From the IMG/VR virus record IMGVR_UViG_2513237361_000010: DNA of 8,276 nucleotides. One strand, given 5' to 3'. How positions within the stretch are numbered: position 1 is the stretch's first letter; each line of letters begins with the position of its first letter. Both the position numbers and the translations under genes were made by a program. Below, piece by piece: positions 1 to 8,276 of the stretch. The stretch comes from a virus (taxonomy: Duplodnaviria > Heunggongvirae > Uroviricota > Caudoviricetes). Under the pieces are notes generated by a model. The model was not told where the DNA came from and ran no database searches. It saw only the letters and a program-made list of their open reading frames with translations.

Positions 1-435
1 ATGTCCGGTAATATCTATACGCTGTACAAATCCCACTGTGAAAATGTTGGAAAGTATCGGGGCATTGAAATCAGTGGGGTAGTGTCATCAGTCGAAATAA
101 GCAAAGTTGAATCAAGGGCAACATTACTTACTCTTTTGGACCTTGTCTTACATGAGCACCGGAAGAAATTCGGCACTCCCTATAATCAGTTGAATGGGAA
201 AAAGGCTCTGGTTCACCTTATTCTGATGAAGCATCACTGGATGCCAAAACAGATTAATGAGATGAAATTTGATGAACTTCTTCTTTCAATTCAGGATGAA
301 CTCACACTTGATAAAATAAGCGTAACCGCCCAGAAATTTTTAGATTATCGAGACTGGAGATCACAAATTCATCACTTTGATGATTTTGACGAAAATGAAT
401 GGGAGCCTAATTTGTCTGCACAATATCTAAAGTAA
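1..435 (+). CDS. hypothetical protein, low-GC orphan (moron-like) gene
   Basis: 144-codon ORF beginning at the window edge ATG, so the true start and promoter are unverified. Markedly AT-rich compared with the rest of the window. No motif I recognise; acidic stretch DDFDENEWE near the C-terminus. Opposite in orientation to the adjacent leftward PL-like promoter. Confidence 0.5.
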   Translation: MSGNIYTLYKSHCENVGKYRGIEISGVVSSVEISKVESRATLLTLLDLVLHEHRKKFGTPYNQLNGKKALVHLILMKHHWMPKQINEMKFDELLLSIQDELTLDKISVTAQKFLDYRDWRSQIHHFDDFDENEWEPNLSAQYLK

Positions 436-613
436 CATCCTGTGATAAAACCGTGATTTCCTGATCCAGTTTTTTTAAGGAGTCTATTGTTTCCTGTCGA
501 TAAGACAGCACTTCACGAAGCTGGTTTATAGCTGCCAGCTTCTTTGTCATCCACTCATAAATTTCCTCATCTGTGTAGCCAGGCGCGACGATTTTGGGTT
601 CTGTTTTGTGCAT
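407..613 (-). CDS. hypothetical small protein (68 aa), possible first gene of the leftward early operon
   Basis: ATG at 611-613 (minus strand) preceded by GAGGAG at about 6 nt spacing. The track ORF 407..628 uses an upstream TTG. Its 3' end overlaps the 3' end of ORF 1..435 by 29 nt, convergently. No recognisable domain. A plus-strand hairpin (517-542) lies inside it, which lowers confidence. Confidence 0.35.
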   Translation of the reverse strand: MHKTEPKIVAPGYTDEEIYEWMTKKLAAINQLREVLSYRQETIDSLKKLDQEITVLSQDVTLDIVQTN

Positions 614-671
614 TTCACATCTCCTCAAGTTATCAGTTACTTGTTGATGGGGACCAGATTGTTAAAGAGCG

Positions 672-696
672 AAGCGTCCGGTAGGGCGCTTTTTTG
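672..696 (+). terminator. putative intrinsic terminator (GC-rich hairpin plus T6)
   Basis: aagcgtcc (672-679), loop ggta, gggcgctt (684-691): 8-bp stem with one G-U wobble on the plus-strand RNA, followed by a run of six T (690-695). The minus-strand RNA would carry a C-A mismatch and no U tract, so this is plus-strand specific. Confidence 0.5.
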
Positions 697-773
697 TTGC
701 TAACGAATCATCCTGGACTTCATATGCCCCAGGCGGCTACTTCGTGGGCGTCCTGCCTGTTCGTTGTTTCGCT

Positions 774-808
774 TGGGTACATTATGTATCTCATAGGTAC
801 ATTGTCAA
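774..808 (-). promoter_or_regulatory. PL-like leftward sigma70 promoter with overlapping operator half-sites
   Basis: On the minus strand: TTGACA (plus coords 803-808), 16-nt spacer, CATAAT (781-786). Two direct copies of GGTACATT (776-783 and 796-803) overlap the -10 and -35, and match the GGTACA half-sites in the operator region at 1538-1609. Confidence 0.45.
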
Positions 809-812
809 GTAT

Positions 813-835
813 AAAAAAACCTGCCGAAGCAGGTT
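813..835 (-). terminator. intrinsic terminator of the repressor gene
   Basis: Perfect 7-bp inverted repeat aacctgc (818-824) / gcaggtt (829-835) with loop cgaa. On the minus strand it is followed by a 7-nt U tract (plus-strand A run 813-819). Sits 13 nt downstream of the repressor stop codon at 848-850. Confidence 0.65.
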
Positions 836-847
836 CATAAACATTGA

Positions 848-1522
848 TTAGGCTTTGATTTTGTATCTTCTTGGTTTTCCTGAGAAAATCACTGTACCAA
901 TTATAGAGCAATTACCGTTGATCTTAATGTAAGGCTCAGGCCAGTTTGGGTTTAACGCTTTGAGATAACGCTGTGTCCCATCTTCTATCAACCTTTTGAA
1001 GGTGGTTTCACCTGTATCGTGCATCAATGCAATAACGTCGTCACCGTGGCAGGCAGGTACTTCAGGATCGACAAAAATCATGTCTCCCGGGCGGTACTCA
1101 TCAATCATTGAATCACCTATCACCCGCAAGATATAAGTCATTTCCCCGCAGGGTACAGGGCAGGGATATGTTTCTGCTGTGCTCAAATCAACCTCAGAAT
1201 ATCCAACTTCTTTCCATGCTCCGGCCTGTACCCATGATATGACAGGGACTAATGTGATTTGTTTATTAGTGATTGAAACATCAGGTTGTTTTGTGATGTT
1301 CGTTGTCTGGTGTTCTTGATCGAGCCATCCGACAGGCAGGTCGAAACATTTTTCGATGTGTCGTGCCATGCTGTCACCGATATTTTTAGTAGCACCATCT
1401 CCCATAAACCTGCTGGTCTGGGTTGGCTCGCGATCAATCATAGTGGCAAAGGAAGAATTCCCGCCAACACCATCTCTCAGTTTTCTGGCGTTAGACCGCC
1501 GGATGTCATGGATTGTTTTCAT
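848..1522 (-). CDS. CI-like phage repressor, HTH domain plus S24 (LexA/CI-type) autopeptidase domain
   Basis: 224 aa. C-terminal domain carries the S24 signature: Ala-Gly cleavage site (VQAGAW), catalytic Ser in VIGDSM, GDMIFVDP, and catalytic Lys in FKRL. The N-terminal part has HTH-like character. Divergent from the Cro-like gene, with its own terminator. Confidence 0.85.
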   Translation of the reverse strand: MKTIHDIRRSNARKLRDGVGGNSSFATMIDREPTQTSRFMGDGATKNIGDSMARHIEKCFDLPVGWLDQEHQTTNITKQPDVSITNKQITLVPVISWVQAGAWKEVGYSEVDLSTAETYPCPVPCGEMTYILRVIGDSMIDEYRPGDMIFVDPEVPACHGDDVIALMHDTGETTFKRLIEDGTQRYLKALNPNWPEPYIKINGNCSIIGTVIFSGKPRRYKIKA

Positions 1523-1612
1523 AACGAAATTAAAACCCTTGTACCGTTAAGGTACAAGTATCTTGAAGGTTCATTTCAATCATGTAATATGTACACCGGA
1601 GGTACATATTGT
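1523..1612. promoter_or_regulatory. divergent operator/promoter region (PRM-like and PR-like) between repressor and cro-like gene
   Basis: Perfect dyad cttgtacc-N5-ggtacaag (1538-1558) and dyad atatgtac-N7-gtacatat (1587-1609). Candidate rightward promoter: -35 TTGAAG (1563-1568), -10 TAATAT (1585-1590). Candidate leftward promoter: -10 TTTAAT (complement of 1529-1534) only 6 nt from the repressor ATG, implying a leaderless or near-leaderless repressor mRNA as with lambda cI. Confidence 0.55.
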
Positions 1613-1813
1613 ATGAAAGCGTATTGGGACTCTTTAACCAAAGAACAGCAGGGCGAGTTGGCCGGAAAAGTTGGCTCAACACCTGGCTACTTACGGCTGG
1701 TTTTCAATGGTTATAAAAAAGCCAGTTTTGTGCTGGCTAAAAAACTTGAGCAATGCACGTCAGGTGCAATTACGAAATCTGACTTAAGACCGGATATCTA
1801 TCCGAAAGATTAG
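1613..1813 (+). CDS. Cro-like small HTH regulator (Cro/YdaS family)
   Basis: 66 aa. ATG at 1613 preceded by GGAGG (1597-1601). Divergent from the repressor and sharing its operator region. Sequence pattern (ELAGKVGSTPGYL...GAITKSDLRP) resembles small Cro-type prophage regulators. The upstream part of track ORF 1286..1813 is antisense to the repressor and is ignored. Confidence 0.7.
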   Translation: MKAYWDSLTKEQQGELAGKVGSTPGYLRLVFNGYKKASFVLAKKLEQCTSGAITKSDLRPDIYPKD

Positions 1814-1844
1814 CAGAACACTTTCAATTTTTAACCACAGAACG

Positions 1845-2408
1845 ATGAGGCTAATCGTGGGTAAGCATCACTGGAAAATAGAAAAACAGCCTGAGTGGTA
1901 CGTGAAAGCTGTCAGAAAAACTATCGCGGCGTTGCCGGGTGGTTACGCTGAAGCGGCTGACTGGCTCGATGTAACAGAAAACGCTTTATTCAACCGCCTT
2001 CGTGCAGATGGCGATCAGATTTTCCCGCTGGGATGGGCAATGGTTTTACAGCGTGCTGGTGGCACTCACTTCATTGCTGATGCTGTGGCGCAGTCTGCAA
2101 ATGGCGTCTTTGTGTCTCTTCCTGACATCGAGGATGTGGACAACGCCGATATCAACCAACGCCTGCTGGAGGTCATTGAACAGATCGGCAGTTATTCAAA
2201 ACAGATTCGTTCAGCAATTGAAGACGGTGTAGTGGAACCGCATGAGAAGACAGCAATTAATGACGAGCTGTACCTCTCAATTTCGAAGCTGCAGGAGCAT
2301 GCAGCACTGGTCTACAAAATTTTTTGCATTTCAGAAAGTAATGACGCCCGCGAGTGTGCAGCTCCGGGCGCCGTGGCGTGTCGTGACTGTGGAGAAACTA
2401 ACGCATGA
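1845..2408 (+). CDS. YdaT/CII-like early regulatory protein (positional assignment)
   Basis: 187-aa ORF directly after the cro-like gene, the position occupied by cII or ydaT-type genes in lambdoid and rac-like prophages. Its stop overlaps the next start (ATGA at 2405-2408). Family assignment is by synteny and general resemblance only. The start could instead be GTG 1857, which has a GAGG 6 nt upstream. Confidence 0.5.
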
Positions 2409-2743
2409 ACAGTTTAACAACACACTACCGTCGCTCGCAACTGATTGCACTTCCTGTACCGGGTGGAAAAGCGAAGGTGGAGTATTGCTATGCAGTAAAT
2501 GTACCAGGTGACAGGGAAATTGTAACCCACAGCTTTGCAGAGTGGGCTGTGGGTGATTTCAACCGGCAGAAGGAGACAGTCCTTTGCGACAAGTTAACCG
2601 CTGGTTCAAAGATCACTACGGAGTGCCCGTCAGAGTCATTCGTTGGGAGCCGGAAACACAACGTGTTATCTACCTCCGCGAAGGCTATGAGCATGAATGC
2701 TTCAGTCCGCTCGAACAGTTTCGTCGTAAATTCAGGGAAATAG
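2405..2743 (+). CDS. hypothetical protein; C-terminal half doubtful (frame conflict)
   Basis: ATG at 2405 overlaps the stop of the previous gene. The first ~58 residues look protein-like. After ~2580 this frame becomes Ser-rich and low-complexity, while the overlapping frame looks like a real protein. Confidence 0.4.
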
Positions 2744-2763
2744 AGGTCGGTCATGAGCACTAA
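2584..2763 (+). CDS. unannotated small ORF (59 aa, TTG start), or the frameshifted C-terminal part of the preceding gene
   Basis: Not in the ORF track (below its length cutoff). AAGGAG at 2570-2575, then an 8-nt spacer, then TTG 2584-2586. Translation [59 protein letters not shown] is rich in W/F/Y and charged residues. Stop at 2761-2763 overlaps the start of the initiator gene. Confidence 0.35.
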
Positions 2764-3694
2764 ATTAACCGGCTATGTATGGGATGGTTGCGCTGCGTCA
2801 GGCATGAAATTATCCAGCGTGGCAATTATGGCCCGCCTGGCTGATTTCAGTAATGACGAAGGTGTGTGCTGGCCATCAATTGAAACCATTGCCCGCCAGA
2901 TTGGTGCGGGGATGAGTACCGTCAGAACGGCTATCGCACGGCTGGAAGCAGAAGGCTGGTTAACGCGTAAGGCGCGTCGCCAGGGTAACCGCAATGCGTC
3001 GAATGTTTATCAGCTTAACGTTGCGAAGCTTCAGGCTGCGGCTTTTTCTCAACTGTCAGATTCTGACCCGTCAAAATCTGACGCATCAAAATCTGACCCG
3101 TCAAAATTTGATGCGTCGAAATCTGGCAAAAAAGCGGGTTTTCACCCGTCAGAATCTGGCGGGGATCCGTCAGTAAAATCAAAACATGATCCGTCAGATA
3201 AAAAAACTTCTCGTCCGGACGCTTCGCAACCGGACACGCAGACGGCTGAACAGGAGTTTTTAACTCGCCATCCTGATGCGGTTGTATTCAGCCCTAAAAA
3301 GCGCCAGTGGGGAACGCAGGATGATTTGACCTGCGCACAGTGGCTCTGGAAGAAAATAATCGCCCTGTACGAGCAGGCTGCCGAATGTGACGGCGAGGTG
3401 GTTCGTCCCAAAGAACCGAACTGGACAGCCTGGGCAAACGAAATTCGCCTGATGTGTGTACAGGATGGGCGTACTCACAAACAAATCTGCGAGATGTACA
3501 GCCGTGTCAGCCGCGATCCGTTCTGGTGCCGTAACGTGCTCAGCCCGTCGAAGCTGCGGGAAAAATGGGATGAGCTTTCCCTGCGCTTATCGCCGTCCGT
3601 CAGCACGTACACCGAAAAACGCGAGGACCCGTACTTCAAAGCCAGTTACGACAACGTGGACTACAGCCAGATCCCGGTAGGATTCAGAGGGTGA
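2753..3694 (+). CDS. replication initiator, lambda O-like architecture (N-terminal HTH DNA-binding domain, iteron-encoded linker, C-terminal domain)
   Basis: 313 aa. ATG at 2753 with GAGG 6 nt upstream. N-terminal region resembles HTH replication-initiator domains. The central low-complexity linker (SDSDPSKSDASKSDPSKFDASKSGKK...) is encoded by DNA iterons, as in lambda O. Stop overlaps the next gene. Confidence 0.7.
   Translation: MSTKLTGYVWDGCAASGMKLSSVAIMARLADFSNDEGVCWPSIETIARQIGAGMSTVRTAIARLEAEGWLTRKARRQGNRNASNVYQLNVAKLQAAAFSQLSDSDPSKSDASKSDPSKFDASKSGKKAGFHPSESGGDPSVKSKHDPSDKKTSRPDASQPDTQTAEQEFLTRHPDAVVFSPKKRQWGTQDDLTCAQWLWKKIIALYEQAAECDGEVVRPKEPNWTAWANEIRLMCVQDGRTHKQICEMYSRVSRDPFWCRNVLSPSKLREKWDELSLRLSPSVSTYTEKREDPYFKASYDNVDYSQIPVGFRG
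3055..3200. repeat. iteron array, putative origin of replication inside the initiator gene
   Basis: 15-bp periodic direct repeats ttctgacccgtcaaa / atctgacgcatcaaa / atctgacccgtcaaa / atttgatgcgtcgaa (3061-3120), with further CCGTCAG copies at 3146, 3167 and 3191. The unit contains the dyad gtcaga / tctgac. The array is followed by an A-rich stretch (3198-3207). Confidence 0.7.
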
Positions 3695-3696
3695 TC

Positions 3697-4185
3697 ATGA
3701 GTCTGTTAAATGACGTTCAGAAATTCATTGAAGCCCATCCGGGGTGTACTTCCGGAGACATTGCGGATGCTTTTGCAGGTTACTCACGGCAGCGCGTTCT
3801 GCAGTCTGCAAGCAAGTTACGTCAGAGTGGGCGTGTGGCTCACCGTTGTGAAGGGGATACACGCAGACATTTCCCGCGCCTGACTGAGAGAGCGCAGGAG
3901 CCGGAACCACAACCAGTTCGTGAAACCAGACCTGTGCGCAATTTCTATGTCGGCACTAACGATCCCCGGGTGATTTTGTGCCTGACCCGCCAGGCTGAAG
4001 AACTGGAGTCAAGGGGCTTATACCGTCGTGCTGCAACCGTGTGGATGGCGGCATTCCGTGAAAGCCACTCCCAGCCAGAACGAAACAATTTTCTGGCGCG
4101 TCGTGAGCGGTGCTTACGGAAAAGCAGCAAGCGCGCTGCATCGGGTGAAGAGTGGTATCTGTCAGGGAATTACGTGGGGGCGTAA
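3697..4185 (+). CDS. PerC-family-like transcriptional regulator with N-terminal winged-helix-like extension
   Basis: C-terminal region AEELESRGLYRRAATVWMAAF...ERNNFLARRERCLRKS matches the PerC/Pch signature (LE..GLWRRAA..W ... RR..C). The track ORF starts at GTG 3691; ATG 3697 is preferred. Stop TAA 4183-4185 overlaps the next ATG (TAATG). Confidence 0.65.
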   Translation: MSLLNDVQKFIEAHPGCTSGDIADAFAGYSRQRVLQSASKLRQSGRVAHRCEGDTRRHFPRLTERAQEPEPQPVRETRPVRNFYVGTNDPRVILCLTRQAEELESRGLYRRAATVWMAAFRESHSQPERNNFLARRERCLRKSSKRAASGEEWYLSGNYVGA

Positions 4186-4511
4186 TGACGACGTTAACTC
4201 AATGCCAGCAGCAGGTGCTGGATATGCTGATTTCTTATCAGAAAGAGCGTGGCTTTCCGCCAACCAATCAGGAGGTGGCAACCATGCTGGGATACCGTTC
4301 GGTGAATGCAGCGGTGGAGCATCTTCGCGCACTGGAGAAAAAAGGTGTCATCACGATAAAGCGTGGCGTGGCCCGGGGTATCACTCTTCATACCGCGGTG
4401 GAGGACGACGACAGCGAGGCGGTCGGGATTATCCGCGCACTGCTTGCCGGTGAGGCAAACGCCAGGCTGCGTGCAGCCCACTGGTTACATGAGAGGGGCC
4501 TGAAAGTATGA
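4185..4511 (+). CDS. LexA-like protein: LexA N-terminal DNA-binding domain and hinge only, no S24 peptidase domain
   Basis: 108 aa. MTTLTQCQQQVLDMLISYQKERGFPPTNQEVATMLGYRSVNAAVEHLRALEKKGVITIKRGVARGITL aligns by eye with E. coli LexA residues 1-70, including recognition helix NAAxEHL. It is followed by an acidic hinge (VEDDDSE) and a VG..AGE remnant of the cleavage region, and ends about 25 residues later. GGGGG sits upstream of ATG 4185; the stop overlaps the rusA start (ATGA). Confidence 0.8.
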   Translation: MTTLTQCQQQVLDMLISYQKERGFPPTNQEVATMLGYRSVNAAVEHLRALEKKGVITIKRGVARGITLHTAVEDDDSEAVGIIRALLAGEANARLRAAHWLHERGLKV

Positions 4512-4897
4512 AGCTAATACTGCCTTTTCCGCCCAGCGTGAACACGTACTGGCGACACCCCAACAAAGGGGCGTTTGCAGGTAAGAGCCTGATAAGCGCG
4601 GCGGGGCGCAAATTCCAGAGCGCGGCGTGTGCAGCAATAGTTGAGCAGTTACGTCGTCTGCCAAAACCAACGTCGGCACCTGCTTCAGTGGAGATCGTGT
4701 TGTTTCCTCCGGATAACCGGATCCGCGATCTGGACAACTATAACAAGGCGCTGTTTGACGCCCTGACCCACGCGGGTGTGTGGGAAGACGACAGTCAGGT
4801 GAAAAGAATGCTGGTGGAGTGGGGACCGGTTATCCCGGAAGGGAAGGTCGAGATCACTATCAGTAAGTACGAGAAAACGGCGGGTGCAGCCGCCTGA
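4508..4897 (+). CDS. rusA: RusA Holliday junction resolvase
   Basis: 129 aa. Motifs LPFPPSVNTYWR and DLDNYNKALFDALTHAGVWEDDSQV match the RusA family, including the acidic catalytic region. A typical lambdoid NinR-region gene. Confidence 0.9.
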   Translation: MKLILPFPPSVNTYWRHPNKGAFAGKSLISAAGRKFQSAACAAIVEQLRRLPKPTSAPASVEIVLFPPDNRIRDLDNYNKALFDALTHAGVWEDDSQVKRMLVEWGPVIPEGKVEITISKYEKTAGAAA

Positions 4898-4916
4898 TCA
4901 AGAGGAGAAACGAAGT

Positions 4917-5159
4917 ATGAATAATCTGATGGTCATTGATGGTATTGAAGTTCGTCGTGATGCTTATGGGCGTTACAGCCTGAACGATCTGCATCGCGCA
5001 GCAGTAGCATCTGGTGCAAATGCCAGAACCAAGGAGCCAGGAAAGTTTCTTTCCAGCCAACAAACTGTTGAACTTGTTCATGAATTGACCAACACCCAGA
5101 ATTTGGGTGTTGACCCGGTGAGTGTGATTCATGGGGGAAATGAACGGGGAACGCCGTAA
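4917..5159 (+). CDS. KilA-N domain protein, apparently truncated
   Basis: ATG at 4917 with GAGGAG 9 nt upstream (the track ORF starts at GTG 4884). The pattern IDGIEVRRDAYGRYSLNDLHRAA...PGKFL...GGNERGT resembles the N-terminal half of KilA-N / antirepressor N-domains. The ORF stops right after the GG..GT motif and no frame continues the domain. Confidence 0.55.
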   Translation: MNNLMVIDGIEVRRDAYGRYSLNDLHRAAVASGANARTKEPGKFLSSQQTVELVHELTNTQNLGVDPVSVIHGGNERGTP

Positions 5160-5472
5160 ATTCAGTATCCTTGTGCGTATCCTCGCTGACGGGCGCACCA
5201 CAGACATCCCGCTGGGGCGTTTTCTGCGGGAATTTACCTGTGACCGTCCTGACCTGTTTAAACGCAGCCCCGTAAACCGGCATGCGGTACTGAAAGAAAT
5301 GGCCGGAGACCCGGAATTACAGAAATGGCGGGAGAAATATCTGGATATTTACCCGCAGGACCCTGTTCCGGTCAGCCGGGCGGCACCGGTGGCGCGGGAA
5401 TGGCGGGAAATTCCCCGCACGGAGCCTGACCCGGAAATCACCCCGGATAACAGTTACCGCAATTATCTGTAA
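5131..5472 (+). CDS. hypothetical protein
   Basis: 113-aa ORF overlapping the 3' end of the KilA-N ORF by 29 nt in another frame. Alternative ATG at 5140. Higher GC than upstream genes. No recognisable motif. Confidence 0.45.
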   Translation: MGEMNGERRKFSILVRILADGRTTDIPLGRFLREFTCDRPDLFKRSPVNRHAVLKEMAGDPELQKWREKYLDIYPQDPVPVSRAAPVAREWREIPRTEPDPEITPDNSYRNYL

Positions 5473-5500
5473 TTAAAAAACGACACCCGAAAAATTAAAT

Positions 5501-5526
5501 GTGCGTATTCGCGCAGGGATACGCAC
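5501..5526. promoter_or_regulatory. perfect 8-bp inverted repeat (gtgcgtat-N10-atacgcac), candidate operator or RNA stem-loop
   Basis: Lies in the only sizeable intergenic gap of the rightward operon (5473-5607). No U tract follows, so it is unlikely to be an intrinsic terminator. Confidence 0.4.
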
Positions 5527-5545
5527 GTCTTCAGGAGACGCAGAT

Positions 5546-5611
5546 ATGCCTTATCAGTTAATGCAACCGGCACGGAATGCAGTCATCTGTCACAGGGAGG
5601 AAAGCAAATGA
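5546..5611 (+). CDS. possible 21-codon upstream ORF / leader peptide ([21 protein letters not shown])
   Basis: AGGAG (5533-5537) 8 nt upstream of ATG 5546. Its stop TGA 5609-5611 overlaps the ATG of the next gene (ATGA). Could be a chance ORF. Confidence 0.25.
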
Positions 5612-5928
5612 AAACCCCCTTACCGCCCGTCTTACGCGCAGCCCTTTACCGTCGCGCTGTCGCCTGTGCCTGGCTGACCGTGTGCGAACGTCAGCACCGC
5701 TACCCGCATCTCACCCTTGAATCACTGGAGGCGGCCATCGCCGCTGAGCTGGAAGGCTTTTATCTGCGCCAGCACGGTGAGGAAAAAGGGCGTCAGATAG
5801 CCTGTGCCCTGCTGGAAGATTTAATGGAATCCGGCCCCCTGAAGGCCGCGCCGTCGCTGTCCTTTCTCGGGCTGGTTGTGATGGATGAACTCTGTGCCCG
5901 TCACATAAAAGCGCCGGTACTGCACTGA
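5608..5928 (+). CDS. hypothetical protein immediately upstream of the primase
   Basis: 106 aa. GGGAGG 7 nt upstream of ATG 5608. Stop TGA 5926-5928 overlaps the primase RBS (AGGAGA). No recognisable motif. Confidence 0.6.
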
Positions 5929-5942
5929 AGGAGAACAACACC

Positions 5943-8276
5943 ATGAAAATGAACGTAACCGCCACCGTCAGCCATGCACTCGGCCACTGGCCGCGTATTC
6001 TCCCGGCGCTGGGGATTCAGGTGCTGAAAAACCGTCATCAGCCCTGTCCGGTCTGTGGCGGGAGTGACCGCTTCCGTTTTGATGACAGGGAGGGGCGCGG
6101 CACCTGGTACTGCAATCAGTGTGGTGCCGGTGACGGCCTGAAACTGGTTGAAAAGGTGTTTGGTGTTTCCCCGTCCGACGCGGCCACAAAGGTGGCTGCC
6201 GTGACCGGCAGTCTGCCCCCGGCTGACCCGGCAGTGACGGCCGCCGCCGTTGCTGAAACAGAAGCCGCCCGGAAGAACGCCGCCGCACTGGCACAAACCC
6301 TGATGGCGAAAACCCGTCCCGGAACCGGTAACGCCTACCTGACCCGCAAGGGCTTTCCCGGCCGGGAATGCCGGATGCTGACCGGCACACACAGAGCCGG
6401 TGGCGTGAGCTGGCGCGCCGGTGACCTTGTGGTGCCACTGTATGACGACAGCGGCGAACTGGTTAACCTTCAGTTAATCAGTGCTGACGGCCGTAAGCGC
6501 ACCCTGAAAGGCGGACAGGTCAGGGGCACCTGTCACATCCTTGAAGGACAGAATCAGGCCGGAAAACGTCTGTGGATAGCGGAGGGATACGCGACCGCAC
6601 TTACCGTACATCACCTGACCGGTGAAACGGTGATGGTGGCGCTTTCTTCCGTGAACCTCCTTTCTCTGGCCAGCCTTGCCCGGCAGAAGCATCCGGCCTG
6701 TCAGATTGTCCTTGCCGCAGACCGTGACCTCAGCGGTGACGGCCAGAAAAAAGCCGCCGCAGCCGCAGATGCGTGTGAAGGTGTTGTTGCCCTGCCGCCG
6801 GTCTTCGGTGACTGGAATGATGCCTTCACGCAGTACGGCGGGGAAGCCACCCGTAAGGCCATTTATGATGCCATCCGGCCACCGGCTGAAAGCCCGTTCG
6901 ACACCATGAGCGAAGCGGAGTTTTCCGCCATGAGTACCAGCGAAAAGGCCATGCGTATCTATGAGCATTACGGCGAGGCGCTCGCGGTCGATGCCAACGG
7001 CCAGCTTCTGTCCCGCTATGAAAATGGTGTCTGGAAGGTGCTGCCGCCACAGGACTTTGCCCGGGATGTGGCCGGGCTGTTTCAGCGGCTGCGCGCGCCG
7101 TTCTCCTCCGGGAAGGTGGCCTCCGTGGTGGACACCCTGAAGCTGATTATTCCGCAGCAGGAAGCCCCCTCCCGCTGCCTGATTGGCTTTCGTAACGGCG
7201 TGCTCGACACGCAGAACGGCACGTTCCACCCGCACAGTCCGTCACACTGGATGCGTACCCTGTGCGATGTGGATTTCACCCCGCCGGTGGAAGGGGAAAC
7301 GCTGGAAACCCACGCCCCCGCGTTCTGGCGCTGGCTTGACCGTGCCGCCGGTGGCCGTGCGGAAAAACGCGACGTGATTCTGGCCGCACTGTTTATGGTG
7401 CTGGCAAACCGCTATGACTGGCAGCTCTTTCTGGAGGTGACCGGTCCCGGCGGCAGCGGCAAAAGTATCATGGCCGAAATAGCCACCCTGCTGGCCGGGG
7501 AGGATAACGCCACGTCGGCCACCATCGAGACGCTGGAATCCCCGCGTGAACGTGCCGCGTTAACTGGCTTCTCACTGATACGCCTGCCGGACCAGGAAAA
7601 ATGGAGCGGCGACGGAGCCGGACTCAAGGCCATCACCGGCGGCGATGCGGTGTCCGTTGACCCGAAATACCGGGATGCGTACTCCACGCACATCCCGGCG
7701 GTGATTCTGGCCGTGAACAATAACCCGATGCGCTTCACCGACCGCAGCGGCGGCGTGTCACGCCGGCGGGTGATTATTCACTTCCCGGAACAGATAGCCC
7801 CGCAGGAGCGCGACCCGCAGCTTAAGGACAAAATCACCCGCGAGCTGGCGGTCATCGTGCGTCACCTGATGCAGAAGTTCAGCGACCCGATGCTCGCCCG
7901 GTCACTGCTTCAGTCCCAGCAGAACTCAGACGAGGCGCTGAACATCAAACGGGATGCCGACCCGACGTTTGATTTTATCGGCTATCTGGAAACCCTGCCG
8001 CAGACCAGCGGCATGTATATGGGGAACGCCAGTATCATCCCGCGTAATTACCGTAAATACCTCTATCACGCCTATCTGGCCTACATGGAGGCAAACGGCT
8101 ACCGGAATGTACTCAGTCTGAAAATGTTCGGGCTGGGGCTGCCGGTGATGCTGAAGGAATACGGGCTGAATTACGAGAAGCGCCATACCAAACAGGGGAT
8201 ACAGACCAACCTGACGCTGAAAGAGGAAAGCTACGGCGACTGGCTGCCAAAATGTGACGACCCTACAACAGCCTGA
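5943..8276 (+). CDS. P4 alpha-type primase-helicase (zinc-ribbon, TOPRIM primase domain, P-loop NTPase/helicase domain)
   Basis: 777 aa. N-terminal zinc ribbon CPVCGG...YCNQCG. TOPRIM-like region with the acidic motifs LWIAEGYATAL and VLAADRDLSGDGQ. Walker A GPGGSGKS, with a downstream VILAVNNNP motif typical of SF3-type helicase domains. Strong RBS AGGAGA 9 nt upstream. Ends exactly at the window end. Confidence 0.9.
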   Translation: MKMNVTATVSHALGHWPRILPALGIQVLKNRHQPCPVCGGSDRFRFDDREGRGTWYCNQCGAGDGLKLVEKVFGVSPSDAATKVAAVTGSLPPADPAVTAAAVAETEAARKNAAALAQTLMAKTRPGTGNAYLTRKGFPGRECRMLTGTHRAGGVSWRAGDLVVPLYDDSGELVNLQLISADGRKRTLKGGQVRGTCHILEGQNQAGKRLWIAEGYATALTVHHLTGETVMVALSSVNLLSLASLARQKHPACQIVLAADRDLSGDGQKKAAAAADACEGVVALPPVFGDWNDAFTQYGGEATRKAIYDAIRPPAESPFDTMSEAEFSAMSTSEKAMRIYEHYGEALAVDANGQLLSRYENGVWKVLPPQDFARDVAGLFQRLRAPFSSGKVASVVDTLKLIIPQQEAPSRCLIGFRNGVLDTQNGTFHPHSPSHWMRTLCDVDFTPPVEGETLETHAPAFWRWLDRAAGGRAEKRDVILAALFMVLANRYDWQLFLEVTGPGGSGKSIMAEIATLLAGEDNATSATIETLESPRERAALTGFSLIRLPDQEKWSGDGAGLKAITGGDAVSVDPKYRDAYSTHIPAVILAVNNNPMRFTDRSGGVSRRRVIIHFPEQIAPQERDPQLKDKITRELAVIVRHLMQKFSDPMLARSLLQSQQNSDEALNIKRDADPTFDFIGYLETLPQTSGMYMGNASIIPRNYRKYLYHAYLAYMEANGYRNVLSLKMFGLGLPVMLKEYGLNYEKRHTKQGIQTNLTLKEESYGDWLPKCDDPTTA

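Follow-up and report, generated by a model that had tools for sequence, protein, structure and literature searches.

Gene content and genomic context

The window, meaning the whole stretch of 8,276 nucleotides that was analysed, starts with a complete plus-strand gene for a protein of 144 amino acids (1..435, ATG start), which converges with a minus-strand gene for an acidic protein of 68 amino acids (407..613), the two reading frames overlapping by 29 nt. To the right of this pair, the minus strand carries a PL-like early-left promoter (781..808, TTGACA-16-CATAAT with 11 of 12 consensus matches), at which GGTACAT operator-like repeats could be read in the sequence, the terminator of the repressor gene (817..836, -11.6 kcal/mol, z -4.9) and the gene for a ymfK-like LexA/S24-type prophage repressor (848..1522; PF00717, 1.5e-26), which is annotated as ymfK in matching genomes. 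The elements named in an earlier note on this DNA, i.e. the ORFs, the promoter and two hairpins, were all found again at the same coordinates, and its interpretation as a whole is partly supported. In agreement with its description of the first ORF as facing the leftward PL, the PL-like promoter is located at 808..781 on the minus strand, with the ORF pointing towards it.

Positions 1-900 showed 99.6% identity to hundreds of E. coli chromosomes and 97.8% to Shigella phage SfIV, and the exact cassette was present in 402 of 5426 complete E. coli genomes (~7%). The annotated context is a lambdoid prophage integrated adjoining a tRNA-Thr gene. From left to right, it comprises on the minus strand int, xis, yfdT, yfdS, yfdR and a ymfH-like gene, followed by the 144-aa gene (plus strand), the 68-aa gene (minus strand) and the repressor gene ymfK (minus strand), while the rightmost part, on the plus strand, carries ymfT (cro-like), ymfL (cII-like), the genes for replication and a Q-like antiterminator. 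The first ORF had been described as much more AT-rich than the rest of the element. With a GC content of 0.382 it indeed shows the lowest value of the element, but its immediate neighbours (0.442 for 436-847 and 0.449 for the repressor gene) likewise lie below the element mean, the remaining part (1523-8276) having a value of 0.554. Within positions 1-1900, nine terminator-like sites were found compared to 1.4 expected.

The 144-aa protein of the ECs1072 family

The protein encoded at 1..435 matched NF033230 ('ECs1072 family phage-associated protein') with 155.7 bits at a cut-off of 70, residues 4-144 corresponding to profile positions 2-142 of 142, and phrog_5286 with an E-value of 1e-89 over residues 1-144 of 144. 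Since both family profiles match over the full length, the ORF is not a fragment, which dismisses the possibility raised earlier that it is the C-terminal piece of a longer gene. The gene is under purifying selection, with a dN/dS of 0.23 between the alleles of E. coli and E. albertii. When 1.84 billion representatives were searched with a profile, 76 representative clusters were obtained, nearly all of them single-domain proteins of 145-155 aa, a word-indexed search returned solely enterobacterial relatives, and a narrower profile scan of genome contigs gave three loci. Across 46 family members, the sole invariant residue is W134, which lies within the acidic segment already pointed out in the earlier note (consensus of the family FxDxxxxEWxP), and L50, R54, L64, G66, A69 and H72 are near-invariant.

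According to the AF2 model (pLDDT 83), the protein is all-helical, and it is best described as a predicted soluble 17-kDa helical protein without a recognisable fold. Pfam gave no match for it or for the 46 family members, PADLOC-DB v2 contained no defence-model family at E up to 1 for either the 144-aa or the 68-aa protein, and a PDB profile search with the 144-aa protein was empty. HEPN-type toxins were the top PDB entries in Foldseek, yet with E > 1, a probability of ~0.1 and a TM of ~0.23, and the conserved R54, H72 and W134 do not form the HEPN Rx4-6H motif; this candidate was rejected.

Because no sequence, fold or defence-library match was obtained, a role in defence or exclusion is a guess. 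The protein would most likely be a factor expressed in the lysogen that acts on competing phages or on the host. In uninduced cultures of O157 Sakai, a significant 2.13-fold expression change of ECs1072 was determined by microarray (PMC2241611). This is consistent with expression from a repressed prophage, although it proves neither this nor the strand or promoter. Altogether, the family is already catalogued but uncharacterised, and the gene is an ordinary prophage moron.

The convergent 68-aa protein

The small ORF at 407..613 is the first ORF of the PL transcript, and its product matched phrog_1744 over residues 1-68 of 68. The good GAGGAG ribosome binding site attributed to it was confirmed at 626..621, 7 nt ahead of the ATG, whereas the mechanically called ORF runs to a TTG at 628. 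Its product is hydrophilic and acidic (pI 4.78) and comprises no hydrophobic stretch, which does not agree with a type I toxin-antitoxin pair. Polymorphism amounts to four synonymous and four non-synonymous sites, too few to measure selection.

In E. coli, the ORF is strictly co-inherited with the ECs1072 gene and was present in all 35 viral-contig loci that carry this cargo type. Furthermore, convergent homologs with overlapping 3' ends were found in two distant loci, L150 and L151, with 39% and 26% full-length identity, next to ECs1072 proteins that are 36% and 30% identical to the one described here. These homologs share the motifs EPxIxAxGY(S/T)xxEIxEWM and LKxLDxxIExLT, and a weaker relative occurs in Serratia. 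Across distant prophages, the 68-aa protein is a recurring convergent partner of ECs1072.

Since its ORF is the first one behind PL, the 68-aa protein is expected only upon induction. Such induction-only synthesis would fit a protein that modulates the cargo protein or serves as its antidote, comparable to the self-immunity of BstA/aba (PMC8585504), and our best guess is a modulating or neutralising effect on the cargo protein while the prophage that encodes both grows lytically. The two proteins may even form a two-gene defence or toxic system with induction-coupled self-immunity, in which the 144-aa protein would act in the lysogen and would be switched off by the PL-driven 68-aa protein together with convergent transcription. 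The recurrence of the convergent, 3'-overlapping pair with ECs1072 proteins of only 30-36% identity and the complete co-inheritance in the viral contigs both speak for such a system, and abortive-infection genes with self-immunity next to a repressor have a precedent in BstA/aba (PMC8585504). PADLOC, Pfam and the structural searches, by contrast, offered no match, the partner is absent beside the ECs1072 homologs in four further loci (L010, L012, L152 and L153), and its C-terminus is often disrupted, the last third of the ORF being affected by a frameshift in an A-run, an IS1 insertion or a replacement in a minority of genomes. We therefore hold the two-gene system to be a tentative possibility, which would refine, and is compatible with, the preferred explanation of an accessory gene in a fixed slot.

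A cargo slot next to PL

A comparison with the 5426 complete E. coli genomes revealed recurrent breakpoints of the matches, namely 1-765/769, 638/654-769 and 702-769. The segment 1-765/769 accompanies different repressors, 638/654-769 adjoins other genes, and 702-769 occurs alone in many prophages. These mosaic breakpoints imply that the modules reassort with different repressors, and mosaic hotspots next to the repressor that carry defence genes have been documented (PMC8585504).

For a census of this position, 120 viral contigs with the core of the PL leader described below were collected, of which 91 loci had enough sequence to be classified; backward ORFs were counted as cargo if they were 120 aa or longer and ended no more than 300 nt away. 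Backward cargo was present in 55 of 55 loci with the hairpin at 671-696 and/or the boxA and missing in 35 of 36 loci with neither, the exception being the e14 type with ymfI, where it must be considered that the loci are not phylogenetically independent but include many close relatives (33 + 27 distinct sequences, five cargo types). All 53 hairpin-bearing loci carry cargo, two loci having the hairpin without the boxA and two the boxA without the hairpin.

Overall, the slot holds at least five unrelated backward genes in SfIV/SfV/e14-like prophages: ECs1072 (144 aa, in 35 loci), a protein of 159/164 aa for which two TM helices are predicted, a secreted one of 170 aa, a coiled-coil protein of ~173 aa with a zinc ribbon, and ymfI in the e14 type. 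None of these backward cargo genes gave a significant match in Pfam or PADLOC. The e14 pair ymfI/ymfJ and the 173-aa cargo had been considered as homologs of the ECs1072/68-aa pair and were rejected, as the sequences are unrelated.

The left border of the slot lies outside the window and consists of a conserved region of ~200 nt which ends in TTATTCCCCAACAAC repeats and is common to four cargo types. Usually, TTATTCCCCAACAAC is followed by a second TATCCCCAACAAC 18 nt further on, and the homology stops exactly there. The same upstream element precedes ECs1072 homologs with protein identities of 55% and 32%, and no compensatory changes were seen by eye in this CCCCAACAAC upstream element. No consensus sigma-70 promoter was recognisable upstream of the 144-aa gene or in the conserved element, and the independent transcription of the cargo gene is accordingly a putative one.

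The comparison of loci, in which one and the same position is either empty or filled by one of five unrelated cargo types, bears out the earlier suggestion of a moron in a variable cargo slot. The gene sits at a fixed position, its presence varies among close relatives, and it has its own predicted terminator in the strand-specific plus-strand hairpin with T6 at 671-696. As far as sequence comparison can tell, these observations support the assignment of the 144-aa gene as moron-type cargo in a fixed, swappable slot beside the early-left promoter.

Hairpins downstream of the cargo gene

Both terminator-like hairpins that had been noted on the plus strand are present, and their energies and T-runs were computed. 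The first one (517..547) lies inside the small ORF and comprises nine pairs with -15.6 kcal/mol, followed by a weak TTTGT tail. Its stem region (517-542) showed a z of -4.26, none of 200 shuffles folding equally well. As this region showed no sequence variation among the alleles, its folding is inseparable from the coding constraint, so that the hairpin may be a by-product of the coding sequence and is at best a leaky first stop.

The second hairpin (671..696) has the features of a strand-specific intrinsic terminator with a GC stem of 8-9 pairs containing a T.G wobble, followed by T6. On the plus strand, the hairpin proper (671-692, the T-run reaching 695) has a centroid energy of about -13 kcal/mol, whereas its minus-strand form comes to -7.6 kcal/mol (z -0.5) and has no T-run behind the stem. 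The wobble and the T-run are kept in the common CCTGTAGG loop variant as well as in the distant locus L012. Furthermore, the hairpin is kept behind five unrelated cargo genes and is absent where there is no cargo; it thus belongs to the slot and not to ECs1072. We read it as the predicted terminator that closes the cargo unit and shields PL, the operators and the repressor gene.

The earlier note had placed both hairpins antisense to the small ORF. This applies to the first one, but the second lies opposite the 5' leader of the small ORF, upstream of its start. The note had further proposed a small RNA ending at 696. A stand-alone plus-strand RNA of this kind could make use of the good terminator at 671-696, which lies ~260 nt past the stop codon of the gene. 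No plus-strand promoter-like site was found between 436 and 670, however, and Rfam showed no match. In the 170-aa and the ~173-aa zinc-ribbon types, moreover, the stop codon is only 26-38 nt away from the same hairpin, which leaves no room for a small-RNA gene and makes the hairpin the terminator of these cargo genes. Since the hairpin is strand-specific and bound to the slot, the small RNA is without support and must be regarded as extremely improbable, while a 3'-UTR-derived fragment antisense to the small ORF is possible.

The position of the terminator also bears on the idea that the gene mainly regulates its own prophage, convergent transcription or its product tuning PL and the balance between lysis and lysogeny without any action on other phages or the host. 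The geometry, convergent with PL, would suit such a role, as would locus L150, which has no terminator between the gene and PL. In the prophage group described here, however, two predicted terminators insulate PL, unrelated genes use the same slot, and in other prophages ECs1072 homologs are located between the Q-like antiterminator and the lysis genes. Self-regulation as the main function is thus very unlikely.

A structured leader RNA behind PL

On the opposite strand, positions 697..767 encode a structured leader RNA of 71 nt, for which the covariance model R1 gave 91.4 bits at this locus. Its outer stem of 6 bp encloses a hairpin of 5 bp, whose loop, GGCAUAYGAA, is conserved, and the 26 nt lying between the two helices, AGGCAGGACGCCCACGAAGUAGCCG, are invariant. 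In 11 diverse copies, 11 of the 14 pairs were changed on both sides, and 98.1% of the cells were paired. In the controls, none of 500 shuffles reached the observed value and slid alignments gave 20-47%. RNAalifold predicted the same two helices, and a first MFE fold with a GGGC/GUCC stem was replaced by the CCUGG/CCAGG stem supported by covariation. Covariation of this extent is support of the kind normally required for a new RNA family.

The element was found in more than 50 phage records. Its hosts are temperate phages of Escherichia, Shigella, Salmonella, Klebsiella, Citrobacter, Yersinia, Pantoea, Pectobacterium and Aeromonas, among them dozens of N-less temperate phages of Enterobacterales, and it also occurs in a T5-like Providencia phage. 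In nine of nine temperate phages with retrieved context, it is located downstream of the repressor-side immunity gene on the same strand and is never annotated. Rfam 15 showed no match for the features of positions 1-2000 (E up to 5) or for six phage copies of the leader, and a literature search with the invariant core string returned no paper. The window contains one copy, with none downstream of PR.

The leader RNA starts ~8-10 nt past the predicted PL start and thereby occupies the position of a put site. This is comparable to putL of HK022: both are structured RNAs of ~70 nt that begin no more than ~10 nt behind the PL start, both occur in lambdoid phages that lack a recognisable N gene (PMC9378689), and the short strings ACGAAC..GGC and CAGGAUGA are common to both. 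In the leader, however, CCAGG forms the 3' strand of the hairpin and AUGA the junction, while CAGGAUGA is the apex of stem II in putL (PMC9378689). Neither the covariance model, which found no match in the HK022 immunity region (putL, putR) at E up to 10, nor blastn linked the leader to the put sites, and a MAFFT alignment of both was poor. Since the covariance model was negative and the helices are unlike the published put structure, membership of the leader in the put family was rejected.

boxA and the untranslated part of the PL transcript

Directly after the hairpin on the PL transcript follows a candidate boxA, CGCTCTTTAACAA (659..671, minus strand). It includes an exact 12-mer, GCTCTTTAACAA (659-670), which matches the E. 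coli boxA core in 12 of 12 positions on the transcribed minus strand and is found in all rrn leaders with ~7 copies per genome, ~100 nt upstream of the 16S rRNA; counted as CGCTCTTTAACAATC, the match to the boxA of the rrn leaders extends over 13 contiguous bases. The 12-mer, in identical form or with one base changed, also lies ahead of the antisense ECs1072 homologs of L010, L012 and L153, three contexts that are unrelated to each other.

A stretch of ~550 nt in the PL transcript, made up of 406..1 and the next intergenic region, is untranslated, the sole ORF on the minus strand of 1-406 being one of 53 aa with a GTG start. It is known that Rho terminates untranslated RNA and that BoxA together with Nus factors prevents this termination in rRNA operons and CRISPR arrays (PMC7665894). 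In both of these, as in the present case, the boxA precedes a long untranslated stretch, where BoxA protects the transcripts from Rho (PMC7665894), whereas the candidate boxA described here belongs to the early operon of a phage, which has neither an N protein nor an N-type boxB. The occurrence of the boxA where a backward gene interrupts translation, and its absence otherwise, would fit an anti-Rho role. Loci L150 and L151 keep the gene pair but have neither the leader RNA nor an exact boxA nor a dedicated plus-strand terminator, and the insulation is thus a trait of the prophage group and not of the gene family.

The close vicinity of boxA and hairpin could also be interpreted differently, the hairpin at 672-696 acting mainly on the minus strand as part of a nut- or rrn-like site with the boxA on the PL transcript and its plus-strand terminator shape being incidental. 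Hairpin and boxA are 1 nt apart and jointly conserved, also in the distant L012, and in rrn leaders a hairpin likewise lies ahead of boxA. The conserved T.G wobble, the energies of about -13 kcal/mol on the plus compared to -7.6 kcal/mol on the minus strand and the T6 following the stem on the plus strand only are difficult to reconcile with this interpretation. Moreover, with UACC/UACA the loop does not correspond to the GNRA-like pentaloop of the N type, the first genes of the operon include none for an arginine-rich protein resembling N, and either element occurs without the other in two loci each. A mainly nut- or rrn-like function is hence improbable, and the reading of the hairpin as the terminator of the cargo unit is retained.

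Proposed mechanism

Altogether, we consider it probable that an accessory gene in a fixed slot is expressed in the lysogen and insulated from its surroundings, with a leader RNA and boxA that carry PL transcription across the cargo and with the 68-aa protein as its partner. The cargo gene sits backwards within the early-left (PL) operon of SfIV/SfV/e14-type lambdoid prophages. In the lysogen, it would be transcribed from the conserved upstream region towards PL, and its transcripts would be stopped leakily at 517-547 and then at 671-696. Owing to these two stops, they would reach neither PL nor the operators nor the repressor gene. The opposite strand is the 5' leader of the PL transcript and comprises, in this order, the 71-nt RNA (767..697), the weak complement of the hairpin, the boxA (671..659) and the 68-aa ORF.

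Upon induction, the early-left genes and int/xis would come within reach of the PL transcript only beyond the ~550 nt of antisense cargo in which it is not translated. The boxA with the Nus factors of the host, and probably the leader RNA, may render the RNA polymerase resistant to Rho and to terminators in this stretch, while strong convergent transcription from PL would also silence the cargo gene. The 68-aa partner would be made only when PL fires and, as a best guess, would modulate or neutralise the cargo protein in the prophage's own lytic growth. A bolder form of this model would regard the slot as an expression socket, the leader RNA and the boxA as a protein-independent antiterminator, which would correspond to HK022 put in function while stemming from an unrelated RNA family, and ECs1072 with the 68-aa protein as a new defence or exclusion system that is switched off by induction-driven transcription and the partner. 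Taken as a whole, this form is rather unlikely.

Comparison with known systems and significance

Like rexAB of lambda and bstA of BTP1, the 144-aa gene adjoins the immunity region as an accessory gene, lies in a documented mosaic hotspot and varies among related phages, and it has in common with them the AT-richness, an own terminator and the expected expression in the lysogen (PMC8585504). However, rexAB and bstA are placed between cI and PL and share a transcript with the repressor. The slot described here is located beyond PL within the early-left operon, occupies the opposite strand and has a conserved upstream region and borders of its own, and the 144-aa protein shows no relation in sequence or fold to RexA/B or BstA. 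Another counterpart in layout is ymfI/ymfJ of the e14 prophage of E. coli K-12, which lies to the left of the same repressor type (ymfK) in a convergent, overlapping arrangement with the same leader RNA (69 bits). The proteins, however, are unrelated in sequence, and the hairpin, the boxA and the CCCCAACAAC upstream region are missing there.

The by-products of this analysis, i.e. the leader RNA at a put position, the boxA tied to backward cargo and the repeats at the left border, may be more interesting than the gene itself. A defined socket that frames at least five unrelated and uncharacterised genes provides a short list of candidates for functions expressed in the lysogen, including defence, and its elements give a simple rule for finding more such genes. 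If the leader RNA truly acts as an antiterminator, this would explain how the early-left genes are expressed in these N-less phages.

Leader RNA and boxA of the PL transcript

The very start of the transcript from the early-left promoter PL consists of a structured RNA of 71 nt (window 697-767, minus strand), which shows strong compensatory covariation and is conserved among temperate phages of Enterobacterales, more than 50 of which carry it. For this leader RNA, neither an Rfam entry nor an annotation was found. Compared to put, the known antiterminator RNA of phage HK022, it occupies the same position, while a relatedness of the two is not detectable. A copy with compensatory stem changes was also observed in the terminal repeat of Providencia phage PR1 (L146), a virulent, T5-like phage, and lies outside any lambdoid immunity region.

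The untranslated antisense cargo is directly preceded by a boxA (GCTCTTTAACAA, window 659-671, minus strand), which shows identity to the rrn boxA core. Backward cargo and boxA occur together, and the boxA was found again in L010, L012 and L153, three loci carrying homologs of the ECs1072-family gene.

Window 466-473 is a homopolymer run, read as T on the plus strand and as A in the small convergent ORF that comes first on the PL transcript. A one-base frameshift at this site gives rise to the truncated forms of the 68-aa protein that are common (...SLKNWIRKS...). In L013, an IS1 is inserted at about the same codon.

Left border of the cargo slot

Immediately left of window position 1, the best-matching genome L001 comprises a conserved upstream region (L001 8800-9000), which is closed by the two direct repeats TTATTCCCCAACAAC and TATCCCCAACAAC with a start-to-start spacing of 34 nt. 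This region, including the repeats, is common to four unrelated cargo genes and is also present at ECs1072 homologs down to a protein identity of 32%, and its repeat marks the point where the homology between the cassettes stops. It could represent a promoter or operator, a recombination boundary or a 5'-UTR element; for the last of these, ACAAGGA together with a GGA located within the ribosome-binding site is reminiscent of CsrA sites.

Left of the slot lies a ymfH-like gene (L001 8538-8857; also L003, L004 and L005), which is flagged as 'frameshifted' in all genomes examined. Such a consistent flag points to an annotation artefact or to a programmed shift rather than to decay.

Other cargo positions and mosaic structure

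In Serratia and another genome (L009 3992-4634; L152 3001-3462), ECs1072 homologs are found at a different site that is also classical for cargo, with the Q-like antiterminator on one side and the holin/lysis genes on the other; in Serratia, they are again accompanied by the convergent small ORF. Another cargo type of 159/164 aa, found in the viral contigs L026 and L039, comprises two predicted transmembrane helices and has its own short ORF ahead of it, which in L026 measures about 27 aa; accordingly, some slot cassettes hold two genes.

At the right end of the window, the GC content of the 777-aa ORF (5943-8276) is 0.58-0.66 and thus far above that of the left end. The equivalent position in L001 is taken by other genes, which makes the window a mosaic.

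Follow-up and report, generated by a model that had tools for sequence, protein, structure and literature searches.

A DUF4222/RgdR-family gene nested out of frame in ymfM of an e14-type lambdoid prophage

Positions 2405-2763 of the window, the 8,276-nucleotide stretch of viral (Caudoviricetes) DNA analysed in this study, cover the ymfM locus of a lambdoid prophage of the e14/SfII type. They very probably hold two real genes, read in different frames and overlapping by 160 nt, and we propose that the tail of ymfM is kept open for a relay into the replication gene that follows. The long ORF starts with ATG and encodes 112 aa; the short one starts with TTG, encodes 59 aa and is read in frame -1 with respect to ymfM (Table 1). 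Both the 2405-frame and the nested frame are under selection, to which are added the avoidance of stop codons, a conserved stop and a fixed spacing to the downstream gene. The initial annotation had left open whether this frame conflict reflected two genes, one of them missed for being short and TTG-initiated, a recent frameshift mutation or a sequencing indel, and the first of these readings is borne out by the match to DUF4222, by selection in both frames and by the relatives described below.

Table 1. Coordinates of the features at the ymfM locus (positions of the window).
Feature	Position	Strand	Evidence
ymfL, CII-like regulator gene	1845..2408	+	Phage_CP76 and phage_reg_YmfL profile matches
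ymfM ORF, 112 aa	2405..2743	+	97% identity to K-12 b1148; PHROG match
ymfM N-module	2405..2583	+	purifying selection in the ymfM frame
Overprinted ymfM tail, codons ~60-112	2584..2740	+	open frame, amino acids unconstrained, predicted disordered
Shine-Dalgarno AAGGAG of the nested gene	2570..2575	+	8 nt before TTG
Nested DUF4222/RgdR-family gene, 59 aa, TTG start	2584..2763	+	Pfam PF13973, pN/pS, SNPs
Conserved ymfM stop TAG	2741..2743	+	ATA codon 53 of DUF4222 and G of codon 54
Putative coupling junction: SD-like AGAGG, spacer, replication-gene ATG	2742..2755	+	fixed spacing in relatives
O-like replication initiator gene (HTH_36)	2753..3694	+	Pfam HTH_36, E = 4e-11

Two reading frames at the ymfM locus

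The nested ORF matches the Pfam profile PF13973 (DUF4222) over residues 2-53 of its 59 with 67.3 bits (gathering cut-off 27, E = 8.6e-19), and the coding frame changes at about position 2584, a switch found likewise in relatives of about a dozen genera. The signal of a nested gene is far above chance, because the Pfam gathering threshold is passed and the frame switch recurs across genera. Within the overlap the nested gene shows a pN/pS of 0.19 with a pS of 0.70, and the SNPs found in E. coli are, in the DUF4222 frame, 14 synonymous and 1 non-synonymous. The AAGGAG placed exactly 8 nt 5' of the TTG, the 59-aa peptide and its end overlapping the initiator start, all of them pointed out in the initial annotation, are present in the sequence; the nested gene runs 20 nt beyond the end of ymfM and its TAA (2761-2763) falls within the replication gene, whose first 11 nt it shares as its last codons. 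A purine-rich SD-like element is located 4-10 nt before the start in nearly all relatives, and the start codon is ATG in 142, TTG in 53 and GTG in 7 of the 202 unique relatives (194 nested and 8 un-nested), being TTG in E. coli and Shigella and ATG in other genera. Judged from these signals, translation of the nested gene would begin independently of ymfM, at a start codon served by an SD of its own; DUF4222 also occurs elsewhere as a stand-alone gene. The AlphaFold2 (AF2) model of the protein is confident (pLDDT 83) and shows a small SH3/Tudor-like beta-barrel.

The first ~58 codons of ymfM, referred to here as the N-module, show, in three N-module groups, a pN/pS of 0.34-0.46 when read as ymfM and of 0.9-1.5 when read in the other frames, in agreement with the initial impression that the first 58 residues of the 2405 ORF are plausible as protein, and the E. 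coli SNPs in this half are 17 synonymous and 7 non-synonymous in the ymfM frame. The ORF matches PHROG phrog_1170 (E = 1e-69), with no match in the Pfam and NCBIfam profile searches, and the N-module is found as a stand-alone gene of 73-78 aa in two loci (L119 and L121). Its AF2 model predicts a beta-beta-beta-alpha fold (pLDDT 55-75), the mean pLDDT for the whole YmfM being 52.7. The nested gene is more strongly conserved, and its product better folded in the models, than the product of ymfM. The predicted topologies of the N-module and DUF4222 are alike, but paralogy was rejected with an hhalign probability of 0.2%. Short proteins consisting only of the N-module were discarded as counter-examples, since most go back to sporadic frameshifts, to IS junctions or to the ends of contigs.

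The flanking genes fit this assignment of the locus. The product of ymfL matches Phage_CP76 of Pfam (E = 3.3e-13) and phage_reg_YmfL of NCBIfam (E = 3e-50), and in related phages the O-like gene bears the name replication protein O or primosomal protein. No RNA element was found in an Rfam scan of the window, and the local fold around the SD and the TTG is no better than that of shuffled sequence (z = -0.7). A scan of positions 2150-2850 for an OOP-like antisense RNA gave no promoter-like site and a single, weak terminator-like site at chance level. An ORF of 90 aa on the minus strand (2488-2760), open in 29/33 relatives, was considered and rejected as a trivial antisense frame in register with DUF4222, since this frame closes only at TTA, CTA or TCA codons of the latter.

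The two-frame layout is present in 194/194 unique relatives from about 12 genera, and the locus is found in about half of the complete E. coli genomes (2648/5426). A first scan of viral contigs returned only copies of ~98% identity and was replaced by scans that used diverged variants as seeds. A switch of frame partway through an ORF is what an indel typically leaves behind, and a once-single gene that was recently frameshifted, has become a pseudogene or carries a sequencing indel would explain it; the number of complete genomes that carry the locus excludes a sequencing error, the same layout in every unique relative excludes a recent mutation, and a consistent single-frame ancestor was not found among 1.84 billion representatives, so that the probability left to this explanation is negligible. 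Comparison of the homologues agrees with the two-gene reading: the uninterrupted ORF is kept in the 2405 frame, its C-terminus is not conserved as protein and the peptide of the alternative frame is strongly conserved.

That only one of the two ORFs is real is what each of the current annotations implies. The K-12 RefSeq record lists ymfM alone, under a functional name, and TTG is a weak start codon, which would make the internal ORF a product of chance; however, this ORF exceeds the Pfam threshold for DUF4222 with the low pN/pS given above, starts with ATG in most genera, has a confident predicted fold and is homologous to the experimentally characterised RgdR (PMC3378721), all of which renders such a view extremely improbable. 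The opposite view, taken by PGAP, in which DUF4222 is annotated alone, a gap of 175 nt is left and 2405-2583 would be non-coding with a spurious 112-aa ORF, finds some backing in the lack of Pfam and NCBIfam matches to ymfM, and is nonetheless very unlikely given that purifying selection on the N half is specific to the ymfM frame, among genera and inside E. coli alike, that the ymfM ATG overlaps the ymfL stop as ATGA, that the N-module is a stand-alone gene elsewhere and that stops are avoided in the ymfM frame. Equally slight is the probability of a programmed -1 ribosomal frameshift fusing the N-module to DUF4222 into a protein of about 117 aa. The -1 relation of the frames, the SD-like element just 5' of the junction, a T_TTA_AAG in phase at +21 in eight loci (8/33) and a few fused database proteins (P0150, P0178, P0184, P0085 and P0212) could be taken in its favour, but an in-phase slippery heptamer X_XXY_YYZ is absent from the window, as the initial annotation had reported, and from most relatives, and none is conserved in the loci scanned, which were all of them. 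Moreover, the stop in the DUF4222 frame lies 0-27 nt upstream of the start overall and in several loci 0-6 nt before the ATG, every relative provides DUF4222 with an SD and a start codon (ATG, TTG or GTG) of its own, DUF4222 is a stand-alone gene elsewhere, the fused proteins represent isolated indel variants whose junctions differ, and frameshifting would not need the zero frame to be kept open. A +1 slip at the CUU-U motif would read GCG ACA AGT TAA, reaching a stop within four codons as had been anticipated, and the doubt expressed at that stage about programmed frameshifting is thus upheld. Longer DUF4222-containing proteins, examined as natural fusions, proved to be isolated indel or assembly variants. 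We consequently retain the reading of two genes, the two ORFs lying in different frames over the same DNA with evidence of selection for each.

The open frame of the ymfM tail and its junctions

In the overlap, which holds the remaining ~53 codons of ymfM, pN/pS is 1.64 when these are read as ymfM, 1.87 in the unused frame and 0.19 in the DUF4222 frame, so that true dual coding, with amino-acid constraint on both overlapping segments, is not what is observed. The E. coli SNPs in the overlap are, in the ymfM frame, 1 synonymous and 14 non-synonymous. The tail is predicted to be disordered (AF2 pLDDT 30-38), is always rich in Ser, Thr, Ala and Gly, and is nearly constant in length. The initial annotation described the C-terminal half of the ORF as non-coding in appearance, which holds for its unconstrained amino acids, 14 of the 15 SNPs being non-synonymous, but does not hold for its frame, which is kept free of stops and ends at a conserved one.

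The ymfM frame across the overlap was open in 33/33 relatives and then in 194/194 unique relatives. Synonymous codons that would form a stop occur in 0/162 cases at dangerous junctions vs 44/152 at harmless ones (Fisher p = 3e-16); at the dangerous V/L/I junctions both T- and C-ending codons are used, with A/G-ending ones in 0/162. Under synonymous recoding P(open) is 0.05 if codons are drawn from background usage and 0.30-0.36 if they are permuted within the gene, and the joint chance probability of openness is 3.5e-10 for 19 representatives of <85% identity. In a small control set of un-nested DUF4222 genes (10 sequences from 6 clades, one clade being open), 7/10 sequences carry 2-5 stops in that frame, some of them at the same junctions. 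The ymfM stop always arises from a rare NTA codon, the junction of NTA with a following A or G being present in 33/34 relatives and later in 194/194, while the DUF4222 residues at this junction vary (I/L/V and then E/K/G/T/D). In mEp460 (L118) the conserved stop is absent and the ymfM-like frame continues into a 383-aa ORF annotated as Rha. With stops kept out of the frame and the terminal one conserved, the openness of the ymfM tail is actively maintained, and the tail would evidently be translated. At this locus selection acts on the openness and the end point of a reading frame alone and the peptide itself is not selected, a signature of translation needed for its own sake, most plausibly for the delivery of ribosomes to the replication gene.

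The junctions at both ends of ymfM have the geometry of coupled genes, with an upstream stop close to a downstream SD and start in a conserved arrangement. Upstream, the ymfL TGA (2406-2408) overlaps the ymfM ATG as ATGA, and most loci retain the ACGCATGAA junction. Downstream, the TAG at 2741-2743 is overlapped by AGAGG (2742-2746; GAGG 2743-2746), followed by a 6-nt spacer and by the replication-gene ATG (2753-2755), in frame with ymfM; in 192/194 unique relatives this ATG follows the ymfM-frame stop, at 12 nt in 160 cases and at 9 nt in 32, and the spacing of 9-12 nt is independent of the downstream gene, being the same before at least five unrelated replication-gene types. We propose that the early-right operon may work as a relay of coupled ORFs, in which translation would pass from ymfL through the ATGA overlap to ymfM and then through its stop and the adjacent SD to the replication-gene ATG; held open over the nested gene, the ymfM frame would allow ribosomes loaded upstream to reach the ribosome-binding site of the replication gene. 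We infer this role from the geometry of the junctions, and consider the chances that the open frame serves translational coupling to be about even. With the replication gene in the ymfM frame, a stop before its ATG is needed anyway.

The tail could instead be a functional disordered C-terminus of YmfM, whose presence and length would matter rather than its sequence, e.g. for instability, partner binding or division inhibition. The frame being open for about 53 codons, together with the predicted disorder, the composition and the near-constant length, is what such a function would lead one to expect. However, amino-acid constraint is absent, the pN/pS being like that of the unused frame; the N-modules that lack DUF4222 (L119 and L121) carry short unrelated tails of about 15-20 residues; and the conserved DUF4222 sequence on the same DNA is enough to fix both length and composition. 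We consider a functional tail possible though less probable than coupling. A sequence-independent role of the tail, such as that of a disordered region, predicts the same signatures as coupling; it is compatible with the two genes and competes only with the coupling rationale.

YmfM, SfiC and the annotation of the nested gene

The window shares with the cryptic prophage e14 the order cI-like repressor, cro-like gene, ymfL, ymfM and O-like replication gene, and its YmfM is identical to that of K-12 in 109/112 residues, the 3 differences being all in the tail. YmfM of e14 (K-12 b1148) has been reported to be the SOS-inducible division inhibitor SfiC, an agent blocking Z-ring formation, with alleles consisting of the whole ORF in pBAD24 and of whole-gene deletions (Ansari et al., bioRxiv 10.1101/2020.11.19.390815). 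The published work takes the 339-bp ORF as one protein, whereas a second and better-conserved gene is found here inside it: the cloned ORF also holds the SD, the TTG and 53/59 DUF4222 codons, and the nested gene of K-12 is identical to the copy of the window and unannotated (L005 2502-2681), its place in NC_000913 being 1204001-1204180. Whole-ORF clones and whole-gene deletions hit both genes and therefore the responsible protein cannot yet be named. We tentatively raise the possibility, which we hold to be less probable than not, that the SfiC of e14 is the nested 59-aa DUF4222/RgdR-family protein or that both products are required. A 35-year-old question has in this way been declared solved with constructs blind to the presence of two products.

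Current annotations divide the locus between them. PGAP annotates the nested gene as WP_001250269.1 and omits ymfM, and the K-12-style and phage annotations omit DUF4222; gene-calling software that disallows long overlaps inevitably drops one or the other, which amounts to a systematic loss of annotation. No genome is better annotated than that of E. coli K-12, in which a well-conserved homologue of RgdR lies unannotated inside a gene with a curated functional name.

Comparison with known systems

By its homology the nested gene is a member of the DUF4222/RgdR family: its product aligns with RgdR (ECs1581) with 41% identity over 49 aa (BLASTP E = 3e-11), and RgdR itself scores 82 bits against the DUF4222 profile. 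RgdR is encoded by the prophage island OI-51 / Sp7 of EHEC O157:H7, activates LEE1 and the T3SS, represses motility and binds DNA weakly and non-specifically (PMC3378721; PMC10877973). The RGD preceding its conserved core is important for T3SS activation (PMC3378721); this tripeptide is absent from the 59-aa protein of the window, and the motif defines the activity of RgdR rather than membership of the DUF4222 family. Both are small DUF4222 proteins of prophages, encoded directly 5' of a replication gene (a primase in the case of RgdR) and overlapping its start. RgdR differs in its 99 aa, its N- and C-terminal extensions, its RGD motif and its location in a P4-like element.

Among overlapping phage genes the pair recalls Rz/Rz1 of lambda, where a small gene lies in another frame of a larger one, both being real and conserved across many phages, as is the case for ymfM and DUF4222. 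Rz1 is situated entirely within Rz and both overlapping parts are functional and constrained, whereas DUF4222 extends 20 nt past ymfM and the overlapped part of ymfM is unconstrained except for its openness. Unlike for Rz/Rz1, we know of no functional partnership between the products of ymfM and DUF4222. The lysis gene of MS2, read in another frame, reaches from the end of the coat gene into the start of the replicase gene, and relies on termination-reinitiation of the ribosomes of the coat gene. The DUF4222 gene is likewise a short gene straddling the junction of two genes in another frame, in a context that appears to be translationally coupled, but it differs from the MS2 type in having a strong SD and a start codon of its own.

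Organisation and annotation of the locus

Gene content and profile matches identify the window as the early-right region of an e14/SfII-type lambdoid prophage of E. coli. The segment 2300-2850 is matched by 2648 of 5426 complete E. coli genomes, most of these at ≥95% identity, and is also present in phages SfII, SfIV and others. The initial annotation had described two ORFs in different frames, an AAGGAG 8 nt upstream of a TTG and an end of the short ORF that overlaps the next gene, and all of these are present in the sequence (both ORFs on the plus strand, AAGGAG at 2570-2575, TAA of the short ORF at 2761-2763). The longer ORF is ymfM, from which K-12 b1148 ('cell division inhibitor YmfM') differs at 3 residues. 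Two annotation traditions exist, each missing one gene: PGAP calls the short ORF alone ('DUF4222 domain-containing protein', WP_001250269.1), leaving blank the 175 nt 3' of ymfL, and the K-12 RefSeq entry and many phage submissions call only the 112-aa ORF. An identical 59-aa ORF lies unannotated in K-12 e14 (locus L005, 2502-2681). PHROGs holds separate unknown-function families for the 112-aa ORF, a 63-aa N-terminal-only form and the 59-aa ORF.

Features of the window
Feature	Position	Strand	Remarks
S24/cI-type repressor	848-1522	minus	
cro-like gene	between repressor and ymfL		
ymfL	1845-2408		Pfam Phage_CP76; NCBIfam YmfL, E = 3e-50
ymfM	2405-2743	plus	112 aa, ATG start
Nested DUF4222 ORF	2584-2763	plus	59 aa, TTG start, -1 frame relative to ymfM
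O-like replication gene	2753-3694		HTH_36
PerC-family ORF	3691-4185		
LexA_DNA_bind-domain ORF	4152-4511		119 aa
RusA-like ORF	4508-4897		
KilA-N ORF	4884-5159		shortened at junction (~5150)
Hypothetical ORF	within ~5152-8276		
DUF5375	5608-5928		
P4-type primase-helicase	from 5943		continues past window end

Close packing of stops and starts continues along the operon, where the PerC-family and LexA-like ORFs overlap by 34 nt in different frames and the RusA-like ORF overlaps the LexA-like stop by 4 nt. As one contiguous stretch, 4100-8276 occurs in no complete E. coli genome; ~5152-8276 shows a 99.6% match to a separate module of satellite or P4-like type, and the junction at ~5150 is due either to mosaicism of the prophage or to a chimeric assembly.

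Selection on two frames

The coding frame truly changes at about 2584. Relatives were fetched by similarity to the DUF4222 protein only, and belong to Escherichia, Shigella, Klebsiella, Citrobacter, Enterobacter, Atlantibacter, Buttiauxella, Kosakonia, Raoultella, Pseudescherichia, Leclercia, Silvania, Pantoea and Mixta. In the upstream half the ymfM frame gives a pN/pS of 0.34-0.46 (three N-module groups) and the other two frames 0.9-1.5, while in the overlap the values are 0.19 for the DUF4222 frame (pS 0.70, near saturation), 1.64 for the ymfM frame and 1.87 for the unused third frame. The 53 alleles from E. coli and Shigella, with 35 variable sites, follow the same pattern: upstream SNPs are 17 synonymous versus 7 non-synonymous in ymfM, and those of the overlap are 14 versus 1 in the DUF4222 frame and 1 versus 14 in the ymfM frame. 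K-12 and the window differ at six positions, three upstream that are silent in ymfM and three in the overlap that are silent in DUF4222 and non-synonymous in ymfM.

The openness of the ymfM frame is not passive. In all 33 relatives of the subfamily this frame is unbroken between an ATG upstream and a stop at DUF4222 codon ~53, and a larger set of unique 380-nt regions shows the same without exception (194 of 194); of the other frames, +2 and two antisense ones are nearly always closed. After recoding of the DUF4222 ORFs with the codon usage of neighbouring genes the ymfM frame was open only 5% of the time, and after permutation of own synonymous codons within each gene 30-36% of the time, the joint probability of openness under the stricter null being 3.5e-10 (19 representatives, <85% nucleotide identity). 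At dangerous junctions, that is V/L/I codons before A or G, whose synonyms ending in G or A make a ymfM-frame stop, A/G-ending codons number 0 of 162, versus 44 of 152 at harmless junctions of the same genes (Fisher p = 3e-16), and T- and C-ending codons interchange among lineages. The ymfM stop itself always arises from a rare NTA codon (ATA, TTA, GTA or CTA) with A or G as the next base, and DUF4222 residues vary at both positions forming it. A minus-strand 90-aa ORF (2488-2760, no Pfam hit) is open in 29 of 33 relatives, as expected by chance because it runs antisense in the register of DUF4222, where nothing but a TTA, CTA or TCA codon closes it.

The two modules also occur apart. The N-module (the first ~58 codons of ymfM) forms in Entomohabitans locus L119 a stand-alone 78-aa gene immediately 5' of the replication gene, without DUF4222, and locus L121 has a 73-aa N-module gene and a 61-aa DUF4222 gene with a KilA-N/ANT gene between them. 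Of 10 unique DUF4222 sequences outside a ymfM frame (a small set, from 6 clades), 7 have the corresponding frame interrupted by 2-5 stops, which is the case in 5 of the clades; some of these stops fall on the very V-N and V-I junctions kept stop-free in nested genes. The modules are therefore separate units, and stop-avoidance goes specifically with nesting. The L119 gene (Entomohabitans teleogrylli, 2501-2737) retains the first ~10 tail residues (LCSQLTTSGK) and its stop overlaps the replication-gene start, as the DUF4222 stop does in the window; it looks like a deletion derivative without the DUF4222 core.

Junctions, alternatives and a possible relay

Of the explanations initially offered, that of two real genes is borne out, both frames being under selection as judged by pN/pS, SNPs and stop-avoidance, and a frameshift mutation or sequencing indel is excluded since relatives share the arrangement. 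The impression that the C-terminal half of ymfM is non-coding was correct as to the lack of amino-acid constraint, but not as to the frame, which is kept open with a conserved stop. Programmed frameshifting had been considered unsupported. The window holds no X_XXY_YYZ heptamer in phase, and a +1 slip at CUU-U meets TAA in the fourth codon. Programmed -1 frameshifting is excluded: no slippery heptamer is conserved, and DUF-frame stops lie 0-6 nt upstream of the ATG in several loci. Furthermore, in every case an SD and a start codon belong to DUF4222 itself (ATG 142, TTG 53, GTG 7 in 202 unique regions, 194 nested and 8 un-nested), and DUF4222 is also found as a stand-alone gene. The classical -1 slippery heptamer T_TTA_AAG, in phase with ymfM at +21 from the DUF4222 start in 8 of 33 loci (including L026, L027, L031 and L034-L037), would bring about a shift to the DUF4222 frame at Phe8-Lys9. 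Its presence is probably explained by the conserved F-K residues, and the window has GGTTCAAAG instead. Database fusions of both modules are isolated indel variants with differing junctions, and a paralogous origin of the modules was rejected (hhalign probability 0.2%). Rfam gave no match, and RNA folding around the nested RBS was not significant.

The ymfL stop and ymfM ATG overlap as ATGA. The ymfM stop TAG (2741-2743) is followed by GAGG and by the same-frame replication-gene ATG 9 nt beyond the stop, and this spacing is 9-12 nt in 192 of 194 relatives, across at least five unrelated replication genes. By contrast, the position of the DUF4222 stop varies from +177 to +258, reaching into the replication gene, so that the 5' end of that gene carries the C-terminal residues of DUF4222 as an overprint. 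From codon 54 onwards (window 2744-2763 and relatives) the downstream replication-gene module sets the total length, 59-86 aa, the end being ...HEH* with one replication-gene type and ...EPVNAIPADSDKP* with MSLLMPSRPIVI-type genes. Two genes are selected in different frames, with the ymfM frame open across the nested gene and its stop fixed before the replication-gene RBS. From this arrangement we infer that the operon could be read as a relay of coupled ORFs, in which the open ymfM tail would convey ribosomes from ymfL and ymfM to the replication-gene start and DUF4222 would be produced by independent internal initiation; we give the relay as a whole about an even chance. The main alternative, compatible with the relay and in our opinion rather unlikely, is that the tail is required as a sequence-independent disordered extension of YmfM. 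The predicted structure has modest confidence for the N-module (pLDDT 55-75) and a pLDDT of 30-38 for residues 68-112, consistent with a disordered, unconstrained tail.

In phage mEp460 (L118, JQ182728) a ymfM-like frame exceptionally lacks a stop: the 383-aa 'regulatory protein Rha' (1301-2452) begins with a ymfM-like N-module and crosses an unannotated GTG-initiated 59-aa DUF4222 ORF (1450-1629) into the Rha domain. This points either to a mis-called start of Rha or to a true fusion; the same DNA is found again in many Stx2 phages. The minus strand of the ymfL/ymfM junction (~2350-2450) is the position of ECS003, an abundant cis-antisense sRNA reported opposite the ymfM RBS of K-12 e14 (116 nt, ~70-nt Northern band; PMC3175480), which resembles in position the lambda OOP RNA opposite the cII 3' end. 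A consensus scan of 2150-2850 yielded no promoter-like site and a single terminator-like site at chance level.

The two products and known systems

The single characterised member of the DUF4222 family is RgdR (ECs1581), a prophage regulator of 99 aa. It is an activator of LEE1 and of type III secretion and a repressor of motility, and its DNA binding is weak and non-specific (PMC3378721, PMC10877973). Over 49 aa the window protein shares 41% identity with RgdR (E = 3e-11), but it lacks the RGD motif; RgdR is likewise encoded directly 5' of a replication gene (primase). A 559-aa database protein (P0240, from the representative search) with seven tandem repeats (…VIDSSDYVGK…ADGRVQYLREGYSSKSVSK…) weakly matches the DUF4222 core, and may be a repeat protein made of a related small barrel.

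ymfM was identified as SfiC by means of 'the open reading frame' in pBAD24 and ymfM deletions (Ansari et al., bioRxiv 10.1101/2020.11.19.390815), after an earlier screen whose clone ran from the 3' end of ymfL through ymfM into the 5' end of ymfN (PMC3614548); later experiments relied on deletion of the whole gene (PMC11410268). The 339-bp ORF contains the nested SD, the TTG and 53 of 59 DUF4222 codons, that is the entire Pfam domain, and every ymfM deletion takes out DUF4222 also. Our literature search on ymfM/SfiC turned up no mutant, tag or western blot specific to one frame. As these clones and deletions affect both frames, either polypeptide may be the one that blocks Z-ring formation.

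The DUF4222 ORF itself is already in databases; what is new is the evidence for two real ORFs that overlap, the signature of selection for an open frame with a conserved stop, and the implication for the YmfM/SfiC assignment and K-12 annotation. Out-of-frame nested genes are known in phages, lambda Rz/Rz1 being the classic case, and the peculiarity here is that the overlapped half of one partner is constrained solely to stay open.

Follow-up and report, generated by a model that had tools for sequence, protein, structure and literature searches.

A probable chimeric prophage remnant of Escherichia sp. TW09308 in which SfIV-type lambdoid DNA adjoins a P4 replication module

In phage lambda, iterons spaced at roughly 20–24 bp lie inside the initiator gene O, in the linker between a Phage_rep_O N-terminal domain and a C-terminal domain that binds P, and the P gene follows O and overlaps its stop codon by 4 nt. 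Cryptic or defective mosaic remnants of Escherichia, such as e14, CPS-53, and CP4-57 in K-12, are short phage blocks that keep a repressor and early genes, end in truncated genes, and have no excision, packaging, or lysis functions. In the satellite P4, the distal part of the left operon reads orf151-orf106(cnr)-alpha-crr, with crr directly after alpha. In work by Tocchetti et al. from 1999, alpha with its internal ori2 is reported to form, together with crr, a second and self-sufficient P4 replicon (oriII). P4-like satellites in general carry int, psu, delta, sid, alpA, epsilon, and alpha, with no more than two of the seven missing (PMC8628076). Phage SfIV is induced by UV, forms plaques, and lysogenises (PMC3851460). 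Its early region shares with those of the SfII, SfV, e14, and CPS-53 type the order cI, cro-like, cII-like, O-like, PerC-like, LexA-N-like, and KilA-N; int/xis lie on the left of SfIV, and a full KilA-N gene, an HNH/DUF968 gene, Q, lysis, and virion genes lie downstream.

The window analyzed here, which is the whole 8,276-nt stretch, is made up of DNA from two unrelated mobile elements, which meet at 5152/5153. Positions 1–5153 are about 98% (97.7%–98.6%) identical to the SfIV early region and to hundreds of E. coli prophages; the gene order is that of SfIV (KC814930/NC_022749), to which positions 1–4877 are 97.7% identical in DNA, and the RusA gene found here is present in the E. coli relatives of this region. 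Positions 5152–8276 are 98.6% identical to positions 7760–4636 of phage P4 (X51522/NC_001609) and follow the same operon order. Every ORF from 1613 to 8276 lies on the + strand, and a prediction scan found no convincing + strand intrinsic terminator between them. The first-pass annotation had described an O-like initiator with its own origin followed by a 777-aa primase-helicase, and both genes are present on the same strand at the positions given, the first with an iteron array inside it. What it made of them fared unevenly, as the fusion of a satellite module onto a prophage stands, while a primase-helicase replacing a helicase loader and a designed two-origin strategy are not supported. We estimate a probability of roughly 85% that the window represents a chimeric prophage remnant, confined to one lineage, in the Escherichia sp. 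TW09308 chromosome, produced by the illegitimate joining of SfIV-type lambdoid and P4 pieces. On this reading, the two replication systems adjoin because an accidental break-and-join fused P4 DNA to part of a lambdoid prophage of the SfIV type, and the locus is therefore an ordinary mosaic prophage remnant with no new replication strategy. It resembles the cryptic K-12 elements in all the traits given above and differs from them in that one transcription unit combines DNA from a lambdoid phage that needs no helper with DNA from a satellite.

The lambdoid part retains its regulatory genes. An intact cI-type repressor of the LexA/S24 family (848–1522, − strand, 224 aa, YmfK-like; Pfam Peptidase_S24, E 1.5e-26), annotated as ymfK or cI in relatives, faces an immunity intergenic region (1523–1612) in which inspection of the sequence revealed two operator-like palindromes, CTTGTACCGTTAAGGTACAAG at 1538–1558 and ATGTACACCGGAGGTACAT at 1589–1607. 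The same interval contains a possible rightward promoter, TTGAAG-16 nt-TAATAT, at 1563–1590; it scored too low to pass the consensus scan and is therefore given as a candidate. Rightward, on the + strand, follow a Cro-like small HTH protein of the YmfT/YdaS type (1613–1813, 66 aa; weak Pfam matches to YdaS_toxin and HTH_3; ymfT in E. coli relatives) and a CII-like regulator (1845–2408, Phage_CP76/YmfL; PF06892, E 3.3e-13; PHROG 101, E 2.7e-70). Beyond the replication genes, a protein consisting only of a LexA N-terminal DNA-binding domain (4185–4511, + strand, 108 aa when the annotated start of relatives is used; Pfam LexA_DNA_bind, E 3.7e-19) precedes an intact RusA Holliday-junction resolvase (4508–4897, + strand; Pfam RusA, E 6e-15; PHROG 34).

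The O-like initiator (2753–3694, + strand, 313 aa) matches PHROG 391, 'replication initiation O-like', over its full length (E 4.8e-135) and is identical to SfIV gp41 at 312 of 313 residues. Its N-terminus is a winged helix (Pfam HTH_36, aa 23–70, E 4.2e-11, with overlapping GntR and MarR-type matches), whereas lambda O has Phage_rep_O at this end. The C-terminal half shows homology to the C-terminal domain of lambda O (BLASTP E 2e-25, 30% identity over 216 aa), with aa 182–277 aligning to lambda O 187–270. Tandem-repeat detection located an array of partly palindromic 15-bp iterons, GTCAAAATCTGACSC, inside the gene. The consensus TCTGACCCGTCAAAA occurs in 4.3 tandem copies at 3062–3125 (TRF score 86–100), related copies extend the array to 3055–3200, and an A-rich stretch, GTAAAATCAAAACATGA...GATAAAAAAACTT, follows. 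The array occupies the inter-domain linker, as the lambda iterons do, but its 15-bp period is shorter than the lambda spacing; the SfIV iterons are identical to those in the window. These features agree with the earlier description of an initiator with an origin of its own, and we regard 3055–3200 as a putative lambdoid replication origin.

In the position of lambda P lies a PerC-family protein (3691–4185, + strand, 164 aa, YfdN-like; Pfam PerC, E 7.8e-9; PHROG 1324, E 6e-79). As with lambda O and P, there is a 4-nt overlap between its gene and the O stop codon, yet the protein has no similarity to lambda P in BLASTP. Searches of Pfam, PHROGs, and NCBIfam matched no window ORF between or beside O and alpha to a helicase loader or helicase of the lambda P, DnaC, or DnaB type, so the annotation was right that no loader is recognizable. 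It is this gap that would be filled if alpha replaced a P-type loader and provided the helicase and primase for the origin bound by O, an idea in line with the lambda-O-type C-terminal domain, the P-binding part in lambda, that the O-like protein retains. Viable SfIV nevertheless manages with a 312/313-identical O, and its annotation between positions 20000 and 39758, which covers the serotype-conversion genes, the early region, and the DNA up to the right end, lists no loader, helicase, or primase; the same holds for an intact E. coli prophage relative, and alpha is likewise absent from these relatives. The missing loader is thus a family trait of SfIV-type phages. Moreover, full-length alpha relatives of at least 60% identity occurred only in P4 records of the phage collection, the juxtaposition of O and alpha is unique to one lineage, and the iterons to which the origin-binding domain of alpha directs it, TGTTCACC, do not occur in the O region. 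It is thus extremely unlikely that alpha serves as the loader of this origin.

In a three-way alignment, the lambdoid matches stop at 5153 and the P4 match begins at 5152 (joint 5150–5154), a sharp switch at which only 2–4 nt are common to both sides and neither an att site nor an IS element is present. Each side carries one truncated gene. The KilA-N gene (4917–5159, + strand) encodes 80 aa as compared with about 269–271 aa in relatives (810 nt in the intact gene of E. coli 19KM1863), and covers positions 5–75 of 107 in Pfam KilA-N and 1–79 of 354 in PHROG 8274; its final codons and stop are supplied by P4 DNA. P4 orf151 has lost its first 45 codons, and its last 106 codons are in frame with seven new lambdoid codons in a chimeric ORF (5131–5472, + strand; PHROG 10748 positions 43–151 of 151, with P4 annotation and alignment). 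The suggestion that a satellite or island was fused onto a prophage is thus borne out by P4 DNA that abruptly meets SfIV-type DNA, and a comparison of module boundaries of the kind the annotation proposed places the break within these two genes.

No place among 50,697 phage records and 5,426 complete E. coli genomes covers at least 80% of the window, and neither the joint nor the pair of replication modules was found in any of these records. Nor does the joint 44-mer occur in GTDB species representatives, JGI metagenomes, or IMG/VR. Such an absence could be expected if the lambdoid and P4 parts were contiguous in no real genome and had been brought together by an assembly or sequencing chimera, the more so as the source is a 2011-era WGS record with one 4.8-Mb contig, and the outer boundaries of the element are non-syntenic with E. 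coli. The joint is present in AEME01000001.1, where the window corresponds to positions 4871–13146 of the extracted locus; this record is that of Escherichia sp. TW09308 (PMC3850674). However, an exact protein look-up recovered the joint from two samples, TW09308 and run SRR29904084, and the independent Logan assembly of the latter spans it for 1244 nt. Because the two sequences differ by two SNPs, the second assembly is not a copy of the first record. The joint also lies between unique sequences that share 2–4 nt, and repeat-driven misassembly gives no such pattern. An artifact at this joint is therefore hardly credible.

The P4 part retains orf106 (5608–5928, + strand; DUF5375, E 2.9e-63), which we take to be the P4 copy-number regulator cnr; its protein is identical to that of P4, and its gene differs by three synonymous and no non-synonymous changes. 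It is followed by an intact alpha (5943–8276, + strand), the primase-helicase-origin-binding protein of 777 aa. The annotation had called this a complete P4-alpha-type protein, and at 769 of 777 identical residues (99%; dN/dS versus P4 0.097) it is P4 alpha itself. Its Pfam domains are Zn_Ribbon_Prim, Toprim_3, D5_N, DUF5906 (in the region of the Walker A motif), and a C-terminal Pox_D5, and the primase motif EGYATA and the Walker A motif GPGGSGKS are present. The origin-binding domain that was to be sought at the C-terminus is there, as residues 671–770 are 100% identical to the crystallized P4 domain (PDB 1KA8), and the cognate repeats lie just beyond the window end. These form crr, at positions 13190–13490 of the locus, which differs from P4 at 5 of 345 nt and has all ten annotated type I iterons unchanged. 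No exact copy of TGTTCACC occurs in the window, where copies with one mismatch are about as frequent as expected by chance; in the 20-kb locus these iterons were found only in crr.

The rest of the satellite is missing. Beyond the break at P4 7760 lie ori1 (ori 9086–9809, six type I iterons and an AT-rich region), cI and epsilon (7888–8584), int, and attP, and the locus is further without orf88/alpA, sid-delta-psu, cos, and gop-beta-cII. The PLE and PLL promoters and the cI RNA immunity are gone as well, and the DNA upstream of 5152 is lambdoid. The fragment may be replication-competent even without ori1, if alpha and crr are indeed the self-sufficient oriII of P4. In both modules the initiator is intact and at least some of the cis sites remain; in situ firing from two origins, one of the annotation's suggestions, is conceivable. 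None of the retained ORFs is disrupted and alpha has not decayed, which is compatible with a very recent event and also with retention by selection.

The chromosomal setting agrees with remnant status. The host flanks are only about 91% identical to E. coli; to the left lies the siiEA adhesin gene, which is truncated, and to the right lie pbpG-yohC-yohD-mdtQ-dusC-cdd. The boundary between siiEA and lambdoid DNA lies 141 bp left of the window, so that the SfIV-type module is cut there as well as within KilA-N, and that between crr and pbpG lies about 345 bp to the right; both are based on a single assembly. In the 20–22 kb around the element in the TW09308 assembly, with its left boundary taken from this one assembly, there are no integrase, Q, lysis, or structural genes, and this is therefore not an inducible lysogen. 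An intact SfIV-type prophage would have int/xis, Q, lysis, and morphogenesis genes, which are absent, and host genes flank the element instead. Similarly, a P4-like satellite would have at least five of its seven core components clustered, and alpha alone was found in the roughly 10 kb to each side. In E. coli, about 1.7 Mb separates siiEA from pbpG. The left boundary falls in an Ig-repeat adhesin gene, and the right one falls at the end of a segment conserved among P4-like elements, so repeats could end at both. Either boundary could be an assembly join, in which case more prophage might lie leftward.

We propose that the chimeric remnant arose when an illegitimate recombination or deletion at the level of microhomology joined two prophages, one an SfIV/SfII/SfV-type donor whose early-right operon would have broken within KilA-N, and the other a P4 satellite prophage whose left operon would have broken within orf151. 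The lambdoid side would have kept a complete immunity and replication module (the cI-type repressor, operators, PR, cro-like and cII-like genes, and O-like gene with iterons), presumably the one that drives SfIV replication without a phage-encoded loader or primase. The P4 side would have kept orf106, alpha, and crr and lost ori1, the immunity region, epsilon, and both promoters. The two initiators would then be neighbors by accident and would not be expected to cooperate, with O acting at its own iterons and alpha binding only the TGTTCACC-type iterons in crr. Transcription of alpha would now depend on read-through from the lambdoid PR, which is suggested by the absence of predicted intrinsic terminators, or on fortuitous promoters. 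Alpha would be silent under the cI-type repressor and would be switched on together with O after SOS induction. As integrase, excisionase, Q, lysis, and virion genes are missing, the locus would support at most local replication in situ and no phage production.

A different outcome would follow if SOS induction switched on O at its own-gene iterons and alpha at ori2/crr as two active origins about 3–10 kb apart, and if the host lineage kept this pair because it amplified DNA locally, gave superinfection immunity, or interfered with P4-type satellites entering the cell. Both initiators, orf106, the O iterons, and crr are intact, all genes point the same way, no + strand terminator is predicted, and the intact cI-type repressor with its operator-like palindromes could silence both modules. 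The joint is common to two samples that differ by SNPs and has therefore been inherited for some time, and alpha with crr is said to suffice as a P4 replicon. Nevertheless, a microhomology joint with one truncated gene per side is the mark of an accidental event as opposed to an exchange of modules, the P4 side has lost its promoters and ori1, and only two samples among very large collections have the joint. With no excision, packaging, or lysis genes in the assembly, firing would take place in situ and would probably be harmful. We consider such a functional pair of replicons unlikely; as the designed strategy of an inducible phage, it is not supported, given that the module pair was found in none of the 50,697 phage records and 5,426 complete E. 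coli genomes and given the remnant state of the element.

The preferred reading remains a chimeric remnant formed by accident. It is very unlikely that the cnr-alpha-crr segment under the lambdoid cI/PR switch makes this an SOS-inducible locus that does not excise from the chromosome, has two initiators and origins working independently, and has been retained for a purpose. If this were true, induced over-replication in situ or titration of alpha by crr would serve to kill induced or infected cells, or alternatively to block incoming P4-type satellites or to amplify neighboring genes.

The stretch changes from lambdoid to P4 DNA at one joint, at window positions 5152/5153. Megablast searches of 50,697 phage records and 5,426 complete E. 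coli genomes matched positions 1-5153 to SfIV, SfII, SfV, and a great many E. coli prophages (95-98.6%), and positions 5152-8276 to phage P4 (X51522, 7760-4636, minus strand) at 98.6%, while no place in either collection covers 80% of the window. In a three-way alignment, the window tracks the lambdoid relative up to ...GGGGAACG and P4 from ...CGCCGTAAATTCAG, with a lambdoid/P4 overlap of only 2-4 nt. A KilA-N gene is broken by the joint after about 79 codons (about 270 codons in intact relatives) and P4 orf151 after its first 45 codons, giving rise to two chimeric ORFs, and the G+C content, 38-57% on the lambdoid side, is higher on the P4 side at 56-64%. The first-pass annotation had suggested that the primase module might come from a satellite fused onto the prophage, and this joint bears the suggestion out. 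Site-specific integration of P4 into a prophage was considered as its source and rejected, because the break falls within the two genes orf151 and KilA-N, a long way from attP (P4 4078-4097), and because an integrase is lacking.

Exact look-up of either chimeric ORF returned two places only. The first is the 4.81-Mb contig AEME01000001.1 of Escherichia sp. TW09308 (PMC3850674), in which positions 4871-13146 of the locus read (L003, the window plus its flanks) equal the window exactly. The second, from run SRR29904084, is a Logan contig of 1,244 nt that crosses the joint; since it differs from the window at 2 positions, it is an independent observation, and an assembly artefact at the joint is thereby ruled out. 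The 44-mer spanning the joint is absent from the GTDB species representatives, the JGI metagenomes, and IMG/VR, and the exact alpha (P4 primase-helicase) sequence was found in TW09308 only. The joint is real but very rare. The flanks and core genes of TW09308 (L003:13480-20342) reach only ~91% identity to any of the 5,426 E. coli genomes. In the window, by contrast, the phage and satellite sequences share 98-99% identity with elements from E. coli and Shigella, which indicates that these mobile elements have probably been exchanged recently across Escherichia species boundaries.

A six-frame ORF listing combined with family searches showed that a divergent immunity pair is followed by genes that all run rightward in one string. 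The cI-type S24 repressor (848-1522, minus strand) stands opposite a Cro-like HTH protein (1613-1813); the latter and all following genes lie on the plus strand, namely a CII/CP76-like regulator (1845-2408), two small overlapping ORFs (2405-2763), the O-like initiator (2753-3694), a PerC-family protein (3691-4185), a 108-aa protein with a LexA N-terminal domain only (4185-4511; Pfam E 3.7e-19), RusA (4508-4897), a short KilA-N ORF (4917-5159), a 113-aa ORF (5131-5472), a DUF5375 protein (orf106, 5608-5928), which we take to be the copy-number regulator cnr, and a 777-aa Zn-ribbon/Toprim/D5_N/SF3-helicase/Pox_D5 protein (5943-8276). Palindromes with a GTAC core in the cI-cro intergenic region, CTTGTACCGTTAAGGTACAAG (1538-1558) and ATGTACACCGGAGGTACAT (1589-1607), look like operators and flank a candidate PR (TTGAAG-16-TAATAT at 1563-1590), downstream of which no plus-strand terminator is predicted. 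PADLOC gave no meaningful match to a defence system. The two small ORFs occupy different frames, overlap by 160 nt, and have family support for each: the ORF at 2405-2743 belongs to PHROG 1170 (E 1e-69) and is annotated as SfIV gp40, and the ORF at 2584-2763 matches Pfam DUF4222 (E 8.6e-19) and is annotated in RefSeq E. coli. The choice between them differs among annotators, and PHROG 20047 is a separate family that spans just the first 63 aa of the 2405-2743 ORF. The protein at 4185-4511 has the N-terminal DNA-binding domain of LexA but lacks the S24 cleavage domain, and it is conserved in SfIV-type phages; LexA boxes could be occupied by a non-cleavable protein of this kind.

The first-pass description of an O-like initiator with its own putative origin is accurate. 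An iteron array with a 15-bp period (3055-3200; TRF score 86-100) sits inside the O gene, where it falls in the stretch encoding the linker that joins the N-terminal winged-helix domain to the C-terminal domain, and the lambda O gene carries its iterons at the same relative position. The C-terminal domain is homologous to that of lambda O (E 2e-25), which binds the P protein. Lambda P overlaps the O stop codon by 4 nt, and the gene in this position here does likewise, although it encodes the PerC-family protein, which has an N-terminal winged-helix-like region. As had been stated initially, no loader is recognisable: no window ORF belongs to a family of lambda P, DnaC, or DnaB type in Pfam, PHROGs, or NCBIfam (in Pfam at E up to 10 for the C-terminal half of O and the PerC-like ORF), and a BLASTP comparison with lambda P gave no match for the P-position ORF. 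The O-like protein itself has secondary PHROG matches to 'DnaD-like helicase loader', 'primosomal protein', and 'replisome organizer', and only weak MarR-type winged-helix matches among PDB sequences.

The first reading went further in implying that the primase takes the place of the loader, and here the comparison with SfIV speaks against it. SfIV gp41 is identical to the O-like protein at 312 of 313 residues, the iteron regions of SfIV and of an intact E. coli prophage are identical to that of the window, and SfIV is a viable phage that is UV-induced, forms plaques, and lysogenises (PMC3851460). Its early-right operon encodes O-like, PerC-like, LexA-N-like, KilA-N, HNH/DUF968, and Q proteins, and neither the part of SfIV read (20000-39758) nor the intact E. 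coli prophage contains a loader, helicase, or primase. The family as such therefore lacks a loader, and alpha is not called for. The O-PerC regions compared were window 2753-4185 and SfIV L005:10444-11876 (L005 being the SfIV locus). The SfIV/SfII/SfV/e14-type family as a whole combines a lambda-O-type C-terminal domain with no recognisable P-, DnaC-, or DnaB-like partner.

The downstream primase-helicase was correctly recognised, and 769 of its 777 residues are identical to P4 alpha. Both the EGYATA motif of the primase and the Walker A motif are preserved, and the gene differs from that of P4 by 26 synonymous and 8 non-synonymous changes (dN/dS 0.097). The C-terminus had been singled out as a possible origin-binding domain, and over residues 671-770 the protein matches the P4 origin-binding domain of crystal structure PDB 1KA8 without a difference. 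No exact copy of TGTTCACC occurs in the window, where one-mismatch copies are at chance level. The cognate repeats to be sought outside the window were found: a complete P4 crr (cis-required region) lies 45-345 nt past its end, directly after the alpha terminator, and neither its two 120-bp repeats nor any of its ten annotated type I iterons differ from P4. P4 homology ends at the outer edge of crr (L003:13490-13510), 18 nt before the pbpG stop codon; the roughly 190 nt between crr and attP in P4 are absent here. None of P4 ori1 (9086-9809), cI, epsilon, PLE/PLL, int, and attP was present in the 20-22 kb read, and all map beyond the break in P4. Full-length alpha homologues at >=60% identity occurred in P4 records only in the phage collection. 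P4-like satellites are operationally defined by seven core components, of which at most two may be missing (PMC8628076), and under this definition the P4 part is a fragment with one core component and not a satellite. The piece that was kept, cnr-alpha-crr, is exactly what could still fire if transcribed. Tocchetti et al. are said to have described in 1999 a second P4 replicon, oriII, made up of alpha with an internal ori2 and crr. If this holds, the cnr-alpha-crr block is potentially a competent replicon once alpha is expressed.

In TW09308, the left neighbour of the element is siiEA, which encodes a giant adhesin and here lacks its 5' part, and E. coli siiEA homology ends 141-146 nt before the window. 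This BapA-related adhesin is a single 21.7-kb ORF in E. coli; at L003:1-4730 only its 3' roughly 7 kb remains, as two ORFs (1570+ aa and 924 aa), and the sequence breaks off abruptly at the lambdoid DNA. On the right lie pbpG-yohC-yohD-mdtQ-dusC-cdd. The siiEA and pbpG loci are about 1.7 Mb apart in E. coli, where dld adjoins pbpG as its normal convergent neighbour and yohF lies between yohD and mdtQ, whereas both genes are absent from the TW09308 locus. The proximity of siiEA and pbpG here points to a rearrangement or deletion on a large scale, or else to a join introduced during assembly; both outer joints (siiEA/lambdoid and crr/pbpG) are known from one assembly, and a 28-mer of the pbpG 3' end had no match among GTDB representatives. 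Next to the element there are no genes for integrase, Q, lysis, or virion proteins.

Taken together, the findings show two known modules fused to one another, both with their initiator genes intact; the lambdoid origin-like iterons and P4 crr are present in cis and P4 ori1 is not. The O-like protein would act at its own iterons as in SfIV, with host helicase-loading functions. Alpha, separated from its own promoters and immunity control, would depend for its expression on read-through from the lambdoid PR alone. The cI-type repressor would therefore keep both modules silent, and SOS would induce them together. As the element has no genes for excision or packaging, replication would occur in situ only. 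The fusion places a satellite initiator under a lambdoid repressor unrelated to its helper; nothing suggests to us that O and alpha cooperate. That the locus is an SOS-switched chromosomal dual initiator kept for a function strikes us as highly improbable. A two-origin strategy, as first envisaged, is likewise unsupported, the modules having been brought together by a single illegitimate joint; of the original interpretation, the fused satellite stands and the replacement of the loader and the two-origin strategy do not.

The element is a mosaic prophage remnant, specific to one lineage and composed of modules that had already been characterised, and has little importance beyond correct annotation. 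How SfIV, SfII, and SfV phages recruit the host helicase with no recognisable partner protein may be of specialist interest. More generally, one illegitimate joint between a prophage and a satellite can yield two replication systems in one operon, and such an arrangement should not be taken as a designed dual-origin strategy.

Follow-up and report, generated by a model that had tools for sequence, protein, structure and literature searches.

Escherichia coli LexA (structures 1lea, 1jhh, and 3jso) reads DNA with an N-terminal winged helix that carries the recognition core S-x-N-A-A-x-E-H-L and the wing R-G-I, and its DNA contacts are made by S39, N41, A42, E44, and E45 (PMC3091678; see also PMC5999292). 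The domain is followed by an acidic flexible hinge, and the protein also has an S24 protease domain with the Ser119/Lys156 pair and a conserved Ala-Gly site. Lambdoid CI and other S24 repressors are phage regulators with an evolutionary tie to the LexA superfamily; CI-type repressors join the S24 half of LexA to an unrelated helix-turn-helix N terminus. The late promoter P3 of GIL01, a Bacillus tectivirus, is activated by gp6, a truncated homologue of LexA (PMC6182141). This temperate-phage protein consists of a DNA-binding domain of the LexA type, lacks the protease, is encoded among early genes, and acts after SOS induction. Its operator, GaCACAnnTGTGaC, bound at −43.5 of the late promoter, is a palindrome that overlaps the −35 of this promoter and is distinct from the LexA site; this operator and the activator role were established experimentally, for gp6 only.

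Here, we analyzed a window of 8,276 nucleotides (IMG/VR record IMGVR_UViG_2513237361_000010) that encodes a 108-aa protein built on the opposite half to that found in CI-type repressors: a LexA winged helix and an acidic flexible hinge, without an S24 protease. Compared with E. coli LexA, the protein lacks the S24 domain and the Ser119/Lys156 pair and has no conserved Ala-Gly site, and a two-helix tail stands in place of the C-terminal dimerization domain; its gene has no autoregulatory box upstream and lies within a phage operon. GIL01 gp6 is the closest characterized analogue. However, BLASTP of the 108-aa protein against gp6 returned no alignment at E ≤ 100, which rules out membership in the gp6 family. 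Whereas gp6 resembles Bacillus LexA, is 66 aa long, and has no tail, the lambdoid protein resembles enterobacterial LexA and is longer by a tail, and the two are independent captures.

The gene lies in the rightward early operon of a lambdoid element (Table 1), in the order cro, cII-like, replication, PerC-like, LexA-like gene, and rusA, to which intact phages add KilA-N, DUF968, and Q. Its ATG at 4185 shares bases with the TAA of the PerC-like open reading frame (TAATG), and its TGA shares bases with the rusA ATG at 4508 (ATGA), in agreement with the first-pass annotation, which had placed the gene in the early operon with translational coupling to both neighbors. That annotation was also correct in assigning a separate cleavable CI-like repressor to the same element. 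No sigma-70-like promoter was found across positions 1400 to 5700, and neither a promoter-like site nor an SOS box was found upstream of the LexA-like gene in the window; the gene is without a promoter of its own and is translated within the rightward delayed-early operon. The 66-aa gene at the Cro position matched YdaS_toxin or P22_Cro in L370 and L377. The element in the window is a defective prophage remnant that has its KilA-N gene cut at ∼5153 and is joined to a P4-like remnant: megablast matches to the window end at 5153, the KilA-N product is 80 aa in L377 versus 269 aa in the intact relatives L370 to L376, and integrase, structural, and lysis genes were all absent from the element. Because the LexA-like gene sits in such a remnant, its expression in this window is doubtful.

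Table 1. Features of the window that bear on the LexA-like gene
Feature	Position	Strand	Evidence
CI-type repressor with S24 self-cleavage domain, ymfK-like, separate from the LexA-like gene	848..1522	-	Pfam Peptidase_S24 1.4e-26; matching genes named ymfK in RefSeq
Cro-like gene, first in the rightward early operon to which the LexA-like gene belongs	1613..1813	+	ORF list; equivalent 66-aa gene in L370 and L377
PerC-family regulator gene, upstream neighbor	3691..4185	+	Pfam PerC 7.8e-09; PHROG 1324
Stand-alone LexA-type DNA-binding protein gene (108 aa)	4185..4511	+	ORF list of the window; PHROG 362; NCBI "LexA family transcriptional regulator"; pN/pS 0.16, 79 alleles
Winged helix-turn-helix, residues 1-71, homologous to the LexA N-terminal domain	4185..4397	+	hhalign, AlphaFold, Foldseek
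Acidic flexible hinge of variable length, residues 71-75 (AVEDD of AVEDDDSE)	4395..4409	+	pLDDT <50
Two-helix tail, residues 75-103 (helices 75-87 and 93-103)	4407..4493	+	AlphaFold pLDDT 83-85; kept in relatives
rusA (Holliday junction resolvase), downstream neighbor	4508..4897	+	Pfam RusA 6.1e-15; PHROG 34
Truncated KilA-N regulator gene (80 aa)	4917..5159	+	Pfam KilA-N; end of lambdoid segment ∼5153

Sequence and structure comparisons agree on the nature of the N-terminal domain. Pfam LexA_DNA_bind was matched over its whole length (1-65/65; E = 2.9e-19), and the same Pfam search gave no match to Peptidase_S24 in the 108-aa protein. The TIGR00498 lexA model aligned at positions 1 to 91 of 203 (71.7 bits, below the cutoff of 110.95). 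BLASTP aligned 91 aa with E. coli LexA at 43% identity (E = 1e-21) and set RSVNAAVEHL opposite RSPNAAEEHL, which bears out the likeness in the recognition helix noted at first pass. A sequence search of the PDB retrieved the LexA N-terminal domain 1lea (E = 3e-16), and hhalign against 104 LexA sequences aligned residues 1 to 71 with a probability of 99.9% (E = 4e-33). In an AlphaFold monomer model (mean pLDDT 79.7), helices are predicted at residues 6-22, 28-35, and 40-52 and wing strands at 56-58 and 66-68. Foldseek placed residues 1 to 68 of this model on the LexA-DNA complex 3jso with an rmsd of 0.8 Å and 51% identity over 67 structurally aligned residues; a structure of the full-length LexA-RecA filament (8trg) was also found by Foldseek. 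These results confirm the first-pass assignment of a LexA DNA-binding domain with no protease domain. Since the catalytic domain is missing, it follows directly that the protein is insensitive to RecA-stimulated self-cleavage, as had been proposed.

The region after the domain departs from the initial description in part. The acidic hinge is present as described (the AVEDDDSE stretch), and its length differs among family members. The first-pass annotation had the protein end there, whereas a conserved tail follows, with the consensus EAxxxIRALLAxExxARxRAxxxLxxxG, a pattern retained in relatives at 40 to 49% identity. The tail has no detectable homologue, and no profile-level alignment to LexA was obtained for it with hhalign against the 104 LexA sequences, in which only residues 1 to 71 align. 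It may serve as a dimerization or partner-binding module. A vestige of the LexA cleavage site had also been proposed from a VG..AGE motif, and pairwise BLASTP does place A88-G89-E90 opposite LexA A84-G85-E86, with E78-E90 running gap-free against LexA E74-E86 in the E. coli clade. However, the profile-profile alignment stops at residue 71, diverged family members do not conserve the Ala-Gly dipeptide, and AlphaFold predicts a helix, not an extended loop of the cleavage type, for the A88-G89 segment. Suggestive as the pairwise alignment is, the profile alignment and family conservation lend the vestige no support across the family.

The gene itself is already known, being annotated across thousands of genomes. 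The protein matches PHROG 362 at full length (1-106/106; E = 4e-59) and shows the features of that family, a length of ∼104 to 113 aa and a two-helix tail. PHROG 362, or the lambdoid "LexA family transcriptional regulator" of RefSeq, which is also the name that NCBI gives to the exact protein, is the family of the window protein, with no substantive difference: SfV orf42, mEp460 gp46, cdtI orf48, and SfII_44 are 94 to 99% identical, equal in length, and located between dam or PerC and rusA. Names such as "SOS-response repressor and protease LexA," "RecA-mediated autopeptidases," and "transcriptional repressor" are annotation transfers, and those that refer to a protease are wrong because the protein has no S24 domain. 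No experiments on the enterobacterial proteins of this family were found in the literature, in which GIL01 gp6 alone has been studied. The gene was found in 2,233 of 5,426 complete E. coli genomes (41%), at up to four places per genome. Its carriers include functional phages, plaque-forming or inducible, among them SfV, SfII, mEp460, cdtI, and Stx2 phages (including Stx2a, Stx2c, and Stx2k). Its position is constant, between the replication genes and Q and adjoining rusA, in the window, in SfII, SfV, mEp460, cdtI, Stx2a_WGPS2, and mEp390, and in eight genomic places, and it always lies amid early regulators (PerC-like, KilA-N, and Q). A degenerate DNA pattern search for diverged homologues returned mostly true lexA genes and 6 short homologues, too few for statistics. 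We also considered a component of a defense system, which was set aside after PADLOC gave just one marginal match of winged-helix type.

Over 79 distinct alleles, pN/pS was 0.16, indicating purifying selection, and an internal stop occurred in only one of them. The recognition helix (helix 3) had zero nonsynonymous polymorphisms in this allele set, whereas 22 of 28 nonsynonymous variants fell within residues 70 to 108; purifying selection is thus strongest at the DNA-recognition helix and not at the tail. Within the domain, S39, N41, A42, A43, E45, and H46 and the wing R64-G65-I66 are retained as in LexA. In contrast, R28, present in 104/104 LexA sequences, and E44, present in 103/104, are both found in 0/15 members of the PHROG 362 family (the window protein has N28 and V44), and their replacement suggests a changed operator specificity or affinity. 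The first-pass proposal that the protein recognizes SOS boxes is therefore upheld in one part and weakened in another: most of the DNA-reading residues are kept and SOS boxes are enriched in carrier prophages (see below), but E44 and R28 are replaced and GIL01 gp6 binds a different palindrome. Recognition of SOS boxes by the 108-aa protein is uncertain.

We next consider the distribution of SOS boxes. As the first-pass annotation had stated, an exact CTGT-N8-ACAG is absent from the window, which holds 5 matches with one mismatch (2.6 expected) and reaches a best position-matrix score of 11.1, versus 13 to 27 for real boxes. The same matrix found a box within 300 bp upstream in 87 of 98 true lexA genes. 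In the census, with a strong box set at ≥17 bits and a reach of 10 kb from the gene, at least one strong box was present in 49 of 80 gene-anchored prophage loci (61 boxes in 1.25 Mb), compared to 1/80 loci anchored on lambda NinG and 1/80 anchored on K-12-type RusA (Fisher P = 2e-18, for loci that are not independent). Counted per locus, canonical SOS boxes were ∼50-fold commoner near the gene than at the control loci. Recurrent positions of the boxes are the linker-coding stretch of the CI-type repressor gene, the region before the KilA-N antirepressor-like gene just past rusA, and codons 3 to 9 of a DNA methyltransferase gene downstream of Q; the sequences of the three phage boxes are TACTGTTTTTATATACAGTA, TACTGTATTTATGAACAGTG, and TACTGTAAAAATAAACAGTG. 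Of the methyltransferase loci with a box, 65/67 also carry the LexA-like gene. Edwardsiella phage EPP-1, a Klebsiella phage, and Kosakonia carry diverged homologues that likewise lie close to strong boxes. Among the 46 prophage loci covered in full, 21 lacked a box up to 10 kb from the gene, as did the 8-kb loci of 4 of 5 diverged genomic homologues; phage-borne boxes are therefore not the sole target. The co-occurrence of gene and box may reflect physical linkage in a shared 5- to 10-kb module rather than function, and the prophage boxes fully suffice as sites for host LexA on its own.

A de novo census of palindromes with 5-nt arms and spacers of 0 to 14, comparing gene loci with controls, found no alternative conserved palindrome tracking the gene and no site that was convincing as a dedicated operator. 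Among the spacers scanned, spacer 8 led, with 14 distinct ACTGT-N8-ACAGT sites at gene loci versus 0 among the NinG controls, and spacer 14 came second (7 versus 1). A terminator-like stem-loop was enriched, as were ATGTA-N9-TACAT palindromes in the immunity region, which resemble repressor operators. A palindrome at +2.4 kb is probably coding sequence. CTGT-N14-ACAG, beside a terminator, occurs in mEp460 and cdtI and is absent from the remaining reference loci, SfV, SfII, and Stx2a_WGPS2 among them.

We tentatively favor a reading in which the gene, of enterobacterial-type LexA N-terminal ancestry, encodes a stand-alone, RecA-insensitive winged-helix regulator of lambdoid phages that acts at CTGT-type operators as a dimer held by its tail. 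Given its place in the delayed-early operon, the protein would be produced after induction or infection, i.e., once host LexA has been cleaved. The tail, seen so far in a monomer model, may dimerize the protein and so replace the missing LexA C-terminal domain. Such a dimer would bind SOS boxes, or sites closely resembling them, in the phage and perhaps also in the host chromosome, and would keep or impose repression of the promoters concerned whatever the RecA activity. Candidate phage targets are the boxes in the CI-type gene, before the KilA-N gene, and in the methyltransferase gene. It is also conceivable, although we consider it unlikely, that the protein is a RecA-proof surrogate of LexA, which would re-occupy SOS boxes after prophage induction and the destruction of host LexA, shut down the SOS regulon of the host together with those antirepressors of rival prophages that LexA controls, and gate the phage's own box-linked genes (cI-internal, KilA-N promoter, and methyltransferase). 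Replacement of the LexA-invariant R28 and E44 across the family, the boxless window and loci, and the constant company of early regulators would also fit a captured LexA domain that, like gp6, has its own non-SOS operator and switches phage promoters on or off in the lytic program, without acting directly on the SOS regulon. We regard this as a possible but somewhat doubtful explanation, since the census revealed no other palindrome that tracks the gene, the recognition helix is mostly identical to that of LexA and under the strongest constraint, and canonical SOS boxes are so much commoner at gene loci than at control loci.

A different role would have the tail or hinge engage host LexA, RecA filaments, or phage CI, as a decoy, pseudo-substrate, or co-repressor. 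Small phage proteins that modulate LexA are known, such as GIL01 gp7, and both the conservation of the tail without a detectable homologue and the gap-free E78-E90 match, Ala-Gly-Glu included, are in keeping with such a role. This is nonetheless improbable: the family does not conserve the Ala-Gly, the region around it is predicted helical, and selection is strongest at the DNA-recognition helix rather than the tail. In structural work on the LexA-RecA filament, RecA reportedly engages the C-terminal domain of LexA, which the 108-aa protein lacks. LexA dimerizes through that same domain (PMC3091678), which also makes the first-pass suggestion of a dominant-negative partner of host LexA unlikely. 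Finally, we find it highly improbable that the gene is a functionless, decaying leftover, either a phage-captured lexA fragment or the silent passenger of a dead prophage. The defective state of the element in the window is what such a leftover would lead one to expect, and frameshifted and fused variants of the gene are also held in databases. However, the low pN/pS, the near absence of internal stops, the length kept in relatives of 40 to 49% identity from other genera, and the presence of the gene in functional phages largely refute this reading for the family. The related concern, raised at first pass, that the gene is a fragment of a full-length lexA disrupted by error was checked and is ruled out by the immediately following rusA, the full-length PHROG 362 match, and purifying selection.

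If the protein proves to be a gp6-like private regulator, then the DNA-binding half of LexA would have been captured independently by tectiviruses with Gram-positive hosts and by lambdoid phages that infect enterobacteria. If, as in the reading we favor, it binds SOS boxes, it would represent a widespread viral override of the bacterial DNA-damage response, which drives mutagenesis and tolerance to antibiotics as well as the induction of prophages and the release of Shiga toxin. In Stx2 phages, the methyltransferase gene with a strong SOS box at its start lies immediately upstream of stx2. Were the protein a true surrogate of LexA, a viral means of switching off the SOS response, able to influence the biology of Shiga toxin phages, would be present in ∼40% of E. 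coli genomes.

The reading frame that the first-pass annotation had described as a prophage LexA paralog, including its stop/start overlaps with a PerC-family gene and rusA, is real, and its product carries the LexA DNA-binding domain claimed for it. The protein covered the full length of the Pfam LexA_DNA_bind model (1-65/65; E = 2.9e-19) and aligned with E. coli LexA over 91 residues at 43% identity (BLASTP; E = 1e-21), with RSVNAAVEHL opposite RSPNAAEEHL in the recognition-helix stretch. Among solved structures, LexA gave the best matches, both as its N-terminal domain and at full length. In the AlphaFold model (mean pLDDT, 79.7), residues 1 to 68 formed three helices and a two-stranded wing and superposed on DNA-bound LexA (3jso) at 0.8 A. 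Peptidase_S24 was not found in the protein by Pfam, and the NCBIfam lexA model was matched at only the first 91 of 203 positions, with a score of 71.7 bits versus a cutoff of 110.95; the predicted absence of an S24 catalytic domain was thus borne out, as was the presence in the same element of a separate CI-type repressor. The exact protein is listed at NCBI as [quoted passage not shown], and the gene is already annotated rather than newly discovered.

Features of the window, and SOS boxes and a CTGT-N14-ACAG palindrome at other phage loci (locus numbers, with phage names in parentheses)
Feature	Position	Strand	Remarks
CI-type repressor gene	848..1522	-	S24 domain (Pfam)
O-like replication initiator gene	2753..3694		
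15-bp tandem repeat (TCTGACCCGTCAAAA)	3062-3125		four and a third copies
PerC-family gene, upstream of LexA-like gene		+	TAA overlaps LexA-like ATG (TAATG)
LexA-like gene	4185..4511	+	108 codons
rusA, downstream of LexA-like gene		+	ATG overlaps LexA-like TGA (ATGA)
KilA-N gene, truncated	cut at ~5153	+	80 aa versus 269
P4-like segment	5131-8276 region		PHROG 10748 ORF (without first 42 profile positions), DUF5375, 777-aa primase-helicase
Host Peptidase_S11 gene	3' of P4-like segment		
Box in CI/S24 gene, TACTGTTTTTATATACAGTA	L001:16446-16465 (SfII), L003:31970-31989 (mEp460), L008:6408 (Stx2a_WGPS2)		near-consensus, 25-27 bits
Post-rusA box, TACTGTATTTATGAACAGTG	L010:10656, L012:4973, L013:10765		+764 from LexA-like gene start
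Methyltransferase box	L002:34170 (SfV), L003:41021 (mEp460), L007:22084 (cdtI), L008:17247 (Stx2a_WGPS2)		strong
CTGT-N14-ACAG palindrome, GTACCTGTAAACTTGGTGCAGTACAGTAAA	L003:40541 (mEp460), L007:21604 (cdtI)		between Q and methyltransferase gene

The protein clearly belongs to PHROG 362, which it matched over its whole length (E = 4e-59). A Megablast search of complete E. coli genomes detected the gene in 2,233 of 5,426; nucleotide identity was mostly 95 to 99%, and a single genome had it in as many as four places. It is also carried by the isolated phages SfV, SfII, SfIV, cdtI, and mEp460 and by Stx2a, Stx2c, and Stx2k phages. Among 79 distinct alleles, we counted 56 synonymous and 28 nonsynonymous variants (pN/pS, ~0.16) and a single allele with an internal stop; the recognition helix held no amino acid change, and residues 70 to 108 held 22 of the 28. 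An exhaustive profile search recovered relatives at 40 to 49% identity, some in Atlantibacter, Enterobacter, and Kosakonia genomes, with equal length and the same C-terminal pattern. The end-to-end family match and the allele statistics rule out a fragment of a disrupted lexA. Recurrent 168- to 217-aa proteins annotated as "phage N-6-adenine-methyltransferase" (P0024, P0092, P0098, P0121, and P0254-P0258; up to 56 contigs) join the N-terminal part of Dam (PF05869) to LexA-like sequence, one 217-aa protein including all of it at 110-217; these may have arisen by in-frame deletions that fused the overlapping dam and LexA-like genes. Many 140- to 350-aa proteins (P0127, P0129, P0130, P0136, P0137, P0140, etc.) gave two separate LexA-like profile matches and may be single chains with two LexA winged helices in tandem. 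Among predicted viral structures, proteins of 65 to 150 aa that consist of a stand-alone LexA winged helix were also common.

The DNA contacts reported for LexA are S39, N41, A42, E44, and E45 (PMC3091678), and a water-mediated contact of N41 has been described (PMC5999292). The family keeps S39, N41, A42, A43, E45, H46, and the wing residues R64-G65-I66. At two positions nearly invariant among 104 beta- and gamma-proteobacterial LexA sequences, R28 (104/104) and E44 (103/104), the family never has the LexA residue: N, Y, C, Q, or M stands at position 28 and A, V, F, T, or L at position 44. The expectation that the protein should recognize SOS boxes is therefore uncertain: recognition of a CTGT-type half-site is plausible, and altered specificity or affinity is equally so.

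The first-pass annotation had the protein end after the acidic hinge, with a VG..AGE remnant of the LexA cleavage region. Residues 71 to 75 of this hinge were disordered in the AlphaFold model (pLDDT, <50), but two further helices were predicted at 75-87 and 93-103 (pLDDT, 83 to 85), and the tail pattern EAxxxIRALLAxExxARxRAxxxLxxxG was retained across diverged PHROG 362 members. By BLASTP, E78-E90 of the E. coli clade aligned without gaps to LexA E74-E86, Ala-Gly-Glu included. However, in a profile-profile comparison with the 104 LexA sequences, only residues 1 to 71 aligned (probability, 99.9%; E = 4e-33), and other family members carry AN, VG, ER, TR, SG, DD, and so on at the Ala-Gly position; we therefore do not regard a remnant of the cleavage site as established. 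The tail is best regarded as a module belonging to the family itself. Because it is an amphipathic two-helix element that replaces the dimerization domain of LexA, it may dimerize the protein.

Four of six defining features of LexA proper were lacking: the S24 protease domain, a score above the family cutoff, the invariant R28 and E44, and autoregulation. Of the other two, the N-terminal winged helix was present, and the Ala-Gly cleavage site aligned in the pairwise comparison but not at profile level. The protein should therefore not be called LexA, and the labels "SOS-response repressor and protease" and "RecA-mediated autopeptidase" in some phage records are wrong. A known protein of the same kind is gp6 of the Bacillus tectivirus GIL01, a truncated LexA homologue that activates a late promoter (PMC6182141); BLASTP found no similarity between the two, so they are not relatives. 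The LexA-like protein represents a separate capture, in this case of a LexA domain of the enterobacterial type, and has a tail in addition. Literature searches turned up no experiments on the enterobacterial family.

In intact relatives, a CI-type repressor gene is followed in the opposite direction by cro, a cII-like gene, a small ORF, a replication initiator, a PerC-like gene, optionally dam, the LexA-like gene, rusA, a KilA-N regulator, DUF968, Q, and lysis genes. The order around the LexA-like gene was seen with Mu-like and lambda-like virion modules alike, and the homologues of mEp390, a Klebsiella phage, and Edwardsiella phage EPP-1 (37 to 49% identity) likewise map between the replication genes and Q. 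Since a strict scan of 1400-5700 found no sigma-70-like promoter, the simplest reading is that the gene is a delayed-early member of the rightward operon. The 15-bp repeats, which fall inside the initiator gene and encode a repetitive DPSKSDASKS stretch, probably include origin iterons. The window itself (AEME01000001.1; assembly GCA_000208565.2) is a defective remnant: integrase, structural, and lysis genes are absent from its lambdoid segment, and conclusions on function rest on the family. The junction with the P4-like segment at ~5153, present in this assembly, makes it a composite element; no match spanning the junction was found in the set of 5,426 complete E. coli genomes.

As first reported, the window contains no exact CTGT-N8-ACAG; one-mismatch matches were at chance level, and the best score was 11.1, versus 13 to 27 for real boxes, with a matrix built from ~26 SOS boxes of E. 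coli. As a check, the matrix was applied to 98 true lexA genes, and for 87 of them it detected a box in the 300 bp upstream. At a cutoff of ≥17 bits, 80 prophage loci from IMG/VR, all anchored on the LexA-like gene (1.25 Mb), held 61 boxes, with at least one in 49 loci, versus one box in each of two control sets of 80 lambdoid loci lacking the gene (anchored on lambda NinG or K-12-type RusA). In a census of palindromes with 5-nt arms, ACTGT-N8-ACAGT occurred at 14 distinct sites versus 0 in the NinG controls; across spacers 0 to 14, spacer 8 dominated, followed by spacer 14 (7 versus 1). Methyltransferase-anchored loci with enough upstream sequence had the box in 67/67 cases and the LexA-like gene in 65/67. 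In EPP-1, a 24-bit box lies 80 bp upstream of a two-gene unit ending in the LexA-like gene, and strong boxes also occur near the homologue in a Klebsiella phage and a Kosakonia prophage. No box was found within 10 kb in 21 of 46 fully covered gene-carrying loci or around 4 of 5 diverged genomic homologues (8-kb loci). Further serious caveats are that the loci are related to each other and that gene and boxes may simply travel in one module; every box is also a good site for host LexA.

The best-supported reading, at somewhat under even confidence, is a RecA-insensitive LexA-type regulator that the early operon would produce following induction or infection. It would dimerize through its tail and bind operators resembling SOS boxes, on phage DNA and possibly on that of the host, keeping them repressed at a time when cleavage has removed host LexA. 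The main rival, that the protein works as the 66-aa gp6 does, by binding its own palindrome at a late promoter and activating it (PMC6182141), is a tentative but substantial possibility. A role in protein-protein contacts, as decoy or cofactor for LexA, RecA, or CI, is improbable, since LexA dimerizes by its C-terminal domain (PMC3091678), which this protein lacks, and since the helix that reads DNA is under the strongest selection. For the family, a functionless relic is excluded; for the defective copy in the window, it is possible.

The boxes recurred in three places. At 24 of 80 loci, they lay in one type of CI repressor gene, in the part coding for the linker between the helix-turn-helix and cleavage domains (…SNTVYKNSNN…), where they might impede transcription of cI as a roadblock or provide an internal promoter; we are aware of no earlier account of a LexA operator lying within a phage repressor gene. 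At 13 loci, the box occupied a 200-bp gap between rusA and a KilA-N antirepressor-like gene, an arrangement resembling LexA-controlled antirepressors. These prophages carry the same LexA-like allele as the window, which has a different KilA-N variant, no such gap, and no box. At ~22 loci, the box spanned codons 3 to 9 of a DNA methyltransferase gene downstream of Q. The nearby CTGT-N14-ACAG palindrome, with LexA-type half-sites at non-LexA spacing, directly follows a terminator-like hairpin and is absent from the other reference loci, SfV, SfII, and Stx2a_WGPS2 among them. In Stx2a_WGPS2, the box-bearing methyltransferase gene lies directly upstream of tRNAs and stx2AB, and a LexA-type operator in this late region may bear on toxin expression.

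Follow-up and report, generated by a model that had tools for sequence, protein, structure and literature searches.

Fusion of a lambdoid prophage kilA-N gene to the orf151 gene of a P4-type satellite: a probable scar of illegitimate recombination in Escherichia sp. TW09308

Defective prophage remnants produced by internal deletion are the closest kind of locus described so far to the one analysed here. They likewise carry truncated genes at non-homologous deletion end-points, and the defective remnants of Escherichia have lost late genes while keeping immunity and early genes. In strain K-12, such defective remnants include e14, Rac, CP4-57 and CP4-6. The module junctions of lambdoid mosaics also combine an abrupt switch of ancestry with a local change in GC content; the classical lambdoid joints lie at gene or domain borders and are found in viable phages. 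Two intact gene arrangements allow a direct comparison: the rusA-kilA-N-DUF968-Q order of mEp460 and SfV, and the alpha operon of the satellite P4 (epsilon-orf151-orf106/cnr-alpha-crr, NC_001609). A P4 replicon requires ori, with its type 1 and type 2 repeats, together with crr and alpha. Lambdoid phages are, to our knowledge, not the helper type of P4-type satellites. P4-like elements are reported to share almost no sequence with phages, and their core set comprises int, psu, delta, sid, alpA, epsilon and alpha, of which types A to C lack at most two (PMC8628076).

The window, a stretch of 8,276 nucleotides from a virus record (IMGVR_UViG_2513237361_000010), joins DNA of these two families, and nucleotide homology of 98–100% identifies every part of it. 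On the plus strand, a lambdoid early region of the mEp460/SfV type (1..5153, recognized by BLAST identity and Pfam) is followed by a P4-type satellite segment (5154..8276, recognized by identity to P4 and to the ZH177 element) that carries a 5'-truncated orf151, cnr (orf106) and alpha. The join is very probably the scar of an illegitimate recombination that fused the kilA-N gene of a lambdoid prophage to the orf151 gene of a P4-type satellite. Compared with mEp460 and SfV, the left arm keeps 98–100% identity across rusA and for 237 nt into kilA-N, but nothing remains from kilA-N codon 80 on, with loss of the DUF968/HNH, Q, lysis and morphogenesis genes. The right arm is collinear with the P4 alpha operon at 98.6% identity; unlike P4, it starts at orf151 codon 46, with int, cos, psu, delta, sid, ori, orf88, cI and epsilon gone, and the 4 nt behind crr are characteristic of P4-like elements of the ssrA type, not of P4. 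Late genes are thus lost and immunity and early genes kept, as in the defective Escherichia remnants, but here the scar joins two unrelated element families, and the arms are still 99–100% identical to circulating elements, from which we conclude that the event was very recent. Unlike a classical lambdoid mosaic joint, the present one cuts into a gene on either side, and its partner DNA is of a non-lambdoid family. The locus is unusual only in that it pairs a lambdoid phage with a P4-type satellite and in being rare and young.

In a three-way alignment of the window with mEp460 and P4, the sequence passes from the former to the latter at ...GAACGGGGAACG|CCGTAAATTCAG.... Lambdoid identity extends to position 5153 as its last and P4 identity begins at position 5152, placing the breakpoint on a 2-nt 'CG' common to both parents (5152..5153, plus strand), inside the KilA-N domain on one side and inside orf151 on the other. 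BLAST end-points for the query 4700–5950 are the same (1–454 for the lambdoid match, 453–1251 for P4). To the left of the break, 8 of 13 nt are alike in the two parents (binomial P = 0.006), a patchy microhomology of the pattern that would be expected of illegitimate recombination, and a local repeat search found only short, chance-like repeats near the junction. An att junction of a P4-like element would fall at the att core, beside int or behind crr, in a tRNA or tmRNA gene; the join lies instead within orf151, with some 3.5 kb between it and attP of P4, and is no such junction. An Rfam search found no RNA family in the window. The original prediction, made from the letters of the DNA, had spoken of an illegitimate or modular recombination: the homology end-points and the 2-nt overlap argue for the illegitimate alternative, whereas the modular one falls because both genes are cut internally. 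It had also proposed that alignment to relatives with a full-length kilA-N gene would locate the breakpoint, as it did.

The same query was compared by megablast with 50,697 phage records and 5,426 complete E. coli genomes. Phages mEp460, cdtI, SfII, Ayreon and other lambdoid phages match up to 5153 at 97.6–99.3% (99.3% for the mEp460-type match over 4700–5153), while phage P4 (98.7%) and E. coli P4-like elements (up to 100%, the value of the ETEC1730 element) match over 5152–5950. A match spanning the junction occurs in none of these phage records or E. coli genomes. Exact searches with a junction 54-mer and a 23-mer in genome_contigs (one genome per species for 185,579 bacterial and archaeal species), with the 54-mer in IMG/VR and with a 36-mer in the JGI metagenomes were negative as well. 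The event is rare, and it is recent, since over 5.29 kb the lambdoid arm shows zero differences from a prophage that is intact in E. coli.

On the lambdoid side, the junction leaves a truncated kilA-N pseudogene of 80 aa (4917..5159, plus strand; recognized by Pfam, phrog_129 and identity to mEp460). Its ATG at 4917 is preceded by an AGGAG 8 nt upstream, and its TAA stands at 5157–5159. The product matches the Pfam KilA-N family (PF04383; E 1.1e-07, 32.1 bits for a cut-off of 23.8) over profile positions 5–75 of 107, short of a complete domain, and phrog_129 ('transcriptional regulator') over positions 2–79 of 273. All of its first 79 residues (79/79) are identical to the N-terminus of a 269-aa mEp460 protein, after which the reading frame gives a proline and a stop directly behind ...GGNERGT. 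Codons 1–79 are lambdoid, codon 80 (CCG, Pro) straddles the breakpoint, and the stop falls 4 nt inside P4 DNA, with 79 of about 269 codons kept. With the full-length protein as query, tblastn found no continuation of kilA-N in any frame of the 20-kb source locus; the claim that the ORF ends right after its GG..GT motif and that no frame continues the domain was therefore correct. Intact kilA-N genes encode 269 aa in mEp460 and 265–269 aa in eleven further relatives, where they are followed by DUF968/HNH and then Q. That a gene was destroyed thus stands, cut after codon 79, but not its designation as antirepressor-type: the relatives are annotated only as KilA-N domain proteins or transcriptional regulators, and the C-terminal 160 aa have no Pfam family.

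The N-terminal part of kilA-N shows some variation of its own. Match end-points within the gene vary by lambdoid phage: the 100% identity of SfII stops at 4993, and several Stx2c phages match no further than 5110. The low-GC N-terminal stretch (4917–5110) is thus a hot spot of mosaicism in lambdoid phages. A 68-aa family, PHROG 18199 (phrog_18199), covers KilA-N residues 1–62 only.

On the satellite side, a chimeric ORF of 113 aa (5131..5472, plus strand; recognized by identity to P4 ORF151 and by phrog_10748) overlaps the kilA-N ORF out of frame, as the ORF list had suggested from the start. It consists of 7 out-of-frame codons of kilA-N DNA followed by the last 106 of the 151 codons of P4 orf151, and 104 of these 106 residues are identical to ORF151 residues 46–151. 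Its match to phrog_10748 runs over positions 43–151 of 151, the first 45 family codons being missing, and it has no Pfam family. The ORF had been described as a different, GC-richer one; its GC content (56.7%) bears this out, but it is itself a 5'-truncated P4 orf151 with a lambdoid-derived start. In P4, ETEC1730 and ZH177, orf151 encodes 151 aa, and epsilon lies upstream in intact relatives; the missing half is absent from the 20-kb source locus (tblastn). The ATG in kilA-N DNA is an accidental acquisition. Partial profile coverage of the 80-aa and 113-aa products marks both ORFs as fragments of longer genes, and we infer that they are pseudogene fragments with no selected function.

Between the orf151 fragment and cnr, RNA folding finds a hairpin with a 12-bp stem (5499..5527, plus strand; arms GUGCGUAUUCGC...GGGAUACGCAC). 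It is native P4 sequence and not made by the junction, the P4 record X02534 annotating a 'region of dyad symmetry' there, and the 141-nt intergenic stretch that contains it has a fold z-score of only -1.9.

Base composition had served as a cue to the junction, with a rise in GC estimated by eye from about 46% to 55–60%. Locally, such a rise exists: the kilA-N fragment has 47.3% GC (GC3 0.39), the orf151 fragment (5154–5472) 56.7% (GC3 0.61), cnr 60.1% and alpha 61.0%. However, the lambdoid genes upstream already lie at 52.8% (rep), 55.2% (PerC), 56.6% (LexA-DBD) and 56.4% (RusA), so that the apparent break is the far edge of a 240-nt dip of low GC, not a step from a GC-poor phage into a GC-rich module. 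In a sliding-window calculation with half-windows of 300 nt, the shift at 5153 is +0.10 and among the top 1.7% of positions, but with 200 nt it is an unremarkable +0.03, and shifts of equal size occur within each arm, at 478, 1886, 4829–4905 and 5614. A likelihood change-point search on GC did not pick 5153. The junction is located by homology, not by composition.

The lambdoid arm contains a 144-aa ORF, an S24 repressor of the YmfK type (848-1522, minus strand, Pfam), Cro/YdaS, a cII-like gene, a replication gene with iterons, PerC, a protein with a LexA-type DNA-binding domain, RusA and the 5' part of kilA-N. The rusA gene (4508..4897, plus strand; Pfam RusA, E 6e-15) is the last intact lambdoid gene before the junction, and the rusA/kilA-N region is 99.3% identical to mEp460. 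As a single piece, 1–5153 matches E. coli prophages at 98.5% (BLAST), and over 5292 nt the arm has 100.000% identity with L016, a prophage that lies intact at proA-thrW in an E. coli assembly (GCA_023275955.1). Measured against a complete lambdoid prophage, the immunity and replication functions are there (S24 repressor, Cro/YdaS, the cII-like gene and an HTH_36 gene with 15-nt iterons). Missing are the integrase, the Q antiterminator and the lysis and virion genes, which the relatives possess; no integrase, Q, lysis, virion or cos genes were found within 10 kb on either side in the contig.

Within the 313-aa HTH_36 replication gene, 3062–3125 holds 4.3 tandem copies of the 15-nt unit TCTGACCCGTCAAAA, which encode DPSKSD-type peptide repeats; by analogy with lambda, they look like an iteron-type origin inside an O-like gene. 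At about 770–1830, the immunity cassette consists of a 224-aa YmfK-type S24 repressor and a 66-aa YdaS-type Cro, where most near-identical relatives have an HTH_3-S24 repressor of 215–230 aa, mostly with an 86-aa HTH_3 Cro, a classical immunity-module swap. Between PerC and LexA-DBD, at 4185, most relatives carry a 654-nt Dam methyltransferase gene that is missing from the window, L016 and L006.

In the satellite arm, orf106 (5608..5928, plus strand; Pfam DUF5375, E 3e-63) is intact and identical to P4 ORF106 at 106 of 106 residues; we take it to be cnr, the copy-number regulator. The alpha primase-helicase (5943..8276, plus strand) is likewise intact, with 777 aa of which 769 are identical to P4 alpha and the Pfam domains Zn_Ribbon_Prim, Toprim_3, D5_N, DUF5906 and Pox_D5. 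Over about 3470 nt, the arm is 98.6% identical to P4, collinear with P4 7760–4291 (NC_001609), and 99.1% identical to the P4-like element at ssrA of E. coli ZH177. In the source contig, the P4 segment runs on through crr, 345–349 nt past the end of the window (L003, the source contig, to 13491). The P4 ori region (L002:952–1675), which lies 4.5 kb from crr, has no match in the 20-kb locus, so the cassette cannot act as a P4 replicon. Nor is the block a P4-like satellite, since alpha is the only one of the seven core components present: int, psu, delta, sid, alpA and epsilon were found neither in the window nor within 10 kb on either side in the contig. The view that a lambdoid early region had been joined to a GC-rich replication module was right as to the foreign module, which comes from the alpha operon of a satellite of the P4 type rather than from another lambdoid phage. 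Both cnr and alpha appear to be separated from their own P4 promoters. A prediction scan of the interval from rusA to alpha gave no plus-strand terminator-like site and no sigma-70-like promoter, which makes read-through from the lambdoid operon possible; cnr and alpha could be expressed, as we predict, only by such read-through from the repressor-controlled early operon.

The exact 80-aa and 113-aa proteins occur in two contigs only of a 153-billion-gene index. One is the source, AEME01000001.1 (GCA_000208565.2, 4.81 Mb), which belongs to Escherichia sp. TW09308, a member of cryptic clade V, now E. marmotae, isolated from fresh water in Michigan (PMC3850674, PMC3466228, PMC6650469). The other is a Logan contig of 1244 nt from the run SRR29904084, which was assembled independently and spans the junction. 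It differs from the window at two positions, 4839 and 4899, about 250–315 nt upstream of the junction; both alleles occur in other lambdoid prophages, and they prove a second read set but not a second strain. Identity to E. coli is only about 92% in the chromosomal flanks of TW09308, while the prophage arm matches a prophage of E. coli at 100%, from which it follows that the phage DNA arrived recently and that the deletion came later still.

How the fusion arose can be approached from the gene order of the parents. P4-like elements run from the attachment site (ssrA in some) through int, psu-delta-sid, alpA, epsilon, orf151, cnr and alpha to crr, so that transcription of their alpha operon leads away from the tRNA or tmRNA gene. 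In lambdoid relatives, thrW is followed by int and the early-right operon, and the direction of this operon relative to the tRNA gene is the same. With both operons pointing away from the attachment site, one deletion yields a co-oriented fusion. The simplest origin would then be a tandem array of tRNA gene, lambdoid prophage and P4-like satellite, within which a single deletion from kilA-N to orf151 would have removed the lambdoid Q, lysis and virion genes as well as P4 int, cos, psu-delta-sid, ori, cI and epsilon, leaving a non-transmissible remnant. We hold this route only tentatively, as possible but somewhat short of probable. P4-like elements beside large prophages, and decaying tandem arrays, have been reported (PMC8628076). 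An unsystematic look for the undeleted tandem ancestor found none, and against the route stands the position of the fused block, which is not at a tRNA gene in the deposited contig.

Other readings of the junction have to be weighed against an illegitimate-recombination scar. A viable hybrid element, be it a lambdoid phage or a new satellite, might have recruited the P4 cnr-alpha-crr cassette into its early operon as a functional module, so that the junction would be a selected mosaic boundary. The intactness of alpha (777 aa) and cnr with crr next to them, the co-orientation of the operons with no predicted terminator between them and the intactness of every lambdoid early gene would suit such a capture. 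Yet the join cuts both flanking genes in mid-domain instead of falling at gene borders, and the cassette came without the P4 ori into an arm that has its own replication gene with iterons. Genes for Q, lysis, virion, cos and integrase functions are missing for 10 kb on both sides, and the junction recurs in none of the E. coli genomes, phage records, IMG/VR, JGI metagenomes or genome_contigs. We consider this capture quite unlikely. More doubtful still is a domesticated phage-satellite hybrid whose cnr-alpha-crr would be an SOS-inducible primase-helicase module used by the host or the remnant. If true, SOS control would result from the lost P4 promoters and immunity and from the place downstream of a lambdoid PR-type operon, and the module might serve to interfere with P4-like satellites or P2-type helpers that enter the cell, or to over-replicate DNA locally.

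Errors of assembly or sequencing deserve even less credit. In the record, a single 4.81-Mb 'contig' of a whole-genome shotgun project, the outer borders of the block resemble contig ends in repeat-rich sequence, and unrelated contigs of this 2011 draft genome might have been misjoined at 5152/5153. The SRR29904084 contig nevertheless carries the identical junction. With no more than 2 nt common to both parents at this point, a 31-mer graph needs reads that contain the join in order to cross it, and a chimera of assembly is therefore rejected for the kilA-N/orf151 join, its probability being very slight. A frameshift in a homopolymer could in principle have split one longer gene, since a run of Gs lies near the out-of-frame overlap of the two ORFs. 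The original prediction had pointed to this run, and it is present (GGGGG, 5133–5137), at least 16 nt upstream of the breakpoint; but the intact mEp460 gene, with its frame open across this point, has the same run and the same next 16 nt, as does the Logan contig, so there is no homopolymer error. Moreover, the sequence past 5153 is P4 DNA and not kilA-N in any frame, and the frameshift is practically negligible. The same holds for a genuine short gene encoding KilA-N only, followed by a separate intact small gene. Since phrog_18199 exists, short N-terminal ORFs are annotated in some phages, but here KilA-N is cut at profile position 75 of 107, and 45 codons at the start of its family are missing from the downstream ORF. 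The two short proteins are not conserved as separate genes, being found in exact form in those two contigs only, against 265–269 and 151 aa in the relatives. An illegitimate-recombination scar remains by far the preferred reading.

For biology at large, this locus carries little weight: it is one more scar of prophage decay and brings no new kind of gene or system. It does provide an example, resolved to the nucleotide, of satellite DNA fused to phage DNA. An arm 100% identical to an E. coli prophage in a backbone of about 92% identity documents very recent phage traffic between E. coli and clade V (E. marmotae). A methodological caution can also be drawn, as the GC cue pointed to the right place while composition alone was insufficient and the homopolymer was a red herring.

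In the source contig, the fused block extends over 8.76 kb (L003:4731–13495) and comprises the window with 140 nt on its left and 345–349 nt on its right. The window runs exactly from the ATG of the 144-aa ORF to the alpha stop and was thus cut on gene borders. On the left (L003:4731), the block abuts the middle of the giant adhesin gene siiEA; on the right (L003:13491–13495), it abuts a REP element 19 nt past the stop of pbpG. The right border lies within 4 nt of the point where P4 and ssrA-type P4-like elements diverge, after the A8T7 run that ends crr. In E. coli, siiEA stands between copA and cueR, presumably at about 0.5 Mb on the K-12 map, and pbpG adjoins dld at about 2.2 Mb. The two loci are about 1.7 Mb apart in E. 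coli, and they are in opposite map orientation at the TW09308 block. Neither outer join was found by BLAST in the 5,426 E. coli genomes, and a scan of the JGI metagenomes did not return the right one. A query of the concatenated flanks gave no 'empty site' in the E. coli genomes, because these flanks lie 1.7 Mb apart there.

The neighbouring ends of the block lie in repeats (Big_13 repeats, the A8T7 run with crr repeats, and the REP element). The outer joins may be genuine and reflect a large inversion, or a complex rearrangement, across the terminus of TW09308; alternatively, contigs were butt-joined into a pseudo-chromosome in the 4.81-Mb record, in favour of which all three neighbouring ends lie in repeats. 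This question leaves the verdict on the kilA-N/orf151 junction unaffected. TW09308 lacks yohF, a gene that E. coli carries between yohD and mdtQ (L003:15940–15967 versus L021:5088–5849). In the 3' remainder of siiEA, gene calling gives two overlapping genes of 1570+ aa and 924 aa (L003:1939–1942), which indicates a frameshift or a sequencing error in the adhesin gene.
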